47,071 nucleotides of DNA from Candidatus Omnitrophota bacterium (GTDB lineage: Bacteria > Omnitrophota > 4484-213), in NCBI GenBank assembly GCA_021158625.1, contig JAGGUG010000126.1, positions 1-47,071 on the forward strand. The letters run 5' to 3'. How positions within the stretch are numbered: position 1 is the first letter of the stretch; every line of letters begins with the position of its first letter. This document shows, piece after piece, positions 1 to 47,071 of this stretch. Under the pieces are notes generated by a model. That model worked only from the letters and a program-made list of their open reading frames with translations. It did not search any database and was not told the origin of the DNA. Made by a program: the position numbers and the translations under genes.

Positions 1-868
1 CCCCTTCTTTTAAAACGGAGTCAATCTCTTCAGGCAACTCTATATTTGCAGTTATCTCTATCGGGCAGCCGTCCTTGGTCTGAGCAGGCAAAGCCCGTAT
101 CTTCTTCAATTCTTGATTAAACTTTAAAACCTCTTCTTTCTTTTTATAATACTTTTCAATTACCTCAGGCCGAGGATTTATAATTACAATTCCTTTGTCT
201 CCGTCGATAATTAAAAGGTCGCCATTCTTTGCCTTGGTGCTAATTTTTTCTAATCCTACAACAGCAGGAATCTCGAGGGCGCGAGCCATAATTGCCGTAT
301 GGCTCGTCTTTCCGCCAACATCGGTAGCAAAACCCATAATTTTCTCTTTACGCATTAAGGCAGTATCCGAAGGAGAGAGGTCATAAGAAACAACAATGAC
401 ATTTTTCTCGAGGTTAGCCAGATTCGTCTTTTTTCTTCCTAAAAGATTTCTGATTATCCTCTTTCCTACATCCTGAATATCGCTTATCCTCTCTTTAAAA
501 TAGGCATCGTCAATCTTAGAAAACGCCTTTTCATAATTTCGGATAACCTGCTGAAAAAGATATTCCGCGGTGAGTTTTCTTTTCTTTATCTTCTCAGTCA
601 TTTGCTCCGTTAATACAGGGTCGTCTAAAATTAATAAATGGGCATTAAAGATGTCGCTATGTTTAGAGCCGAGTTCTCTATTTAACTTCTTCTGAATATT
701 GATAATCTCCTCACGGGTTTGCTTCAATACCTGCTTAAAGCGCTCAATCTCCTCAGGAACCTCTTCTTTTTTTATCGCTATCTTAGGAATAACAAAACTC
801 TCCATATTCAGCAAGAACGCCTTGCCGATTGCTATTCCTGGTGAGACAGCAATTCCTTTTAGAGTCAT
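1..868 (-). CDS. ptsI: PTS enzyme I (PEP-protein phosphotransferase), N-terminal part; the 3' end runs off the window
   Basis: Manual translation from the ATG at 868 gives MTLKGIAVSPGIAIGKAF... It contains the phospho-His motif GGKTSHTAIMARALEIPAVVG. The start overlaps the ptsH stop (TAATG). Confidence 0.9.
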   Translation of the reverse strand, partial: MTLKGIAVSPGIAIGKAFLLNMESFVIPKIAIKKEEVPEEIERFKQVLKQTREEIINIQKKLNRELGSKHSDIFNAHLLILDDPVLTEQMTEKIKKRKLTAEYLFQQVIRNYEKAFSKIDDAYFKERISDIQDVGKRIIRNLLGRKKTNLANLEKNVIVVSYDLSPSDTALMRKEKIMGFATDVGGKTSHTAIMARALEIPAVVGLEKISTKAKNGDLLIIDGDKGIVIINPRPEVIEKYYKKKEEVLKFNQELKKIRALPAQTKDGCPIEITANIELPEEIDSVLKEG

Positions 869-1140
869 TAGCCCTCCAAATCACTCATCAACAATTTTTC
901 TAATTCTTCTACTGCCTTGCGGGCATCTTTCCCTTTCGCCTTTATCTCCACCTCGTCCCCTTTTCCCGCAGCCAGCATCATTACACCCATAATTGACTTT
1001 CCGTTTATCTCTTGAGTTTCTTTTCGGATACTAATATCGCTTTCAAATTTATTAGCTAATTGTACAAAAAGGGCGGCAGGCCGAGCATGCAGACCTAATC
1101 TATTTTTTATTATTACTTTCTTTTTTATGGAAGACATCAA
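868..1140 (-). CDS. ptsH: Phosphocarrier protein HPr
   Basis: 90 aa. His15 motif NRLGLHARPAA and Ser46 motif INGKSIMGVMML are present. Confidence 0.92.
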   Translation of the reverse strand: MMSSIKKKVIIKNRLGLHARPAALFVQLANKFESDISIRKETQEINGKSIMGVMMLAAGKGDEVEIKAKGKDARKAVEELEKLLMSDLEG

Positions 1141-1182
1141 TAAAATTTTATAATCAAAAATTCCTGATTTATCAGAAATCCT

Positions 1183-2403
1183 TTAAATCAAATTCCTCTG
1201 TAAGAGGTTGATTAAAAGAGCTGCCAATTTTTCGGAGTTATGACGCACATAATTAGAGGTATCGATTATATCTCCTTGCACTACTGCATAACCTCTTTTT
1301 CGAATCCTTTCCGTATCTAAAACAACAGGGTAGGCATTTTCTTGTCTATATTTAGCCAGTAACTCATCAGGTACAGGAGCGCTATTTATAACACAATAAT
1401 TAACAATTTGAGGATAGGTATGTTTTATTATAGCCGCTAAATGCTCAAAAGCAGTATACCCATCAGTCTCTCCGGATTGAGTCATTACATTACATACATA
1501 AACCTTGATTGCCTTACTTTTCTTTATTGCTTCCTGAATTTTCCTAATTAGAAGATTGGGAATTACACTGGTATATAAACTCCCGGGACCTAAAATGATA
1601 AGTTCGGCATCCTCTATCGCCTGGATAGCCTCAAAGGTAGGTTGGCAGTTATCAGGCTTCAGGAAAACCCGTTCTATAGAAAGATTGGCTTTTGTAATAT
1701 TTGTCTCTCCTTCGATTACCCTCCCGTTTTTCCCTCGGGCAATTAAAGAAACATTTTCTAAGGTAGAAGGAACTACTTTTCCTTGAATGGCTAAAACTTC
1801 GCTTGATTTTCTTATCGCTTCTTCAAAATCTCCGGTGACATCTGTAAGAGCAGCAATAAATAGATTGCCAAAACTATGTCCACTTAAATCGCCATTCTTA
1901 AAGCGATAATTAAAAAGGTTCTTCATTAAGGGTTCGGTTTCTGCTAAAGCGACCAGGCAGTTTCTGATGTCCCCCGGAGGGAGCATATTAAATTGTTTAG
2001 TCAGTCTCCCCGAACTGCCGCCGGTATCCGTTACAGTAACAATTGCAGTAATATTCTCTGTATACTTCTTAACCCCGTGCAAAAGCGTAGAAAGACCCGT
2101 CCCTCCGCCAATGGCTACAATTTTGGGGCCCCATCTTAACTGCCTTTTTTGGTAGATGATATCTACTATTTTTTCTTCCTGCTTTGGCAAAAGAACATTT
2201 ATGAATACCTTTATTATTTTCTCTATGCTTAAAATTACCGCTCCTATTCCTCCGATGACCAGCAGAAGTCCCGACTGCTTAATAGGAAATTCAGCAGAAG
2301 CCCATCGGACGGCTCCTGAAGTAATCATAATAATCCCGAGGGTGCATAAACATATCCATCTCTTTATGCGCATTCCCGGGTATAGCCATTTTATCAGCTT
2401 CAT
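1183..2403 (-). CDS. YvcK/CofD-family gluconeogenesis factor-like protein with an N-terminal membrane anchor
   Basis: 406 aa. Family motifs GGGTGLSTLL, TVTDTGGSSGRL and LPPGDIRNCLVALA are present. There are two hydrophobic helices in the first ~70 aa. Confidence 0.85.
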   Translation of the reverse strand: MKLIKWLYPGMRIKRWICLCTLGIIMITSGAVRWASAEFPIKQSGLLLVIGGIGAVILSIEKIIKVFINVLLPKQEEKIVDIIYQKRQLRWGPKIVAIGGGTGLSTLLHGVKKYTENITAIVTVTDTGGSSGRLTKQFNMLPPGDIRNCLVALAETEPLMKNLFNYRFKNGDLSGHSFGNLFIAALTDVTGDFEEAIRKSSEVLAIQGKVVPSTLENVSLIARGKNGRVIEGETNITKANLSIERVFLKPDNCQPTFEAIQAIEDAELIILGPGSLYTSVIPNLLIRKIQEAIKKSKAIKVYVCNVMTQSGETDGYTAFEHLAAIIKHTYPQIVNYCVINSAPVPDELLAKYRQENAYPVVLDTERIRKRGYAVVQGDIIDTSNYVRHNSEKLAALLINLLQRNLI

Positions 2404-2411
2404 AATAAATT

Positions 2412-2484
2412 CAGGCTGCAGGCTTCAAGCTTCAGGCTACAGGATTTTTTAACTTGCAGCTTGTAGCTTGCAACTTGAGGCTTG
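2412..2484. repeat. Family C low-complexity hairpin (CAGGCT / CTTGCA words)
   Basis: caggctgcaggcttcaagcttcaggctacagg-atttttta-acttgcagcttgtagcttgcaacttgaggcttg. It fills the hprK-yvcK gap. Confidence 0.7.
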
Positions 2485-2487
2485 TTT

Positions 2488-3042
2488 TTAGAATACCTCA
2501 TCTAACCCTTTTTCTTTATTCATCTTTGCCAGAAGTTTTTCGTCCAATTGTTTAGCCGGATGGAGTCCCATCCTCTTTGCTCTCTGGGTTAAAGCAGCAA
2601 CCTCAATAAGTGTGGCTATATTTCTTCCTGGACGCACCGGGATTATTAAATAGGGCAATTTAACATCCAGGATTGTATAAGTTTTTTCCTCTAATCCTAA
2701 ACGTTCGTATTCTTGGTTTGAATCCCACTTCTCTAGGCAAACAACCATTCCAATCCTTTTTTGATTTCGAACCGCTCCTACCCCAAATATATCTTTCACA
2801 TTTATAATTCCTAACCCTCTAATTTCTATATAATGCTTTATTAATTCATCAGCACTTCTCCCAAGCAAGATTTCCTTTCCTTTAAGTTCAATATATACCA
2901 TATCATCAGCAACTAAGCGGTGTCCTCGCTCTATTAATTCTAAAGCACATTCGCTTTTCCCTGCCCCGCTTTTGCCGGTAAGTAATACTCCTACACCATA
3001 GACATCTACTATAGTACCATGAAGGGTAAGGGTATTTTTCAT
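2488..3042 (-). CDS. hprK: HPr kinase/phosphorylase, short form (catalytic C-terminal domain only)
   Basis: 184 aa. P-loop LLTGKSGAGKSECALELIERGHRLVADD and signature IEIRGLGIINV are present. It starts where the catalytic domain of the ~310-aa enzymes begins. There is a 1-nt overlap with ptsN. Confidence 0.88.
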   Translation of the reverse strand: MKNTLTLHGTIVDVYGVGVLLTGKSGAGKSECALELIERGHRLVADDMVYIELKGKEILLGRSADELIKHYIEIRGLGIINVKDIFGVGAVRNQKRIGMVVCLEKWDSNQEYERLGLEEKTYTILDVKLPYLIIPVRPGRNIATLIEVAALTQRAKRMGLHPAKQLDEKLLAKMNKEKGLDEVF

Positions 3043-3506
3043 TATTCCTGCCGTTTATCCTCAGCAATTATTATCTTCAATAATTCTTTCTCGCTCTTTG
3101 CCTGCCGCAGAGAGAGACAAAAATTCTTATCTTTAAGAAGACGGGATATCCTTGCCAATGCTTTTAAATGCGGTCCTGAAGAATCTCGAGGAGCTACCAA
3201 TAAAAAGAAGATATAAACCAATTCTCCATCCAAGGCATCGAATTTTACCCCTTGCTTAGAAATCCCCACAGCGCCAGTTAATTTCCTTATTGTATCTGAC
3301 TTACCGTGAGGAATAGCAATCCCCTGGCCAATTCCGGTGCTCCCCAACTCCTCTCTCTCCATAAGGGTTTTGACCAAGACATCTTTCTGTTCAGCCTCCC
3401 CCGCTTTTATTAATAAATCTACCAATTCTTCAATCACTCCTTTTTTGTCTTTAGCCAAGAGATTGACGCTGACTGCTTTCTGGTTTAAAAAGTCTACAAT
3501 TTTCAT
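3042..3506 (-). CDS. ptsN: PTS EIIA-Ntr type (fructose/nitrogen-regulatory IIA)
   Basis: 154 aa. Active-site GIAIPHGK is present, and the length and order are typical for a position next to hpf. Confidence 0.85.
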   Translation of the reverse strand: MKIVDFLNQKAVSVNLLAKDKKGVIEELVDLLIKAGEAEQKDVLVKTLMEREELGSTGIGQGIAIPHGKSDTIRKLTGAVGISKQGVKFDALDGELVYIFFLLVAPRDSSGPHLKALARISRLLKDKNFCLSLRQAKSEKELLKIIIAEDKRQE

Positions 3507-3563
3507 TTTTAATAAGCACGCGATTTACGGAGTGAAGTGCTCGTAAATCGCTATGCACATTGA
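3507..3563 (-). repeat. Family F leader module abutting the ptsN start codon
   Basis: In minus sense it reads ...GCGATTTACG-agcacttcactc-CGTAAATCGC-GTGCTTATTAAAA-ATG. The 18 nt GCGTGCTTATTAAAAATG are shared with 34058-34075. Confidence 0.7.
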
Positions 3564-3564
3564 A

Positions 3565-3615
3565 CCCAGCACTAATTTTCTGCTACGATTAAGCATCCTG
3601 AAAAATTAGTGCTGG
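3565..3615. repeat. Family B inverted-repeat element
   Basis: CCCAGCACTAATTTT-N22-AAAATTAGTGCTGG. Confidence 0.8.
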
Positions 3616-3652
3616 CTAAATTCAACTAAGCTCCGAAACTTCGAAGCAAGTT

Positions 3653-3940
3653 TCATTTATTTTTTATCTTATCCTTTAAATGAGAGAGCTGTTCTTCTAC
3701 TTTGTCAATCGCTTTATTTAAACAAAAGCGAAGGTCATCATCCTCTTCTTTGGCTGTGCAGGTTAACTTCTTAGCTGATAGAATTATTTCCGTGAGATAC
3801 CTTTCCTTCTGGCGAGAAATAACAACATGCACATTAATAATATGAGTAAAATATTTCTTAAATCGCTCTACCTTAGTTTCAATATCTCTTTTTAAATTAT
3901 CACTTAGTTCAAAATGCCTTCCAGTAATTGTAAGATTCAT
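3653..3940 (-). CDS. hpf: Ribosome hibernation promoting factor (short HPF/RaiA family)
   Basis: 95 aa. MNLTITGRHFELSDNLKRDIETKVERFKKYF is the typical family N-terminus. Confidence 0.88.
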   Translation of the reverse strand: MNLTITGRHFELSDNLKRDIETKVERFKKYFTHIINVHVVISRQKERYLTEIILSAKKLTCTAKEEDDDLRFCLNKAIDKVEEQLSHLKDKIKNK

Positions 3941-3951
3941 CGGCTTCCTCC

Positions 3952-4677
3952 TTACAACCTGAACTTCTCCCCCAGATAAATCTTTCTTGCCTGGGGGTCA
4001 TTAACCAATTCCTCAGAGGTTCCCGAAATTAAAATTTTCCCTTCTGCCATTATATAAGCACAATCAGTTATAGCCAGCGTTTCTCGCACATTGTGGTCGG
4101 TAAGCAGAATACCAATTCCTTTTTGTTTTAAATGAGCGATGATTTCCTGAATGTCAGCAACGGCAATGGGGTCTACTCCACTGAATGGTTCATCTAAGAG
4201 AATAAAAGAAGGGTTAGTAACTAATGCTCTGGTAATTTCTAATCTTCTCTTCTCTCCTCCGGAGAGTGTCCAGGCCTTATTTCCGGCTAAATAGGTTATA
4301 TTTAACTCTTTTAGAAGTTGTTTTAATCTATTTCTTCTTTCTGTGCGCGATAAAGGAAAATTTTCTAAAATTGCCATAATATTTTCTTCTACAGTAAGGT
4401 TCTGAAAAACAGAGGTCTCCTGAGAAAGATAGCTAATTCCCAATCTTGCTCTTTTATACACCGGTAATTTACTTATCTCTTGATTATTGAAGAATATTCT
4501 CCCAAAATCTATCTTTATTATACCTACAATAGAATAAAAAGTAGTTGTTTTTCCTGCTCCATTAGGACCTAATAAACCAACAACCTCTCCCGTATGCACT
4601 TCAATTCCTACTTTGTTAACCACTTTTTTTTGGTTATAAATCTTTACTAAATTTTCTGTCCGCAATAAAGAAGTCAT
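3952..4677 (-). CDS. lptB: LPS export ABC transporter ATP-binding protein
   Basis: 241 aa. Walker A GPNGAGKTT, signature LSGGEKRR and Walker B ILLDEP are present, with LptB-like length and context (hpf and ptsN downstream). Confidence 0.85.
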   Translation of the reverse strand: MTSLLRTENLVKIYNQKKVVNKVGIEVHTGEVVGLLGPNGAGKTTTFYSIVGIIKIDFGRIFFNNQEISKLPVYKRARLGISYLSQETSVFQNLTVEENIMAILENFPLSRTERRNRLKQLLKELNITYLAGNKAWTLSGGEKRRLEITRALVTNPSFILLDEPFSGVDPIAVADIQEIIAHLKQKGIGILLTDHNVRETLAITDCAYIMAEGKILISGTSEELVNDPQARKIYLGEKFRL

Positions 4678-4681
4678 TTTT

Positions 4682-4786
4682 CAGGCTACAGACTCAAGAG
4701 AGTCGCCAGGACACCAGTCTCCAGTCACCAGTGGTTTTTCTGGTGACTTGGTGACCTGGCAACTGGTGACCTTCTGTATCTTGTGA
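4682..4786. repeat. Family C low-complexity hairpin (CCAGTCACC / GGTGACTTGG words)
   Basis: It fills the alaS-lptB gap. CTGGTGACCTGG-type words recur at 35100-35135. Confidence 0.65.
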
Positions 4787-4787
4787 C

Positions 4788-7091
4788 TTATAGCAATTCT
4801 CTAACCCTCTCTTCCCAAATTTTCAACACTTCGGGTAGTTTGTTTATATCTTTTGCCGTGGCTTGAGCAAAATCAGCCCTCCCCCCGCCTCTTCCATCCA
4901 GCTGCTCGGCAATTTCATTAATCACCTGTCCACAGTGAATCTTCCCGCTTAAATCTCTTGTGGTAGTCATTATTAAGTAAATCTTATTATCCTTCACCGA
5001 GGCCAAGCCAATAACATCTGAATCTATCTTTTTTCTGAGAACATCAGAGATCTCTCTTAATTCAGGAAAATCAAAACCAAAGAACTGGTGAATAACTACA
5101 TCCCTCACCTTCTCCTGATCAAGAGAAGCAAAGATGTCCTTAGCATAATAACCAAATAATTCCCTTTTCAATCTCTCATTTCTCTTCTTCCACTCTTTTA
5201 GTTGCTGAGTAATATCCTTTGCTTTCTCAATTATTTTTTTACGCGAAGCAGAAAAGATTTGAGCAAGCTCTTCAATCGTGTCTTCTTCTTCCTTTATTAA
5301 TTGATAAACAAATCTTCCACTTATCGCCTCAATGCGGCGAATCCCGGCGGCTACTGAACTCTCTTTAATTATTTTAAACAAACCAATTTCTCCCGTCCTT
5401 CGGACATGGACGCCACCACAAAATTCCTTACTGTAATTACCGATAGAAACAACTTGCACTTCTTCTCCATATTTCTCCTCAAACAAACCAATTGCCCCAG
5501 CCTCAATTGCTTTTTGTTTGGGCATTAATTCCCTTTCCACGGGGTCGTTGTTTAAAATTCTATTATTAACCATTTCCTCTACCTTTGTCAACTCCTCTCT
5601 GGTTAAACCCCGGGGGTGGGTAAAGTCAAAATGGAAATAAGCCGGAAAGATGATGGAACCGGCCTGTCTGATATGTCTGCCCAGAATTTCTCTTAATACA
5701 CTTTGCAAAATGTGAGTGGCTGTGTGATTGCGAGCAACATCTATCTCTTCTTCTCCCCACACTCCTGGCAAAGGTAATCCTTGCTTTTTTGCCCTTTCTT
5801 TCTCATCTTGCTTAGTAAAAATTTGTTTATTAAAAACTGATTTTTCTCTTGAACGCTGACGTTGTTTTTCCACATATTGAATGAATTTCTGCCTATTTAA
5901 CTCAATTCCTCTCTGGGAGACCAAATTCTCAATTTCTTCATAGGGAAGACCATAAGTATCATAGAGTTCAAAAGCAGTTTTTTCGTTTATATCCTTTTTG
6001 TTATCTAAAATTGATATCGCTCGATTTATTGTTTGGATAAATTTCGCTTCTTCCTCTTTTATTGTTTCTTTTATCCTTTTTTCTGCCTCTTTGACCTCAG
6101 GATAAACGCCCTCGGCAAGCTTGACAACAACTGGCACTAAATTATATAAAAAAGGAGATTCTATCTTTAAATCTCTTCCCAAACTGGCTGCTTTGCGAAT
6201 CAACTTTCTAATTACATAGCCTTCCCTTTCATTAGCGGGAATAGCACCATCAGCAATGGCAAATACGACCGCTCGGATGTAATCAGCAATGATATAATGA
6301 GCGGGTAGCGGGTAGGAGGTAGGGGGTGCGGGGAGAGATTTTACGATTGGCTTGAAGAGGTCGGTTTCAAAGTCGTTTCGCACACCCTGGAGCACTGCAG
6401 TGAGTCGTTCCAGGCCCATCCCGGTATCAACATTCTTATTTTTCAATTCTTCTATTCTGCCCTTATCGCGATTAAATTGGGTAAACACAAGGTTCCATAC
6501 TTCTATAGAGTTATCGGGCGAGAATTTTTCCCTGCCTTGCTGGCCGGCAGCTCCCCAATCATAGAAAATTTCCGAACAAGGACCGCAGGGTCCATCTGGA
6601 CCCTCCTCTAGGGCATTGCTTGGCCAGAAATTCTCTCTCGAACCAAATTTTTTAATCCTTTCTTCAGGAAGCCCGATTTTCTTTTTCCATATCTGCGCGC
6701 TCTCTTCGTCGTCTTCGAAGACTGAAACCCATAACTTCTCAGCCGGGAGCCTTAACTTTGAGGTCAAGAATTCCCATGCCCACTCAATCGCCTCTTCCTT
6801 ATAATAATCCCCAAAAGAAAAATTACCCAGCATCTCAAAGAATGTGTGGTGGCCTGGAACTCTCCCTACTTCTTCTATATCGGCTGTCCGCAAGCACTTC
6901 TGACAGGAAGCCGCTCTTTTTAGATCTTCGGGTGGATGCAAAAAGAACTCCTTGAATTGATTCATCCCTGCGGAGGTGAATAATAAGGAAGGGTCATCTT
7001 GGGGAAGCAGAGAAGATGAAGGAAAAATCTTGTGCCCCTTTTCCTTGAAGAAACTCAAAAATTTTTCTCTGATTTCATTAGCAGTTGTCAT
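4788..7091 (-). CDS. alaS: Alanine--tRNA ligase
   Basis: 767 aa. FTSAGMNQFK, editing-domain HTATHIL and CGGVHV, and a C-terminal DHHA1-like domain with GGGRADFAQA are present. Confidence 0.95.
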   Translation of the reverse strand: MTTANEIREKFLSFFKEKGHKIFPSSSLLPQDDPSLLFTSAGMNQFKEFFLHPPEDLKRAASCQKCLRTADIEEVGRVPGHHTFFEMLGNFSFGDYYKEEAIEWAWEFLTSKLRLPAEKLWVSVFEDDEESAQIWKKKIGLPEERIKKFGSRENFWPSNALEEGPDGPCGPCSEIFYDWGAAGQQGREKFSPDNSIEVWNLVFTQFNRDKGRIEELKNKNVDTGMGLERLTAVLQGVRNDFETDLFKPIVKSLPAPPTSYPLPAHYIIADYIRAVVFAIADGAIPANEREGYVIRKLIRKAASLGRDLKIESPFLYNLVPVVVKLAEGVYPEVKEAEKRIKETIKEEEAKFIQTINRAISILDNKKDINEKTAFELYDTYGLPYEEIENLVSQRGIELNRQKFIQYVEKQRQRSREKSVFNKQIFTKQDEKERAKKQGLPLPGVWGEEEIDVARNHTATHILQSVLREILGRHIRQAGSIIFPAYFHFDFTHPRGLTREELTKVEEMVNNRILNNDPVERELMPKQKAIEAGAIGLFEEKYGEEVQVVSIGNYSKEFCGGVHVRRTGEIGLFKIIKESSVAAGIRRIEAISGRFVYQLIKEEEDTIEELAQIFSASRKKIIEKAKDITQQLKEWKKRNERLKRELFGYYAKDIFASLDQEKVRDVVIHQFFGFDFPELREISDVLRKKIDSDVIGLASVKDNKIYLIMTTTRDLSGKIHCGQVINEIAEQLDGRGGGRADFAQATAKDINKLPEVLKIWEERVRELL

Positions 7092-8113
7092 ATTTCCCTT
7101 CGTGCCACTTTGGCAAACTCTTTAAGTTCCTCCATCAACTTTTCAAATTTCGCCGGCAGCAGGGATTGAGCACCATCAGATAATGCCTCTTCTGGACAAG
7201 GATGAACCTCGATAAGCAAACCATCACTTCCACAAGCAACAGCGGCTTTGGAAAGAGGAGAGATTAGTTTCCAGCTCCCACTGGCGTGGCTGGGGTCAAC
7301 AATAATGGGCAAATGGGTCAAACTCTTGACTATAGGAATAGCGGAGATATCCAGGGTATTGCGGGTAGCCGTTTCAAAGGTTCTAATGCCTCTTTCGCAG
7401 AGGATAACATTGGGATTGCCCTGAGAAAGAATATACTCGGCGCTCATCAACCATTCGTTAATAGTGGACATCAATCCTCTTTTTAACACTACTGTCTTTT
7501 TAGATAGACCAACTTCTTTCAGGAGATTAAAGTTCTGCATATTGCGAGCACCAATTTGGAGAATATCAGCGTATTTTTCTACGAGCTGGACATCGCGAGT
7601 ATCCATAACTTCAGTGACTGTAAGCAATCCTACATCTTTTCCTACCTGCTTTAAGTACTTTAGCCCTTCTTCTCCTAATCCTTGAAAACTATAGGGAGAG
7701 GTGCGCGGCTTAAATGCTCCTCCTCTTAGAATAGTCGCTCCGGCTTTCTTCACTGCCCTTGCCGTCTGCAATAAATTATCATAACTTTCAATCGCACACG
7801 GCCCAGCCATTACCACGATTCTCTTGCCTCCAACCTGTTCTCTTTGACATCCATTAGAAACACTAATTATGCTGTCTTCGGGATGAAACTCTCGAGAAAC
7901 CAATTTATAGGGTTTAAGGACAGGCATTACCTTCTCTACGCCGGGAAATGCCTCCAGTGGTTGAACCCTTAGTTTATCTTCTTCCCCGATAACCCCGATA
8001 ATTGTCCGCTCAATCCCCTTGGAAACAATGGTCTTTAGCCCCCAAGATTGGACCTTCTCTATAATATGCTGAATTTCCTTTTCCGTAGCAGTTGGTTTCA
8101 AGACAATAATCAT
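7088..8113 (-). CDS. aroF: 3-deoxy-7-phosphoheptulonate (DAHP) synthase, type I-beta, with an N-terminal ferredoxin-like regulatory domain
   Basis: 341 aa. KDO8P/DAHPS I-beta core motifs (GPCAIES, GARNMQN, VDPSH) are present. The ~70-aa N-terminal extension resembles that of the Thermotoga-type enzyme. Confidence 0.88.
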   Translation of the reverse strand: MIIVLKPTATEKEIQHIIEKVQSWGLKTIVSKGIERTIIGVIGEEDKLRVQPLEAFPGVEKVMPVLKPYKLVSREFHPEDSIISVSNGCQREQVGGKRIVVMAGPCAIESYDNLLQTARAVKKAGATILRGGAFKPRTSPYSFQGLGEEGLKYLKQVGKDVGLLTVTEVMDTRDVQLVEKYADILQIGARNMQNFNLLKEVGLSKKTVVLKRGLMSTINEWLMSAEYILSQGNPNVILCERGIRTFETATRNTLDISAIPIVKSLTHLPIIVDPSHASGSWKLISPLSKAAVACGSDGLLIEVHPCPEEALSDGAQSLLPAKFEKLMEELKEFAKVARREI

Positions 8114-8134
8114 AAGTTCTCCTTTTTTAAAAAT

Positions 8135-8167
8135 GATTACAGCGATTAAATGACGATTACGGCGATT
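8135..8167 (-). repeat. Family D: two 13-mers with a 20-nt period
   Basis: The plus strand reads GATTACAGCGATT-N7-GATTACGGCGATT, upstream of aroF. Confidence 0.7.
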
Positions 8168-8188
8168 GACAATTTCAAGTTTTTAAAA

Positions 8189-9301
8189 CTATCCATTCTT
8201 TATCTCTAAAAGTGCCTTAATAAATCTCTCGTTTTCTTCTTTTTTTCCAATAGTTAGGCGCACAAAGTTATTCAGCTTATAAGGTTTTAAATTGCGCACG
8301 ATTATTCCATAAGCAAGCATCCTTCGGCAAAACTCTCTACCGTCTTGTTGAACATCTATGGTAACAAAATTGGTAGCGCTATTTATGTAAAAAAAATTCA
8401 GTTTATTTAAGGAGTTGCAAATATATTCTTTTCCTTCGCTTACCACCTCTTTTGTTTGATTTAAGAATGTTTCGTCATCTAAAACTGCTGCTGCGGCTTG
8501 TTGGGCTAAATAATTAACATTAAAGGGAAGGCGAACACGGTTCAAATAATCAATAAATTGAGGGTTGCTAATTCCGTAGCCAATCCTCAGGCCGGCCAAG
8601 CCATAAAATTTAGAAAATGTCCTCAAGAGGATAAGATTTTGTTTATCTAAAAACTCAAGCATCCGGGGATAATCATCGGCCTGAACAAACTCTATATAGG
8701 CCTGGTCAAAAATAATAACCACATTTTCAGGAATATCCTTTAAAAAATCTTCTATTTCACCTTGATTTAAATAACTTCCTAAGGGATTGTTGGGGTTGGA
8801 GATAAAAATCAATTTTGTTTTGTTATTGATTGCTAATTTTATTCTTTTTAAATCGGTTCTAAAATTCTTGACAGATACACAAACAATCTTGGCGCCAGCC
8901 GCCTTAGCCGCCAATTTATAAATCAAAAAATCGGGTTCACTCAAGATTACTTCTTCTCCGGGATTTAAAAATGCTTTAATAATCAGCTCAATAATCTCAT
9001 CCGAACCATTGCCTAAGATTATATTTTGGGGATTAACGCCGCATCTCTTAGCAATCTTTTCTCGCAGAGAAAAGGGTCTATCCGGGGGATAACGATAGAT
9101 ATTCTCCAGTGAAGATTTTATCGCCTCTATTGCCTTCTGCGAAACCCCAATTGGATTCTCATTGGAAGCGAGTTTAATAAGCTCTTTATCAATGCCGACA
9201 TCCTTTGCATTCAGCCCTGGCTGATATGGCTGTAAGTCAAGAATGGATTTTTTGGCTAAATTTTGGAGTTGGGTGGACATTTCAGAAAGTGCTATTTCCA
9301 T
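8189..9301 (-). CDS. hisC: Histidinol-phosphate/aromatic aminotransferase (class II PLP)
   Basis: 370 aa. LASNENP, NPNNPLG and TFSKFYGLAGLRIGY (PLP Lys) are present. It sits between pheA and aroF, so it may act as an aromatic aminotransferase. Confidence 0.85.
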   Translation of the reverse strand: MEIALSEMSTQLQNLAKKSILDLQPYQPGLNAKDVGIDKELIKLASNENPIGVSQKAIEAIKSSLENIYRYPPDRPFSLREKIAKRCGVNPQNIILGNGSDEIIELIIKAFLNPGEEVILSEPDFLIYKLAAKAAGAKIVCVSVKNFRTDLKRIKLAINNKTKLIFISNPNNPLGSYLNQGEIEDFLKDIPENVVIIFDQAYIEFVQADDYPRMLEFLDKQNLILLRTFSKFYGLAGLRIGYGISNPQFIDYLNRVRLPFNVNYLAQQAAAAVLDDETFLNQTKEVVSEGKEYICNSLNKLNFFYINSATNFVTIDVQQDGREFCRRMLAYGIIVRNLKPYKLNNFVRLTIGKKEENERFIKALLEIKNG

Positions 9302-9361
9302 ATTTTTTTCTGCTCTGTCTTTTAGCTTGAAGTCCCGAGCTTGTTGTCTCCAGCCTCTAAT

Positions 9362-10435
9362 CTATAATCCACTCTTCGGATACGCCCCTAATATCTTTAG
9401 ATAAATGCACTTCTTATTCAGCTCTGTGAGAACTTTTTTCACCTTTTTATCCTCAGAGTGCCCCTCTAAATCTACGAAGAAGTAATACTCCCAGGCTCTT
9501 TTTTTGGAAGGGCGGGATTCTATCTTGGTAAGGTTAATCCCTTGTTTTTTAAATGGCAGAAGCGTTTCATAGAGCGCTCCTACTTTATCTTTTAGCGAAA
9601 AGACGATTGAGGTCTTATCCTTACCAGTTTTAGAGACCTCGTTTTTACCAATTACCAAAAAGCGAGTGATGTTATGTAGACTATCCTGAATGTCCTTTTT
9701 GACTATCTTTAGATTGTAAATCTGAGCAGCTAACTCATTAGCAATTGCCCCCGAATATTTCTCCCCAGTGGCAATCTCTGCTGCTTTCGTTGTGCTGGAA
9801 ACCTCAATCAATTCAGCATTGGGTAAATTTCTATTTAGCCAACCGCGACATTGCCCGAACACCTGAGGATTGGAATAAACCCTTTTAATCTCGGGGAGGG
9901 GAAAATTAGAAAGAAAACTGTGTGAAATCTTCAGAAATATCTCTGAGCATATTTTTATATCAAAATCTATAAACATATCCAGGGTGTAGTTCACCGCTCC
10001 CTCAATAGAGTTTTCAATAGGAACTACTCCATAATCCGCCTCTCCTTTCTCCACGAGTTTGAATATACCGTCAATATTTGAGGAGTTGAGATATTCTACC
10101 GAGCTACCGAATTTTTTTAAAGCGGCTAAATGGGTGAAGGTAGCCGCTGGTCCTAAGTAAGCAATACGCATTTCCTTCTGGAGAGAGAGGGTGCCAGACA
10201 TAATCTCACGGTAGACTGCTTTTACAGTTTTCTCGCGCAGGGGCCCCTTATTCAGTTTAATAATCCGGCGATAGATATCTTCTTCTCTCTGGGGTGCATA
10301 AACAGAGATACCCTTTTTATCTTTTATCTCGCCAATCTCGAGAGCAACCTCTGTGCGCTGATTAAGAAGTTGAATTATCTTTTTATCTAAGTGATCAATC
10401 TCTCGGCGAAGTATCTCTAATTTTTTCTCTTTCAT
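9362..10435 (-). CDS. pheA: Bifunctional chorismate mutase / prephenate dehydratase (P-protein)
   Basis: 357 aa. It has an N-terminal CM helix region, a PDT domain (IAYLGPAATFTH, TRFLVIG) and a C-terminal ACT domain with ESRPS. Confidence 0.9.
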   Translation of the reverse strand: MKEKKLEILRREIDHLDKKIIQLLNQRTEVALEIGEIKDKKGISVYAPQREEDIYRRIIKLNKGPLREKTVKAVYREIMSGTLSLQKEMRIAYLGPAATFTHLAALKKFGSSVEYLNSSNIDGIFKLVEKGEADYGVVPIENSIEGAVNYTLDMFIDFDIKICSEIFLKISHSFLSNFPLPEIKRVYSNPQVFGQCRGWLNRNLPNAELIEVSSTTKAAEIATGEKYSGAIANELAAQIYNLKIVKKDIQDSLHNITRFLVIGKNEVSKTGKDKTSIVFSLKDKVGALYETLLPFKKQGINLTKIESRPSKKRAWEYYFFVDLEGHSEDKKVKKVLTELNKKCIYLKILGAYPKSGL

Positions 10436-10955
10436 TTTTCTCCAGTTTCGGAAGGTCGCTTAGCGACCTTAAACCAAAATACTGCAAAAAATGGGAAGTT
10501 GTGCGGTAGATTAAGGGTCTACCCAGCGTTTCTTTTCTACCAGCAATCCTAATCAATTTTTTTTCGGTGAGCAATCTCAAAATTCCCCCTACCTCCACTC
10601 CTCTTATAACTTCGATATCGGCACGGGTTACTGGCTGACGATAGGCAATAATAGATAAGGTTTCTAAAGCAGCGGCAGAAAGTTTCTCTTCTCGCTCTCT
10701 TCTGGCTATCCTTTTTAACCAGGGAGCATAAAGAGGTAAGGTGCAAATTTGAAACCCTTGGGCAATCTCTACAATCTGAAAACTCCGTCTCTCCTTCGCA
10801 TATTCATTTTTCAATTCCTCAATAATCTCTCTTATTGCCTTATTTCCGAGCCTTAAAACCTTATTTAGCCCTTCAATTAACAAGGGTTTAGGGCTAGCAA
10901 ATAAGGCAGCTTCAATTATTCTCTTCGCTTCCTCCCTACTTATCGGTTTCTCCAT
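10395..10955 (-). CDS. scpB: Segregation and condensation protein B
   Basis: ScpB motifs IIEAALFAS and LSIIAYRQPVTRADIEVIRGV are present. I prefer the internal ATG at 10955 (MEKPISREE), because the track start at 11036 would overlap scpA by 100 nt. Confidence 0.85.
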   Translation of the reverse strand: MEKPISREEAKRIIEAALFASPKPLLIEGLNKVLRLGNKAIREIIEELKNEYAKERRSFQIVEIAQGFQICTLPLYAPWLKRIARREREEKLSAAALETLSIIAYRQPVTRADIEVIRGVEVGGILRLLTEKKLIRIAGRKETLGRPLIYRTTSHFLQYFGLRSLSDLPKLEKNEREKIRDTSPRD

Positions 10956-11730
10956 ATATAGAGTGAGCCTCGCCCTTTCTGCTTTCAGGAAATTCTCTGG
11001 GATAAGAAGGGGCGGGATAAATCCAAATTTCTCCAAAGAGTCCCTCTTGGCGGACAGTTATCTGCTCCGTCTTTATTAATTCCAGAGTAGCCAAGAAAAT
11101 AACAATCATCTCTGTTTTAGTCTCTGCTGATTGGAATAACTTTCTTAGAGAAATGAAAGATTCGTTTTTTAACCTATTTAAAATTTGCGAAATCTTATCG
11201 CGGATAGTCCATTTTTCTTTAACTAGTTTAATCTCTTTGTCTGGGATAAACGAGGAAATTTGAGCAAAAGCAGTGATTAAATCCTGAATATTTACCCTCT
11301 CTTGCTTGGTACTGTCCTCCTTGGTATCTTCCTCTATTTTCATTCTTGGGCGGCCAAAAAACAAACTCCGTTCCTCCTCCTTACTTCTTAACTCCTTTGC
11401 TATATTTTTAATCTGCTCATAGGCCCAGAGTTTTTGCTCCAAAAGATTCTCCAGATTCTCCTTTTCCTCGTCGGGAGCAACTTCTCTTTTTGGCAGAAGT
11501 GAAACCGACTTCAAAAAAATCAAACTGGAAAAAATTAATAAAAAATCCGCGGCAATATCTATACTTCCCTGAAAATCTAATAGCCAATCAAGATACTGAT
11601 TGACTATTTCCATCAAGGAGAAATTGCAGATATCCAATCTTTCTTCCTTAACTTGTTGGAGAAGAATCCTTGGTTCTCCAGAAAATCCCTCTAATTCTAA
11701 TTTCAAATTTAAATTCTCTATGTATTGCAT
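10936..11730 (-). CDS. scpA: Segregation and condensation protein A
   Basis: The ScpA N-terminus is FSGEPRILLQQVKEERLDICNFSLMEIVNQYLDW. I prefer the ATG at 11730 (MQYIENL), which is preceded by AAGGGGA. The track start at 11763 overlaps trpS. Confidence 0.82.
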   Translation of the reverse strand: MQYIENLNLKLELEGFSGEPRILLQQVKEERLDICNFSLMEIVNQYLDWLLDFQGSIDIAADFLLIFSSLIFLKSVSLLPKREVAPDEEKENLENLLEQKLWAYEQIKNIAKELRSKEEERSLFFGRPRMKIEEDTKEDSTKQERVNIQDLITAFAQISSFIPDKEIKLVKEKWTIRDKISQILNRLKNESFISLRKLFQSAETKTEMIVIFLATLELIKTEQITVRQEGLFGEIWIYPAPSYPREFPESRKGEAHSIYGETDK

Positions 11731-11737
11731 TTCCCCT

Positions 11738-12760
11738 TTAACCTTTCCTCTCTCCTCCTTCAAGAGAAATAAATCCCACTCTTTCTTTTACCTTTTTTAA
11801 TGTCTTCTCAGCCCGTTCGCTCGCTTTCTCTGCTCCTTGCTTTAAGATGGTAAGTATATATTCTTTATCACCAATAAGTTTTTCATACCTATTTTGTATC
11901 GGACGCAATGTCTCAATAATTAACTCGGCAAGTTCTTTTTTAAATCCAGCATAGTTTTTGCCTTTAAACTGTTCTTCTAATTTGGCTATAGGTATCCCCG
12001 ATAGACAAGAATAGATAGTCAAGAGATTACTTATACCTAATTTTGATTTATTCACCTTTATCTCTCTTCCTGAATCTGTAACGGCTTGTCTAATCTTTTT
12101 GAGCACGACCGATGGTCCGTCTAATAAAGCAATATAGTTGTTAGAATTGAGGTCGGATTTGTCCATTTTACGTTCGGGATTGAGCAAACTCATTATTCTT
12201 GCTCCTACCCGGGAAATATAAGGCTCGGGAATCTGGAATACCTTTCCGTATAAATTATTAAATCTACTGGCAATGTTTCTGGTTAATTCAAGATGCTGCC
12301 TCTGGTCATCTCCGATAGGCACAATATTGGTTTGATATAGCAATATATCAGCAGCCATTAGCACAGGGTATACATAAAGTCCGGCATTAACATTGGAGGA
12401 ATATTTCCTTGCTTTATCTTTAAATTGGGTCATTCGGTTCAATTCACCAACGTTGGTGAAGCAGTTCAGAATCCAGGCCAATTCTGCATGCGCCGGGACA
12501 TTGGACTGAATAAATATTATACTTTGTTCTGGGTCTATTCCCGAGGCAAGATATTGAGCGGCAAACGATAGAGAGCGCTCTCGCAGAGCAGATGGGTCTT
12601 GGCGCACCGTAATTGAATGCATATCTACAACTATAAACAGACAATCATAGTGAGCCTGCATCTGGCTCCAGTTCTTTAATGCCCCGATGTAATTACCTAT
12701 GGTGAGATTTCCGGTAGGGGCAACGCCGCTCAAGAGTATTTTTTTATTATTGTTTTTCAT
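11738..12760 (-). CDS. trpS: Tryptophan--tRNA ligase
   Basis: 340 aa. It has a class I HIGH-like motif (TIGNYIGA) and a KMSKS-like motif (KMDKS). Confidence 0.92.
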   Translation of the reverse strand: MKNNNKKILLSGVAPTGNLTIGNYIGALKNWSQMQAHYDCLFIVVDMHSITVRQDPSALRERSLSFAAQYLASGIDPEQSIIFIQSNVPAHAELAWILNCFTNVGELNRMTQFKDKARKYSSNVNAGLYVYPVLMAADILLYQTNIVPIGDDQRQHLELTRNIASRFNNLYGKVFQIPEPYISRVGARIMSLLNPERKMDKSDLNSNNYIALLDGPSVVLKKIRQAVTDSGREIKVNKSKLGISNLLTIYSCLSGIPIAKLEEQFKGKNYAGFKKELAELIIETLRPIQNRYEKLIGDKEYILTILKQGAEKASERAEKTLKKVKERVGFISLEGGERKG

Positions 12761-13220
12761 ACCTTTCTATCTCTTCTGAGAGGACCTTAAGTTCTACACC
12801 TGCCTTTTTGAAGAGCTCCCTTGTATCGGCACCAGCGTGATATCTCTTATTGCAGACCACCCTTTTTATTCCACAGTTTACAATCATCTTTGCACAGGTA
12901 AAACAGGGCTCCATTGAACAATATAAAGTAGAAGCATTTAAAGATATGCCAAATTTAGCCGCCTGACAAATAGCATTCTGTTCAGCGTGGATGGTTCGTA
13001 TGCAATGTTTACTCACAGAACCATCGGGGGCAATGACATCTCTTAACATATGGCCTGCTTCATCGCAATGAGGCAAGCCAGAAGGCGCTCCTACATAACC
13101 GGTAGCAAGAATTCGCCGGTCTCTTACTATTACACATCCACTCTTTCCTCTATCGCAGGTTGCCCTTGTTGCTACTTCCCGAACAATTCCCAGAAAATAT
13201 TCATCCCAATCTGGTCGCAT
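12747..13220 (-). CDS. dCMP (deoxycytidylate) deaminase
   Basis: 157 aa. Zinc motifs HAEQNAI and PCFTCAKMI of the cytidine/dCMP deaminase fold are present. Confidence 0.88.
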   Translation of the reverse strand: MRPDWDEYFLGIVREVATRATCDRGKSGCVIVRDRRILATGYVGAPSGLPHCDEAGHMLRDVIAPDGSVSKHCIRTIHAEQNAICQAAKFGISLNASTLYCSMEPCFTCAKMIVNCGIKRVVCNKRYHAGADTRELFKKAGVELKVLSEEIERYEKQ

Positions 13221-13244
13221 GATTAAATCACTAAGCAGACAATT

Positions 13245-13324
13245 GGCAGTAGGCAGTAAGCAGTAGGCAATAGGCAGTTGGCAGTAGGCAACTTCTTGTA
13301 TATTAGCTTTTTCTTGTCTGCTGC
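13245..13324. repeat. Heptamer-like tract (GGCAGTA)n with a pairing partner
   Basis: ggcagtaggcagtaagcagtaggcaataggcagttggcagtaggcaa pairs with cttgtctgctgc using G:T pairs. An inverse copy CTACTGCCTACTG lies at 32659-32671. Confidence 0.6.
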
Positions 13325-13367
13325 ATATTTGGAGTTTATTCTACCACATTCCCCTATTTATCCAAAC

Positions 13368-13448
13368 TCCCTTAGAAATATACATAGAAACTTCAGCCAG
13401 AACTTTTAAAGACCTCTCTTACATTATAACAGGAGTTTTCTAACGGGG
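13368..13448. repeat. Family A palindromic element (degenerate left arm)
   Basis: TCCCTTAGAAA ... TTTTCTAACGGGG. The right arm encodes the glyA end ...PLPR-TAG. Confidence 0.5.
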
Positions 13449-14723
13449 CAAGGGGAATTTTGCTACTAATCTATCTACTTCTTTAGTTACCTCTGCGATT
13501 ACTTCTTCGTCATTGATATTACTGATTACCCTGTCAATCAAATGAGCAATTTTTTTCATCTCCTCTTCTTTCATCCCCCGCGTGGTCACCGCCGGTGTGC
13601 CGAGGCGAATCCCACTGGTCACAAAAGCACTTTGGCTATCAAAGGGAATTAAATTCTTGTTTACAGTAATTCTTGCCTTGTCTAGGGCAGTAGTGGCATC
13701 CTTGCCGGTTATCTTTCTACTGGCGAAAACATCTACAAGCAGCAAGTGATTATCTGTCCCGCCGGAAACAATTCTATAATTTAGTCTTTTTAACTCCTCG
13801 GATAGCACAGCCGCATTTCGAACAATCTGGCGTTGATATTGTTTGAACTGCTCACTCAAGGCCTCTCTAAATGCTACTGCTTTGGCAGCGATAACATGCA
13901 TAAGGGGTCCCCCCTGGATTCCCGGAAAAACCGCAGCATCAATCTTTTTCCCAAATTCCTTTCGGCATAAAATCATCCCTCCCCGTGGGCCTCTTAGCGT
14001 TTTATGAGTGGTGGTGGTAATAAATTCAGCATAAGGAACAGGGTCAGGATGAAGTTTTGCCGCTATCAAACCAGCAATGTGGGCCACATCTGCCATTACA
14101 AATGCCCCACTTTTATCGGCAATCTCTCGCAGTCTCTTAAAATCAATTATTCGTGGATAAGCAGAGGCGCCAACCAGAATCATCTTCGGTTTATTTTTTT
14201 TAGCCAGCTCCTCTAATTCATCATAGTCAATCTTTTCATCTCTCGGGCTAACACCGTAAGGAATAATCTGAAAATACTTCCCCGAGTAATTTAAAGGATG
14301 ACCATGGGTTAGATGCCCGCCATGAGCCAGATTCATTGCCAGGACCTTATCTCCCGGCTTCAGCATTGCAAAATAAACGGCCATATTTGCCTGCGCCCCC
14401 GAATGGGGCTGGACATTGACATATTCGGCTCCAAAGAGTTCCTTTGCCCGTTCGATGGCTAAGGATTCGGCAACATCGACGAACTGGCAGCCCCCATACC
14501 AGCGCCTTCCCGGATAGCCCTCGGCATATTTATTGGTCAAAACCGAGCCTTGAGCTTCTAATACTGCCTGGCTCACAAAATTCTCCGAAGCAATTAGTTC
14601 AATATTTTCCTGCTGTCTTTTGAGCTCATTTTGAATTGCCTCGAAAATCTCATTATCGACCACCTTTAACTGCTCATTTACCCTCTTAGAGGTTTGTTCA
14701 TTAACGACTAACTTTTCTTCCAT
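13440..14723 (-). CDS. glyA: Serine hydroxymethyltransferase
   Basis: 427 aa. ELIASENF and the PLP-Lys motif [14 protein letters not shown] are present. The last codons and the TAG stop lie in a family A repeat arm. Confidence 0.95.
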
Positions 14724-14740
14724 TGTTTCTCCTTCTTTTA

Positions 14741-14766
14741 GCCTGTTAAAACTCCTAACAGGGCTT
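14741..14766. repeat. Family A-like mini hairpin
   Basis: GCCTGTTAAAACTCCTAACAGGGC, lying just upstream of the glyA SD. Confidence 0.5.
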
Positions 14767-14786
14767 ATCAGTTTGCTCTTGCCTTT

Positions 14787-14821
14787 ACCTTGTTAGAAAG
14801 TCCCGCCCTTTCTAACGGGGT
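14787..14821. repeat. Family A short hairpin
   Basis: ACCTTGTTAGAAAG-tcccgcc-CTTTCTAACGGGGT. The last 9 codons and the TAA stop of dnaE are read from it. Confidence 0.7.
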
Positions 14822-17800
14822 TTACTTCCACCGTTACTCTTTCTTTTCCTATTAACTGCTCGAGTTGAAGAAGAAAACTTTCAGTGCACTTAGCGGTTAA
14901 GGAAGAGCGAACAGTATGCTTTCCTCGGGGGGAGGAGAAGATTAAATAAAGGGGAACATCCCCGGGGTGAGCAGAAACAAGCCTTTTTATCTCGCGAAGA
15001 AGATTTTCATCGCTGTCTGCTTCTAAATTCAGAGAAATAGAAGCAGTGTATTTCTGAGAGATTTGCTCTATTGGAATTAATTTCTCAGCAATTATCTTGC
15101 GTTCATTATTTCTTAAACTAATCCTTCCTTCGACGAAGATTGGAGCATCTATTTTAACATAATTGCTTACTTTATTAAAGACCTTTGGAAAAAGGATAAT
15201 CTCAATCGCCCCATTAGAAATCTCTAAATTAAAAAAAGCCATCTTCTCCCCGCGTTTGGTAACAATTTGTTTAATCTTAGTAATAACTCCCCCGACTAAC
15301 ACCTCTTCGTTTTCGCTGTAGTTATTTAATTCAGTAAAGGAAACGGAATATCTCTTCAGCACCTGCTCATACTCTGCTAAGGGATGACCGCTGAAATAAA
15401 AGCCCAGAAGCTCTTTTTCAAAGGCCAATAACTGATTGCGCGGCCATTCTTTTATTGTTATCTTTTTCTTTTCTTTTCGAGGTTCAAAGTAAGAGAGATT
15501 ATCAAGAAGGGATAATTGCCCCCGACTTTTATCTCTTTGGAGCCGATTTGCCCTCTGGAGGCTACCTTCTAAATCCACTATTAACTGAGCTCGTGGCAAA
15601 TTGAAACAATCAAATGCTCCGCATTTTATCAAACTCTCAATTACCTTTTTATTTACGAGTCTCAGATCTACTCGCTGACAAAAGTCTTCTAAAGAAGAAA
15701 ATTTCTTTTTTGTCCTCGCTTTAATAATAGAATCGATTGCTCCCCTTCCTACATTCTTCACTGCTAACAAACCAAATCTGATGCTATCTTTCTCAACAGT
15801 GAATTCAGCAAAAGATTGTTGAACATCGGGAGGTAAGATTCTTATACCCATCTTCCTGCATTCTTCTACATAATCAGCAATCTTGTCCGTATTATCCTCT
15901 TCACTGGTTAATAAAGCAGCCATAAACTGGAGAGGATAATTTGCCTTTAAATAAGCTGTCCGGTAAGAAATAAGGGCATAGGCGGCGCTATGGCTTTTAT
16001 TAAAACCATAGCCGGAAAAATATTCGATAAGATTAAATACTTTTTCCGCTACTCTTCTTCGTATCCCATTTTTTAGGCATCCTTCAACAAAAGATTCTTT
16101 TTGTTGCTCGATGACTTCGGGAATCTTTTTGCTTATTGCCCGACGCAGTAAATCTGCTTGAGTTAAACTAAACCCGGCCAGAATATGAGCAATTTGCATT
16201 ATTTGTTCCTGGTAGAGGATAATTCCATAGGTCTCTTTTAAGATTGGTTCCAACTTAGGATGGTCGTATTTAATTAATTTAGGATTGTGTTTTCTCTGAA
16301 CGAAATCATTAATCATTCCACTCCCTAAAGGACCTGGGCGATGCAAAGCGAGAATAGCTATAATATCCTCAAAATTCTGGGGTTCAATCCTCTTCAATAA
16401 ATCCTGCATTCCTCCACTTTCTAATTGAAACACCCCTATCGATTTCCCCTTGCAAAGCAGATGATAAGTCTTTTTATCGTCAAGAGGAATACTCTCAACA
16501 CTGATTTCTTTTTCGGAAAACCTCCTTATGTTTTCTATTGTTTTACTAATTACCGTTAAAGTACGCAGTCCTAAAAAGTCCATCTTTAAGAGACCAATCT
16601 TTTCCAGAGAAAACATAGAATACTGAGTAGCAATCTTCCCATCAGGGCTTTTAAACAAAGGCACAATGTCGCTCAGGGGCTGCTTGGAAATTACAACTCC
16701 GGCTGCATGGGTAGAGGCGTGCCGGGTTAATCCCTCCAGGCTCTTAGAGATATCCAACAATCGTTTTATCTGCTCGTCCTGCTCGTAAAGCTCCTTTAGG
16801 CGTGGCTCCTGATAAAGTGCTTCTTGAATGGTAATATTGAGCGTTAAAGGAACTAGCTTAGCAATCCTATCTACTTCTGAATAAGGCATCCCCATTACCC
16901 TGCCGACATCTCTGATTACTCCATGCGCGGCCATTGTACCGAAAGTAATTATTTGAGAAACATTTTCTTTGCTATATTTTTGAGTGACATAGTCAATCAC
17001 CTCATCCCTGCGCTGATAACAGAAATCAATATCAATATCGGGCATCGTTATCCGCTCATAGTTCAAAAACCTTTCAAATAAAAGATTATATTTCAGAGGA
17101 TTGATATCGGTTATTCCTAAGACATAAGCGACTAAACTCCCGGCCACAGAACCTCTACCGGGCCCAACGGCAATATTATTCTTCTTAGCAAAGTTAATAA
17201 AATCCTGCACAATAAGGAAGTAAGATGCATAACCAGACTCTTCAATTATTTTTAACTCCTGGTTCATTCTCTGAATAACCTCTTCATTTACCCTGTTAAA
17301 TAATTCGCTTGGGCGAACAGTGCCTTTGGCGGATTTAATAGGGTTTATCGCATTAAATTGCGCCTTTGCCGCCCCCCCGATGGAGGTGTCGGGGGATTCG
17401 GGCTGAACCTCTTTAAACCTTTCTTTCAACCTCTGCTGACAGAGTTCTTTAAGGTATTCTTTATCTGTTAGACCCTCGGGGGGAGAAAAAACAGGCATAT
17501 ACTTCTTACTAAAATCGAGCTCGAGATTGCATTTATTAACGACCTTTAGCGTATTGGTCAAAGCAGAGGGAATTTCTGAAAATAACTCCTTCATCTCTTC
17601 TTCACTCTTGAGATAAAATTCATTGGTAGAGAATCTCATTCTTTTAGGGTCATCTAAGGTAGTTTGCGTTTGAAGACAGAGAAGGATTTCATGGCTGTAG
17701 CTATCAGATTTATGTAAATAATGCACATCATTTGTAGCTACTAATTCTATATTCATCTCCTTTGCTATCTTAATCAACTCTCTATTTATCTTTTTTTGTT

Positions 17801-18386
17801 CAGGGATTAATTGGTCCTGAAGTTCTAAATAAAAATTATCTTTTCCAAATATATCCTGAAAGTCAATAATTGCTTTTTTGGCTTTATCGATCTGGTCATT
17901 AATAATATAATTGGGAATCTCTCCATGGAGACATCCACTGAGCCCAATAAGTCCCTCTGAATACTGAGATAAAATTTCTTTGTCTATTCTTGGTTTATAA
18001 TAGAAACCTTCTAAATAAGCCGCTGTAGCGAGTTTAACCAAATTTTTATATCCTTTTAGGTCTTTTACTAACAGAGTGAGATGTTTTCTTCCTCTCTTTT
18101 CCACTTCTGGATCTCGGTTGAATCTGCTTTCCGGAGCAAGATAAGCCTCATAGCCAATTATTGGCTTTATCCCCTGTTTCATTGCTTCCTGATAAAACTC
18201 AATTGCCCCAAACATATTTCCGTGGTCAGTAATGGCGATAGCCGGAAATTTTAATTCTATGCTTCTCTTGATTAAGTCAGGGAGTTTACAGGCGCCATCG
18301 AGAAGACTGTATTGGCTATGAACATGAAGGTGAGCGAAATTTGCGTGAGTCACGTTTTGGTAGGGAGGTGTTGGTTTGGTTACCAA
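14793..18386 (-). CDS. dnaE: DNA polymerase III alpha subunit
   Basis: 1197 aa. PHP FAHLHVHSQYSLLDG, GPGRGSVAGSLVAYVLGIT and PDIDIDF are present. The track start at 18386 is TTG, and a GVG-type alternative (GTG at 18353, giving MTHANFAHL) matches the usual N-terminal length. It contains an in-frame repeat insertion and ends inside a repeat hairpin. Confidence 0.93.
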   Translation of the reverse strand: MVTKPTPPYQNVTHANFAHLHVHSQYSLLDGACKLPDLIKRSIELKFPAIAITDHGNMFGAIEFYQEAMKQGIKPIIGYEAYLAPESRFNRDPEVEKRGRKHLTLLVKDLKGYKNLVKLATAAYLEGFYYKPRIDKEILSQYSEGLIGLSGCLHGEIPNYIINDQIDKAKKAIIDFQDIFGKDNFYLELQDQLIPEQKKINRELIKIAKEMNIELVATNDVHYLHKSDSYSHEILLCLQTQTTLDDPKRMRFSTNEFYLKSEEEMKELFSEIPSALTNTLKVVNKCNLELDFSKKYMPVFSPPEGLTDKEYLKELCQQRLKERFKEVQPESPDTSIGGAAKAQFNAINPIKSAKGTVRPSELFNRVNEEVIQRMNQELKIIEESGYASYFLIVQDFINFAKKNNIAVGPGRGSVAGSLVAYVLGITDINPLKYNLLFERFLNYERITMPDIDIDFCYQRRDEVIDYVTQKYSKENVSQIITFGTMAAHGVIRDVGRVMGMPYSEVDRIAKLVPLTLNITIQEALYQEPRLKELYEQDEQIKRLLDISKSLEGLTRHASTHAAGVVISKQPLSDIVPLFKSPDGKIATQYSMFSLEKIGLLKMDFLGLRTLTVISKTIENIRRFSEKEISVESIPLDDKKTYHLLCKGKSIGVFQLESGGMQDLLKRIEPQNFEDIIAILALHRPGPLGSGMINDFVQRKHNPKLIKYDHPKLEPILKETYGIILYQEQIMQIAHILAGFSLTQADLLRRAISKKIPEVIEQQKESFVEGCLKNGIRRRVAEKVFNLIEYFSGYGFNKSHSAAYALISYRTAYLKANYPLQFMAALLTSEEDNTDKIADYVEECRKMGIRILPPDVQQSFAEFTVEKDSIRFGLLAVKNVGRGAIDSIIKARTKKKFSSLEDFCQRVDLRLVNKKVIESLIKCGAFDCFNLPRAQLIVDLEGSLQRANRLQRDKSRGQLSLLDNLSYFEPRKEKKKITIKEWPRNQLLAFEKELLGFYFSGHPLAEYEQVLKRYSVSFTELNNYSENEEVLVGGVITKIKQIVTKRGEKMAFFNLEISNGAIEIILFPKVFNKVSNYVKIDAPIFVEGRISLRNNERKIIAEKLIPIEQISQKYTASISLNLEADSDENLLREIKRLVSAHPGDVPLYLIFSSPRGKHTVRSSLTAKCTESFLLQLEQLIGKERVTVEVNPVRKGGTF
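17289..17343. repeat. Family A element inside the dnaE CDS (in frame)
   Basis: ACCCTGTTAAAT ... ATTTAATAGGGT, encoding NPIKSAKGTVRPSELFNRV. Confidence 0.75.
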
Positions 18387-18441
18387 TGCCGAGGATATGC
18401 AAATCTGCCTTCAGCAGGATGAAATCTCCCGAAGGCAGATT

Positions 18442-18518
18442 TGGTAGCGGGGAGAGGATTCGAACCTCTGACCTTTAGGTTATGGGCCTAACGAGCTACC
18501 AGGCTGCTCCACCCCGCA
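18442..18518 (-). tRNA. tRNA-Met (CAU), initiator type
   Basis: A 77-nt cloverleaf was folded by hand: TGCGGGG-TG-GAGC-AGCCTGGTA-GCTC-G-TTAGG-CCCATAA-CCTAA-AGGTC-AGAGG-TTCGAAT-CCTCT-CCCCGCT-A-CCA. It has a 1:72 mismatch and A11:U24, and its D-arm closely resembles my recollection of the E. coli tRNA-fMet D-arm. CCA is encoded. Confidence 0.85.
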
Positions 18519-18665
18519 CCGTATATGCTTCGCTATTGGTCGGCATTGATTATGTAGATTAAATACTCATTACCGCGATTACAAAGAGGGTTTAATCTCT
18601 ACAAACTTCTGAAATCCCTGCCTGTGGCCGGCAGGGATGTAACCAAGTTAGCATCAACTTTCTTA

Positions 18666-18694
18666 ATACTAACCGATTTTTGTTAAAATGTCAA
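18666..18694 (-). promoter_or_regulatory. Sigma70-like promoter upstream of tRNA-fMet
   Basis: Minus strand TTGACA-17 nt-TAGTAT. The -35 box overlaps the cysS TGA stop. Confidence 0.55.
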
Positions 18695-20124
18695 GAGACT
18701 TTCTTCCAACGCCCTCCATCTTTTGTATCCTCTAAGATAATCCCTCTTTTCTTTAATTCTTCTCTTATTCTATCGGCTAATTCAAAATCTCTCTTTCTGC
18801 GGGCTTCTTCTCTTTGTTCAATTAATCTTCTCTCTTCCTCATCAATCTCTTTCGGGGAATCAAATTTGAGAATTCCTAATACACTATTAATCTTCTCAAT
18901 CAAACCTGCTGCTTCTCGTAAATCGCTCTCTCCAATCCTTTCTTCACTGATTGCCTTATTGATATCCTTAATTAGGTCAAATAAAGCAGCAAGGGCAGAA
19001 GAAATATTCAGGTCATCGTCCATTGCTTTTTCAAAGTCCTCCTCCGCCCTTCTTATCCTATCTTTGAAAGATAGTTTACTTGCACCTCCGGTGTGCAAGT
19101 AGCTCTTGATATTCAAATAAAAATCGTTCAATTTTTTGAGGGTTTGTTTGGCTTGCCTTAAACCGTCAAGGGTAAAATTCAAACTATGCCGGTAATGAGT
19201 GGACAAAAGCAGAAATCTTATTGCCAAGGGATCATATCCCCTCTCCAATAAATCGCGCAGGGTAAAGAAATTTCCTTTTGATTTGGACATCTTCTCATTG
19301 TTCACCAATAAAAATTTACAATGCAGCCAATAATTAACAAATTTTTTGCCTGTAGCCGCTTCGCTCTGGGCAATCTCATTTTCGTGATGGGGAAAGATGT
19401 TGTCCTCTCCTCCGGTATGAATATCAAAACTTTCTCCTAAATACTTCATTGACATTGCTGAACATTCAATATGCCAGCCCGGTCTGCCTCTTTCCTTCCC
19501 CGGGCCTGGCCAGGATGGTTCATCCTCCTTCGCCTTTTTCCATAAAACAAAATCGGCCGGGTTTTCTTTATCGTATTCATCGGCGTCCTCCCGCCTTTGT
19601 TCGCCTGCGGCAGAGCTCGGTGGCCAAGTTGGGCGCTGAGTATCAGATAAAGGTTTGCCTGAGAGTTTCCCGTACTCTTTAAATTGAGAAATCTGGAAGT
19701 AAATTGAGCCATCTTTCTCGTAAGCAAAACCTTTTTTTAAGAGAACCTTTATCAACTCTACCATCTCAGGGATATGCTCTGTTGCTCGGGGGTACTCCTC
19801 TACTTTCTCAATATTCAGTTTTTCTAAATCCTCAAAAAAGGCATCGGTATATCTTTTAGTAAAATCACTTAGTTTAATTCCCTCTCTTTTTGCTCCCGCG
19901 ATTGTCTTATCGTCAACATCAGTAATATTCATCACCTGAAGGACACGGTAGCCCTTATATTTTAGATAGCGTCGCAAGAGGTCTTCAAATACATAAGCTC
20001 GAAAATTACCGATATGGGCGAAGTCATAGACCGTCGGACCACAGCTATATATCTTTACAATTCCTTTCTTTAAGGCAGAGAACTTCTCTTTCTTGCGGCT
20101 AAGGGTGTTATAGAAACAAAGCAT
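18691..20124 (-). CDS. cysS: Cysteine--tRNA ligase
   Basis: 477 aa. HIGN (FAHIGNFRAY), GRPGWHIECSAM and KMSKS are present. Confidence 0.95.
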   Translation of the reverse strand: MLCFYNTLSRKKEKFSALKKGIVKIYSCGPTVYDFAHIGNFRAYVFEDLLRRYLKYKGYRVLQVMNITDVDDKTIAGAKREGIKLSDFTKRYTDAFFEDLEKLNIEKVEEYPRATEHIPEMVELIKVLLKKGFAYEKDGSIYFQISQFKEYGKLSGKPLSDTQRPTWPPSSAAGEQRREDADEYDKENPADFVLWKKAKEDEPSWPGPGKERGRPGWHIECSAMSMKYLGESFDIHTGGEDNIFPHHENEIAQSEAATGKKFVNYWLHCKFLLVNNEKMSKSKGNFFTLRDLLERGYDPLAIRFLLLSTHYRHSLNFTLDGLRQAKQTLKKLNDFYLNIKSYLHTGGASKLSFKDRIRRAEEDFEKAMDDDLNISSALAALFDLIKDINKAISEERIGESDLREAAGLIEKINSVLGILKFDSPKEIDEEERRLIEQREEARRKRDFELADRIREELKKRGIILEDTKDGGRWKKVS

Positions 20125-20171
20125 TTTTTAAATTATCAACACAACTTTTGGAAAATGAGATCTATGTTGAG

Positions 20172-21302
20172 CTATACTTTCTCATAAGGGTCAAACAACT
20201 TTTTATATTCCTCGAGAGCAAATCTATCGGTCATTCCGGCGATATAATCACAGATTGTTCTCTCTAATCCTTCCTTTTCAATTTTCTCCTGGCAGGAGAA
20301 AGGCAGTTGCGTCGGTTTCTTTAAATATATCTCGAAAAGCTGCTTAATAAACCGCTGAGCTTTGTTTGTCATCCGCATTACCCGATAGTGGCAGTAAAGA
20401 TTCTTGAATAAAAAATCTTTCAATTGCTTACGCTTCTCAAATATCTCTTTGCTAAAGGAAATTAAACCCTCTGATTTATGAACCTCTTCTCTACTTTTAA
20501 TATCCTTTAATCTTCTTTCCGATTCGTTTATTAAATCAGTAGTGGTAAGATTTATCAGGGATTTTATGGTTTGATATTTTAATATCTCTTTGTTAGTAAT
20601 TTTTTTAGCTAATGGTTCATAGATATCTCGCCAGATTTTTACCTTTAAGAGCTGCTCTTCGTCAATTAAGTTAGCGGTAAGCCCGTCGTCTAAATCGTGG
20701 CTGTCATAAGCAATCTCGTCGGCTAGATTTACTACCTGCGCCTCTAAGGTGGGTTGTTTATTCTTGAATTCTTTATTTGCCTGGTCAAAAATAGTCTTAT
20801 GCTTGGCAATCCCTTCACGCGTCTCATAGCTTAAATTTAACCCCTTAAAATCAGGATACCTCTGCTCCAATAAATCAACAACCCTTAGGCCCTGCTGATT
20901 GTGCTCAAAACCGCCAAAATTCTGCATCAACTCTCGAAGAGCATTTTCGCCGGCATGACCAAAAGGGGTATGCCCGATATCGTGGGCAAGGGCAATTGCT
21001 TCGGTTAAATCCTCATTTAGTCTCAAAGAACGGGCAATAGAAACAGCAATCTGGGCTACTTCTAAAGTATGCGTAAGCCGGGTGCGGTAATAATCGCCCT
21101 CGTGATTTACAAACACCTGGGTCTTGTATTCTAATTTACGAAAGGCATTGGAATGAATAATGCGGTCGCGGTCGCGTTGATAAACCGAACGAAAGGGGTG
21201 TTCTTCTTCTTTATGAACCCTTCCTTGCGTATATTTACTTTTAGCCGCATAAGGAGCAAGAATTTCCTCTTCTCTTTGCTCTAATTGTTCACGGGTTAGC
21301 AT
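20172..21302 (-). CDS. dgt: dGTP triphosphohydrolase-like HD-domain protein
   Basis: 376 aa. RTRLTHTLEV, HDIGHTPFGH and DRFALEEY are typical of the Dgt subfamily. Confidence 0.88.
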   Translation of the reverse strand: MLTREQLEQREEEILAPYAAKSKYTQGRVHKEEEHPFRSVYQRDRDRIIHSNAFRKLEYKTQVFVNHEGDYYRTRLTHTLEVAQIAVSIARSLRLNEDLTEAIALAHDIGHTPFGHAGENALRELMQNFGGFEHNQQGLRVVDLLEQRYPDFKGLNLSYETREGIAKHKTIFDQANKEFKNKQPTLEAQVVNLADEIAYDSHDLDDGLTANLIDEEQLLKVKIWRDIYEPLAKKITNKEILKYQTIKSLINLTTTDLINESERRLKDIKSREEVHKSEGLISFSKEIFEKRKQLKDFLFKNLYCHYRVMRMTNKAQRFIKQLFEIYLKKPTQLPFSCQEKIEKEGLERTICDYIAGMTDRFALEEYKKLFDPYEKV

Positions 21303-21315
21303 TCAATGAGCACGT

Positions 21316-21344
21316 AACCCAGCACTTTCTGGAAGTGCTGGGTT
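21316..21344. repeat. Family B-related perfect hairpin
   Basis: AACCCAGCACTT-tctgg-AAGTGCTGGGTT. Confidence 0.8.
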
Positions 21345-21389
21345 GCTGTACGAATTTCCGCCGTCGCCAAGGCTTTGGCGGACAAGGAA

Positions 21390-21487
21390 CCCAGCACTAA
21401 TTTTCATAGAAATCAGTGATTGCTTTGTTTGAAAATATAAGGTTGTTATTTATAGATTAATTTTGTGTCTCAAAAATTAGTGCTGGG
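21390..21487. repeat. Family B inverted-repeat element (long interior)
   Basis: CCCAGCACTAATTTT-N68-AAAATTAGTGCTGGG. Confidence 0.8.
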
Positions 21488-21493
21488 CAAGTT

Positions 21494-21823
21494 TCATTTA
21501 TTCTTCTCTACATATTTCATCCTTGTCTCATAAAGCAAATTCTTTAACATCTCTTCCTCATCTTTATCCAGATTCCCTTTGGTTTTTTGCTCCAAAATTT
21601 CTAAAATATCAATTGTTTGCTTTGCCTGTTTTAAGTCCTGTTCCTTTTTATTGGTCAAGGGATTGACAATCTCTCCCAAATGCATCAGCGCCTGCATTCC
21701 TAAACTGGAAATGAACAAACTAAAACTCATCTTGAGAGGGGGTATCTGATTTTGAGACTCCTTTCCCTTACTATTTTCTTCACTCTCTTTTTCTCTATTC
21801 AGCACTTCCTCTTTAGCGTCCAT
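21494..21823 (-). CDS. DUF1844-like small acidic protein
   Basis: 109 aa. The pattern F..SL...AL.HLGE..NP.T......L..AK..IDILE.L..KTKGNL matches my recollection of DUF1844. It overlaps the cstA stop by 11 nt. Confidence 0.6.
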   Translation of the reverse strand: MDAKEEVLNREKESEENSKGKESQNQIPPLKMSFSLFISSLGMQALMHLGEIVNPLTNKKEQDLKQAKQTIDILEILEQKTKGNLDKDEEEMLKNLLYETRMKYVEKNK

Positions 21824-23429
21824 TTTCCCTCCATACCCTTATTCCCTTCCCTAACATAATCAAGGCAAGGATAATCAAGGTTAAATCGATTACAAATAAG
21901 AGATATTTTCCAGTGCTAAAGAATTCTTTGCCTTGATAGAACAGAGCGGCTATGGTAGTGACAAAAATAAAGAGACACGGAGCAAGGGTATAGATTACCT
22001 TTTTCCCTTTTCTTTTTAAATAAACACTAATCACCAATAAGGTTAAAGCGGCGACAAGTTGATTAGAGGCGCCAAATGCCGGCCAGAGAACCTGCCAGCT
22101 CCCCAGGGTTAAATAACCAGCAAGTAATATAATAGCCGTAGTAATCAAATAGCGGTTTTTACCTATTTTAATTTCTCCGAGAAGTTCCTCTCCGATATAA
22201 CGGCTAATTCGGGTTGCTGAGTCCAGGGTAGTCATTACAAATGTCTTTAAGGTAGTAATAGCAATGAGTGCTCCTAATCCACCAAATATAGGTTTGGTCA
22301 ATTCTCCATATCCCATACCAAAGGTAACAATCCAACCTTTCTCCTTGACCAATTCGGGATAAACCAAATTGGGAAATTGCTTGCTTTTCCAATATAAACT
22401 GGCAGAGACAGCAACAAGGGTTAAAACCGCCAGCACCCCTTCTAAAAGCATCCCCCCATAGCCAATCTTTTGGGCATCCCTTTCGCTGGCCAATTGTTTT
22501 GAGGTGGTTCCCGAGGCAACCAGGGAATGAAAGCCGGAGAGTGCTCCGCAGGCAATCAGAACAAAGAGCATTGGCCAGAGATTTCCTTGTCCTGATTTCC
22601 AGGAAACAAAAGCCGGAGCGTGCATCTGGGGATGGGTCAGAACAATCCCTAAATAACCAAAAAATAGACCAAAGAAAAGCACAAAAGTAGCCAGATAATC
22701 ACGCGGTTGCAAGAGAAGATTTACCGGGAGCACAGAAGCGATGAAGGCATAGATTAAAAGAACGATTGTCCAGATAGTTGCCGCATTCGCTCCTAATTTT
22801 ATTGGAAAATAATAACCTAAAATAATCAAACCAAACAGCAAACCAACGCCAGTCAAAGTAGAAATTATTTGATTAACCCGCCAGCGATAGAGCATAAAAC
22901 CGAGCAACGCAGCAACCAGGATTAAACCAAATGTAGGGATAACTACCTGCGGCTGGACAGCAAGCGTCTTTCCACCCACTGCCGCAAATACGGCGATTAC
23001 CAGGATTAAGCTCAATAAAAGAAAAGAGGCGAAAATTATTTTTACAAAATAACCGAGGGTAGTTTTAGAAACATCGGCAATAGAGATACCCTGATGGCGC
23101 AAAGAGATCATTAGCGTAGAAAAATCGTGTACTCCCCCTAAAAATATTGAACCCAAGACAATCCAGATTAGAGCAGGTAACCAGCCAAATAAGGCGCAGG
23201 CAATTACTGGTCCAATTATTGGACCCGCCCCCGCAATAGAAGAAAAGTGGTGGCCAAATAGAATTGACCAATGTTTTGCTGGCACAAAATCTATTCCATC
23301 CTGCCGGCTATAAGCAGGAGTGATATTTTTGGGATTGACTTCCCAAAAGCGGGCAATTTTTCTGCCATAGAGTCGGTAACCAAAGATAAATAGAACCAAA
23401 CTACTAAAGGCAATAATTAAAGAGTTCAC
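21813..23429 (-). CDS. cstA: Carbon starvation protein A family transporter
   Basis: 538 aa and polytopic. The N-terminal motif is FGHHFSSIAGAGPIIGPV. Confidence 0.88.
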   Translation of the reverse strand: MNSLIIAFSSLVLFIFGYRLYGRKIARFWEVNPKNITPAYSRQDGIDFVPAKHWSILFGHHFSSIAGAGPIIGPVIACALFGWLPALIWIVLGSIFLGGVHDFSTLMISLRHQGISIADVSKTTLGYFVKIIFASFLLLSLILVIAVFAAVGGKTLAVQPQVVIPTFGLILVAALLGFMLYRWRVNQIISTLTGVGLLFGLIILGYYFPIKLGANAATIWTIVLLIYAFIASVLPVNLLLQPRDYLATFVLFFGLFFGYLGIVLTHPQMHAPAFVSWKSGQGNLWPMLFVLIACGALSGFHSLVASGTTSKQLASERDAQKIGYGGMLLEGVLAVLTLVAVSASLYWKSKQFPNLVYPELVKEKGWIVTFGMGYGELTKPIFGGLGALIAITTLKTFVMTTLDSATRISRYIGEELLGEIKIGKNRYLITTAIILLAGYLTLGSWQVLWPAFGASNQLVAALTLLVISVYLKRKGKKVIYTLAPCLFIFVTTIAALFYQGKEFFSTGKYLLFVIDLTLIILALIMLGKGIRVWRENGR

Positions 23430-24262
23430 CGTTTTACACTCCTTTTCATTAGCTCAATAGGGGCCTTTTCCCCTGTCCAGAGTTCAAAAGAGAGAGCAGC
23501 CTGCTGAATGAGCATCCCCAGACCACTCACTGCTTTTAATCCCTTTTTTCTTGCCGCCCTTAACAACTTTGTTTCTGCTGGGTTATAAATAAGATCAAAG
23601 ACGAGCAATTGTGGAGAGAAATAAACTGGATTAACAAGTAAATTATCGTTGGGATTCATTCCTATCGGTGTGGCGTTAACCAAAAGGTGTGAGTTTCTAA
23701 TTGCCTCTTGATTGTGAGTATGGGTTAATTCTAGTCTTGTATTCGGAAAATTCTTTTGAATATTCTCGGCTAAAGCCTTTGCTTTCTTTTTATTCTTCTC
23801 AACAATAAAAATTTGCCTTGCCCCATATTTTGCCAGACTGATGCCTACTGCCTTTCCTGCTCCCCCGGCGCCCATAAGAAAAACAGTTTTATCCCCGGGC
23901 TCAAATCTTAAATCCTCCTTCAATGCCTTGATAAAACCTTCAGCGTCGGTATTGTAGCCAATCAACCTATTTTCTCTGTTGACAATTGTATTTACCGCTC
24001 CGATGAGTTTGGCAGTCTTTTCTATTTCATCTAAATGAGAGAGGCAAGTCTCTTTATGAGGAATGGTTAGATTTACCCCTTGAATATTTAGTGCCCTTAT
24101 TCCTTCTATTGCTTCCTTTATATTCTCGGGTTTAGTCTCAAAACATAGATAACAGGCGTCTATTTTTTTTGCTTCAAAAGCAGAATTATGAATTAAAGGT
24201 GAAAAACTATGTCTTACCGGATAGCCCAATAGCCCGTAGATTTTTGTTTTGGAAGTGAGCAT
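23426..24262 (-). CDS. aroE: Shikimate dehydrogenase
   Basis: 278 aa. HSFSPLIHN, NLTIPHK and GAGGAGKAV are present. Confidence 0.9.
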   Translation of the reverse strand: MLTSKTKIYGLLGYPVRHSFSPLIHNSAFEAKKIDACYLCFETKPENIKEAIEGIRALNIQGVNLTIPHKETCLSHLDEIEKTAKLIGAVNTIVNRENRLIGYNTDAEGFIKALKEDLRFEPGDKTVFLMGAGGAGKAVGISLAKYGARQIFIVEKNKKKAKALAENIQKNFPNTRLELTHTHNQEAIRNSHLLVNATPIGMNPNDNLLVNPVYFSPQLLVFDLIYNPAETKLLRAARKKGLKAVSGLGMLIQQAALSFELWTGEKAPIELMKRSVKR

Positions 24263-24266
24263 TTTT

Positions 24267-24372
24267 CAGGCTACAAGTTTCAGGCTACATCTGCCCGCCA
24301 TCTCGCAGGTGAAGGGGCTTCGGGCTTTTTTGTTTTTTAGCCTGCAACTTGCGGCTTGTAGCTTGCAGCTTG
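24267..24372. repeat. Family C low-complexity hairpin
   Basis: caggctacaagtttcaggctaca ... agcctgcaacttgcggcttgtagcttgcagcttg. It spans the leuA 3' end to the aroE start. Confidence 0.7.
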
Positions 24373-25853
24373 TTTACCGCCTCCAGATATGCCTTTGCGC
24401 TTGCTTCAATAATATCGGTGCTTGCCCCGCGGGCGGTAATTATCTCATCCTTAAATCGAACCTTAATGCTAACCTCTCCGAGGGCATCCTTCCCCGAAGT
24501 AATTGCCTGCAAAGAATAATCCAGGAGTTTCCCCTTTAACCCCGTAATTCTTTCAATTGTTTTATAACAAGCATCAATAGGGCCATCGCCACAGGCAGAG
24601 TCTTCTAATATTTCCTCACCCTTTTTCAGTCTTATCGTCGCTGTAGGCACAGTTTTATTCCCGCTACTGATATGGATGTATTCTAATTGCCAGACCTGGG
24701 GAATCCTCTTTTTGACTTCATCTAAAATTATCTCTAAATCCTCATCGAAAACCTCTTTCTTTTTATCAGCAATTTGCTTAAATTGAATAAAGAATTTGGC
24801 AAATTCCTTTTTTGTCAGATGATAACCCATCCTTTTTAGATGTTCCTCTAATGCGTGACTACCTGAATGCTTACCCAAGACCAATCGACTTTCTTTTACC
24901 CCTACATCTTTGGGGTTAATTATTTCATAAGTTGTTCTCTTCTTCAGAATTCCATCCTGATGGATTCCGGCTTCGTGGGCAAAGGCATTGCTTCCGACAA
25001 TAGCCTTATTGGGTTGAACTGGAATGCCTGTAAGATGGCTGACCAAATGGCTAACCTTAAACAGCTCCTCGGTTTTTATATTCGTCTCCCTTCGGAAGAT
25101 CTCCGGATGCAGTTTTATATTCATCACCACTTCTTCCAACGAGGCATTGCCAGCGCGTTCGCCAATGCCGTTGACCGTGCACTCAACCTGGTTAGCCCCC
25201 TCTTCCACGGCAGCTAAGGAGTTAGCCACAGCCAGTCCTAAATCGTTATGGCAATGCACACTCAAGTTAACATCCTTAAAAGAAATTTGTTGTCTCAGGT
25301 CTCTGATTAGTTTAGTAAATTGGGATGGGAAAATGCAGCCTACCGTGTCTGGGATATTGATGGTAGTCGCTCCGGCCGCAATTGCCGCCTGAACTACCTC
25401 CACCAAAAAATTAAAATCGGTGCGCGTAGCGTCCTCGGGAGAAAACTCAATGTCGTCGATAAAGCGCCTCGCATATCTTATACTCTCCACAGTCAACCTC
25501 AGAATCTCCTCCTTTGCCTTTTTTAATTTGTATTTTAGATGAATCTCAGAGGTAGCGCAAAAGATATGAAGGCGCGGTTTATTTGCCTTATCCAAGGCTT
25601 TTAGACAACAATCAATATCCTTCGTGAGGGTGCGCGCTAATCCGGCAATTATCGGCTTCTTTACCTTTCTGCAGATCTCTCTGATTGCCTCTATCTCCCC
25701 CGGTGAAGAAGCCGGATAACCAGCCTCAATTATATCCACATTAAGACGAGCAAGCTGTTCGGCAATGCTCAATTTCTGCTCGGGAGTCAAACTTGCTCCT
25801 GGTGACTGCTCGCCATCTCTAAGAGTTGTATCAAATATCAGTATTTTGTCCAT
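24285..25853 (-). CDS. leuA: 2-isopropylmalate synthase (or the closely related citramalate synthase)
   Basis: 522 aa. LRDGEQSPG, HCHNDLGLAVANSLAAVEEGA and a C-terminal LeuA dimerisation/regulatory domain are present. The last ~26 codons are read from a family C repeat. Confidence 0.88.
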   Translation of the reverse strand: MDKILIFDTTLRDGEQSPGASLTPEQKLSIAEQLARLNVDIIEAGYPASSPGEIEAIREICRKVKKPIIAGLARTLTKDIDCCLKALDKANKPRLHIFCATSEIHLKYKLKKAKEEILRLTVESIRYARRFIDDIEFSPEDATRTDFNFLVEVVQAAIAAGATTINIPDTVGCIFPSQFTKLIRDLRQQISFKDVNLSVHCHNDLGLAVANSLAAVEEGANQVECTVNGIGERAGNASLEEVVMNIKLHPEIFRRETNIKTEELFKVSHLVSHLTGIPVQPNKAIVGSNAFAHEAGIHQDGILKKRTTYEIINPKDVGVKESRLVLGKHSGSHALEEHLKRMGYHLTKKEFAKFFIQFKQIADKKKEVFDEDLEIILDEVKKRIPQVWQLEYIHISSGNKTVPTATIRLKKGEEILEDSACGDGPIDACYKTIERITGLKGKLLDYSLQAITSGKDALGEVSIKVRFKDEIITARGASTDIIEASAKAYLEAVNKLQATSRKLQAKKQKSPKPLHLRDGGQM

Positions 25854-25936
25854 TTCTTACCCCTTTATCAAAACTTTCAAGAGCTTCCTTGTGTTACAAG
25901 AGATTTCTAACAGGGTTTAGTTCATTTAAGAGAAAT

Positions 25937-25965
25937 AGTATAACACCTTTCCTGCCCACTGTCAA
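25937..25965 (-). promoter_or_regulatory. Sigma70-like promoter upstream of leuA
   Basis: Minus strand TTGACA-17 nt-TATACT. A second TTGACA lies 13 nt further upstream. Confidence 0.6.
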
Positions 25966-26009
25966 TGCACCCTGTCAATAAAACATTAAGGTAAGACCTC
26001 TTTGTTGCA

Positions 26010-27065
26010 TTAGACACTAAACCGAAAGTCAATTATATCTCCGTCCTCAACAGGATAATCCTTTCCTTTGAGTAAGGCAAGCCCCGCCTTCTCAACTGCC
26101 TGTTTACTGCCCAATCTGAACAAATCAGCGCATTTGATTACCTGAGCACGGATGAAGCCTCGTTCTATGTCAGAGTGCACCTTGCCGGCAGCTTGGGGAG
26201 CTAATGTCCCACGGCGGACGCTCCAGGCGCGCACTTCATCCTTTCCGATGGTAAAAAAGGATATGAGACCCAAGAGCTGATAAGCCACTCGGGTGAGCTT
26301 GTGGGTAGCTGGTTCACCGATACCTAATTCTTTTAAAAACTCTTCCTGCTCCTCTTTTGATTCTAATTGAAAAAGCTCTTGCTCAATCTTTGCCGAAATC
26401 TGCACTGCCCCCACATTTCCATCGCTTTCTATCTTTCTTAGTAAATTTGGATCCTCCAGTTTATCTTCATCCACATTCAGAACAATGAGTTTCCTCTTGA
26501 GTGTCAACAAGGGATAATTATTAACGATTTTTTGCTCATTTTCATTCAAATTCAAGGTGAATAAGAATCTTTCTTGCTCTAATGTAGCTTTAAAATTAAG
26601 TAGAAGTTCTCTTTCCTTCTCCTGAATTCCCCTTTTTTCTTTTTTCTTTTCTTTATCTAACCTCTCCAGACGGAGTTCTACAAAAGCAAGGTCCTTTAGG
26701 AGCAATTCGCTATCAATCTTTTTAATATCGCGCAGAGGGTCTATACTCCCATCAATATGAAAGATAGTTTCATCTTTAAAAGCACGGATAACATAACAAA
26801 TTGCATTTACTTCCTCTAATGATTTAAACAGCGTCTGATTATGTTCGGACTCGTTGGTGAGAGCGGGGAGAAGGAAGAGTTCTATCACAGCTGGTATCTT
26901 TTTCTTATTCGGATAGAGTTCAGCAAGTTTATTTAGACGGGGGTCGTGGACCTCGGCCAAACCCTTACTTCCACTCCCGGAGTGGAGGGAGGTTAAGAGT
27001 TGAAAAAGGGTGTGCTTGCCACTCTGCGGCAAACCGATTATTGCAATTTGCATCAATGACGCCAC
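26010..27065 (-). CDS. ychF: YchF-family ribosome-binding ATPase
   Basis: 351 aa. It has G1 GLPQSGKHT, NVDE in place of NKxD, and a C-terminal YchF/TGS-like domain (FFTIGKDEVRAW, HSDIERGFIRA). The track start is GTG, and an ATG alternative lies at 27053. Confidence 0.82.
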   Translation of the reverse strand: MASLMQIAIIGLPQSGKHTLFQLLTSLHSGSGSKGLAEVHDPRLNKLAELYPNKKKIPAVIELFLLPALTNESEHNQTLFKSLEEVNAICYVIRAFKDETIFHIDGSIDPLRDIKKIDSELLLKDLAFVELRLERLDKEKKKEKRGIQEKERELLLNFKATLEQERFLFTLNLNENEQKIVNNYPLLTLKRKLIVLNVDEDKLEDPNLLRKIESDGNVGAVQISAKIEQELFQLESKEEQEEFLKELGIGEPATHKLTRVAYQLLGLISFFTIGKDEVRAWSVRRGTLAPQAAGKVHSDIERGFIRAQVIKCADLFRLGSKQAVEKAGLALLKGKDYPVEDGDIIDFRFSV

Positions 27066-27117
27066 AATTTAGGCGACCCCGAAGTTTCGGGGGAGGCTAA
27101 ATTGTATGGCGGAATTG

Positions 27118-27138
27118 ACCCAGCACTAATTTTCTGCT
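27118..27138. repeat. Family B solo left arm
   Basis: ACCCAGCACTAATTTTCTGCT is identical over 21 nt to 3564-3584. Confidence 0.7.
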
Positions 27139-27156
27139 GCGGTCTAAACCATCATA

Positions 27157-28116
27157 CTAACTTACTTTTGTTCTCCCCAGGATTGTGTTCTCGCTTATCC
27201 TATGGCCGATAATAAATTCCTTACTGCTCATCCTTCTTCTTCCCTCTATTTGCAGTTCCTCTATCCAGAGTCCATTCCTTCCGGTAGAAACCAAAATTCC
27301 TTTATCTCTATCAATCTTTAATATTTCTCCAAAGAAAGAAGAGGCAAATTTTTTAGGAGCTACCCTTGTCTTCCAGAGTTTTATCCTTTTTCCCCGCCAG
27401 AAGGTAAACGCTCCTGGTTCGGGGGTAAACCCGCGAATTAGATTATGGATCTGAGACGCCGGTTTTGACCAATCAATTTCCCCGTCGCTCTTATTTAATT
27501 TGGGAAAATAGGTGGCTTCTTTCTCATTCTGGGCAGCGAGCACTACCTTTTTATGTCTGATTAATTCTATTGTTTCAAGCAAAGCCAATGCTCCTTCTTC
27601 TGCCAGACGCCGACCTAACTGGCCAGCGTTCTCTCCCTCCCTTATCTCTATCTCTTTCTGATAAATTATCTCCCCGGCGTCTATCCTCTCGCCAATCTTA
27701 ATTACTGAAATCCCTGTCTTTTTCTCTCCATTGATTAAAACCCAGTTAATCGGGGCCGGGCCGCGATATCTGGGCAGTAAGGAAGGATGGAGATTTATGG
27801 AGTAAATTTTGGGGATGCTCAGAATTTCTTTAGTTAACTTTCGGCCGTAATTTACTACTATAAATAATTCCGGTTCATCTTTCTTTAAGGTATCTATAAA
27901 ATCCGACAAGAAATTCTCGGGTTGATAGATGGAGAACCTTTGCCGTTGAGAAAATTCCTTTATCGGGTCAATACCTATTTTCAACCCTCTTCCCTTTCTT
28001 TTATCTGGTGAAGCCACCACTCCTAAAATCTGGTATCTGGAGGCAAGTTTTTTGAGAGAAACTAAAGCAAATTCTCCATTTCCCCAAAATATTATCTTCA
28101 TTTTATAAAAAGGCAT
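27157..28116 (-). CDS. fmt: Methionyl-tRNA formyltransferase
   Basis: 319 aa. HPSLLPRYRGPAPINW and a C-terminal Fmt domain are present. An alternative start lies at 28101 (MKIIFWG). Confidence 0.92.
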   Translation of the reverse strand: MPFYKMKIIFWGNGEFALVSLKKLASRYQILGVVASPDKRKGRGLKIGIDPIKEFSQRQRFSIYQPENFLSDFIDTLKKDEPELFIVVNYGRKLTKEILSIPKIYSINLHPSLLPRYRGPAPINWVLINGEKKTGISVIKIGERIDAGEIIYQKEIEIREGENAGQLGRRLAEEGALALLETIELIRHKKVVLAAQNEKEATYFPKLNKSDGEIDWSKPASQIHNLIRGFTPEPGAFTFWRGKRIKLWKTRVAPKKFASSFFGEILKIDRDKGILVSTGRNGLWIEELQIEGRRRMSSKEFIIGHRISENTILGRTKVS

Positions 28117-28118
28117 TC

Positions 28119-28151
28119 AATCGCTGTAATCGAATTTTAATCGCTGTAATC
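28119..28151 (+). repeat. Family D: two 13-mers with a 20-nt period (opposite orientation)
   Basis: AATCGCTGTAATC-N7-AATCGCTGTAATC, lying between priA and fmt. Confidence 0.7.
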
Positions 28152-28175
28152 ACGGGTATCACAAAAGTGATGCCC

Positions 28176-29795
28176 CTAAAAGAAAAACAAAGGGTCAACA
28201 TCTACTATTATCCTTTTATCCACTCTCCTTCGCTGAAACTCGGCTAATACTTTTCTCAGAGATTGATTTGTTTTGAGGACATTTTCTGTCCTCAAGGTAA
28301 TATACCAGGAATTTAAAAAATTGGCTGGTCCTAAAATCTTCTCTTTGCCAAATTCCCTTCTTAAATCCTCTGATAACTCCGTCATTCTTTTCTTTAATCT
28401 CTGTTCGTCTTTACCCTTTAAAATTATATTAATAAAATGTACAAAAGGGGGATAGTTTAGCTGGCGGCGATAGGTTATTTCCTGTGTGTAAAAATCCTCG
28501 TAATCTTCGCTGATAGCCGCAGTGATGCTGAAGTGAGTAGGGTTATAGGTTTGAATAATGAGTTCTGCTTTTGCCTGCTGGGCTTCCCTGACTATTTGAG
28601 AAAGTAGCTCGAAGGTACGCTCACTTGCCAGGAAATTAGGAGAATTAAGGATACTATCGGCGGAGATAACTCCTATTAAGCCCACCTGGGGAAAACTCTC
28701 GCCCTGCACTTTCCTCTGTCTGCCTAATCTCTCATAGATAATAACTCTTTTCTTCTTGGCCAGACATTCATCTATCTTTGTTTTCAAAAAAGGAGAAAGA
28801 GAAAACCTCTCTTTGTTTCTATCTATTATCCTTATATTGGGAGAGATATTATCGCCCCTTGTCTTTAACTTTAAAAGTTGATATCTCCCCGAAATGGCTT
28901 TATGATAGGATTCCAGGCAAGGGATAACGCTGCCTAAGACTACTATTGCTTTTTCTATCTTCGCTCTCTTGATTGCCACATTGCGGGCATTATAGCGAGG
29001 GATACTCTCTTCTTTGTAAGAGTTATCCTGCTCTTCATCGACAATAATCAGCCCCAAGTCTTTCAAAGGCGAAAAGACTGCTGACCTCGTGCCGATGACA
29101 ATCCGGGCATCTCCCTTCTTTATCCTCTGCCACTCCTGAAATTGCTGGCGAGAAGAAAGTTGAGAGTGGTACTCAGCAATTATCTCTCCAAAATGAGAGA
29201 TAAATCTTGCAATTATCTGAGGGGCTAAGGAGATCTCAGGAACTAATATAATTACCCCTTTATTTTGACTGAGAATGCCCTCAATTATGTGCAGATAAAT
29301 CTTTATTCTTTCCTCGCTTTGTCCATACACCAGAAAAGTCCGTGGCTGGCTCTCCTTCATTGCCTTGATAATCTTATCTACGCCTGAAGGCGGTTCAGGT
29401 TTCAAATCTAAATTTTCTTTCTCCTTCACCCACCTGGAGGGCGGAGGTGCAAGCGAGGTCGGTCTTGTCTTTTGCGCTCCCCTTCGCAAGGCTGGGGGCA
29501 GAGTTATCGCCAGTGCCTCCCCCCAGGAGCAAAAGTAGTATTCCGAAAGCCATTTAACCAGAGATAACAAAGGAGAGGTAATAATCGGCTGGCTATCGAT
29601 TACCTTTTTAATCTCTTTAACCTTCTTTAACTTCGATTCCTTGACTAATCCAACTATATAACCAACTGTCTTTTTCTTTCTAAATTCTACCCAGACCCTT
29701 TTGCCGATTTCAGCTTCTTCTCTTAGATGGTCGGGAACGGCGTAATCAAAAACTTTATCTACCGGAAGGTTTAAGACAATTTGGGCGTAGTTCAT
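28176..29795 (-). CDS. PriA-like primosomal protein with degenerate helicase motifs and no Cys-rich zinc region
   Basis: 539 aa. It is colinear with my recollection of E. coli PriA (LVPEISLAPQ, VIGTRSAVFSPL, IIVDEEQD, ASERTFELLSQ, YPPF). However, Walker A reads YGQSEERIK, SATP reads SVIP, and GRAGR reads REAQQ. About 120 aa, including the CxxC motifs, are absent. Confidence 0.75.
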   Translation of the reverse strand: MNYAQIVLNLPVDKVFDYAVPDHLREEAEIGKRVWVEFRKKKTVGYIVGLVKESKLKKVKEIKKVIDSQPIITSPLLSLVKWLSEYYFCSWGEALAITLPPALRRGAQKTRPTSLAPPPSRWVKEKENLDLKPEPPSGVDKIIKAMKESQPRTFLVYGQSEERIKIYLHIIEGILSQNKGVIILVPEISLAPQIIARFISHFGEIIAEYHSQLSSRQQFQEWQRIKKGDARIVIGTRSAVFSPLKDLGLIIVDEEQDNSYKEESIPRYNARNVAIKRAKIEKAIVVLGSVIPCLESYHKAISGRYQLLKLKTRGDNISPNIRIIDRNKERFSLSPFLKTKIDECLAKKKRVIIYERLGRQRKVQGESFPQVGLIGVISADSILNSPNFLASERTFELLSQIVREAQQAKAELIIQTYNPTHFSITAAISEDYEDFYTQEITYRRQLNYPPFVHFINIILKGKDEQRLKKRMTELSEDLRREFGKEKILGPANFLNSWYITLRTENVLKTNQSLRKVLAEFQRRRVDKRIIVDVDPLFFF

Positions 29796-29800
29796 AACCA

Positions 29801-29868
29801 GCCTGCCGGCTACAAGCTACAGGCTTCAGGTTTTTTAAGCGCGGGCTTGAGGCTTGTTGCTTGCAACC
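29801..29868. repeat. Family C low-complexity hairpin
   Basis: caggcttcagg (29820-29830) pairs with cttgaggcttg (29846-29856) through 8 Watson-Crick pairs and 3 G:T pairs on the plus strand. Confidence 0.7.
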
Positions 29869-30575
29869 AAAGAAAGTTCCTTCTTTATCTTCTTCATATC
29901 CTCCCAAACTGGAATCTTCCCTTGAGGGTTGCGCAGGAGATAGGCGGGATGAAATGTAGGAATCAGTTTTACCCTGTTAAATAATTTCGTTGAAGGCGAA
30001 ATTCCGCCGCCTAAGGCGAGGGAATTAACAGGGTGAATCCCTTCATAATCATAAAATTTTCCTCTTAATTGTGAGATGGGAGAAACCACACCAAGCAGGG
30101 TTTGAGCGGCAAATTTCCCCAATGCACAAATTATCTGCGGACGGATTATCCTTATTTGCTCTTTTAAATAAGGAAGGCAATTTTCAATCTCCTGAGGCAG
30201 AGGATTGCGGTTTCCCGGCGGTCGGCACTTTAGGATATTGGTAATATAGACATCTTCTCTCTTTAGACCTATGGACTGGATGATTCGGGTAAGGAGTTGT
30301 CCGGCTTTACCCACAAATGGTTTTCCTTGCCTATCTTCCTCCTCTCCGGGCGCCTCTCCGACAAATAATAGAGAGGCCTCGTTATTTCCCTCGCCAAATA
30401 CATAATGTGTTTTAGTTCTGGCAAGTGGGCACTTTGTACATTGGTGTACTCTTTGAGAAAGAAGCTCGAGCTCTTGAGAAGGAGAAATAGAAGGAGAAAA
30501 GAACTCCTCTATGCCGGCGAGCCTCTCTCCCTCTAAAAAGGTTTTGAGAGAGTCAATTATCTCTTTGTCTTTCAT
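29835..30575 (-). CDS. Uracil-DNA glycosylase, family 4, carrying an in-frame repeat insertion
   Basis: 246 aa. CTKCPL, GEAPGEEED, FVGKAGQLL and PTFHPAYLLRNP are present. The C-terminal tail (SNKPQARA) is read from a family C repeat. Confidence 0.88.
   Translation of the reverse strand: MKDKEIIDSLKTFLEGERLAGIEEFFSPSISPSQELELLSQRVHQCTKCPLARTKTHYVFGEGNNEASLLFVGEAPGEEEDRQGKPFVGKAGQLLTRIIQSIGLKREDVYITNILKCRPPGNRNPLPQEIENCLPYLKEQIRIIRPQIICALGKFAAQTLLGVVSPISQLRGKFYDYEGIHPVNSLALGGGISPSTKLFNRVKLIPTFHPAYLLRNPQGKIPVWEDMKKIKKELSLVASNKPQARA
29971..30034. repeat. Family A element inside the UDG CDS (in frame)
   Basis: ACCCTGTTAA ... TTAACAGGGT, encoding HPVNSLALGGGISPSTKLFNRV. Confidence 0.8.
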
Positions 30576-31128
30576 TATTCTTATGCTTTAAGATAATCCC
30601 ACTTGCTTCCCATAAATCCTGAGCAAAATAATCCGGCTGGATATCCCATTTTTTAGCATCTTCTAACTTTGTCCTTCCCGAACCTACCAAAATAGTCTTG
30701 CAACCTATTCTTTTGCCTGCTTCTACATCTATAGAACCATCACCGACAAAATAGGTGCTTTTAAAATCAACTTCTTTCCCTTGAGTGGCTTTCAAAAACA
30801 AACCAATCTTGGGTTTGCGACAGTCACAGCCATCTTCTTCGCGATGCGGGCAATAATAGACCTCCATCCTTCCCCCTTCTCTTTTTACCTCTTCAATCAT
30901 TCGTCGGGTAATCTCGTTTAGGGACTCCTGACTATAAATTCCCTTAGCTATTCCCGATTGATTAGAGATAACCTTAATTTCGTAGCCCTCTTCAGTCAAT
31001 CTGCGGATCGCTTTTAAAGCATTGGGCAGAAAATGAAATTCCTCCCATCGAGTAACAAATTTTTTCTCGCCGGGATATCTATTAATCACTCCATCGCGGT
31101 CTAAAAAGACTACTTTTTTGTTCTTCAT
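30553..31128 (-). CDS. gmhB: D,D-heptose 1,7-bisphosphate phosphatase (HAD-IIIA)
   Basis: The start was moved to the ATG at 31128 (MKNKKVVFLDRDGVIN). The zinc motif CPHREEDGCDCRKP is present. The track N-terminal extension overlaps tRNA-Arg. Confidence 0.85.
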   Translation of the reverse strand: MKNKKVVFLDRDGVINRYPGEKKFVTRWEEFHFLPNALKAIRRLTEEGYEIKVISNQSGIAKGIYSQESLNEITRRMIEEVKREGGRMEVYYCPHREEDGCDCRKPKIGLFLKATQGKEVDFKSTYFVGDGSIDVEAGKRIGCKTILVGSGRTKLEDAKKWDIQPDYFAQDLWEASGIILKHKNNERQRDN

Positions 31129-31181
31129 TCTTTGGGATTTGGAAATTGGGATTTCCGAATTTCGCCAAAGGCGAAATTCGC

Positions 31182-31257
31182 TGGTGCCCCTAACCTGATT
31201 TGAACAGGTACTTCTGGCTCCGGAGGCCAGCGCTCTATCCAATTAGGCTATAGGGGC
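31182..31257 (-). tRNA. tRNA-Arg (CCG)
   Basis: A 76-nt cloverleaf was folded by hand: GCCCCTA-TA-GCCT-AATTGGATA-GAGC-G-CTGGC-CTCCGGA-GCCAG-AAGT-ACCTG-TTCAAAT-CAGGT-TAGGGGC-A-CCA. The D-stem has one mismatch and one G:U pair. Confidence 0.85.
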
Positions 31258-31262
31258 AGATA

Positions 31263-31392
31263 AGCTTCAAGCTGCAGGCTTTCAGGTCGCAGGCTACAGG
31301 TTTTAAGTTTTCTGTTTTTGACCTGCAGCTTGGAGCTTGAGACTTGAGGCTTATTAGCTTGCAGCTTGCGGTTTGTAGCCTGTAACCTGTAG
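31263..31392. repeat. Family C long hairpin
   Basis: aagcttcaagctgcaggctttcaggtcgcaggctacagg ... cctgcagcttggagcttgagacttgaggctt ... It lies between a promoter-like site and tRNA-Arg. Confidence 0.7.
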
Positions 31393-31397
31393 TATTT

Positions 31398-31426
31398 ATA
31401 TTATCTCAATTAGAGAAAAAAGTCAA
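31398..31426 (-). promoter_or_regulatory. Sigma70-like promoter upstream of tRNA-Arg
   Basis: Minus strand TTGACT-17 nt-TAATAT. Confidence 0.55.
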
Positions 31427-31511
31427 ACAGAAACAAAAAAGGACAGATTATCTGCCCTTTTATAATACCAAACTCAATGCAAAATCGGGTAACCCCTTCG
31501 AAATTGGTTTG

Positions 31512-31597
31512 CCCCGTTAGATAACTTTATTGAGAATAACATTACTCCAGCAAGGTGTCAATGTATCTATTTTAGAATAGAAGTTGTCTAACAGGGG
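31512..31597. repeat. Family A element
   Basis: CCCCGTTAG-N68-CTAACAGGGG, ending 5 nt from the LigD-PE stop. Confidence 0.7.
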
Positions 31598-31602
31598 AAT
31601 CA

Positions 31603-32097
31603 TCAACTATCCGATTGAAAATCCGATACCTTAAAGAACAACCAGTTCTTATCCTCGCTTAATTTGGGCCTTAATTTTAGCAAGCAATAATTGCCTTTCA
31701 ATCTATCTCCCTTTAATTCAAAGATTATTTTTTGAGGAGCCCACTCTTGCAAAGCATAACTCCCTTTATCCCAAATCTCCACTTTGCCGGCACCGTATAA
31801 TCCCTGAGGAATCTCTCCGGCAAAATCTGCGTAATCTAATGGATGGTCTTCTACCTGAATTGCCAGACGTTTAATATTAAACTCTGTGGGTGGCTGCTTA
31901 GGAATAGCCCAACTCTTCAGAACCCCATCTTTTTCCAAACGAAAGTCATAATGCAAGTGAGTTGCCTCGTGCCTTTGGATAACAAATATTGGTTCTTTTC
32001 CTCGTTTGAATTTTCTGGTTGCTCGTGGCTCAGGTGATTTGCTAAAATCGCGTTTCTTAAAATACTCGGTTAACTTTTCCATCAGAGAGAATTTCAT
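31603..32097 (-). CDS. Stand-alone LigD-type 3'-phosphoesterase domain protein
   Basis: 164 aa. FVIQRHEATHLHYDFRLE, VLKSWAIPK, EDHPLDYADFAGEIP and YGAGKVEIWDKG match the LigD PE domain. Confidence 0.8.
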   Translation of the reverse strand: MKFSLMEKLTEYFKKRDFSKSPEPRATRKFKRGKEPIFVIQRHEATHLHYDFRLEKDGVLKSWAIPKQPPTEFNIKRLAIQVEDHPLDYADFAGEIPQGLYGAGKVEIWDKGSYALQEWAPQKIIFELKGDRLKGNYCLLKLRPKLSEDKNWLFFKVSDFQSDS

Positions 32098-32638
32098 TTA
32101 GGGCATCTATCCCTTTTTTCTCAAGGTCCTGGACAAACCTCTGAAAAATCCTCTGCGTTGTCCGCACATCGCCCATTGCCCGATGTTCTTGTTCATAGTC
32201 AATCTCAATACCTAAAGAGCGGGCAATGCTTCCCAGGCTATTACTCCAGAAGTCAAAATAGCGGCGAGCAAGAGATAGCGTATCTACTATCGGGCAGGAA
32301 GGAAAGGGTAGATTAAGGGTGTTAAGTTCAGCCTTCAGAAACCCCATATCAAAGAAAGCATTATGACAAACAATAACTGTTCCTTCTAACCTCTTTAATA
32401 TATCCTTGGCAACCTCGCTGAATCTGGGTTTGCCCCTTAGCATCTGGGGGGTTATTCTGTTTACGGCATAAGCCCCTTCTGAGATCGGACGTCCGGGGTT
32501 AATAAGGGTATGAAAAGAAGAAACATCCTTACCATTACGGCTTTTTAGGATAGCAACTTCACAAATTTTGTCTCCATTATAGTGTTCCAGCCCGGTTGTC
32601 TCCACATCAAAAAAAGCAAAAGTAATATCCTTTATCAT
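32057..32638 (-). CDS. DEDDh 3'-5' exonuclease (DnaQ/epsilon-like)
   Basis: 193 aa. ExoI FFDVETTGL, ExoII HNAFFDMGFL and ExoIII HRAMGDV are present. Confidence 0.85.
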   Translation of the reverse strand: MIKDITFAFFDVETTGLEHYNGDKICEVAILKSRNGKDVSSFHTLINPGRPISEGAYAVNRITPQMLRGKPRFSEVAKDILKRLEGTVIVCHNAFFDMGFLKAELNTLNLPFPSCPIVDTLSLARRYFDFWSNSLGSIARSLGIEIDYEQEHRAMGDVRTTQRIFQRFVQDLEKKGIDALNEILSDGKVNRVF

Positions 32639-32682
32639 TTTGTTTTTTTATCAGTTCTCTACTGCCTACTGTTTTCTACTCT

Positions 32683-33039
32683 TTATCCCGGGGGCCAGCT
32701 TAGCTTTCTTCCCCCTAATAGATGAAGGTGAATATGAAAAACCGCTTGGCCGGCATCCTTGTTGTTGTTTAACACCAAACGATAGCCACTCTCGGCTATT
32801 CCTTTTTCTTCGGCGAGTTTTTTAGCAATAAAGATAAGTTCGGAGATGATATCTTTATCCGATTCTTCTAAATCGGAAATTCGAGAAATGTGTTTTTTAG
32901 GAATGATAAGGATATGCACCGGCGCTTGGGGGTTAATGTCCTTAAAAGCCAAAACCTTCTCGTTTTCATAGAGAATATCAGCAGGAATCTGCTTTGCTAT
33001 TATTCTGCAGAAAAGGCAATTCATTGTTTCCTCGCTCAT
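32683..33039 (-). CDS. HIT-family (HinT-like) nucleotide hydrolase
   Basis: 118 aa with the histidine triad HIHLHLLGG. Confidence 0.88.
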   Translation of the reverse strand: MSEETMNCLFCRIIAKQIPADILYENEKVLAFKDINPQAPVHILIIPKKHISRISDLEESDKDIISELIFIAKKLAEEKGIAESGYRLVLNNNKDAGQAVFHIHLHLLGGRKLSWPPG

Positions 33040-33809
33040 AACCTTACCTCCATATCATCTTGGCCGGAGAATGTATTGGGAAATATTTTTTTCGCCTCTC
33101 TTTCGGCCCTTTTTCTATCGGCTAAAGTCGGATAAAAATGAGGATTAAAATGAATAAGGGCTAATTCTTTGGCAGAAGCCTTTTGGGCTATCTGGGCAGC
33201 TGTTTGCGGATTTAGATGCGGCCAATCCTCTTTAGTCTCACCTACTTTTAAAGAACATTCGCAGAGCAGTAAATCAGCATTCTCGGCTAATCTTAGAGCG
33301 TTATCGCAGATTCCTGTATCCAAGCAATAGGCGATAATTTTATTATCTATCTCCAGGCGATACCCAAAGCAGGGTACAGAATGAAGAAGCGCCCGCCCTT
33401 CAACAAAAAAGGCTGAATCTTCCTTGTTCTCTCCCAGTCTGATAGAGCGCCCCTCTTTAACTTCAAAGAGTTTTACTGGATAAGGCAATTCATCCAAAGC
33501 CACTGTATAAGGGAAAGAGATAATCTTATTTAAAATTTCCTTTATCCCTTTATAGCCGTAGATTCTAAGCCCCTGGGGAAATTTGAATTTATTTAAACTG
33601 TGCAGACCAGTAATATGGTCTAAATGAAAATGACTCAGAAAAAGATAGATGGGCTTCTGAGTCTTGATAAATCTATCAATTTTATAAAGACCATCCCCCG
33701 CGTCAAGAATAATATAGCAATCCTTGCTTTCTATAAAGATGCAGGTTGTATTCCCTGCGCTTGTATTGAACCAACCGTTTGTCCCCAAAAAAATAATCCT
33801 TAGCTTCAC
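33036..33809 (-). CDS. MBL-fold metallo-hydrolase (RNase Z-like)
   Basis: 257 aa with LSHFHLDHITGL. Confidence 0.8.
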   Translation of the reverse strand: MKLRIIFLGTNGWFNTSAGNTTCIFIESKDCYIILDAGDGLYKIDRFIKTQKPIYLFLSHFHLDHITGLHSLNKFKFPQGLRIYGYKGIKEILNKIISFPYTVALDELPYPVKLFEVKEGRSIRLGENKEDSAFFVEGRALLHSVPCFGYRLEIDNKIIAYCLDTGICDNALRLAENADLLLCECSLKVGETKEDWPHLNPQTAAQIAQKASAKELALIHFNPHFYPTLADRKRAEREAKKIFPNTFSGQDDMEVRL

Positions 33810-34060
33810 CCTGTTACTTTATAGACCTTATCATGCTCATGCACTCTTTGGTTAACCTTAATTCCTACCTGGTCCCCGGGCTTTCCTTCTTGCACCTCTT
33901 GATGTTCAATCTGGAGAGAGTCTACTCTCTGGCTGAAATCGCTGGTATGCCCTTTGATATGGATGGTATCGCCAAGTTTTAGGACATCGGTCAAAGCAAT
34001 TATCCCTACACTAATCTTGCCAAAATAATGAGTAATCGTACCGATTTCTTTTTCTTCCAT
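33806..34060 (-). CDS. Small EF-Tu domain-2-like beta-barrel protein
   Basis: I prefer the ATG at 34060 (MEEKEIGTITHYF), because the track start at 34078 is GTG. The pattern of G.I..GD.I.I.G and a GDQVGIKV-type barrel resembles translation-factor domain II. Confidence 0.55.
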   Translation of the reverse strand: MEEKEIGTITHYFGKISVGIIALTDVLKLGDTIHIKGHTSDFSQRVDSLQIEHQEVQEGKPGDQVGIKVNQRVHEHDKVYKVTG

Positions 34061-34135
34061 TTTTAATAAGCACGCCACTTACGACACACCTGCCTAACGG
34101 CAGGAAGTGCTCGTAAATCACTGTGCGCATTCCGC
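34061..34135 (-). repeat. Family F leader module abutting the start codon of the EF-like small gene
   Basis: TTTTAATAAGCACGCC...GAAGTGCTCGTAAATCACTGTGCGCATT is similar to 3507-3562. Confidence 0.7.
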
Positions 34136-34192
34136 CATCGGCAAGGCTCTGGCGGAGAGAAAGGCAGGTACTCATCTAAATTATGGCTTCAT

Positions 34193-34612
34193 TTACCCCA
34201 ACGCTTCAATCGCCTTATCATTATCTTCAGCCTTCAAAATAAAACGACAGGGAGAAGCGCCCTCAGAAACAGTGCCATAGCAATACAGTAGATTAACACC
34301 TGCCGATTTTAATTTCGTCCCAATCTGACTCAGTGCACCTATCTTATTTTCTAAATCAATCCTTACCACTTCTTCCTCTTCAACCTGCCACCCCTTTGTT
34401 TTAAGAGCGGGGATAACTTTCTGATTTTCCGAAGTAATGATGTAAAACTTCGCTTTTCCCTCTAAACCATAGGCATTGATTGCTTCAATATTCACATCTG
34501 TCTCGCTTATGGCTTGACTTACCTCGGAAAGCATCCCAACCTTATCTTCCGTAGTTACAACTAATTGACTTATCTTTATACCTGACTTCGGGTCAAGTTC
34601 TCTTTCTGTCAT
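34193..34612 (-). CDS. Tandem ACT-domain protein
   Basis: The ATG at 34612 is preceded by GGAGGTGGAA. There are two ACT-like repeats (VTTEDKVGMLSEVSQAI and DLENKIGALSQIGTKL). The track ORF extends 97 aa further through GC-rich repeats. Confidence 0.75.
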   Translation of the reverse strand: MTERELDPKSGIKISQLVVTTEDKVGMLSEVSQAISETDVNIEAINAYGLEGKAKFYIITSENQKVIPALKTKGWQVEEEEVVRIDLENKIGALSQIGTKLKSAGVNLLYCYGTVSEGASPCRFILKAEDNDKAIEALG

Positions 34613-34623
34613 TTCCACCTCCT

Positions 34624-34726
34624 TTCCTTCCTCGCCGAAGGCGAGAGCCGACGAGTGCGCGAGCGAAGCGAGCAAGCGAGGAGGATAGCCCCGACGGAAG
34701 CGTCGGGGCGCTGTTCCATCTTCCTT
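34624..34726. repeat. GC-rich 103-nt direct repeat, copy 1
   Basis: It is identical by eye to 34808-34910 (offset 184 nt). It is made of GAAG-loop hairpins: CTCGCCGAAGGCGAG and CCCCGACGGAAGCGTCGGGG. Confidence 0.85.
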
Positions 34727-34807
34727 ACTCGCGAAGCGAGCCCTGAACCGTTCTGGTGCAGGGCGAGAGCCGAAGCCCCGAAACTTCGGGACGCCTTTTG
34801 TTTTTTC

Positions 34808-34910
34808 TTCCTTCCTCGCCGAAGGCGAGAGCCGACGAGTGCGCGAGCGAAGCGAGCAAGCGAGGAGGATAGCCCCGACGGAAGCGTCGGGGCGCTGTTC
34901 CATCTTCCTT
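34808..34910. repeat. GC-rich 103-nt direct repeat, copy 2
   Basis: See copy 1. The plus-strand track ORFs at 34655 and 34839 share the same first 24 aa. Confidence 0.85.
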
Positions 34911-35020
34911 TTCGCTGTAAGGCGAAGGGTTTCTCCTCGCGAAGCGAGAGCCGAAGTTTTCCGACGATATGTCAGAGAGTTGAGAATAGAAATTTGCGGA
35001 GCAAATTTTGTTATCTTTTT

Positions 35021-35049
35021 ACTTTACTACACAATACCAACTTTGTCAA
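35021..35049 (-). promoter_or_regulatory. Sigma70-like promoter upstream of the GC-rich leader and ACT gene
   Basis: Minus strand TTGACA-17 nt-TAAAGT. Confidence 0.45.
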
Positions 35050-35089
35050 CCCTGTTAAATTCGTGTAGCGACTATTTAGTAGGATTGAC
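35045..35089. repeat. Family A element (right arm degenerate)
   Basis: GTCAACCCTGTTAAAT ... TTTAGTAGGATTGAC. Confidence 0.5.
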
Positions 35090-35093
35090 TCTC

Positions 35094-35768
35094 TTAATTC
35101 TCGTTCCGCTGGTGACCTGGTGACTGGCGACTAGAGACTTTCTTTAACGGACAACGCCCACAATCAGGTTTTGTCTTTTTACAGATATCCTTTCCCAGAC
35201 GCACAAAAAGGGCGTGGAACTCGTTGAACAATTGAGCATCTAAAGGTAGGTTCTGCATAAAGAGCTGTTGAATCTTCTGATAATCTGCCTTCTCGGAAAT
35301 CAATTGGAGACGCGATAATATCCGACGGGTATAAGCATCCACCACAAACACTGCTCTATTTCCCGCATAAAGCAAAATAGAATCGGCGGTCTCCTGACCA
35401 ATACCTTTAATCTCCAATAACTCCTGACGGAGAAGTTGCGTCTCTTTTTTAAACATCCTTTTGACACTACCGCCGTAATTAATAAACAGAAAATCTATAA
35501 ACGCCTTCAGCTTTTTTGCTTTCTCATTAAAATAACCTGCAGGACGAATTGCCTTGGCTAAATCTTCGAGCGGCACATCCCTTAACCCTCGCGCAGAAAG
35601 TAACCCTTGTTCTTTGAGATTTCTGATCGCTTTCTCCACATTTGTCCAGGCCGTATTCTGGGTCAAAATTGCCCCGACAATTATCTCAAAGGGACCTTCT
35701 CCAGGCCACCAATTTTGTGGACCAAATGCCTTGTAGAGCCGCTGATAAATTGTCTGGATTTTTACCAT
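35094..35768 (-). CDS. Endonuclease III-like HhH-GPD domain protein
   Basis: 224 aa. The HhH motif LLEIKGIGQETADSILLYA and the Cys cluster CKKTKPDCGRCPL are present. The last ~14 codons are read from a CTGGTGAC-type repeat. Confidence 0.8.
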   Translation of the reverse strand: MVKIQTIYQRLYKAFGPQNWWPGEGPFEIIVGAILTQNTAWTNVEKAIRNLKEQGLLSARGLRDVPLEDLAKAIRPAGYFNEKAKKLKAFIDFLFINYGGSVKRMFKKETQLLRQELLEIKGIGQETADSILLYAGNRAVFVVDAYTRRILSRLQLISEKADYQKIQQLFMQNLPLDAQLFNEFHALFVRLGKDICKKTKPDCGRCPLKKVSSRQSPGHQRNEN

Positions 35769-35852
35769 CTCTTTCCCTCCTATACAGCAGATTCCCGCCT
35801 GGACCTAAAAAGAGAAAAGGATCTTCCGCCATCTCGGATTGAAAATCCGATG

Positions 35853-35888
35853 CAATAAAAAACCTTCGCAAAAACAGCAAAGGTTTTT
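35853..35888 (-). terminator. Intrinsic-terminator-like hairpin downstream of cspA
   Basis: In minus sense it reads AAAAACCTTTGCTGTTTTTGCGAAGGTTTTTTATT. An A-run before and a T-run after suggest it could act bidirectionally. Confidence 0.5.
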
Positions 35889-35908
35889 CATAACTCACTA
35901 AAAAATAT

Positions 35909-35982
35909 GGCCGGCTAAACCCCGTTAGGAACGTTGCTAAATAATTTCATTTTGGAAGGATTTCTAACGGGGTAAACCGGCC
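35909..35982. repeat. Family A element with extended arms
   Basis: GGCCGGCTAAACCCCGTTAG ... CTAACGGGGTAAACCGGCC, 16 nt downstream of the cspA stop. Confidence 0.8.
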
Positions 35983-35998
35983 TATTTGTCTTTTTAGG

Positions 35999-36199
35999 TT
36001 ATAACTTCACTACATTCGTGGCTTGTTCACCTTTAGAGCTCTGCTCGATATCAAACTCGACCTCCTGGCCTTCCTCCAAAGACTTAAAACCTTCACCCTG
36101 AATTGCACTATAATGCACAAATATATCATTGCCTCCCTCAGGGGTAATAAATCCATAACCTTTCTGGTTACTAAACCATTTCACCTTTCCTCTTGCCAT
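35999..36199 (-). CDS. cspA: Cold-shock protein
   Basis: 66 aa. RNP1 KGYGFI and RNP2 VFVHYS are present, with a strong GGAGGTG SD. Confidence 0.95.
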
Positions 36200-36262
36200 T
36201 ACTTATTTCACCTCCTTTCCTTTCCGCAAATTTCGCTCTCGTTTCCCTAATAGAACGAGTAT

Positions 36263-36291
36263 AGCATATACTATTCTTTTCTACTTGTCAA
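36263..36291 (-). promoter_or_regulatory. Sigma70-like promoter upstream of cspA
   Basis: Minus strand TTGACA-17 nt-TATGCT, about 55 nt upstream of the cspA ATG. Confidence 0.6.
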
Positions 36292-36347
36292 CCCTGTTAA
36301 ATAGCCTGGGGCAATTCGGCCATAGGTGAGTTATTAACAAGGTTGAC
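36287..36347. repeat. Family A element
   Basis: GTCAACCCTGTTAAAT ... ATTAACAAGGTTGAC. The left end supplies the cspA -35 box. Confidence 0.7.
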
Positions 36348-36363
36348 TAAATTAATCTAAAAA

Positions 36364-36534
36364 TTATTCTATCTCCTCAAATTCCACATCCACAGCATCT
36401 TTGTAATCAGATTTATCATTCTTATTTCTCTTGTGATAACCTTTATGGGCAAAAGTTTCTTTCCCTAAAATAAGCTTAAACAGAAAACGAAATAATAAAT
36501 AAAGAAATAATAATCTCACGATCAAACTTACCAT
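36364..36534 (-). CDS. Candidate 56-aa membrane-anchored small protein (not in the ORF track)
   Basis: Manual translation gives MVSLIVRLLFLYLLFRFLFKLILGKETFAHKGYHKRNKNDKSDYKDAVDVEFEEIE. A G-rich SD-like GGGGGAAGGG lies upstream. It has a hydrophobic N-terminus and an acidic C-terminus. Confidence 0.4.
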   Translation of the reverse strand: MVSLIVRLLFLYLLFRFLFKLILGKETFAHKGYHKRNKNDKSDYKDAVDVEFEEIE

Positions 36535-36622
36535 TTTACCCTTCCCCCTACCTTACTTCCACCGCCCAGGTGAGCTAATTGCAAAAGCAGGAGTTTGAAT
36601 TACGAACTCTCACGGTGTAAAT

Positions 36623-37477
36623 CTAATCAAAAATAACGGTTTTATTATTATAGACAAGAATCTTTCTCTCTAAATGCCACCTCACGGCGCGGCCCAAAAC
36701 TATCTTTTCTAAATCTTGACCTTTTCTTATTAAATCATCGAGAGAATCCCGATGGCTTATCCTGATGGTATCTTGCTCAATAATTGGGCCGGCATCCAAC
36801 TTTTCTATAAGGTAATGGCTGGTAGCACCGATAATCTTAACTCCTTTTTCGTAGGCTTGTTTGTAAGGTTGCTTACCTGCAAATGCGGGAAGGAAAGAAT
36901 GGTGGATGTTTATAATTTGCTCCGGAAATTCTTCTACAAATTGCTTGCTAAGAATCTGAGTGTATCTCGCCAGAACAATAAGGTCAATCTTCTCCTGTTT
37001 TAATAGCGCTATTTCCCTCTTCTCTTGTTGCAACTTATTTTCCTTAGTAATAGGAAACTCTACAAATCGGATACCGAAACTATCGGCGGTTTCCTTGGCA
37101 AGGGAGTGATTACTTATAATTAAAGGCAGTTCACAATTTAGCTCACCCCCTTTAAAGCGCAAGAGCAGGTCGTGGAGGCAGTGTTCATATTTAGAGACAA
37201 AAATAGCCATACGCATAACTTTATCAGCGAAGTGAAGTGCCCAGCGCATTTTGAACCTATCGGCTAAGGGTCTAAAACTTTCAGCAATCTTATCCTTCTC
37301 GATTTTAAAATCCTTCAGTGACCATTCAATTCTCATAAAGAAGGTATTGGTCTGAGAATCTATATGCTGGTCGGCGTGCTCTATATTGCCGTTGTTTTGA
37401 TATATAAAATTAGCAACACTGGCGGTGATCCCTTTTGTATCCGGGCAGGAAATAAGAAGCATTGCATTATTATTCAT
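36623..37477 (-). CDS. purU: Formyltetrahydrofolate deformylase
   Basis: 284 aa. It has an N-terminal ACT domain and a formyltransferase core with INIHHSFLPAFAG. Confidence 0.9.
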   Translation of the reverse strand: MNNNAMLLISCPDTKGITASVANFIYQNNGNIEHADQHIDSQTNTFFMRIEWSLKDFKIEKDKIAESFRPLADRFKMRWALHFADKVMRMAIFVSKYEHCLHDLLLRFKGGELNCELPLIISNHSLAKETADSFGIRFVEFPITKENKLQQEKREIALLKQEKIDLIVLARYTQILSKQFVEEFPEQIINIHHSFLPAFAGKQPYKQAYEKGVKIIGATSHYLIEKLDAGPIIEQDTIRISHRDSLDDLIRKGQDLEKIVLGRAVRWHLERKILVYNNKTVIFD

Positions 37478-37577
37478 AACAAATTCAAGCCCTCCTTAAA
37501 TTTCTTGGCAGTCCAATTCAATCGGGGACTCAAAAGATATCCCGTCTAATTGGCTCGCGTTTTTTTCTTGCTTTTTC

Positions 37578-38033
37578 CTATTCCCCTATCAAATGCGGAA
37601 TTACTATCCACAAAAGACGCCAGTTTTCTTCCTTCTCCAGAGAGACAACTCCCCCGGGATAAAATTTAATCAAATTTAGGTCCTCATTTCCTGATAAAAG
37701 CAGAGAGGCTAAACTTGCTAAAAAAGGCAGGTGTCCGACGAGCATTAAATCTAAATTAGATTTGATAATCTCTGGGGGAAGTTTCTCCACCGGGTCAAGG
37801 GGATTAAGGTCCTCTCTTTCAACCAAATCTTCGCCTATACCTACCTCCTTAAAAATCTGAGCAGTTTGAATTGCTCTCAACTTCTTGCTATGCCAGATGC
37901 AATGTATTTTTACCTTTCCTTTTAGAAAATTCGCTATTTTAAAAACATCTGTTTTTCCTTTTTCAGATAAGGGCCGCTCTGGAGCAGTTTCCTTAGATAA
38001 AGCCTCTCCATGTTGAACTAAATACAACCTCAT
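37578..38033 (-). CDS. sixA: Phosphohistidine phosphatase SixA-like protein
   Basis: 151 aa with histidine-phosphatase fold. The N-terminal motif reads LVQHGEA, so the usual RHG appears as QHG. Confidence 0.7.
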   Translation of the reverse strand: MRLYLVQHGEALSKETAPERPLSEKGKTDVFKIANFLKGKVKIHCIWHSKKLRAIQTAQIFKEVGIGEDLVEREDLNPLDPVEKLPPEIIKSNLDLMLVGHLPFLASLASLLLSGNEDLNLIKFYPGGVVSLEKEENWRLLWIVIPHLIGE

Positions 38034-38064
38034 TCTTTACCTCCTTTTCCAGCTTTGGTTTATT

Positions 38065-38409
38065 TTAACAGGTAAGATGAAAAGCGCCTACTACTTTTTT
38101 ACCCTTCTCAATATACTCATTAAAAATCTGAGAAGCTTGGCTGGTATTCTTCTCAATGAGCTCTATCTGCTTATCTTTAAGCACTTTCTTGGTGTACTCA
38201 GGTATATCTACGGCGCCGTACGCCCCTGTGCCAACTATCAGCACCTCTGGTTTATAATCTATCACTTCTTTTAAATCCTCTATTGCTAAACAGTGCCCTT
38301 CTCTCCGCCACCAGTTAGTCCTGACTCTTTCAGGGAAAATAATCAAGTCTCTATTATATACCTTGCCATCAACGGTCATCAAGCCGAATGAGTAGGTCTC
38401 AATTTTCAT
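38065..38409 (-). CDS. Mth938-like (DUF498) domain protein
   Basis: 114 aa. The pattern Y..DLIIFP, W.....H and LIVGTGA is typical of this family as I recall it. Confidence 0.6.
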   Translation of the reverse strand: MKIETYSFGLMTVDGKVYNRDLIIFPERVRTNWWRREGHCLAIEDLKEVIDYKPEVLIVGTGAYGAVDIPEYTKKVLKDKQIELIEKNTSQASQIFNEYIEKGKKVVGAFHLTC

Positions 38410-38434
38410 CTTTGATTAATTCAAATAGAGATAT

Positions 38435-38569
38435 TTATTCTGGAACACTCATTTCTCCTCTCGTTTTAACCAAGGGAAGTTTTGTCACCATCCTCTCCGT
38501 CTCTTCTATAACATTGGCTGTGATAGTTAAAATACCGGCAATCAGCAAAAATAGAATCTTTTTCTGCAT
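38435..38569 (-). CDS. Candidate 44-aa signal-peptide-like small ORF (not in the ORF track)
   Basis: Manual translation gives MQKKILFLLIAGILTITANVIEETERMVTKLPLVKTRGEMSVPE. The ATG lies 1 nt after the flavodoxin stop, with AGGA 5 nt upstream. Confidence 0.3.
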   Translation of the reverse strand: MQKKILFLLIAGILTITANVIEETERMVTKLPLVKTRGEMSVPE

Positions 38570-38570
38570 C

Positions 38571-39044
38571 TTATCCTGAGATTTTCTTTAGCAAATCTGC
38601 AAATCTCTTGGCAAATCTTTGGCAGTTAGCTTCTGCCCTTTTATCCAAAGCGCCAATGGCTACCGGGCCATAGTGGTCGCCCTGAAAATCCCCTTGAATA
38701 ATCATTCCGTGAATAAGCATTGCCTCTAAAATGCTCGAGATAGCGGTTTCATTTCCTCCGCCGATATTATTAGAAGAAGTAAATGCTCCTCCTATTTTTC
38801 CATCCAACTTTCCGTGAAAAGCTACACTTTCATCTAATAATTTTTTAATCTGATAAGCGCAAGTCCCATAGTAAGTAGGCGTCCCAAAGATTAAACCCTG
38901 ATAATTGACTAAATCTTCTGCTTTTACTTCCTCAACCCTTTTAAGAATAACCTCCAGATTCTCTTTTTTAATGGACTCAGCGATTGTCTCAGCCATCTGT
39001 TTGGTATTTCCTGTCTTTGAATAATAAGCAATTAATACCTTCAT
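38571..39044 (-). CDS. Flavodoxin-fold protein (WrbA/NAD(P)H-dependent oxidoreductase-like)
   Basis: 157 aa with the FMN-loop motif YYSKTGNT. Confidence 0.8.
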   Translation of the reverse strand: MKVLIAYYSKTGNTKQMAETIAESIKKENLEVILKRVEEVKAEDLVNYQGLIFGTPTYYGTCAYQIKKLLDESVAFHGKLDGKIGGAFTSSNNIGGGNETAISSILEAMLIHGMIIQGDFQGDHYGPVAIGALDKRAEANCQRFAKRFADLLKKISG

Positions 39045-39538
39045 TTTTTCACCCCCTTTTTTTTTAATGCACCTTTGATTACTTCGCTTACTAAACTTTG
39101 TTTATCAACCTTTGACTCCTGAATAGAAAATCTAAAAATTTTCTTTGCACCTTTGTTTCTCACTTCCTTTTCCATTATATTTAAACATCGCCTTACACCG
39201 AGTCCACTGCCATAGGTAACAAACAGAATAACATCCTTGTCTTGTATGCCTCTGCATTCATTTAGATATTTATTCATTGCCGGAGCGGGTGCAAAAGCCC
39301 AAACCGGCGTTCCTAAGCAAATAAGAGCGTATTCAGAAAGGTCTATCTTTATAGGTTTAATCTTCGTCTTTGTTCTCTTAAACGCCTGCACCGCTTGAGT
39401 AAAAAATGCTTTTGGTTCATTAATAGGTTCTAACTTGATTAACTCAGCAGAGCCATTTTGCTTAATATGCTCAGCCAATATCTCAGCAACCTTTGCCGTA
39501 TTGCCGCTATGCGAGTAATAGATAATGATTGATCTCAT
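39041..39538 (-). CDS. Flavodoxin-family protein
   Basis: 165 aa with YYSHSGNT. There is a 4-nt overlap with the downstream flavodoxin gene. Confidence 0.78.
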   Translation of the reverse strand: MRSIIIYYSHSGNTAKVAEILAEHIKQNGSAELIKLEPINEPKAFFTQAVQAFKRTKTKIKPIKIDLSEYALICLGTPVWAFAPAPAMNKYLNECRGIQDKDVILFVTYGSGLGVRRCLNIMEKEVRNKGAKKIFRFSIQESKVDKQSLVSEVIKGALKKKGVKK

Positions 39539-39568
39539 TATTTAATTTTATCTTCCCTGGGCATTACT

Positions 39569-39970
39569 TTAACCTCGAAACTGCTCCCATAAGCGCTCAA
39601 ACCGAGATTCATATATTAGATGGTAAAGATAGACCTTATCGGGAAATAATTCCTTTATTAACTCCTTAAATTTAACTTTTTCTATCTCTATATCTATGCG
39701 AGGATAATCAGAATTTAAAATAAGGGAAACTATCTTTTCTGAAGCCCTCTTTATCTTTGAGAGTTTCTCCTCTTCGACTTCCTGCTCATAGTGCTTGAGT
39801 TCTTTTTCTAAATTATCTGTAAACTCCTTATGATTTAATCTGACTCTTTCTCCGCATTCACAGATTACCTCTTTTTCAAATTCAAACAGGGTTACATCGT
39901 ATTCTCTACCACACTTAGGACATCTTATGGCCATAACTTCCACAGATCTATCTTTTCCAGATGTGCTCAT
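39569..39970 (-). CDS. Hypothetical zinc-ribbon protein
   Basis: It has CPKCG...CECG followed by a helical acidic C-terminal part. The likely true start is the ATG at 39934 (MAIRCPKCG). Confidence 0.5.
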   Translation of the reverse strand: MSTSGKDRSVEVMAIRCPKCGREYDVTLFEFEKEVICECGERVRLNHKEFTDNLEKELKHYEQEVEEEKLSKIKRASEKIVSLILNSDYPRIDIEIEKVKFKELIKELFPDKVYLYHLIYESRFERLWEQFRG

Positions 39971-40466
39971 GGCAATTAGAAATGGGAAACGGAAATTTAA
40001 TGCTTATTATCGTTTCCACACCTCTGACTTTGCCTTCCCAATAAAGTTCTTTTTCTCTTTTTTTAAAATGGTCGTCTAAAAAATCTAAACCAAGTGGTCT
40101 TAAAAACCAATCAAAATCATACCAATAACCTTCCTTTACCCCTTTTACATCACATAAAAGAAGGGTTGATTTTTTGGGTTCATCAAATTCTATCTTAGAA
40201 TCAATAATGTTTCTATGGTACCTCTGGATATTTCTTTTAAAAGAATCAATTTCTTTAGTTATAAATTCTTCTTTAGAGTTTAAAATTTCATAAAAATCCT
40301 CTTCATCCCAAAAAGCTTCCTTCTGGTAATGAGCAACCCCTCCTTCTACTTTTATTTTTATATCTTCTTTTATCGCATTAATATCTATTTGTTCTGATAT
40401 GCCAATAGACCTTCCCGGCAAGAAAACTCCCAAGCTAACCAAACCGATTATTACTAATCTCCTCAT
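39948..40466 (-). CDS. Hypothetical secreted protein
   Basis: The start was moved to the ATG at 40466 (MRRLVIIGLVSLGVFLPG, signal-peptide-like), which is preceded by AGGAGG. I recognise no family. Confidence 0.55.
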   Translation of the reverse strand: MRRLVIIGLVSLGVFLPGRSIGISEQIDINAIKEDIKIKVEGGVAHYQKEAFWDEEDFYEILNSKEEFITKEIDSFKRNIQRYHRNIIDSKIEFDEPKKSTLLLCDVKGVKEGYWYDFDWFLRPLGLDFLDDHFKKREKELYWEGKVRGVETIISIKFPFPISNCHEHIWKR

Positions 40467-40500
40467 CGCAATACCTCCTGAAACCAATGTTCAATAAACT

Positions 40501-40684
40501 AAACCCCGTTAGAAAGGGCGGGGCTTTAATCCCGCCCTTTCTTAATAAAACATTTTTTCCCCGCCCACCCCGTTAGAGACCTTGCTAAAGATGGTTCAAT
40601 GTCATAAGACGAAGGTTTATCTCAAATAGCAAGAGTAGTCTCTAACGGGGCCCACGGAGGGGGGCTTTCTAAGGGGGTAAACCA
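40501..40684. repeat. Cluster of nested or tandem family A elements
   Basis: There are three components. (1) AAACCCCGTTAGAAAGGGCGGG-gctttaa-CCCGCCCTTTCTTAA. (2) ACCCCGTTAGAGAC-N57-GTCTCTAACGGGG, a perfect 13-bp inverted repeat at 40567-40650. (3) A solo arm CTTTCTAAGGGGGTAAACC. Confidence 0.75.
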
Positions 40685-40689
40685 TCTTT

Positions 40690-41457
40690 TTACGGCTTAC
40701 AAACCTTGCAAGGAATATATCCCTTATCTATTGCTTCCTGACGATTATTAAACCAAATTTGATTCTCTGGTTTTATTTTCTTAGCCCACATACACTCGGG
40801 TTTGTGAAATTTTTTAGACTTTTTATGTCCAACATATTTGCCTTTAAATGAAAATTTAGCAACAGGCAAAGTGACCCCTGTAGCAACTGGCAGCTTTTCT
40901 AATCTATTTTTATCTTTATACTCACAAGTATCAATATAAGTGCCGTCCCAGAATTTATTAAATTGCTCTCTGTATCTTCTGGCGAGTTCTCTGGACTTTA
41001 TTATCAGCACATTCTCGTCATTCCTTAAATCTGCACTGACAGTCCAGTTATATGAACCGGTGATAGTAATGTAGTCGTCAATAATACAAAATTTGTTATG
41101 CATAATACCGGAACCGCTTATTAATCTTATATTAACGCCCTTATTCTCTAAAAATTTACTCTTTGTGTATTCATAATGGGGTTGCTCCTCATCCAAACAG
41201 ACCTTAACATCTACGCCCCTATCCTTTGCTCTCACTAATGCCTGGGCTATAGGCCTTGAAGTAAAATAATACATTGCTACATAGACACAACTCCTGGCAT
41301 TATCAATTGCCGAAACAATTTCCTGAGCACAATTATCCTGCGGTGAGAATAAAACTTTTATTTGAGAGGTAGATTCAGAAAAGTTCTGAGCAGTAATTAA
41401 AGGAGAAAATGCAAAGATTGCGATGGATAATAAAACAAAAAATAAAAATTTTCTCAT
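40690..41457 (-). CDS. Secreted PLD-superfamily (Nuc-like HKD) nuclease with a C-terminal Cys/His metal-binding module
   Basis: 255 aa. It has a signal peptide and the HKD motif MHNKFCIIDDYITITGSYNWT. The C-terminus FHKPECMWAKKI...GYIPCKVCKP resembles the Ada-type zinc domain. Confidence 0.78.
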   Translation of the reverse strand: MRKFLFFVLLSIAIFAFSPLITAQNFSESTSQIKVLFSPQDNCAQEIVSAIDNARSCVYVAMYYFTSRPIAQALVRAKDRGVDVKVCLDEEQPHYEYTKSKFLENKGVNIRLISGSGIMHNKFCIIDDYITITGSYNWTVSADLRNDENVLIIKSRELARRYREQFNKFWDGTYIDTCEYKDKNRLEKLPVATGVTLPVAKFSFKGKYVGHKKSKKFHKPECMWAKKIKPENQIWFNNRQEAIDKGYIPCKVCKP

Positions 41458-41528
41458 ATTTCTTGCAGTTAATTATAATTAAACATCACCCGATTCTAAT
41501 GCACCTGCCTGCCGGTAGGCAGTTGTTT

Positions 41529-41643
41529 ACCCCATTAGAGAAAGCCCGCGATTTCAATCGGTGGTCATTACCGATTGAAGCTGACGGTGGTTTAATGCTA
41601 CCGTCAGCGCAAACCGTTAGAGGACGAAGTTCTCTAACGGGGT
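41529..41643. repeat. Family A element with a multi-hairpin interior
   Basis: ACCCCATTAGAGAA ... TTCTCTAACGGGGT. It encloses CAATCGGT-ggtcatt-ACCGATTG and GCTGACGGT-N11-ACCGTCAGC. Confidence 0.75.
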
Positions 41644-41665
41644 TTGGTTTTCTTAGAGTTCATTT

Positions 41666-41890
41666 TCACACTAATTTCTGAATGAGTTTATTTCTCGTTT
41701 TTTCTCCCTTTATAATTCTCAACTCAGATTTCCTGCAGTTAAAATGTCTGGCTAAAATCTGGATGAGTAGCTTGTTTGCTTTTCCTTCAATTGCTGGTGC
41801 AGTAAGATAAACCTTAAGTCCTTTTTCTTCCTTTTTGATTTCATTCCTTCTGGCATTAGGAGTTACCTTTACAGGGATAACATTAACCAT
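41666..41890 (-). CDS. DUF167 (YggU) family protein
   Basis: 74 aa. VKVTPNARRNEI, EGKANKLLIQILA and IIKGEKTRNKLI are present. Confidence 0.75.
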   Translation of the reverse strand: MVNVIPVKVTPNARRNEIKKEEKGLKVYLTAPAIEGKANKLLIQILARHFNCRKSELRIIKGEKTRNKLIQKLV

Positions 41891-42314
41891 CTATCTCCAT
41901 CTCATCTGGTTCCGGCCGATAAGAACGCATCTTTCTCTTCTCTGACCTTTTCCTTTTGGCTTCCAACATCTTCTCTTTGGCCCGCTTTGAACGCTTGCGC
42001 TTCTGTCTTCTTATTTTTTCTATCCGCTTCTTCTCTTCTGATAATACTCCTAATTTAATTCTCTCAATTTTATTTACCAGAATTCTCCTTGCCAAAAATC
42101 TATTCAAGGCCTGTGAACGCTCCTCTTGACATTTTACCTCTATGCCAGTCGGTATATGCTTTAAATAAACGCAGGTGGATACTTTATTTACATATTGGCC
42201 CCCTTTTCCACCTGAACGGATAAATTTCTCCACAAGGTCCTTTTCATAAACCCCTAACCTGCGCATCCTTTTCTGCAATGCTTCTTGTTTAACCTCACTT
42301 ACACCAAAGTTCAT
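41883..42314 (-). CDS. GGQ-domain peptidyl-tRNA hydrolase / release-factor-like protein (ArfB-like)
   Basis: 143 aa. It has SGGKGGQYVNKVST and a very basic C-terminal tail (RRQKRKRSKRAKEK...). Confidence 0.75.
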   Translation of the reverse strand: MNFGVSEVKQEALQKRMRRLGVYEKDLVEKFIRSGGKGGQYVNKVSTCVYLKHIPTGIEVKCQEERSQALNRFLARRILVNKIERIKLGVLSEEKKRIEKIRRQKRKRSKRAKEKMLEAKRKRSEKRKMRSYRPEPDEMEIDG

Positions 42315-42502
42315 AATACATCAAAGAGTTTTTCATTTCGGCAATATAACCTAATTAACTAAAATTCATAATGCTTTTTAAACGATCAAATTCCGATAAT
42401 CTCCCCACGGTTAATCATATCCTCTATCTTTTGCTTAATCCAATGTTTAAGCAAACCCCGCCTCAAGGGAACTAATCCTACCTTCGGAAGCCTCGGGAGA
42501 AC

Positions 42503-42712
42503 CTATAAAGCGGATAAACTTTCATCAATACTCCCATCAGGGAGCATATTATCAGGATGGTATTCGCCTCTCTCTTCCATCTTTCGCCTGACACAATCCG
42601 GGTTGCTTAGCATACAGTAGTTCTCAATCCATTTTCTATCTAACTTCCCTTGCTCGTAAAACCTCCTCATTGGGCAAACAGGGTACCATTTGCATTCCTT
42701 CTTTTCCATCAC
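42503..42712 (-). CDS. Conserved-looking Cys-rich small protein
   Basis: 69 aa. CKWYPVCPMRRFYEQGKLDRKWIENYC and PDCV are present. There is an ATGA overlap with the upstream hydrolase. Function is unknown. Confidence 0.5.
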   Translation of the reverse strand: MMEKKECKWYPVCPMRRFYEQGKLDRKWIENYCMLSNPDCVRRKMEERGEYHPDNMLPDGSIDESLSAL

Positions 42713-43521
42713 TGCACTCCCGTATCGGCTGACTTGAGAAACTCTCTTATCCCCGAGAGAAAGACCCCCTCGGAATCAAGAAAAGCAGAATTGTGGCTTC
42801 CTTTTATCTTTAGCAATTGTTTGGGTGGAGGGGCACCTTTAAACAATTTTTCGGCTAATGAAAAGGGAATCATCTCGTCATCAACGCTGTGAATAATAAG
42901 TTTAGAGGCGCTAATATTCTTTATTTTACCAATAGAATCAAAGCGGCTGGCAAATACAGCCGGGGGAACAAAGGGATAGATTACCTTTATTATATCTCTG
43001 GCGCAGGTAAATGTCCCTTCGGTGATAAGGGCTTTTATGTTTGCCTTTGTCGCCAGGTCAATTACTACCGCCCCTCCGATTGACTCCCCATAAAGGACAA
43101 TCTCATCGGGAGGAATCTTTTTCTCGAGAACAAGATAATCATAGGCCGCTTTTCCGTCCAAATATAACCCCTTTTCGTCGGGCTTGCCTTTGCTTTTGCC
43201 ATAGCCGCGATAATCGAAAATAAAAACATTTAACCTTAATTTGTTAAATAGGGCTATTTTTTCCAAACGGTGGCTTATATTTCCGGCATTGCCATGAGCA
43301 AAAAGAAGAGTAATCGATGCTTGCTTAGCCGGGATAAACCAGCCATTTAATTCTACTCCATCCGTTGTTTCAAAATACACATCCTCAAAAGGCAATCCCC
43401 GATAAGAAGGGGTAGCGGCAATCTCCTTTTCGGGAAAATATATACTCTGTTTTTCTTTATATCTCATCATAATTAAGAAAAAAATAACGACGAAGATAAA
43501 GTAGAAAATGGTTTTGAGCAT
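42709..43521 (-). CDS. Alpha/beta hydrolase with an N-terminal TM anchor
   Basis: 270 aa with the nucleophile elbow GESIGG and HGNAGN. Confidence 0.8.
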   Translation of the reverse strand: MLKTIFYFIFVVIFFLIMMRYKEKQSIYFPEKEIAATPSYRGLPFEDVYFETTDGVELNGWFIPAKQASITLLFAHGNAGNISHRLEKIALFNKLRLNVFIFDYRGYGKSKGKPDEKGLYLDGKAAYDYLVLEKKIPPDEIVLYGESIGGAVVIDLATKANIKALITEGTFTCARDIIKVIYPFVPPAVFASRFDSIGKIKNISASKLIIHSVDDEMIPFSLAEKLFKGAPPPKQLLKIKGSHNSAFLDSEGVFLSGIREFLKSADTGVQ

Positions 43522-43531
43522 TTATAACTCA

Positions 43532-43568
43532 ACCCCATTAGATAGCGGCTTCGCCTATCTAACGGGGT
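43532..43568. repeat. Family A short hairpin
   Basis: ACCCCATTAGATAG-cggcttcgc-CTATCTAACGGGGT. It contains the pcm stop codon (..LPR-TAG). Confidence 0.75.
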
Positions 43569-44284
43569 AAATCTCTCTGCATAGGTACAAATCTCACCGG
43601 GATAATGCTTTCAATCTCGATCTTGCCGTCTTTTTTCTTGATGAGTTTTAATTCTTGATAGCGCTCGCCTAACGGAATAACCATCTTCCCACCCTCCTTT
43701 AATTGCTCAATGAGAGCCGGGGGTATCTGCTCGGGGGCGCAGGTAACAATAATCGCATCAAAGGGGGCATACTCTTCCCAACCAAGATAGCCATCGCCGC
43801 ATTTAACCTTGATATTTTCATAACCTAAACTTCTGAGCAACTTCTCGGCTTTTTGGGCTAAGCTGGGAAGGATTTCAATTGTGTAAACCTCGGCGGCTAA
43901 TTCGGCTAAGATTGCTGCCTGATAACCCGAGCCAGTGCCAATCTCCAGAACCCTTTCCTTGCCTGAAAGAGAGAGCAACTCGCTCATCAGGGCAACAATA
44001 TAGGGCTGCGAGATTGTTTGACCTTCGCCGATGGGTAAAGGGCTATCTATATAAGCCAGATGGCGATATTCCTGAGGCACAAACAGATGTCTTTTTATCT
44101 TACGCATCGCATTCAATACGGCTTTGTCCTTAATCCCTCTTGCCTCAATCTGAGAACTCACCATCTGCTCCCGCAAGTTCTTAAAATCTATCCTTCTTGA
44201 TGCCTTCAATGGCAAATCTTGCCCAAAAACAACCCTGGTGATTGCCAGGAATAAAATTAGGCCTACCAACCAAGTTTTATTCAT
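43559..44284 (-). CDS. pcm: Protein-L-isoaspartate O-methyltransferase with a signal/anchor sequence
   Basis: 241 aa with TISQPYIVA and the SAM motif [15 protein letters not shown]. The stop codon lies inside a family A hairpin. Confidence 0.9.
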
Positions 44285-44411
44285 AATTCTTCTTGCTATA
44301 ACTTCGTTATAACTGATTACAGAGATTAATATAGACTTCAGCTTTCTTTAATCTCGGCAATCTCTTTTTTAATCGTTGTGAGCAAACATCCTGAGTTTTA
44401 TAGTATATCTC

Positions 44412-45311
44412 TTAAAATCCCCGATGCAGCCCCAGCCTTAGAGCATAATCTATAACTTTTTTGTATTCATCAGGGGTTATCGGGCGGTTGATTTCGGGAT
44501 AATCTCTTGCTTTAAAACAGGGTCTATATTGGTCCATTATATTTACATAGCTATTTCGGGAAATGCTTTTGGCTATGAAATCGAGAACCTCAAATGAACC
44601 GGCAATGTTGTTTGGCAGAATTAAATGGCGAATAAGCAAGCCTCTCAAGGCTATGCCGTTTTCGTCTATTACCAAATCCCCGACATCTTTATGCATCTGA
44701 GAGATTGCCTCGCGGCAAATATCCCAGTAATCCTCTGCTGCTGAATATTTCTTTGCCTGGGAGCCCTCAGCATATTTGGCATCGGGCATATAGATGTCAA
44801 ATACCCCCTCTATTTCCTTCAAGGTTTCCACTTTATCGTATCCGCCGCTATTATAGACCAAAGGCAATTTGAGCCCACCTTCAATCGCCAGAGGGAGTGC
44901 CTCTACTATTTGAGCAATCACATGGGTTGGGGTTACAAAATTTATATTTTCACAACCAACTTTCTGGAGATAGAGCATCATCTTGGCGAGCACCTCCGGC
45001 TTCACCTTCTCTCCCTGGCCTAAGTGCGAAATGGTATAGTTCTGGCAATAGATGCAACCTAAATTACAACGGCTTATAAATATCGTCCCTGAACCACCTC
45101 TCCCAACAAGGGGTGGTTCTTCGCCGAAGTGTGGACCGCCACTTGATATAATTGCATACCTACCGGTGCCGCAGAAACCACATTCATCATTAAGTCGGTT
45201 CACTCCACAGTTGCGTGGGCAGAGCCGACAATTCTCAAGTGCTGTTATTAAATTCTTTTTTATTGAATTTAACCTATTCTGTTTATATAATTTAAGATAG
45301 GAGGGGAGCAT
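44412..45311 (-). CDS. Radical SAM protein (PflX-like)
   Basis: 299 aa. CNLGCIYCQN (CxxxCxxC) and an N-terminal extra Cys cluster CRLCPRNCGVNR are present. Confidence 0.8.
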   Translation of the reverse strand: MLPSYLKLYKQNRLNSIKKNLITALENCRLCPRNCGVNRLNDECGFCGTGRYAIISSGGPHFGEEPPLVGRGGSGTIFISRCNLGCIYCQNYTISHLGQGEKVKPEVLAKMMLYLQKVGCENINFVTPTHVIAQIVEALPLAIEGGLKLPLVYNSGGYDKVETLKEIEGVFDIYMPDAKYAEGSQAKKYSAAEDYWDICREAISQMHKDVGDLVIDENGIALRGLLIRHLILPNNIAGSFEVLDFIAKSISRNSYVNIMDQYRPCFKARDYPEINRPITPDEYKKVIDYALRLGLHRGF

Positions 45312-46216
45312 TAAGTTCTTCGGAAAAGGCGAAAAAACCTTCTTCTTTTCTTCCTTTTTATCAGGGCTTTGATTTCAGCGATTTTCTTCCTCGCCTCCTC
45401 TTCCCCGGCTTTTATACAAGTTTCGGCTCTGGAAAAGTGTGCCCATTTTATATTTTTGATTGCCGGTTCAAGAACAACATCGGCAAATTCCAGTTGTAAG
45501 GCGTTCAAGGCTCTCGCTCTCATATCGCAAACCTGATAAAATGCATTCATCCCCTTGGAAAAATCCCGCCGCGCAAGCTCAGGTTGTAAATTAACCGCAA
45601 TTATCAAATCTGCCCCCATTTTTTTAACTACTCTTACAGGAACAGATGCAATTGCCCCACCATCGGTTAAAAGTCGGTCGTTGATTCTCACCGGAGGAAA
45701 TATAGCTGGAATTGAAGAACTGGCAAGAATCGCCCTATCCAGCCGTCCACTGTGTAAGACAATCTCCTCGCCACTGTTCAAATCTGCGCAAACGGCATAA
45801 AAAGGAATTTTAGTATCGGCAAATACCTTTCCTCCCAACCAGTCTTTAATTCCATCTTCTATTAGCGAAGAATCAAGAACAAACCCTTGCATCTGCTGCT
45901 TACTGAGAGCGTATATCTCGCGGATAAAGGTGTTAACCTTTTTTTGAATAGCGCCTTTACCTTTAAAAAACTCGGGTGACACTGCTCTTTCTATTCTGGA
46001 TATATCTATCTCTTTTAATGCCCTGAGTAATTTCCTCTCCAATGCCTCGGCGTCGGGATTTAAGGCATAGCCTCCTCCAACAATCGCCCCCATACTCACC
46101 CCGGCAATCAAATCTATGCTCACGCCGGCTTCTTCCAATACCTTTAAAACACCTAAATGGCTCAATCCTCTCACTCCCCCGTCGCCCAGAGCTAAGCCGA
46201 TTCTAATTTTATACAT
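45311..46216 (-). CDS. Patatin-like phospholipase
   Basis: 301 aa. The oxyanion motif DGGVRG, the GVSMGA (GxSxG) motif and the catalytic Asp in TDGGA are present. Confidence 0.88.
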   Translation of the reverse strand: MYKIRIGLALGDGGVRGLSHLGVLKVLEEAGVSIDLIAGVSMGAIVGGGYALNPDAEALERKLLRALKEIDISRIERAVSPEFFKGKGAIQKKVNTFIREIYALSKQQMQGFVLDSSLIEDGIKDWLGGKVFADTKIPFYAVCADLNSGEEIVLHSGRLDRAILASSSIPAIFPPVRINDRLLTDGGAIASVPVRVVKKMGADLIIAVNLQPELARRDFSKGMNAFYQVCDMRARALNALQLEFADVVLEPAIKNIKWAHFSRAETCIKAGEEEARKKIAEIKALIKRKKRRRFFRLFRRT

Positions 46217-46221
46217 TTCTT

Positions 46222-46253
46222 AACCTGAAGCTTGCAGCCTGTAACCTGAAGCT
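46222..46253. repeat. Family C single-arm copy
   Basis: aacctgaagcttgcagcctgtaacctgaagct, lying between murB and the patatin gene. Confidence 0.5.
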
Positions 46254-47071
46254 CATCCCCAAATCTCCACCTCCAGTTTTAAATGAGTATTAAACCTCTT
46301 TTGAACCTCTTTGCGCATTATTCTAATGAGGGCTAAGACATCCTCTGCTTTAGCCTTTTGGTTATGATTGATAATAAAATTGCTATGCCGAGAAGAAATC
46401 TCTGCTCCGCCTACTCTTCTTCCTTTTAAACCGCATTGCTCAATCAGCCAACCTGCTCCTTTTTTCCCTTCTGGATTCTTAAAGATGCAGCCTGCCGAAG
46501 AGAGGGTCAACTCCTGCGTCCTCTGGCGATAAGCAATAAAATCACCCATCTTCTTGGCAATTGCTTCTTTATCGGCTCTTTGCAGACTGAATTTTGCTTC
46601 TATGATAATATGGGGAAAATCCCTTTCTTTTTTTTCTCCATCAAGCATCTTCACATAATCAAGCACTTCCTTAATCCTTCTTTTGAAGGGATAAGATACG
46701 CTCAAATTTGTCTTTATTGCCCCGCCCACGGTAGCCGGAACCCCGACAACAAACTCCAATCCGCTCAATCCATTATCCCTGGCTACCTTTAGGGCTTCTG
46801 TCAGTTCTGCTCCGCCTCCACAACGCAAGCTTTGTCCTTCTCTTTTAACATAAGTGAACCCAGGGGAATTTAGGCGAATCACTATCCCTTTTACGCCGTT
46901 GTCCCTGACTAAAAGATTACTTCCCCTGCCGATGACAAAAAGAGGGATTTCTTCATCAACAGAAAATTTAACGAGTTTAGTTAAAGAAGGAATATCTGTC
47001 GGTTCAACCCAGGCTTCTGCCGGGCCACCCACCCCTAAAGTAGTATGCTTAGCAAGCGGCTCATCAAATAG
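46253..47071 (-). CDS. murB: UDP-N-acetylenolpyruvoylglucosamine reductase; the 5' end runs off the window
   Basis: The reading frame is open to the window edge (LFDEPLAKHTTLGVGGPAE...). SAGCIFKNP and GGAEISSRHSNFIINH are present. Confidence 0.9.
   Translation of the reverse strand, partial: LFDEPLAKHTTLGVGGPAEAWVEPTDIPSLTKLVKFSVDEEIPLFVIGRGSNLLVRDNGVKGIVIRLNSPGFTYVKREGQSLRCGGGAELTEALKVARDNGLSGLEFVVGVPATVGGAIKTNLSVSYPFKRRIKEVLDYVKMLDGEKKERDFPHIIIEAKFSLQRADKEAIAKKMGDFIAYRQRTQELTLSSAGCIFKNPEGKKGAGWLIEQCGLKGRRVGGAEISSRHSNFIINHNQKAKAEDVLALIRIMRKEVQKRFNTHLKLEVEIWG

Follow-up and report, generated by a model that had tools for sequence, protein, structure and literature searches.

According to PMC10969869, the RPE (Ogata et al. 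2000) is a palindromic repeat of ~100-150 bp, confined to Rickettsia, that lies in frame in unrelated housekeeping genes, leaves the frame open and contributes a peptide where the protein can tolerate one; no transposase for it is known. The element reported here shares all of these traits except size and host range: its core measures 36-65 nt, it carries an invariant arm of 12-15 nt, it occurs in many phyla, and it has a defined target (TTT^AY) with repeated insertions at one site. In behaviour it resembles an RPE; by length and host range it is a separate kind, smaller and spread across phyla. The bacterial MITEs of the DDE type (Correia/NEMIS, ERIC, Nezha; PMC10969869) are also short, non-coding, multicopy sequences with terminal inverted repeats, sometimes intragenic and sometimes supplying promoter or terminator signals, whereas the element here shows no target duplication, polar junctions, no parent IS within the loci searched, a much smaller size, and an interior conserved in structure and not in sequence. 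The REP/REPIN (RAYT) sequences and the palindrome-associated elements derived from IS200/IS605 (PMC3116915, PMC3733652) are likewise tiny hairpin repeats in which hairpin formation is the conserved property, and which use a short, fixed, one-sided target without duplication, as is also true of TTT^AY. However, the present element has neither a GTAG nor a CGTC head, every copy starting with ACCCTG; its conserved part is the outer stem and not the hairpins; ~13% of its copies lie within long ORFs, whereas REPs are extragenic; REP families are genome-specific and this one is cross-phylum; and neither a Y1 transposase gene nor a recurrent neighbouring gene family was seen in loci of ~8 kb. Against the IS200/IS605 pattern, it has two hairpins but with variable sequences and perfect terminal repeats, and no TnpA was identified in those ~8-kb loci. 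Integron attC sites are similar in size (from 57 nt up) and are folded single-stranded palindromes with conserved ends and a variable centre, and the arms here contain GTTAAAT (GTTRRRY) and ATTTAAC (RYYYAAC); the order and polarity of these core words are nevertheless inverted (GTTAAAT 5' and ATTTAAC 3' on either strand here, RYYYAAC 5' and GTTRRRY 3' in attC), and the copies, many of them intragenic, are scattered and do not form cassette arrays beside an integrase gene. The small dispersed repeats of cyanobacteria (Elhai et al. 2008, cited in PMC3116915) and the mitochondrial GC clusters and byp elements are also very small mobile palindromes able to sit in genes, but differ in sequence and host; unlike byp elements, which disrupt the frame and are bypassed, the copies described here are in frame and stop-free.

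The copy that is the subject of this report lies in dnaE of a Candidatus Omnitrophota bacterium, within a contig of 47,071 nucleotides (JAGGUG010000126.1), the whole of which was analysed and is referred to below as the window. The features of the locus are the following:

14793-18386, minus strand: dnaE, the host gene (DNA polymerase III alpha, 1197 aa), from its ORF and translation.
17290-17406, minus strand: the whole in-frame dnaE insertion, 117 nt, residues 327-365 (VQPESPDTSIGGAAKAQFNAINPIKSAKGTVRPSELFNR), from homologue alignment and the empty site.
17290-17346, minus strand: E2, intact element, 57 nt (55-nt core at 17290-17344 plus 2 nt), encoding NPIKSAKGTVRPSELFNRV, from the covariance model and RNA fold.
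17347-17406, minus strand: E1, GC-rich piece, 60 nt, from a half-site scan and fold architecture.
17374-17395, no strand assigned: GC hairpin CCCCCGA-TGGAGGTG-TCGGGGG within E1, from the sequence; paired in the minimum-free-energy fold.

Homologues of this DnaE carry the Pfam domains PHP, DNA_pol3_alpha, finger, HHH_6 and OB, and its AlphaFold2 model has a mean pLDDT of 83.6 and a pTM of 0.73. A preliminary description of this DNA had placed an inserted segment of about 40 extra residues in the variable linker adjoining the PHP domain; alignments with 11 and with 65 homologues bear this out and delimit a lineage-specific insertion of 39 residues. It is shared solely by the genome studied and a 97%-identical relative (L002/P0002), being missing from the ~90%-identical DnaE of L001 (P0003), which shows no other change there, from at least 60 other aligned Omnitrophota DnaEs, and from all more distant ones. 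At the DNA level, the empty site in L001 reads AAAGAAGT|AAATGAA, and the junction has up to 2 nt of play, reaching 17292-17408. The site is a linker of naturally variable length that joins the PHP and palm domains: the gap between matched stretches holds 56 residues in Taq Pol III alpha and ~2 in uninterrupted relatives. In our reading, which we hold with good confidence, the segment would be a mobile element and a putatively translated passenger, selfish DNA and not a part of the polymerase. It would have arisen by two tandem insertions of a tiny, non-autonomous palindromic element, the older of which (E1) has decayed while the other (E2) is intact.

E2 consists of ACCCTGTTAAAT, two mini-hairpins and ATTTAAYAGGGT, an arrangement that forms a three-way junction; its core is ACCCTGTTAAATAATTCGCTTGGGCGAACAGTGCCTTTGGCGGATTTAATAGGGT, whose minus strand in the dnaE frame gives the peptide listed above. 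The covariance model R1 recognizes it with 47.8 bits (E = 1.8e-11), and its RNA fold z is -3.1 for the sense and -5.1 for the antisense strand. The element had originally been placed at 17289-17343; it is real, but those coordinates are one base off. The 16-mer ACCCTGTTAAATAATT that it was said to share with a uracil-DNA glycosylase (UDG) gene does have a second exact occurrence there, at 29971-29986, and the full shared word is 18 nt, TTACCCTGTTAAATAATT; with up to 3 mismatches the 16-mer yields 5 matches against 1.15 expected, a number that none of 100 shuffles reaches. As had also been observed, the two copies have the same orientation, both on the plus strand inside minus-strand genes, and the common frame extends to both ends (DnaE, NPIK...LFNRV; UDG, HPVN...LFNRV). 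Three other copies were recognized in the window:

29971-30036, minus strand: sister copy in the family-4 UDG gene (29835-30575), a 66-nt in-frame insertion with a 64-nt core at 29971-30034, encoding HPVNSLALGGGISPSTKLFNRV, from alignment and the empty site.
36288-36346, no strand assigned: degenerate intergenic copy upstream of a cold-shock gene (R1 28.3 bits, E = 8e-6).
14784-14824, no strand assigned: variant-arm (CCCCGTTAG-type) hairpin element at the dnaE 3' end (R1 15.3 bits, E = 0.046).

The UDG copy, which scores 54 bits with R1, is missing from P0122 and 7 other homologues; its empty site, GGGAT|AAAAC, is found in two loci (L119 and L120), residues 181-199 of the protein have pLDDT < 50, and a sister genome has a UDG gene cut short where the element lies. 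One end of the intergenic copy adjoins a -35-like TTGACA, and its orthologue lies at 4700-4758 of another locus (L121). The variant-arm element provides the final codons and stop of dnaE (...VNPVRKGGTF*), a C-terminal tail that is missing in P0003 and in which residues 1192-1197 have pLDDT < 50. For element copies of L001 the window offers no clean empty sites, because the orthologous sites hold other repeats.

E1 is most probably an earlier insertion of a member of this family that has since decayed. Its sense-strand ends are TTCAGCCCG (TTCACCCCG in L002) and ATTTAATGCGAT, its GC hairpin sits in the stretch coding for ESPDTSIGGAAKAQFNAI, and the L002 version is predicted to fold into a closing stem with two hairpins; to the eye, the hairpins CCGAC..GTCGG and CG(G/T)CAAAGGCG look like types present in other family members. 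R1 leaves E1 undetected at E <= 10; a half-site scan over five loci finds E1 (in L002), true elements, and one mis-registered match on a true element, against a background of 0.02 matches per shuffled locus. The blank with R1 would also be expected if 17347-17406 were an unrelated GC-rich hairpin repeat or a lineage-specific expansion of the linker beside the element, as would the failure of BLAST to find a further E1 copy in the window, L001 or L002; a similar hairpin, CCCCGAC..GTCGGGG, occurs moreover in a GC-rich leader at ~34690. We nonetheless regard such an origin as improbable, as the L002 piece begins with TTCACCCCG, an exact match to TTYACCCYG right at the insertion boundary, its end ATTTAATGGGAT matches the arm at 9/12 positions, the scan otherwise yields true elements apart from the mis-registered match, the two-hairpin architecture is present, and a length of 60 nt preserves the frame by itself. 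Of the kinship formerly proposed between this segment and the GC-rich intergenic repeats of the window, the hairpin stands, but sequence similarity to those repeats does not accompany it, and E1 is better explained as a further copy of the element, now degenerate. Separately, a string in the GC part that resembles a tRNA 3' end (GAATCCCCCGACACCTCCA) was considered as a tRNA remnant and rejected as coincidence, the 3' end of the neighbouring tRNA-Met being unrelated and ARAGORN blank there.

The element belongs to a cross-phylum family and is not peculiar to the Omnitrophota genome studied. Its hosts are mostly Patescibacteria, and also Omnitrophota, WOR-3, Desulfobacterota and Bacteroidota, assignments taken from metagenome-assembled genomes whose labels may be wrong in places. 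More than 116 loci are found among the matches listed, nearly all with 12-nt arms where the pattern required only 10, and R1 gives 235 strand-hits in 704 kb. The arms, TT(T/C)ACCCTGTTAAAT ... ATTTAACAGGGT(G/A)AA, are 12-15 nt long and invariant, a constancy partly imposed by the search pattern; ACCCTGTTAAAT and ATTTAACAGGGT are complementary at 12/12 positions in most copies, which therefore possess terminal inverted repeats. Between them lie one or two short hairpins of variable sequence, the single strand folding as a three-way junction of ~55-58 nt. The inner hairpins show both-sided changes at 13/13 pairs, with a covariation score of 0.254 against 0.10 for shuffled controls (0/500 shuffles reach 0.254, and slid controls are lower), and interiors fold much better than shuffles (p = 1e-21). 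The two strands fold alike (p = 0.2), so that an RNA-only function is not favoured. Copies in WOR-3 and Stahlbacteria have arms of ~20 bp and interiors without hairpins. Rfam 15, run on the window and 7 loci, returned only tRNA and rRNA at the gathering score and only sub-threshold miRNA-type hairpin matches with an E-value threshold, and literature searches by DNA string, peptide string and concept gave no description of the element. Cultured plasmids (PLSDB) hold no full-length match and IMG/VR only 8 loci, which indicates that the element is not obviously plasmid- or phage-borne. In ~130 loci of ~8 kb each, no arm pairs occur at kilobase spacing as an autonomous parent would have, and all-against-all clustering of 1839 neighbouring ORFs yields only housekeeping genes as recurrent families and no recurrent transposase-like ORF; with no transposase or autonomous element bearing these arms, it is presence and absence alone that speak for mobility.

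Comparison of three empty/filled site pairs (dnaE, UDG and ksgA), together with the flanks of 67 oriented copies, demonstrates insertion without target-site duplication at TTT^AY, between its last T and the A, the opposite strand reading T^AAA. No duplication is seen at any of the three pairs, and none of 135 copies is flanked by direct repeats of at least 3 nt. In this 135-copy set the flanks are polar (TTT...GAA / TTC...AAA) 51 times and symmetric 13 times; read in canonical orientation, 63-67 of 67 copies have TTT on their left, and the right flank is G-A-A-Y. At all three junctions there is a 1-nt ambiguity (T), and two nucleotides are added on one side only. Each insertion is thereby seen to add the core length plus 2 nt, which means that cores of 3n+1 keep the reading frame; the verified insertions are indeed all multiples of three, at 117, 66, 60 and 60 nt.

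In conceptual translation, the arms are shown to read xPVK...FNRV without stops in one orientation and phase. Every copy called within a coding sequence is stop-free, and 15 of 18 such copies are in this frame, against 40% expected if stop-free frames were equally likely (p = 2.4e-4). The frame and orientation of intragenic copies, raised by the preliminary description as a matter for genome-wide comparison, are therefore strongly non-random, and its reading of an RPE-like in-frame element is supported; a preference for NNT|AAN codon pairs as targets could, however, produce the bias just as well as selection. The host ORFs resemble, by eye, ordinary housekeeping proteins, GatA and KsgA being confirmed against solved structures, and in-frame copies survive in surface loops of essential proteins. 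GatA was considered as proof of insertion and set aside, since alignment to the solved structure gives a variable region without a clean 20-residue insertion. The third independent gene with a clean case is ksgA of Patescibacteria, where the empty site AGAGT|AAAAAA corresponds to a filled AGAGT[TCACCCTG...CAGGGT]AAAAAA. The same junction is filled in orthologues 58-69% identical to one another, with differing interiors and arm variants, and this one site is evidently struck repeatedly by the element.

These same data bear on whether the element is translated. It could instead be cut from the mRNA, or bypassed by ribosomes as in T4 gene 60 or with mitochondrial 'byp'; in mitochondria of Magnusiomyces, small GC-rich mobile hairpins are bypassed, and a stable hairpin is predicted in the message here. 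A skipped segment, however, needs neither a length of 3n nor stop-free copies gathered mostly in one frame, both of which are observed, and no take-off/landing codon pair is evident, and we find such an explanation exceedingly hard to credit. Copies in the xPVK...FNRV frame would rather be tolerated, their peptide being translated, as predicted, into a disordered loop that drifts neutrally. In the AlphaFold2 model, residues 326-362 of DnaE have pLDDT < 50 and no secondary structure, and the insert is predicted to be a disordered loop. Between the window and L002, 23% of insert residues differ, compared with 1.8% elsewhere in DnaE (p = 1.6e-7), the ratio of non-synonymous to synonymous codon changes is 9:1 in the insert and 21:59 outside it (p = 1.6e-4), and each of the two lineages has already mutated one arm; the insert drifts neutrally. 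This is difficult to reconcile with an adaptive insert, whether as a functional peptide linker of DnaE or as a regulatory hairpin in mRNA or DNA, which might for instance pause translation or bind a protein. Such a role could account for the recurrence of the arm-encoded HPVK...FNRV in many proteins, for the filling of the same ksgA site in many lineages, and for the -35-like hexamers that adjoin some intergenic copies. Nine of the ten changed codons are nevertheless non-synonymous, disorder is predicted for the insert in both DnaE and UDG, the nearest relatives without it are otherwise unchanged, and in the sister genome UDG ends prematurely at the element; together these points leave adaptation very unlikely.

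Under the reading of a mobile passenger, the element would be mobilised in trans by a putative enzyme. Polar one-sided junctions, the lack of duplication and a hairpin ability that is equal on both strands point to a structure-specific enzyme with single-stranded or cruciform DNA as its substrate, tentatively of the HUH type ('peel and paste', as in IS200/IS605 and RAYT) and not DDE, although we would put this at somewhat under even. Perfect terminal inverted repeats are a hallmark of DDE transposition and not of IS200/IS605, and count against an HUH-type step, as do the WOR-3 copies with their longer arms and non-hairpin interiors. A classical DDE-type MITE, whose transposase binds double-stranded arms and moves it by cut-and-paste, leaving a duplication that is absent or of 1 nt and with inner hairpins as incidental filler, would accommodate the perfect 12-15-bp repeats, the ~20-bp arms and hairpin-free interiors of WOR-3/Stahlbacteria, and the 1-nt (T) ambiguity at all three junctions. 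We consider it unlikely, given the polar flanks, the 0/135 copies with direct repeats, the two nucleotides added on one side, hairpins that covary and fold far better than shuffles, and the failure to find an IS with these arms in the ~130 loci or a full-length match in cultured plasmids. In the reading of a mobile passenger, insertion would also recreate T^AAA at its own 3' side, which would explain the younger E2 beside AAAT. More speculatively, and held as less likely than not, there may exist a pan-phylum transposition system in which a structure-specific single-strand nuclease or recombinase carries a folded three-way junction of ~58 nt into TTT^AY; its length (3n+1, plus 2) and arms would have evolved for life in essential genes of reduced-genome bacteria (Patescibacteria, Omnitrophota), and it would reseed the same permissive sites, adding xPVK...FNRV loops across proteomes.

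To our knowledge, Rickettsia has been essentially the one source of examples of in-frame selfish DNA in essential genes; the same behaviour is now seen in an unrelated and much smaller element that many uncultured phyla share, the candidate phyla radiation among them. What is new is a cross-phylum family with invariant arms, covarying hairpins, polar insertion at TTT^AY without duplication, in-frame copies in housekeeping genes, and repeated insertion in ksgA. The element inflates and diversifies proteins derived from metagenomes; in markers (DnaE, KsgA, FtsZ and GatA among them) it produces 'lineage-specific inserts' that are spurious. Genes can be truncated by it, the sister UDG being an example, and its presence or absence lends itself to the tracking of strains. 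With a defined target, polar junctions without duplication and structurally conserved hairpins, the question of what moves these tiny palindromes is open to testing by biochemistry and phylogenetic profiling, and the recurrent ksgA insertions provide a natural experiment on insertion-tolerant sites in proteins.

A short palindrome lies in frame within dnaE in the window, which has a G+C content of 40.6% and carries almost all of its genes on the minus strand, and a sister copy is found in a second gene. An origin in Candidatus Omnitrophota agrees with the DnaE and UDG homologues of named source, all labelled Omnitrophota or Omnitrophica. The two genes are:

14793-18386, minus strand, dnaE, 1197 aa
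29835-30575, minus strand, gene for a family-4 uracil-DNA glycosylase (UDG), containing the sister copy of the element

Since each of the features reported in a preliminary description of the sequence could be located, everything that it described is present. The palindrome, which had been placed one base off its true position of 17290-17344, is translated in the dnaE frame as NPIKSAKGTVRPSELFNRV; an exact second occurrence of its first 16 nt lies at 29971-29986 within the UDG gene, as had been claimed, and the reported GC hairpin, CCCCCGA/TGGAGGTG/TCGGGGG, lies at 17374-17395. The figure of about 40 extra residues in this linker agrees with alignments to 11, then 65 homologues, which delimit, as that description had proposed doing, a 39-residue segment (residues 327-365) confined to the window protein, the 100%-identical entry P0001, and P0002, the 97%-identical protein of a relative (locus L002); it is missing from P0003, which is ~90% identical over the alignment, and from all other aligned Omnitrophota DnaEs. 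At the empty dnaE site of the relative that lacks it, L001 (AAAGAAGT^AAATGAA, ^ marking the point of insertion), the window and L002 hold 117 additional bases.

In solved structures, the insert maps between residues 323 and 380 of Thermus aquaticus Pol III alpha, where a 56-residue gap separates the matched stretches and uninterrupted relatives have ~2 residues, and ahead of E. coli residue 319, a site that, going by the literature, we take to be the linker joining the PHP and palm domains. In an AlphaFold2 model of DnaE (mean pLDDT 83.6, pTM 0.73), residues 326-362 show no secondary structure and score below 50 in pLDDT. When the window is compared with L002, residue differences amount to 9/39 (23%) in the insert and 21/1138 (1.8%) in the remaining DnaE (Fisher p = 1.6e-7), nucleotide divergence to 8.5% and 2.4% elsewhere in dnaE, and non-synonymous to synonymous codon changes to 9:1 and 21:59 elsewhere (p = 1.6e-4). 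Judged on these comparisons of sequence, the dnaE insert is a passenger, and the conservation of its frame points to its being translated.

The palindrome belongs to a widespread family. A scan of species-representative genomes with ACCCTGTTAA-N15-45-TTAACAGGGT returned at least 116 loci, the chance expectation for the whole genome collection being, by our own estimate, fewer than 20 sites. The 12-nt arms (ACCCTGTTAAAT / ATTTAACAGGGT), present in all but a few of the matches listed, surround one or two short hairpins that vary in sequence from one genome to another, and 55 and 58 nt are the commonest element lengths. Hosts among the matches listed are mostly Patescibacteria of many classes, together with Omnitrophota (four genomes), WOR-3, Stahlbacteria, Cloacimonadota, Desulfobacterota (including contigs of 4-6 Mb), Bacteroidota and Spirochaetales; the labels of metagenome-assembled genomes may be imperfect, and with ~8 kb covered per locus there may be more copies and a wider range of taxa than those counted here, which are minimum values. 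Matches in Neobacillus and Larkinella, devoid of the AAAT extension and of a hairpin interior, look like chance. Viral contigs yielded only eight element loci and cultured plasmids no full-length copy, no Rfam family matches the element, and targeted literature searches found no description of it. On a complete Nealsonbacteria chromosome (L035, 1197-1254), a copy lies in the rRNA operon spacer, ~30 nt ahead of the point where the 23S rRNA gene begins.

In a 33-sequence alignment, 13/13 inner pairs show changes on both sides, with a covariation score of 0.254 versus 0.10 when shuffled; none of 500 shuffles reached 0.254 and slid controls scored lower, the outer stem being uninformative because the search pattern had fixed it. 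Interiors, with two hairpins in 85/136 and one in 44/136, fold far better than their own shuffles (p = 1e-21), and both strands fold equally well (p = 0.2), which speaks for a palindrome at the DNA level rather than an RNA of one strand. The covariance model built from this alignment recovers both window copies (54 and 47.8 bits), gives 235 strand-hits in 704 kb of loci, with three copies in 8 kb of Omnitrophica bacterium 4484_213, and detects weaker copies in the window, where a variant whose two arms carry compensating changes (ACCCCGTTAG... / ...CTAACGGGGT) is frequent:

36288-36346, weaker element copy
35046-35088, weaker element copy
35916-35976, weaker element copy
43529-43571, weaker element copy
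14784-14824, weaker element copy

The dnaE insert comprises an intact copy (E2, 57 nt), in which one arm has already mutated in each lineage, and an adjoining GC-rich piece (E1, 60 nt, 17347-17406), both multiples of three in length. The earlier likening of the GC-rich half to the GC-rich intergenic repeats finds no support in sequence, no further copy of the 60 nt being found in the window, L002 or L001 (the relative without the insert), and the covariance model gives no match to it. The L002 version opens with TTCACCCCG, which fits TTYACCCYG perfectly and starts right at the insertion boundary, closes with ATTTAATGGGAT (9/12 arm matches), and folds into a closing stem and two hairpins; by eye, the hairpins CCGAC...GTCGG and CG(G/T)CAAAGGCG resemble types in other members. 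A scan of ~116 kb for such half-site pairs otherwise returned true elements and one mis-registered match on a true element (35931-35976), with a chance level of 0.02 matches per shuffled locus. On account of the half-sites, the fold and the familiar hairpin types, E1 is interpreted as a decayed copy, older than E2.

An identical junction is seen in three independent comparisons of an empty with a filled site:

dnaE, GAAGT^AAATG
UDG gene, GGGAT^AAAAC
ksgA of Patescibacteria, AGAGT^AAAAAA

In all three, TC and the core stand between T and AAA, the added DNA equals the core length plus 2 nt (with a 1-nt ambiguity), and no target is duplicated. Across 135 copies, no direct flank repeats of 3 nt or more were found, and polar flanks TTT...GAA (TTC...AAA on the other strand) number 51 versus 13 symmetric pairs. 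The left flank is TTT in 63-67 of 67 oriented copies and the right flank G-A-A-Y, a polarity from which the target is reconstructed as TTT^AY; interior orientation is not tied to it (14 vs 6). With a terminal T on the inserted unit and AAA directly after it, insertion would recreate the target at its own 3' side, which would fit a younger E2 adjoining AAAT.

Presence and absence at these sites suggest that the element is mobile. Searches of ~8 kb per locus found no autonomous partner, neither arm pairs at kilobase spacing nor a recurrent transposase-like family among 1839 neighbouring ORFs. If the element is a mobile passenger, single-strand transposition of the IS200/IS605 or RAYT type is the route that we tentatively prefer: the element resembles these systems in its one-sided target, in a hairpin-forming ability that is conserved on both strands, and in the lack of duplication, which also sets it apart from DDE MITEs. 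Movement by a DDE mechanism, which the perfect terminal repeats recall, is only somewhat less favoured.

Long open reading frames run through 18 of ~131 copies, and 15 of the 18 share one orientation and frame, reading (H/N/Y)PVK...FNRV(K/N), a bias that the preliminary description had suggested looking for. One frame has TAA in both arms, and with AAATAATT placed 5' the preferred frame is likewise interrupted by TAA; the preferred frame is observed in 83% versus 40% predicted from the remaining open combinations with 3n+1 cores (p = 2.4e-4), cores that are over-represented overall (63/131). From their sequences, the hosts are read as housekeeping proteins: GatA, KsgA (these two alone compared with solved structures), the FtsZ linker, phosphoglycerate kinase, cysteine desulfurase, Dus, ThiI, glycosyltransferases and TolQ.

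KsgA is the cleanest insertion case. In Patescibacteria (L007 4881-4938, L130, L131, L132), the same codon, after LAKRV, is filled in several orthologues, and proteins 58-69% identical either have no insert or carry one at exactly that codon. Carriers differ in element interior, with arms that are perfect in two, a compensated variant in one and decayed in one. Given the neutral decay of arms in dnaE, the perfect arms in divergent KsgA hosts speak for independent insertions, repeated at a single permissive target, not one ancient event, which would make this codon a recurrent hot spot.

The UDG copy is an insertion of 66 nt (22 residues), missing from eight homologues, one of them 79-84% identical; UDG residues 181-199 are predicted to be disordered. 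In 4484_213 (L121, 10815-10882), the UDG frame ends directly after the element (KLFNR, then stop); unrelated AT-rich repeats take the place of the 3' part of the gene, whose 5' end has merged with the HAD-phosphatase gene upstream. Either the gene has decayed at the boundary of the element or the assembly is chimeric. This otherwise collinear sister genome also lacks a PLD-family nuclease gene with an Ada-type zinc finger (40690-41457), located in a window block (40467-41502) bounded by CCCCGTTAG-type elements.

At 36288-36346 and 35046-35088, upstream of a cold-shock gene and an ACT-domain gene, the end of an element joins a -35-like hexamer (ATTTAACAGGGTTGACA), with a plausible -10 after it; the element may form an outward-facing hybrid promoter. 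The ACT-domain gene is preceded by a ~400-nt GC-rich leader packed with mini-hairpins with UUCG- and GAA-type loops, including identical 103-nt copies at 34624-34726 and 34808-34910, 184 nt apart; the ORF calls in this stretch (34193-34903, minus strand; 34655-35068, plus strand) are likely to be partly spurious. A second dispersed repeat (ACCCAGCACTAATTTTC...) occurs at 3564-3623, 21357-21412 and 27112-27141, one copy holding a nested 30-nt GC-hairpin that L002 (95-97% identical) lacks; L002 also shows several 41-62-nt indels of other small repeats. At the scpA 3' end, different palindromic elements occupy the same position, CCCGCCCCTTCT...AGAAAGGGCGAGG in the window (~10930-11010) versus the ACCCTGTTAAAT type in L001 (11525-11564). 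Intergenic repeats of 7-nt period (GCTTGNA / CAGGCTT types) lie at several gene boundaries, and a tandem array of GGCAGTA x 6.6 is also present; neither is related to the palindromic element. The positions are:

2410-2486, 7-nt-period repeat
24267-24374, 7-nt-period repeat
29803-29834, 7-nt-period repeat
31259-31391, 7-nt-period repeat
46217-46257, 7-nt-period repeat
13245-13290, further position for these repeats

Among known systems, REP/REPIN sequences differ in having a GTAG or CGTC head and in being extragenic, attC sites in the inverted order of the core words, and bypass elements in that the present element is in frame and stop-free. Rickettsia palindromic elements are selfish palindromes maintained in frame within essential genes (PMC10969869); functionally the element is the same phenomenon, outside that family and set apart from it by size, hosts and anatomy. 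The last ~ten codons and stop of dnaE (...VNPVRKGGTF) fall within a variant-arm hairpin element (ACCCCGTTAGAAAG..., 14784-14824), in a C-terminal tail missing from the ~90%-identical relative, and the neighbouring SHMT gene and pcm take their TAG stops from CCCCGTTAG (13440-13450, 43529-43571). The location of these three stops inside such elements suggests that the elements remodel the C-termini of proteins as well as their interiors.

What the first reader, a model, noticed from the sequence alone, without database searches (positions are those of the whole stretch)
28176..29795. Intact PriA-like ORF with helicase motifs erased and the zinc-finger region deleted
The ORF is colinear with PriA across many blocks: N-terminal DNA-binding region, LVPEISLAPQ, VIGTRSAVFSPL, LGLIIVDEE, RYNARNVA, ASERTFELLSQ and YPPF. 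The catalytic motifs, however, are degenerate.
- Walker A GxxGSGKT reads YGQSEERIK (29301-29327).
- DEEH reads DEEQ.
- GSATP reads GSVIP.
- QxxGRAGR reads QIVREAQQ.
Around 28686-28733 the sequence jumps from the NRRG-equivalent (ERLGRQ) straight to the FP.V.L block. This removes roughly 120 aa, including all the CxxC zinc-binding motifs and much of helicase lobe 2. The comparison is to my recollection of the E. coli PriA sequence. The frame is nevertheless open for 539 codons, in a conserved fmt-adjacent position. This suggests either a retained non-enzymatic (scaffold or DNA-binding) PriA or a very recent pseudogene.
Basis: partly seen in the sequence, partly recalled or inferred. Interest (0 to 1): 0.65.

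Follow-up and report, generated by a model that had tools for sequence, protein, structure and literature searches.

The report
Motor-less, zinc-finger-less PriA kept by selection
An uncultivated Omnitrophota bacterium from hydrothermal sediment carries, in the normal priA position, a shortened replication-restart protein that has lost its ATP motor motifs and its whole zinc-binding region but is still preserved by natural selection, so it probably acts as a passive fork-binding adaptor.

Summary
ORF 28176-29795 (-) encodes a 539-aa PriA homologue. It keeps the 3'-end-binding domain, the core of helicase lobe 1, the aromatic-rich loop and the C-terminal domain. Walker A now reads QSEERIK, and motifs Ia, III, V and VI are degenerate. 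A single 110-aa deletion after residue 356 removes NRRG, all eight zinc cysteines and about half of helicase lobe 2.

It is not a pseudogene. Seven relatives (52-94% identical, at least three Omnitrophota MAG species) share the same deletion and motif losses. They form one clade. Pairwise dN/dS is 0.13-0.25, with every bootstrap value below 1, close to the neighbouring housekeeping genes.

The gene sits in the same UDG-priA-fmt slot as canonical Omnitrophota priA, so it is the positional orthologue.

An ATPase-dead PriA "pseudohelicase" is already known from Deinococcus-Thermus. Natural loss of the cysteine-rich region was not found in the literature I searched. I also found a probably independent zinc-finger-less clade next to NPL-UPA2-type PriA, and about 15 further ATPase-motif-dead PriAs that keep the zinc region.

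DEEQ is not evidence of degeneracy, because many otherwise canonical PriAs have it.

The parts
28176..29795 (-). Complete ORF (539 aa plus stop) encoding the shortened PriA homologue.
29496..29783 (-). 3'-DNA-end-binding domain, residues 5-100. F16-D17-Y18 are invariant in the clade.
   Evidence: Pfam PF17764, E 2.4e-29. Invariant columns. D17 is the residue that binds the 3' end in E. coli PriA (PMC5175346).
29346..29495 (-). Linker in place of the winged-helix domain, residues 101-150. It is poorly conserved and modelled with low confidence.
   Evidence: dN/dS 0.4-1.5; pLDDT 49-69. Canonical Omnitrophota PriAs have about the same length here.
28806..29345 (-). Helicase lobe 1 (RecA-like fold), residues about 151-330. 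The fold is kept without the catalytic residues.
   Evidence: Partial Pfam DEAD hit at 169-261; dN/dS 0.10-0.14; AF2 model and Foldseek.
29301..29327 (-). Relic of Walker A (motif I). It reads YGQSEERIK where canonical proteins read HGITASGKTE. The replacement E-E-R-I-K-I-Y is itself conserved in the clade, and the loop is one residue shorter.
29028..29039 (-). Motif II, DEEQ (residues 253-256). The acidic residues are kept and His is replaced by Gln. This variant also occurs in otherwise canonical PriAs.
28983..29018 (-). Aromatic-rich loop, residues 260-271 (YKEESIPRYNAR). K261, R267, Y268 and R271 are kept. These correspond by my own alignment mapping to E. coli K328, R334, Y335 and R338.
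   Evidence: Loop function from PMC5175346.
28920..28934 (-). Relic of motif III. It reads GSVIP where canonical proteins read GSATP, and the A-T positions vary within the clade.
28725..28730 (-). Deletion junction, codons 356|357 (..YER|LGRQ..). Canonical relatives carry 110 aa here: RRG of motif IV, the eight-Cys zinc region, and two alpha/beta units of lobe 2.
   Evidence: alignments
28536..28805 (-). Remnant of helicase lobe 2, residues about 331-420. The model shows four strands and two helices. Motif V (GTQM..KG) has become LGRQRKVQG.
28575..28598 (-). Relic of motif VI. It reads QIVREAQQ where canonical proteins read QVAGRAGR. Both arginines are lost and the positions vary within the clade.
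28191..28448 (-). PriA C-terminal domain, residues 450-535.
   Evidence: Pfam PF18074, 35 bits against a cut-off of 26.9; dN/dS 0.10-0.20.
28179..28190 (-). Clade-specific C-terminal tail L-F-F-F. F537-F539 are invariant in all eight members; L536 is Met in one member. Canonical relatives lack this tail.
27157..28116 (-). Downstream neighbour fmt (methionyl-tRNA formyltransferase). It forms one side of the conserved slot.
29835..30575 (-). Upstream neighbour, a family-4 uracil-DNA glycosylase. It forms the other side of the conserved slot.

Best explanation
The ORF is the orthologue of priA in a small clade of marine-sediment and hydrothermal Omnitrophota. It has become a catalytically inert, structurally reduced PriA.

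Shown:
- It descends from canonical Omnitrophota PriA and sits in the same UDG-priA-fmt slot.
- On one ancestral branch it lost the residues that bind and hydrolyse ATP (motifs I, III, V, VI) and the ssDNA-tracking motif Ia.
- On that branch it also lost 110 aa that hold motif IV, the zinc-binding cysteine-rich region and half of helicase lobe 2.
- Since then it has been kept under purifying selection in every remaining domain.

Inferred mechanism: the protein can no longer translocate, unwind DNA, form the CRR-framed ssDNA pore, or dock a PriB-like partner on the CRR. What it retains is the structure-specific recognition part of PriA:
- the 3'-end pocket of the 3'BD (F16/D17/Y18);
- the fork-junction aromatic-rich loop on lobe 1;
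- the C-terminal domain, all held on a rigid PriA-shaped body.

It therefore most likely works as a passive fork or D-loop recognition adaptor. It would mark abandoned forks and recruit the replicative helicase, directly or through SSB or the loader. This is the role proposed for the Deinococcus radiodurans PriA pseudohelicase, and it matches the ATPase-independent role of E. coli PriA K230R.
For: Homology and fold:
- TIGR00595 scores 314.7 bits, and PF17764 and PF18074 score above their cut-offs.
- The AF2 model has pLDDT 90.4 and pTM 0.91, and its best Foldseek hits are PriA structures 6dcr, 8fak and 4nl4 with TM about 0.85.

Loss of catalytic parts:
- Of 185 columns that are at least 90% conserved in 113 canonical Omnitrophota PriAs, 98 are kept, 31 are deleted, 24 are replaced by a different conserved residue and 32 have become variable.
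- The changed columns are concentrated in motifs I, Ia, III, IV, V and VI.
- There are no CxxC pairs, and Pfam reports no Zn_ribbon_PriA hit and only a sub-threshold Helicase_C hit.

Selection:
- Eight members at 52-94% identity share the same architecture.
- dN/dS is 0.13-0.25, with a bootstrap 95% CI of 0.14-0.40 for the closest pair. Neighbouring fmt, ychF, leuA, aroE and udg give 0.06-0.19.

Orthology:
- The clade is monophyletic (SH-aLRT 100) on the longest internal branch, and is nested with Omnitrophota PriAs.
- PNK3P-UDG-priA-fmt synteny is shared with canonical relatives.

Retained recognition parts: F16, D17, Y18, K261, R267 and Y268 are invariant.

Precedent:
- D. radiodurans PriA lacks ATPase and helicase activity but binds forks and DnaB (PMC4504706).
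- E. coli priA300 (K230R) cells behave almost like wild type (PMC5778457).

Recurrence: other lineages have ATPase-motif-dead PriAs, and a second CRR-less clade exists.
Against: - No experiment and no expression data exist; no RNA run was found.
If it does, this copy need not carry the restart function.
- In E. coli the CRR is needed for PriB docking, for the ssDNA pore and for DnaB loading in vitro (PMC10175261). How a CRR-less PriA would hand over to DnaB is therefore unknown.
- The confident structure model relies on canonical homologues in the alignment. With the eight clade members alone AF2 gives pLDDT 50.
- Partner proteins (DnaB, loader, SSB) were not examined.
Confidence: 0.68

Rival explanations
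1. It is a sub- or neo-functionalised copy that coexists with an intact priA elsewhere in the genome. That second copy could be a duplicate or a horizontally acquired one. The short protein would then be an accessory, regulator or competitor at forks, not the restart initiator.
For: Whole-genome absence of a second priA was not tested. A long stem branch and wholesale motif loss are what one expects after release from the ancestral function.
Against: - It occupies the ancestral UDG-priA-fmt slot in all members for which flanking DNA was recovered on both sides.
- No second priA lies in the 47-kb window or in the 21.7 kb read around the gene on the relative's 87.8-kb contig.
- priA is the one restart gene conserved across bacterial phyla (PMC5778457). 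That it is normally single-copy is my own knowledge, not tested here.
- Independent lineages show similar losses, each in its own ancestral priA locus.
Confidence: 0.15
2. It is a repair accessory unrelated to replisome reloading. It would be a 3'-end or branched-DNA binding protein working with the adjacent end-processing and base-excision genes: UDG, PNK3P-type phosphatase, LigD 3'-phosphoesterase, DnaQ-like exonuclease and HIT.
For: These genes lie immediately upstream on the same strand. The retained domains are DNA-end and junction binders.
Against: The same PNK3P-UDG-priA-fmt neighbourhood surrounds fully canonical priA in related Omnitrophota. The neighbourhood therefore does not distinguish the short form.
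Confidence: 0.1
3. It is still an ATPase or translocase that uses a non-canonical nucleotide site.
For: The Walker B acidic residues D253, E254 and E255 are largely retained. An Arg sits at the Walker lysine position. The replacement loop EERIKIY is conserved.
Against: - The glycine-rich P-loop, the motif III Thr, motif V and both motif VI arginines are gone, and half of lobe 2 is deleted.
- K to R alone abolishes ATPase in E. coli PriA (PMC4504706; PMC5778457).
Confidence: 0.03
4. It is a recent pseudogene or an assembly artefact that happens to stay open.
For: Loss of all catalytic motifs and a large internal deletion.
Against: - Eight intact orthologues exist down to 52% identity, with dS up to saturation and dN/dS of 0.25 or less.
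- Four independent run assemblies carry the identical frame.
Confidence: 0.02

Closest known systems
Deinococcus-Thermus PriA pseudohelicase (D. radiodurans DR2606; Lopper et al. 2015, PMC4504706)
   Same: It is a natural PriA orthologue with degenerate Walker A and B motifs, including Arg at the Walker lysine position. It has no ATPase or helicase activity but binds forks and DnaB. It is presumed to remain the restart initiator.
   Different: - The Deinococcus paper reports changes in motifs I and II only and no loss of the cysteine-rich region. I did not inspect that sequence myself.
- Here motifs I, Ia, III, IV, V and VI are all gone, and 110 aa (CRR plus half of lobe 2) are deleted.
- It is a different phylum and an independent origin.
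- Nothing has been tested biochemically here.
Canonical PriA (E. coli / K. pneumoniae; PDB 4nl4, 6dcr, 8fak; TIGR00595)
   Same: It has the same domain order, apart from the winged-helix domain: 3'BD, linker, lobe 1, lobe 2, CTD. The 3'-end pocket, aromatic-rich loop and CTD are present. The TIGR00595 score is above cut-off. Foldseek TM is about 0.85.
   Different: - It has no P-loop, no motif VI arginines, no zinc-binding CRR and only half of lobe 2.
- It therefore lacks the beta-hairpin wedge, the CRR-framed ssDNA pore and the PriB docking surface described in PMC10175261.
- There is no winged-helix domain, which is also true of canonical Omnitrophota PriAs.
E. coli PriA K230R/K230A (priA300) laboratory variants
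   Same: They are ATPase-dead PriAs that still assemble primosomes and support PriA-PriB restart in vivo and in vitro (PMC5778457; PMC10175261).
   Different: They are engineered point mutants with an intact CRR and lobe 2. The CRR-PriB contact is required for DnaB loading in that system.
Second CRR-less PriA clade found here (P0196, P0347-P0350; labelled Firmicutes/Bacillota MAG; sister to NPL-UPA2-type PriA)
   Same: These are short proteins of 562-598 aa with no zinc cysteines. Three of the five members have a Walker A replaced by an (E/Q)ER-L-K-like sequence, and motifs II-His and VI are lost. The clade is conserved across 59-67% identity.
   Different: - Only the ~59-aa CRR is excised, and the rest of lobe 2 is kept.
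- The locus differs (priA followed by a convergent TPR gene), as in its own canonical relatives.
- The ML tree places it apart from the window's clade, although the AU test does not reject a common origin (p = 0.37).

Membership tests
PriA / primosomal protein N' (homology family, TIGR00595 / PF17764 + PF18074) | Significant full-length sequence similarity above curated cut-offs | tested here: met
   TIGR00595 scores 314.7 bits against a cut-off of 230.35. PF17764 scores 101.5 against 22.7. PF18074 scores 35 against 26.9. The stricter PRK05580 equivalog models are not reached (419 against 813).
PriA / primosomal protein N' (homology family) | N-terminal 3'-DNA-end-binding domain with its pocket residues | tested here: met
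   PF17764 covers 5-100 over the full profile. F16, D17 and Y18 are invariant.
PriA / primosomal protein N' (homology family) | Overall PriA fold | tested here: met
   The AF2 model has pLDDT 90.4. The top Foldseek hits are all PriA chains, with E of 1e-35 to 1e-40 and TMq of 0.77-0.85. Caveat: the model depends on canonical homologues in the alignment.
PriA as an SF2 DNA helicase (functional class) | Walker A P-loop GxxGSGKT | tested here: not met
   It reads YG-QSEERIK. The clade consensus is x-E-E-R-I-K, one residue shorter.
PriA as an SF2 DNA helicase (functional class) | Motif II DExH/DEEx acidic residues | tested here: met
   D253, E254 and E255 are retained. The fourth residue is Q, which also occurs in otherwise canonical PriAs.
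PriA as an SF2 DNA helicase (functional class) | Motifs III (GSATP), V (GTQM..KG) and VI (QxxGRAGR arginine fingers) | tested here: not met
   They read GSVIP, LGRQRKVQG and QIVREAQQ. These positions vary within the clade.
PriA as an SF2 DNA helicase (functional class) | Complete second RecA-like lobe including motif IV (NRRG) | tested here: not met
   The 110-aa deletion after residue 356 removes RRG and two alpha/beta units. Pfam Helicase_C gives only a sub-threshold hit, and it falls elsewhere in the protein.
PriA as an SF2 DNA helicase (functional class) | Cysteine-rich region binding two Zn (four CxxC pairs; PF18319) | tested here: not met
   No PF18319 hit. There are 3 Cys in total and no CxxC pair. 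All 113 canonical relatives have 7-8 Cys here.
PriA as an SF2 DNA helicase (functional class) | DNA-dependent ATPase and 3'-5' helicase activity | not testable with these tools
   Requires purified protein.
PriA pseudohelicase (sensu Lopper 2015) | Clear descent from PriA with loss of catalytic residues, while the gene is maintained | tested here: met
   Phylogeny, motif loss, dN/dS 0.13-0.25.
PriA pseudohelicase (sensu Lopper 2015) | Retained fork binding and interaction with DnaB | not testable with these tools
   Only conservation of the 3'BD pocket and the aromatic-rich loop could be shown.
Sole priA of the genome (orthologue, not paralogue) | Ancestral genomic position | tested here: met
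   The UDG-priA-fmt slot is shared with canonical Omnitrophota priA.
Sole priA of the genome (orthologue, not paralogue) | No second priA in the genome | not tested
Only the 47-kb window and 21.7 kb of a relative's contig were seen, and neither holds another priA.

The most novel reading that the evidence does not exclude
This is the only PriA of these bacteria. It would be a natural "minimal PriA" that restarts replication with no ATPase, no zinc-binding region and half of a helicase lobe. The core, irreducible function of PriA would then be structure-specific fork recognition by 3'BD + lobe 1 + CTD, followed by direct recruitment of the replicative helicase. The conserved replacement residues (E161/E162/R163/K165 in the old P-loop, new R326/R350/E355 at the lobe interface, and the C-terminal FFF tail) would lock the protein permanently in one conformation, taking the place of the ATP- and CRR-driven switch. 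The same endpoint has been reached at least twice: in the Omnitrophota clade and in the NPL-UPA2-like clade.
Probability: 0.4. Interest if true: 0.75.

Novelty: new variant of a known kind. Interest (0 to 1): 0.6.

Why it matters
PriA is the one replication-restart protein found in all bacterial phyla. Current structural models from E. coli put the cysteine-rich region at the centre of its mechanism, as the unwinding wedge, the ssDNA pore and the PriB docking switch. The 2017 review I read lists Deinococcus as the only exception to conservation of helicase activity.

A clade that keeps PriA under purifying selection after losing the motor motifs and the whole zinc region shows which parts are dispensable in nature. 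It also provides a ready-made minimal construct of 539 aa. With it, one can ask what PriA does in the many bacteria that lack PriB and DnaT, a question the review names as open.

The side result widens the "pseudohelicase" phenomenon well beyond Deinococcus-Thermus. ATPase-motif-dead PriAs are scattered through uncultivated lineages, and a second clade has lost the CRR, probably independently.

Tried and rejected
- The single genome-contig scan, run with the window protein, returned only three clade members and one canonical Campylobacter PriA. It did not return the window's own assembly. It gave names but no second-copy test.
- Earlier notes of this scan for the same genome contained nothing on another priA or on replication genes.
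- RNA evidence: no RNA run holds the gene.
- AF2 with only the eight clade sequences gave an unusable model, pLDDT 50. The good model therefore cannot be called independent of the canonical homologues.
- dN/dS for a canonical Omnitrophota pair as a yardstick: synonymous sites were saturated. I compared amino-acid identities instead. Canonical priA is 63% identical against fmt 57% and udg 66%. The short priA is 64-78% against fmt 66-81% and udg 77-84%. This points to slightly relaxed constraint only.
- P0196 as an evolutionary intermediate of the window's clade: rejected as the best reading. The ML tree and synteny place it with NPL-UPA2-type PriAs, although the AU test cannot exclude common origin.
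- DEEQ as a sign of decay: rejected.
- A literature search for PriA in Omnitrophota found nothing relevant. I ran no literature search aimed specifically at natural CRR-less PriAs.
Full report
**What is there**

The minus-strand ORF 28176..29795 is open for 539 codons. It is tightly packed between a family-4 uracil-DNA glycosylase gene (29835..30575) and fmt (27157..28116). All three lie on the same strand, in a 47-kb stretch of housekeeping genes that includes alaS, trpS/tyrS, glyA, dnaE, cysS, leuA and aroE.

The protein is unmistakably a PriA homologue:
- NCBIfam TIGR00595 (replication restart helicase PriA) scores 314.7 bits against a curated cut-off of 230.35.
- Pfam finds the PriA 3'-DNA-binding domain at residues 5-100 (E 2e-29) and the PriA C-terminal domain at 450-535.
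- Every solved PriA structure matches, with E between 1e-66 and 5e-69.

Equally clearly, Pfam finds no Zn_ribbon_PriA hit, only a sub-threshold Helicase_C hit that lies in lobe 1, and only a partial DEAD hit. The stricter PRK05580 equivalog models reach only half of their cut-offs. The alignments to E. coli and K. pneumoniae PriA break at query residue 354 and resume about 100 target residues later.

All quoted blocks and coordinates are right.

The closest canonical relatives are Omnitrophota PriAs of about 662 aa. Against these the main gap is exactly 110 aa, after residue 356 (DNA junction 28727|28728). It removes the RRG of motif IV, the whole eight-cysteine region and about 50-55 aa of helicase lobe 2. 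Smaller gaps of 1 aa (in the P-loop), 6, 2 and 7 aa make up most of the rest of the length difference. The protein has three cysteines and no CxxC pair.

I compared the clade with the 185 alignment columns that are at least 90% conserved in 113 canonical Omnitrophota PriAs:

| Fate in the clade | Columns |
|---|---|
| Kept | 98 |
| Deleted | 31 |
| Replaced by a different conserved residue | 24 |
| Now variable | 32 |

The changed columns are concentrated in these motifs:

| Motif | Canonical | In this clade |
|---|---|---|
| I (Walker A) | G-x-T-x-S-G-K-T-E | x-x-E-E-R-I-K |
| Ia | TPQ | variable |
| III | AT | variable |
| IV | present | deleted |
| V | T-Q-M..K | variable |
| VI | G-R-x-G-R | variable |

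DEEQ, DEEF and DEEY occur in many representative PriAs that have a perfect GSGKT, GRAGR and eight cysteines.

**Not a pseudogene and not an artefact**

A search of 5.8 billion proteins found seven relatives of 517-552 aa at 94, 78, 76, 66, 61, 58 and 53% identity. After them the scores drop sharply to canonical PriAs of about 662 aa at 43% identity. All eight sequences share the same 110-aa gap, the same one-residue-shorter EER(I)K loop and the same degenerate motifs. They also share clade-specific invariant features such as the C-terminal F-F-F.

They form one clade (SH-aLRT 100) on the longest internal branch of the tree. This remains true when the trait columns are removed, and the clade then groups with the Omnitrophota PriAs. 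In a library of 1.84 billion 50%-identity representatives, the whole clade collapses into one representative at 952 bits. The next hit scores 493 bits, and apart from P0196 the other listed hits are full-length PriAs (645-965 aa).

Pairwise Nei-Gojobori dN/dS for the five members whose DNA I fetched is 0.13-0.25. For the closest pair (94% identity, dS 0.11) it is 0.245, with a bootstrap 95% interval of 0.14-0.40. No replicate reached 1 in any of the four pairs tested. The neighbouring fmt, ychF, leuA, aroE and udg genes give 0.06-0.19 for the same genome pairs.

By region:
- The 3'BD, lobe 1, the lobe-2 remnant and the CTD are all constrained in most pairs (mostly about 0.06-0.3). In the closest pair the lobe-2 remnant estimate is 0.96, from very few substitutions.
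- Only the 101-150 linker is relaxed (0.4-1.5).

Contigs of four separate hydrothermal-vent metagenome runs carry the ORF without any indel. They show one synonymous SNP.

**Orthology**

In the five short-form loci with enough flank on both sides, the order is PNK3P-type phosphatase, UDG, short priA, fmt, ychF. The other loci have less flank; the most divergent member, P0007, has different genes upstream.

Canonical priA of related Omnitrophota (P0008, P0036) lies in the same PNK3P...UDG-priA-(one gene)-fmt position. The short gene is therefore the positional orthologue of canonical priA. It is not an extra copy placed somewhere else.

Genomes that hold it include Candidatus Omnitrophica bacterium 4484_213 (MZGK01) and two cold-seep-type MAGs, CSMAG_2090 and CSMAG_2044.

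This is the main open point.

**Structure**

With the 121-sequence alignment, AlphaFold2 gives a confident compact model (pLDDT 90.4, pTM 0.91). Only the 111-140 linker is uncertain.

The lobe-2 remnant is modelled as four strands and two helices. The motif-IV strand (RVIIYER) joins the former motif-V strand by a tight turn.

Foldseek places the model on the PriA structures: 6dcr (the E. coli winged-helix-deletion protein), 8fak, 4nl4 and 6dgd. TM is 0.83-0.85 normalised to the query. Mfd, RecQ and RecG follow far behind.

With only the eight clade sequences the model is poor (pLDDT 50). The good model therefore shows that the sequence is compatible with a PriA body lacking the CRR. It is not independent evidence for the details.

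**What has been lost and kept, in the light of the literature**

In E. coli the CRR has three roles:
- It carries the beta-hairpin wedge needed for unwinding.
- It pivots to form, together with lobe 2 and the CTD, a pore around the lagging-strand ssDNA.
- It exposes the PriB docking surface. CRR variants that cannot bind PriB fail to load DnaB in vitro (PMC10175261; PMC13594977).

None of this is possible for the protein here.

Kept are:
- F16-D17-Y18 of the 3'-end pocket (D17 is the 3'-end contact; PMC5175346).
- K261, R267 and Y268, which correspond to E. coli ARL residues K328, R334 and Y335. That loop crosslinks to the fork junction.
- The CTD.

Helicase activity is dispensable for much of PriA's function. 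The E. coli K230R mutant is nearly wild type and supports PriA-PriB restart (PMC5778457). D. radiodurans PriA is a natural pseudohelicase that still binds forks and DnaB (PMC4504706).

The most likely mechanism is therefore a passive, structure-specific fork or D-loop adaptor that recruits the replicative helicase. That the residues are retained is shown. The activity itself is inferred.

**Wider pattern found on the way**

Among the 150 best representatives matching the clade's profile, about 15 have lost motifs I and VI while keeping eight CRR cysteines: P0105, P0123, P0125-P0127, P0133, P0137, P0149, P0152, P0156, P0172, P0204, P0216, P0234 and P0243. Five more are partly degenerate. They are scattered over the tree, which needs at least four changes. 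P0105 and P0123 sit inside the Omnitrophota PriA group, next to intact relatives.

A second CRR-less clade also exists: P0196 and P0347-P0350, of 562-598 aa and 59-67% identical to one another. One member is labelled as a Firmicutes/Bacillota MAG.
- Only the ~59-aa CRR has been excised, and the rest of lobe 2 is kept.
- In three of the five members Walker A reads R-(E/Q)-E-R-L-K or E-E-R-L-K.
- The clade is sister (SH-aLRT 97) to intact NPL-UPA2-type PriAs.
- It shares with them a different locus, priA followed by a convergent TPR gene.

Independent origin is therefore the better reading. An AU test does not reject a single origin (p = 0.37).

The profile used for this search favours degenerate sequences, so these counts are not frequencies.

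**Novelty**

A PriA pseudohelicase is known. The review I read (PMC5778457) treats Deinococcus as the exception to conserved helicase activity. None of the PriA papers I read describes a natural PriA without the CRR, and searches for PriA in Omnitrophota found nothing relevant.

I therefore class this as a new variant of a known kind. It is the most reduced PriA seen here, kept by selection, in the ancestral locus.

An earlier first-stage note from another genome of this scan described the same protein type. That is a repeat observation, not independent support.

**Confidence**
- That the ORF is a selected, ATPase-motif-less, CRR-less orthologue of priA: about 0.9.
- That it acts as a restart adaptor: about 0.6-0.7.
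- That it is the only priA of the genome: untested.

Noticed in passing
window 28119-28151 (between the priA stop and the fmt start): Two copies of the 13-mer GATTACAGCGATT (minus-strand reading) lie 20 nt apart in the 59-nt priA-fmt spacer. It could be an operator or a small repeat family.
   Followed up: no
proteins P0105, P0123, P0125, P0126, P0127, P0133, P0137, P0149, P0152, P0156, P0172, P0204, P0216, P0234, P0243: These are full-length PriA representatives from uncultivated lineages. They keep all eight CRR cysteines but have lost Walker A and the motif VI arginines. They are polyphyletic, so PriA pseudohelicases appear far more widespread than Deinococcus-Thermus.
   Followed up: partly
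proteins P0196, P0347-P0350; loci L018:1720-3516, L019:1694-3490: This is a second clade of CRR-less, ATPase-motif-dead PriA (562-598 aa). It excises only the zinc region and keeps lobe 2. It is sister to NPL-UPA2-type PriA and shares that group's priA-TPR synteny.
   Followed up: partly
representative PriAs, e.g. P0155, P0164, P0170, P0182-P0185, P0195: Motif II reads DEEQ, DEEF or DEEY instead of DEEH in many PriAs whose other motifs and CRR are intact. The fourth residue of motif II is therefore not a reliable marker of activity in this family.
   Followed up: yes
window 29835-33039: A same-strand cluster of DNA end-processing and repair genes lies upstream of priA: HIT hydrolase, DnaQ-like RNase_T exonuclease, LigD 3'-phosphoesterase domain, PNK3P/HAD phosphatase and family-4 UDG. 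The PNK3P-UDG-priA linkage is also present around canonical Omnitrophota priA.
   Followed up: partly
L004:237-2336, L007:839-2920, L008:775-2838: A gene of about 690 aa with no Pfam hit sits just upstream of the PNK3P gene in several relatives (after LigD_N in L007 and L008). It is absent from the corresponding 360-nt gap of the window (31243-31602).
   Followed up: no
L001:7098-8036 and L001:8911-9792 versus window 32057-33039 and 29835-31242: In the 94%-identical relative the gene caller reports a fused HIT+RNase_T protein (312 aa) and a fused PNK3P+UDG protein (293 aa). The window has separate or overlapping ORFs at these places. This could reflect frameshift differences or gene-calling differences.
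   Followed up: no
window 1-47071: Every ORF of 110 aa or more with a recognisable product lies on the minus strand. GC skew is negative throughout.
   Followed up: no

Follow-up and report, generated by a model that had tools for sequence, protein, structure and literature searches.

A 66-nt segment that lies in frame within the gene for a family-4 uracil-DNA glycosylase (UDG) of an Omnitrophota bacterium belongs, as we consider likely, to a non-autonomous repeat family that has multiple copies and forms hairpins. At least 10 members of this family were found in the window, i.e. the whole 47-kb stretch of DNA that was analysed (47,071 nt). The UDG copy is predicted to be translated as a disordered surface loop of 22 residues, and the enzyme would remain functional in this lineage.

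The host gene (29835-30575, minus strand) is intact and codes for 246 residues. Its product matches the enzymes from Thermus (UDGA, PDB 1ui0, E=8e-53) and Thermotoga (1l9g, E=8e-48), and a protein identical to it matches Pfam PF03167. The family-4 blocks CTKCPL, GEAPGEEED, FVGKAG and PTFHPAYLLRNP, which had been listed in the preliminary description, were all found in the translation. The Fe-S cysteines C46, C49, C117 and C133, the GEAPG motif (73-77) and H209-PAYLLRN are all present, and these residues are invariant or nearly so among 113 sequences. The protein belongs to the family-4 UDGs of the UDGA type by its sequence, its fold, the Fe-S cysteines, motif A (GE[AG]PG) and motif B (HP[AS]xxLR).

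Compared with all homologues, the gene contains 66 extra nucleotides (29970-30035, minus strand), corresponding to 22 codons (residues 181-202, HPVNSLALGGGISPSTKLFNRV). The preliminary description had placed these residues between RGKFYDYEGI and KLIPTFHP and had attributed them almost exactly to a 64-nt segment with inverted ends. This is borne out by the translation, the coding stretch being the 64 nt plus one base on each side, and the inverted ends are ACCCTGTTAA at 29971-29980 (plus strand) and, as the exact reverse complement, TTAACAGGGT at 30025-30034. The order across the insert is FYDYEGI-HPVNSLALGGGISPSTK-LFNRV-KLIPTF, with protein-level junctions at FYDYEGI-HPVN and FNRV-KLIPTF. The Thermus and Thermotoga enzymes (1ui0; 1l9g/1vk2) align on both sides of residues 181-202 and skip the insert, and none of 112 UDG homologues has residues in these columns. 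The closest insert-free relative, from Omnitrophota CSMAG_2090 (79% identity), shows an empty site at the DNA level, with GGGA directly followed by TAAAACT. The 22 residues thus form a lineage-specific indel, as had been supposed.

With its conserved ends, the UDG element extends from 29968 to 30037 (plus strand) and consists of TTTA, a 62-nt core (29972-30033) and TGAA. Its model orientation (O1) is on the plus strand and thus antisense to the gene. It folds with -25.5 kcal/mol (z=-4.7) and contains two inner hairpins. In the first (29983-30003, plus strand), AATTTCG pairs with CGAAATT around a 7-nt loop, and the homologous helix covaries throughout the family. The second (30004-30024, plus strand) is GC-rich and exceeds its counterpart in the closest canonical copies (L115, L120) by 6 nt; these copies differ from the UDG copy mainly by this expansion.

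The terminal motif, allowing at most one mismatch, occurs 16 times in the window, compared to 2.66 ± 1.70 in 100 dinucleotide shuffles (maximum 7; none reaches 16). It had been stated that the same termini occur within dnaE and in intergenic copies, and both are found. The dnaE gene (Pol III alpha; 14793-18386, minus strand; 1197 residues; PDB 2hpi, E=6e-302) carries the termini at 17290-17344, where an intact in-frame copy (17287-17347, plus strand; core 17291-17343; E=3.5e-8 with covariance model R2, described below) encodes NPIKSAKGTVRPSELFNRV and agrees with the UDG copy in orientation and frame. It is adjoined by a degenerate copy of 60 nt (17348-17407, minus strand) which encodes QPESPDTSIGGAAKAQFNAI. 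Together, the two tandem in-frame copies make up a 39-residue insertion that is absent from 16 homologues; at the orthologous site, dnaE of CSMAG_2090 has one copy of 71 nt. A short family hairpin (14784-14824, plus strand; CCTTGTTAGAAAG...CTTTCTAACGGGG) contributes the final 9 codons of dnaE together with its stop, and from another one (43532-43568, plus strand) the PCMT ORF at 43559-44284 (minus strand) takes its final 3 codons and its TAG stop. Among the intergenic copies, the one at 36292-36342 (minus strand) is canonical and has an orthologue in 4484_213 (L009, 4704-4754). Variants occur at 35920-35972 (termini CCCCGTTAG...CTAACGGGG), at 35049-35085 (short) and at 31512-31596 (85 nt, with the same termini as the family). 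A hairpin with one family terminus (40504-40545) and an 83-nt variant copy (40568-40650) occupy 40504-40650 and adjoin a strain-specific PLD-nuclease gene. The 23-nt mini-hairpin with family termini at 14741-14763 is a weak member.

All these copies relate to a common layout in which a conserved outer stem, TTYA-CCCTGTTAAAT...ATTTAACAGGG-TRAA, encloses two short covarying hairpins, giving a three-way junction; the shared ends of the family can be written as TTYACCCTGTTAAAT. The inverted-repeat segment had been recognized correctly before, while its limits had to be redrawn: the true unit is the 62-nt core plus 4 nt, and its conserved end reaches TTYA-CCCTGTTAAAT. In the alignment, 96.2% of the cells are paired, compared to 84.3% in shuffles (0 of 500), and the covariation score is 0.341, compared to 0.120 (again 0 of 500). 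Changes on both sides are seen in 9 of the 11 inner-helix pairs, and shifting the 3′ partner lowers pairing to 33-47%. Folds of the elements have z-scores from -3.4 to -7.6. The inner hairpins may be retained through selection on folding and not on sequence.

The termini recur outside the window. An exact-pattern scan revealed more than 116 further loci from Patescibacteria, WOR-3, Desulfobacterales, Omnitrophota and others, and the apparent invariance of helix 1 in this cross-phylum set is partly imposed by the search pattern. Closed genomes are among the carriers, e.g. Nealsonbacteria CP179888.1 and a Doudnabacteria contig of 949 kb. Covariance model R2 was built from 28 copies, none of which is from Omnitrophota, and the UDG insert is its top match in the window (51.8 bits, E=1.1e-10). 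The indel in the UDG is special to this lineage; the repeat family is not, and occurs in several phyla. Five identical matches in viral contigs do not have the inner hairpins and are probably unrelated.

As to how the element is mobilised, we tentatively propose that a folded single strand of it is transferred in trans, most plausibly by a candidate HUH/Y1-type enzyme. Insertion would occur immediately 3′ of TTTA and without target duplication, and the element would bring its own, different 3′ tetranucleotide (TGAA or CAGG). In three comparisons of occupied and empty sites, between sequences that are 75-90% identical, no target duplication was found. In two of them, TAAA or TAAT pre-exists on one side, and the 4 nt on the opposite side come in with the element. 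The remaining comparison, between WOR-3 paralogues, is imprecise, with CAGG on that side. Of the ends, 25 are heterotypic (TTTA with TGAA, or TTCA with TAAA) and 9 homotypic. Tandem copies, which occur in dnaE of the window and in L017, are expected if the target is retained after insertion.

It is unlikely that the family represents classical MITEs, i.e. deletion derivatives of a DDE insertion sequence which have double-stranded terminal inverted repeats and a short target duplication that has since decayed. The conserved terminal inverted repeats of 11-15 bp, the small size and the many dispersed and tandem copies would fit such an origin, and several variants in the window have identical 4-nt flanks: TTTA/TTTA (17291, 14788), TAAA/TAAA (35920) and CCCA/CCCA (40568). 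However, direct flank repeats in 112 copies are no commoner than in shuffled pairs (k=4: 4 compared to 1.8 expected; k=5: 0), and a 4-bp target duplication, as suggested by the TTTA/TTTA and TAAA/TAAA flanks, was rejected because these flanks belong to the inverted repeat (T-T-Y-A). It also argues against a MITE that the 4 nt on the two sides differ in the two comparisons where one side pre-exists, that the covarying inner hairpins would be left without a role, and that no parent insertion sequence or transposase was found beside unpaired termini. Candidates for an autonomous parent were inspected. Unpaired termini at a distance of 0.8-1.3 kb (L111, L099) enclose ATP-synthase and MBL-fold genes and no transposase, and a window-specific segment of about 1 kb between family hairpins carries the gene for a nuclease of the PLD type that has an Ada Zn domain, again not a transposase. 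No transposase was found in the window. Neither there nor in 116 loci of 8 kb did we find a cognate insertion sequence whose ends are the same, and all-against-all clustering of 1581 neighbouring ORFs revealed no recurrent protein family.

Even less probable is that the element is a functional structured RNA or a protein-binding hairpin (with a role e.g. in processing, termination or stability) that has been copied throughout the genome, its coding copies being accidental. Such a function would agree with the strong covariation in the two helices and with several positional features: intergenic copies between co-directional genes match the gene orientation in 19 versus 8 cases, copies in Patescibacteria abut the 5′ and 3′ ends of 23S rRNA, and hairpins in the window are located exactly at gene 3′ ends. 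On the other hand, the element occurs in both orientations, in unrelated essential genes and beside unrelated genes. G-U and A-C exceptions are about equally frequent (approximately 14 and 11), so that neither strand seems privileged, and the most conserved part is the perfect duplex rather than loops or junctions. There is also no match to a curated RNA family, as Rfam 15 yields only tRNA and rRNA at the gathering score and nothing for the element at E-value thresholds either; the best match below threshold, mir-1991, has 17-26 bits compared to a gathering score of 66 and is attributed to chance.

Copies that are part of proteins also occur in other genomes. About 10% of the sampled copies are coding. 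Nearly all of these, in the window as well as in other genomes, are read as xPVK[SC]..[KE]LFNRV in a single orientation and frame. Their cores have a length of 53, 56, 62 or 71 nt, each of which becomes divisible by three upon addition of 4 nt. In the opposite orientation the element carries stops (CCC-TGT-TAA or CCT-GTT-AAA-TAA). The frame of the UDG gene was kept because the core with its 4 additional nt has a length divisible by three and because, in this orientation, one of the frames contains no stops. Insertions in the reverse orientation bring stops, so that they destroy genes and are lost. The one-orientation, one-frame rule is thus best read as survivorship.

A profile search resulted in 79 representative proteins with the element peptide at E<=1e-3, including UvrC (3 copies), LeuRS, KsgA, LigT (2 copies), Wzy-type ligases and methyltransferases. 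An exhaustive search of this kind was required; with a word-indexed protein search, the peptide retrieved nothing but short, spurious ORFs. In other phyla, LeuRS, UvrC, KsgA, GatA and DnaE contain coding copies. GatA (L013) was not retained as a clean case of an indel because its copy lies in a linker that is variable among homologues. The in-frame persistence which the preliminary description had likened to that of Rickettsia palindromic elements is real and recurrent, and is seen not only in dnaE of the window but also, in other genomes, in LeuRS, UvrC, KsgA, LigT and further proteins.

It is very improbable that the segment is removed after transcription or translation in the manner of an intron or intein, which would leave a mature UDG without the insert. 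A stable stem joins the two junctions, which is compatible with removal without being direct evidence for it. If removal occurred, there would be no need for copies to be stop-free, to have a length divisible by three and to adopt one orientation, yet nearly all coding copies do so. In addition, no intein motifs were found in the 22 residues, and there is no match to a ribozyme or intron family.

We expect that the insert persists in the UDG protein. In the AF2 model, the core superposes on 1ui1 with a TM score of 0.92 and an rmsd of 1.2 Å (Foldseek). The pLDDT is 94-98 in the core and falls below 50 solely at residues 181-198 and in the C-terminal tail (244-246). The insert is modelled as a low-confidence loop between two strands of the confident core, in line with the surface loop that had been envisaged. 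It occupies the turn that connects the strands KFYDY and KLIPTF, which lead into the catalytic HPAYLLRN. The dN/dS ratio relative to the empty-site orthologue is 0.10. Between the window and 4484_213 it is 0.35-0.44, a value based on 13-17 substitutions, which are too few to interpret.

The insert sequence is not an assembly artefact. Several independent assemblies yield the same UDG protein, on 13 contigs in total, and the insert nucleotides are identical in all six that were fetched. It is effectively refuted that the segment is a chimera of the assembly, or a common kind of loop expansion in this lineage, with a chance likeness to the repeat. The site is a surface turn that tolerates indels, but the insert is detected by a model that had never been shown this lineage, shares its termini and two-hairpin layout with L115 and L120, has a precise boundary compared to L007, and is identical on independently assembled contigs.

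The site in the UDG gene is empty in L007 and L008 and occupied in the window and in L009. In CSMAG_2090, the UDG copy is missing, and dnaE has its copy at the site that is occupied in the window as well; of the two insertions, the one in the UDG gene is the younger. According to these sequence comparisons, the UDG copy was inserted after the split from CSMAG_2090 and before that from 4484_213. In 4484_213, the nearest relative that shares the insert, the UDG is truncated exactly at the end of the element and is fused at its 5′ end. Thus, persistence of the element was not harmless there, and a gene that bears the insert can decay. An empty UDG allele from the same species was not found in metagenomes, and recent mobility is therefore not supported.

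By analogy, the behaviour of the family matches that of the Rickettsia palindromic elements (RPEs). In the summary given by PMC10969869, RPE-1 to RPE-10 (Ogata et al. 2000, 2002) are described as palindromic, multi-copy elements of about 100-150 bp that have no known transposase and are found between genes and, in frame, at fold-compatible positions of unrelated housekeeping genes; in the families which insert into genes, nearly half of the copies are coding. The present family is likewise palindromic and multi-copy, has no coding capacity of its own and no known transposase, is found between genes and in frame at fold-compatible positions of several unrelated protein genes, and adds a peptide to them. 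Unlike RPEs, its members have a length of only about 50-70 nt, form a three-way junction in which the outer stem is conserved and the inner hairpins covary, and are coding in about a tenth rather than nearly half of the cases. While RPEs belong to one genus, the hosts are Omnitrophota, Patescibacteria and others. Length and host set the family apart from RPEs.

With bacterial MITEs (ERIC, Correia/CREE, QMITE1 of Coxiella, Anabaena MITEs; PMC10969869) it shares inverted termini, small size, dispersal in multiple copies, occasional in-frame fusions and altered 3′ ends of genes. It differs in that no target-site duplication was detectable, that no cognate insertion sequence was found in the window or in the loci, and that its interior is conserved in structure and not in sequence.

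Palindrome-associated elements derived from IS200/IS605 and the REP/REPIN-RAYT systems are transposed as single strands by HUH/Y1 enzymes and do not generate target duplications. Long terminal inverted repeats are missing from them, the sequence of their hairpins is conserved, and in REPs there is a 5′ GTAG. The family resembles them in being rich in hairpins, in the lack of target duplication, in what may be a fixed tetranucleotide beside the element (TTTA, with TGAA or CAGG carried by the element itself at the other end, as deduced from few and imprecise junctions) and in its tandem copies. In contrast to them, it has a strong terminal inverted repeat of 11-15 nt and no GTAG, and its inner hairpins are too variable in sequence for the protein-recognised hairpins of IS200/IS605-type elements. 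No Y1 or RAYT gene was identified in the window or in the loci.

Integron attC sites are also imperfect palindromes (55-140 nt) with a variable centre and with boxes of the type GTTRRRY/RYYYAAC, comparable to GTTAAAT...ATTTAAC. However, the box order is inverted (GTTRRRY 5′, RYYYAAC 3′), the stem runs outward with CCCT/AGGG, and the elements are not arranged in cassette arrays but occur in both orientations among core genes. Box order and dispersed context rule out that they are attC sites.

When the literature was searched for the sequence, the peptide, and MITEs or palindromes in CPR or Omnitrophota, only coincidental primer matches and general reviews were retrieved, and no publication on the family. 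The family, its three-way-junction form and its spread across phyla appear to be undescribed. To our knowledge, in-frame "selfish" palindromes in housekeeping genes have so far been treated as a speciality of Rickettsia, and the same in-frame behaviour is now seen in uncultivated lineages.

It is a real possibility, if short of being likely, that the element, conserved in sequence, was passed on horizontally between at least four phyla (Patescibacteria, Omnitrophota, WOR-3, Desulfobacterota), mobilised as a folded single strand by a widely shared putative enzyme and inserted next to TTTA without duplication. It would thereby have repeatedly donated peptides of about 20 residues, new C-termini and stops to essential proteins, e.g. 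DnaE, UDG, LeuRS, UvrC and KsgA. If so, this would be a second and much broader case of protein-coding palindromes. The conservation of an 11-15-nt stem across phyla would imply a conserved partner protein, and the presence of the same element in co-occurring lineages from groundwater and sediment might serve as a marker for DNA exchange between phyla. The relative ages of the UDG and dnaE insertions, together with the loss of a gene at the element boundary in one descendant, provide dated natural experiments. In gene calls of MAGs, the element leads to spurious short ORFs, fused genes and wrong C-termini (e.g. P0241-P0260, P0322). Finally, the dif/XerD arm (TGTTAAAT) and the rrn boxA (TTTAACA) resemble the element over 7-8 nt.

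The family-4 uracil-DNA glycosylase (UDG) gene (29835..30575, minus strand) encodes 246 aa, and the translation contains CTKCPL, GEAPGEEED, FVGKAG and PTFHPAYLLRNP. Residues 181-202 (HPVNSLALGGGISPSTKLFNRV, nt 29970-30035) stand between ...FYDYEGI and KLIPTFHP. As the preliminary description had held, this in-frame segment of 22 residues is bounded by inverted repeats: on the plus strand, ACCCTGTTAA at 29971-29980 has its exact reverse complement at 30025-30034. Independent assemblies provide 13 contigs that code for an identical protein, and in all six that were fetched the insert DNA is identical too; therefore, the insert is not an assembly artefact. The closest database relatives are annotated as Candidatus Omnitrophica/Omnitrophota. 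Thermus UDGA (1ui0, E=8e-53) and Thermotoga TM0511 also match, with alignments that span residues 36-180 and 201-237 and omit the insert. In an alignment of 113 sequences, which shows conservation of the Fe-S cysteines, GEAPG and HPAYLLRN, none of the 112 homologues has residues in the 22 insert columns, which bears out the proposal of a lineage-specific indel.

The nearest insert-free orthologue (P0002, from MAG CSMAG_2090) shows 79% identity and lies in the same gene order. Its empty site reads ...GAGGGGA|TAAAACTAATT... and the occupied site in the window reads ...GAAGGGATTCACCCTGTTAA...TTAACAGGGTAAAACTGATT...; the UDG site of the window thus carries a clean 66-nt insertion. The dN/dS between the two genes is 0.10, and the UDG gene is intact in the lineage of the window. 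An AlphaFold2 model computed from the 113-sequence alignment has a mean pLDDT of 87 (94-98 for the rest of the core) and superimposes on 1ui1 with a TM of 0.92 and an rmsd of 1.2 A. Since residues 181-198 have a pLDDT below 50 and lie between a short strand (175-176) and strand 203-207, the insert is predicted to form a loop at a beta-hairpin turn, which answers the proposed structural check in favour of a loop. From the fold topology, it is probably at the strand end opposite to the HPAYLLRN active-site end.

As a single event, the insertion into UDG is modest; it belongs, however, to a family. One genome from each GTDB species was scanned for exact matches to the pattern CCCTGTTAAATAR-N20-50-TTAAYARGG, which gave at least 116 loci, with chance matches estimated in the tens (about 17 at uniform composition, up to about 60 in AT-rich DNA); the termini are thus not unique to the window. 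The loci listed belong to numerous Patescibacteria (among them a closed Nealsonbacteria genome), Saccharibacteria, WOR-3, Desulfobacterales, Omnitrophota (4484_213, CSMAG_2090, CSMAG_2044), Bacteroidota, Cloacimonadota and others. In other genomes, roughly 90% of copies lie between genes. Among the loci listed, T-T-Y-A occurs at -4 to -1 with 74%, 77%, 87% and 79%, and most have a fixed layout of outer stem, AA, hairpin 1, TT, hairpin 2 and outer stem. These shared flanks and the layout exceed what chance matches would give.

Structure is conserved as well. In 32 copies, 96.2% of cells are paired versus 84.3% in shuffles (0/500) and the covariation score is 0.341 versus 0.120 (0/500), with double changes at 9 of 11 inner-helix pairs; the invariance of helix 1 is partly a product of the search pattern. 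When the partner is slid along, pairing falls to 33-47%. With a model that was trained on 28 copies and on no Omnitrophota sequence, the best hit in the window is the UDG insert (51.8 bits, E=1.1e-10), followed by the dnaE copy (E=3.5e-8). The UDG insert is a clear member of the family.

Several subfamilies can be distinguished. In WOR-3 / Stahlbacteria (L018, L020, L021, L025, L043, L047, L054, L055, L064, L068, L084, L091, L092, L108, L112, L114, L125), the element has 62 nt and the same outer stem, the interior is without the two hairpins, the flanks are fixed (TGTGGYTC...TGAATCTG) and there are many copies per genome, with three within 1.7 kb in L091. The Desulfobacterales type (L011, L014, L023, L026, L062, L067, L079, L097, L101, L116) has a 48-nt core with flanks CCTG...TAAA, which forms the centre of a conserved repeat that extends over 120-280 nt. 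L014 is assigned to Armatimonadota and is possibly mis-binned. A further subfamily, found in several CPR classes, has longer common flanks (AAAACCTTTA-[element]-TGCTSAAWTTT). Two canonical copies from Patescibacteria (L052 1190-1261, L081 6461-6530) sit in rRNA operon spacers, where they abut the 5′ end and the 3′ end of the 23S rRNA.

Within the window, the terminal 10-mer with at most one mismatch occurs 16 times versus 2.66 +/- 1.70 in shuffles (16 or more in 0/100). Pattern, HMM and covariance-model searches located canonical copies in UDG (29972-30033), in dnaE (17291-17343) and between genes (36292-36342), so that the reported recurrence of the termini in dnaE and in intergenic regions was confirmed. 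Variants, defined by the termini CCCYRTTAR...YTAAYRGGG, are found at 14741-14763, 14788-14820, 31512-31596, 35049-35085, 35920-35972, 40504-40545, 40568-40650 and 43532-43568. All window copies fold far better than shuffles (z -3.4 to -7.6). The DnaE insertion of 39 aa, missing from the 16 homologues compared, consists of an intact copy (NPIKSAKGTVRPSELFNRV) and an adjoining degenerate copy (QPESPDTSIGGAAKAQFNAI). As this site is occupied by just one copy, of 71 nt, in dnaE of CSMAG_2090 (KERFKEV[HPVKSLPAGRQAPGGIRRGELFNRV]KEEVIQRM), the dnaE insertion predates that in UDG. The hairpin at 14793-14820 provides the last codons and the stop of dnaE (14793..18386, minus strand; NPVRKGGTF*), and that at 43559-43568 the end LPR* of the PCMT ORF (43559..44284, minus strand), with TAG within CCCCGTTAG; thus, annotated C-termini in such genomes may be element-derived.

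Copies in long ORFs of other genomes affect a LeuRS-like protein (L012), GatA (L013), DnaE (L098) and a 664-aa membrane protein (L119). Together with two window copies, these share one orientation and one frame, xPVK[SC]...[KE]LFNRVx; core lengths of in-frame coding copies are 53, 56, 62 and 71, each of which gives a multiple of three upon addition of 4. Two weaker coding cases (L087, L122) are read in the TLLN frame. Since two of three frames of the opposite orientation immediately meet TAA (CCC-TGT-TAA; CCT-GTT-AAA-TAA), the one-orientation, one-frame rule is what purifying selection would leave. The L012 contig is an inverted duplication, with the same 1257-aa ORF and element on both strands, and is probably an assembly artefact.

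An exhaustive search of 1.84 billion representative proteins with a profile of the element peptide gave 79 proteins at E<=1e-3. Many are spurious, being short ORFs that overlie intergenic copies; real proteins include UvrC (three copies), LeuRS, KsgA, LigT (two copies), Wzy-type ligases, methyltransferases, PGI and a trigger-factor/YqeY read-through fusion. In-frame persistence resembling that of Rickettsia palindromic elements, as suggested initially, is supported by the coding copies in dnaE, LeuRS, UvrC, KsgA and LigT. Gene-caller hypothetical proteins of 28-81 aa (P0241-P0260) stem from intergenic copies. P0322 is likewise a caller artefact, where calling through an element fuses the trigger-factor N domain to the YqeY C-terminus.

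The flanks show no excess of direct repeats (k=4, 4 versus 1.8; k=5, 0), and unlike ends (TTTA with TGAA, or TTCA with TAAA) occur in 25 cases versus 9 matched pairs. At the UDG site, TTTA (plus strand) was pre-existing while the core and TGAA are new. In a Desulfobacterales comparison, TAAT/TAAA was pre-existing on one side and CCTG was brought by the element; in an imprecise WOR-3 comparison, TTCA was brought by the element and the target side has CAGG instead of TAAA. Tandem copies are also present. Insertion may thus occur 3′ of a fixed tetranucleotide, without duplication, by an element with its own distinct end and hairpins. This pattern, including the lack of duplication and the hairpins, is like the one seen in "peel and paste" elements of the HUH/Y1 single-strand type; these, however, have no long terminal inverted repeats and their hairpins are conserved in sequence, unlike the family here. 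Around the loci listed, the analysis revealed no HUH/Y1-type enzyme and no other neighbour that recurs. Mobilization by an HUH-type single-strand mechanism is a possibility that we put forward tentatively. A DDE-type MITE is rather unlikely. Some MITEs that lie within genes, for example ERIC or QMITE1 (PMC10969869), behave alike; the family fails the duplication test for a MITE. Its terminal repeats and hairpins do not fit IS200/IS605 or REP, and its box order is not that of attC. The remaining window genes are housekeeping only, all on the minus strand, with no transposase among them. Intergenic copies show only a mild orientation bias relative to flanking genes (19 versus 8) and G-U and A-C exceptions are balanced; therefore, a function at the RNA level is not clearly indicated.

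Rickettsia palindromic elements behave in the same way, but the family differs from them by size and host. No Rfam family matches the element, and full-text literature searched by sequence, peptide and topic held no description of it, although publications beyond this coverage may exist. The family is apparently an undescribed, cross-phylum, structure-conserved hairpin element which repeatedly enters essential proteins.

Candidatus Omnitrophica bacterium 4484_213 (L009) is syntenic with the window at about 94-97% nucleotide identity, and its UDG carries the same insert (ICPVNSLALGGGISPSAKLFNR). Right after ...TTTAACAGG, the UDG 3′ end gives way to about 200 nt of repeat-rich, unrelated sequence (L009 10879-11114, versus window 29811-29973), with loss of catalytic motif B, and a 271-nt deletion (about L009 10357, versus window 30495-30766) joins UDG to the upstream gmhB-like gene. 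One of the breakpoints is exactly the end of the element. This is either an inactivated gene or a mis-assembled 2017 MAG; UDG would be dead in 4484_213 if the assembly is right. The dN/dS versus the window is 0.35-0.44, from only 13-17 substitutions.

Short repeats are unusually abundant in the genome. Window 40466-41503, replaced by 28 nt in 4484_213, encodes a secreted nuclease of the PLD type whose C-terminal part is an Ada Zn-binding domain (40690..41457, minus strand) and is flanked on both sides by CCCCGTTAG-type hairpins. A perfect 103-nt direct repeat (34624-34726 and 34808-34910) is separated by 184 nt, and around 34624-34910 the window exceeds 4484_213 by about 420 nt. A small repeat family (TGATTACAGCGATTAAATGACGATTACGGCGATTGA) occurs at 8134-8169 and 28117-28152, inverted and 20 kb apart, and also within a 348-nt insertion specific to 4484_213 (L009 5447-5795); another such insertion of 234 nt (L009 4823-5057) holds yet another repeat. 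Several gene spacers are taken up by repeats with heptamer periodicity (CAGGCTWCAAGCTTCAGGCTACA; unit about CTTGNAG), which occur in both orientations (2410-2486, 24267-24374, 29803-29834, 31259-31391, 46217-46257). That at 29803-29834, in the UDG-priA spacer, closely follows the UDG stop codon, and sequence like it extends into the UDG tail codons ...VASNKPQARA.
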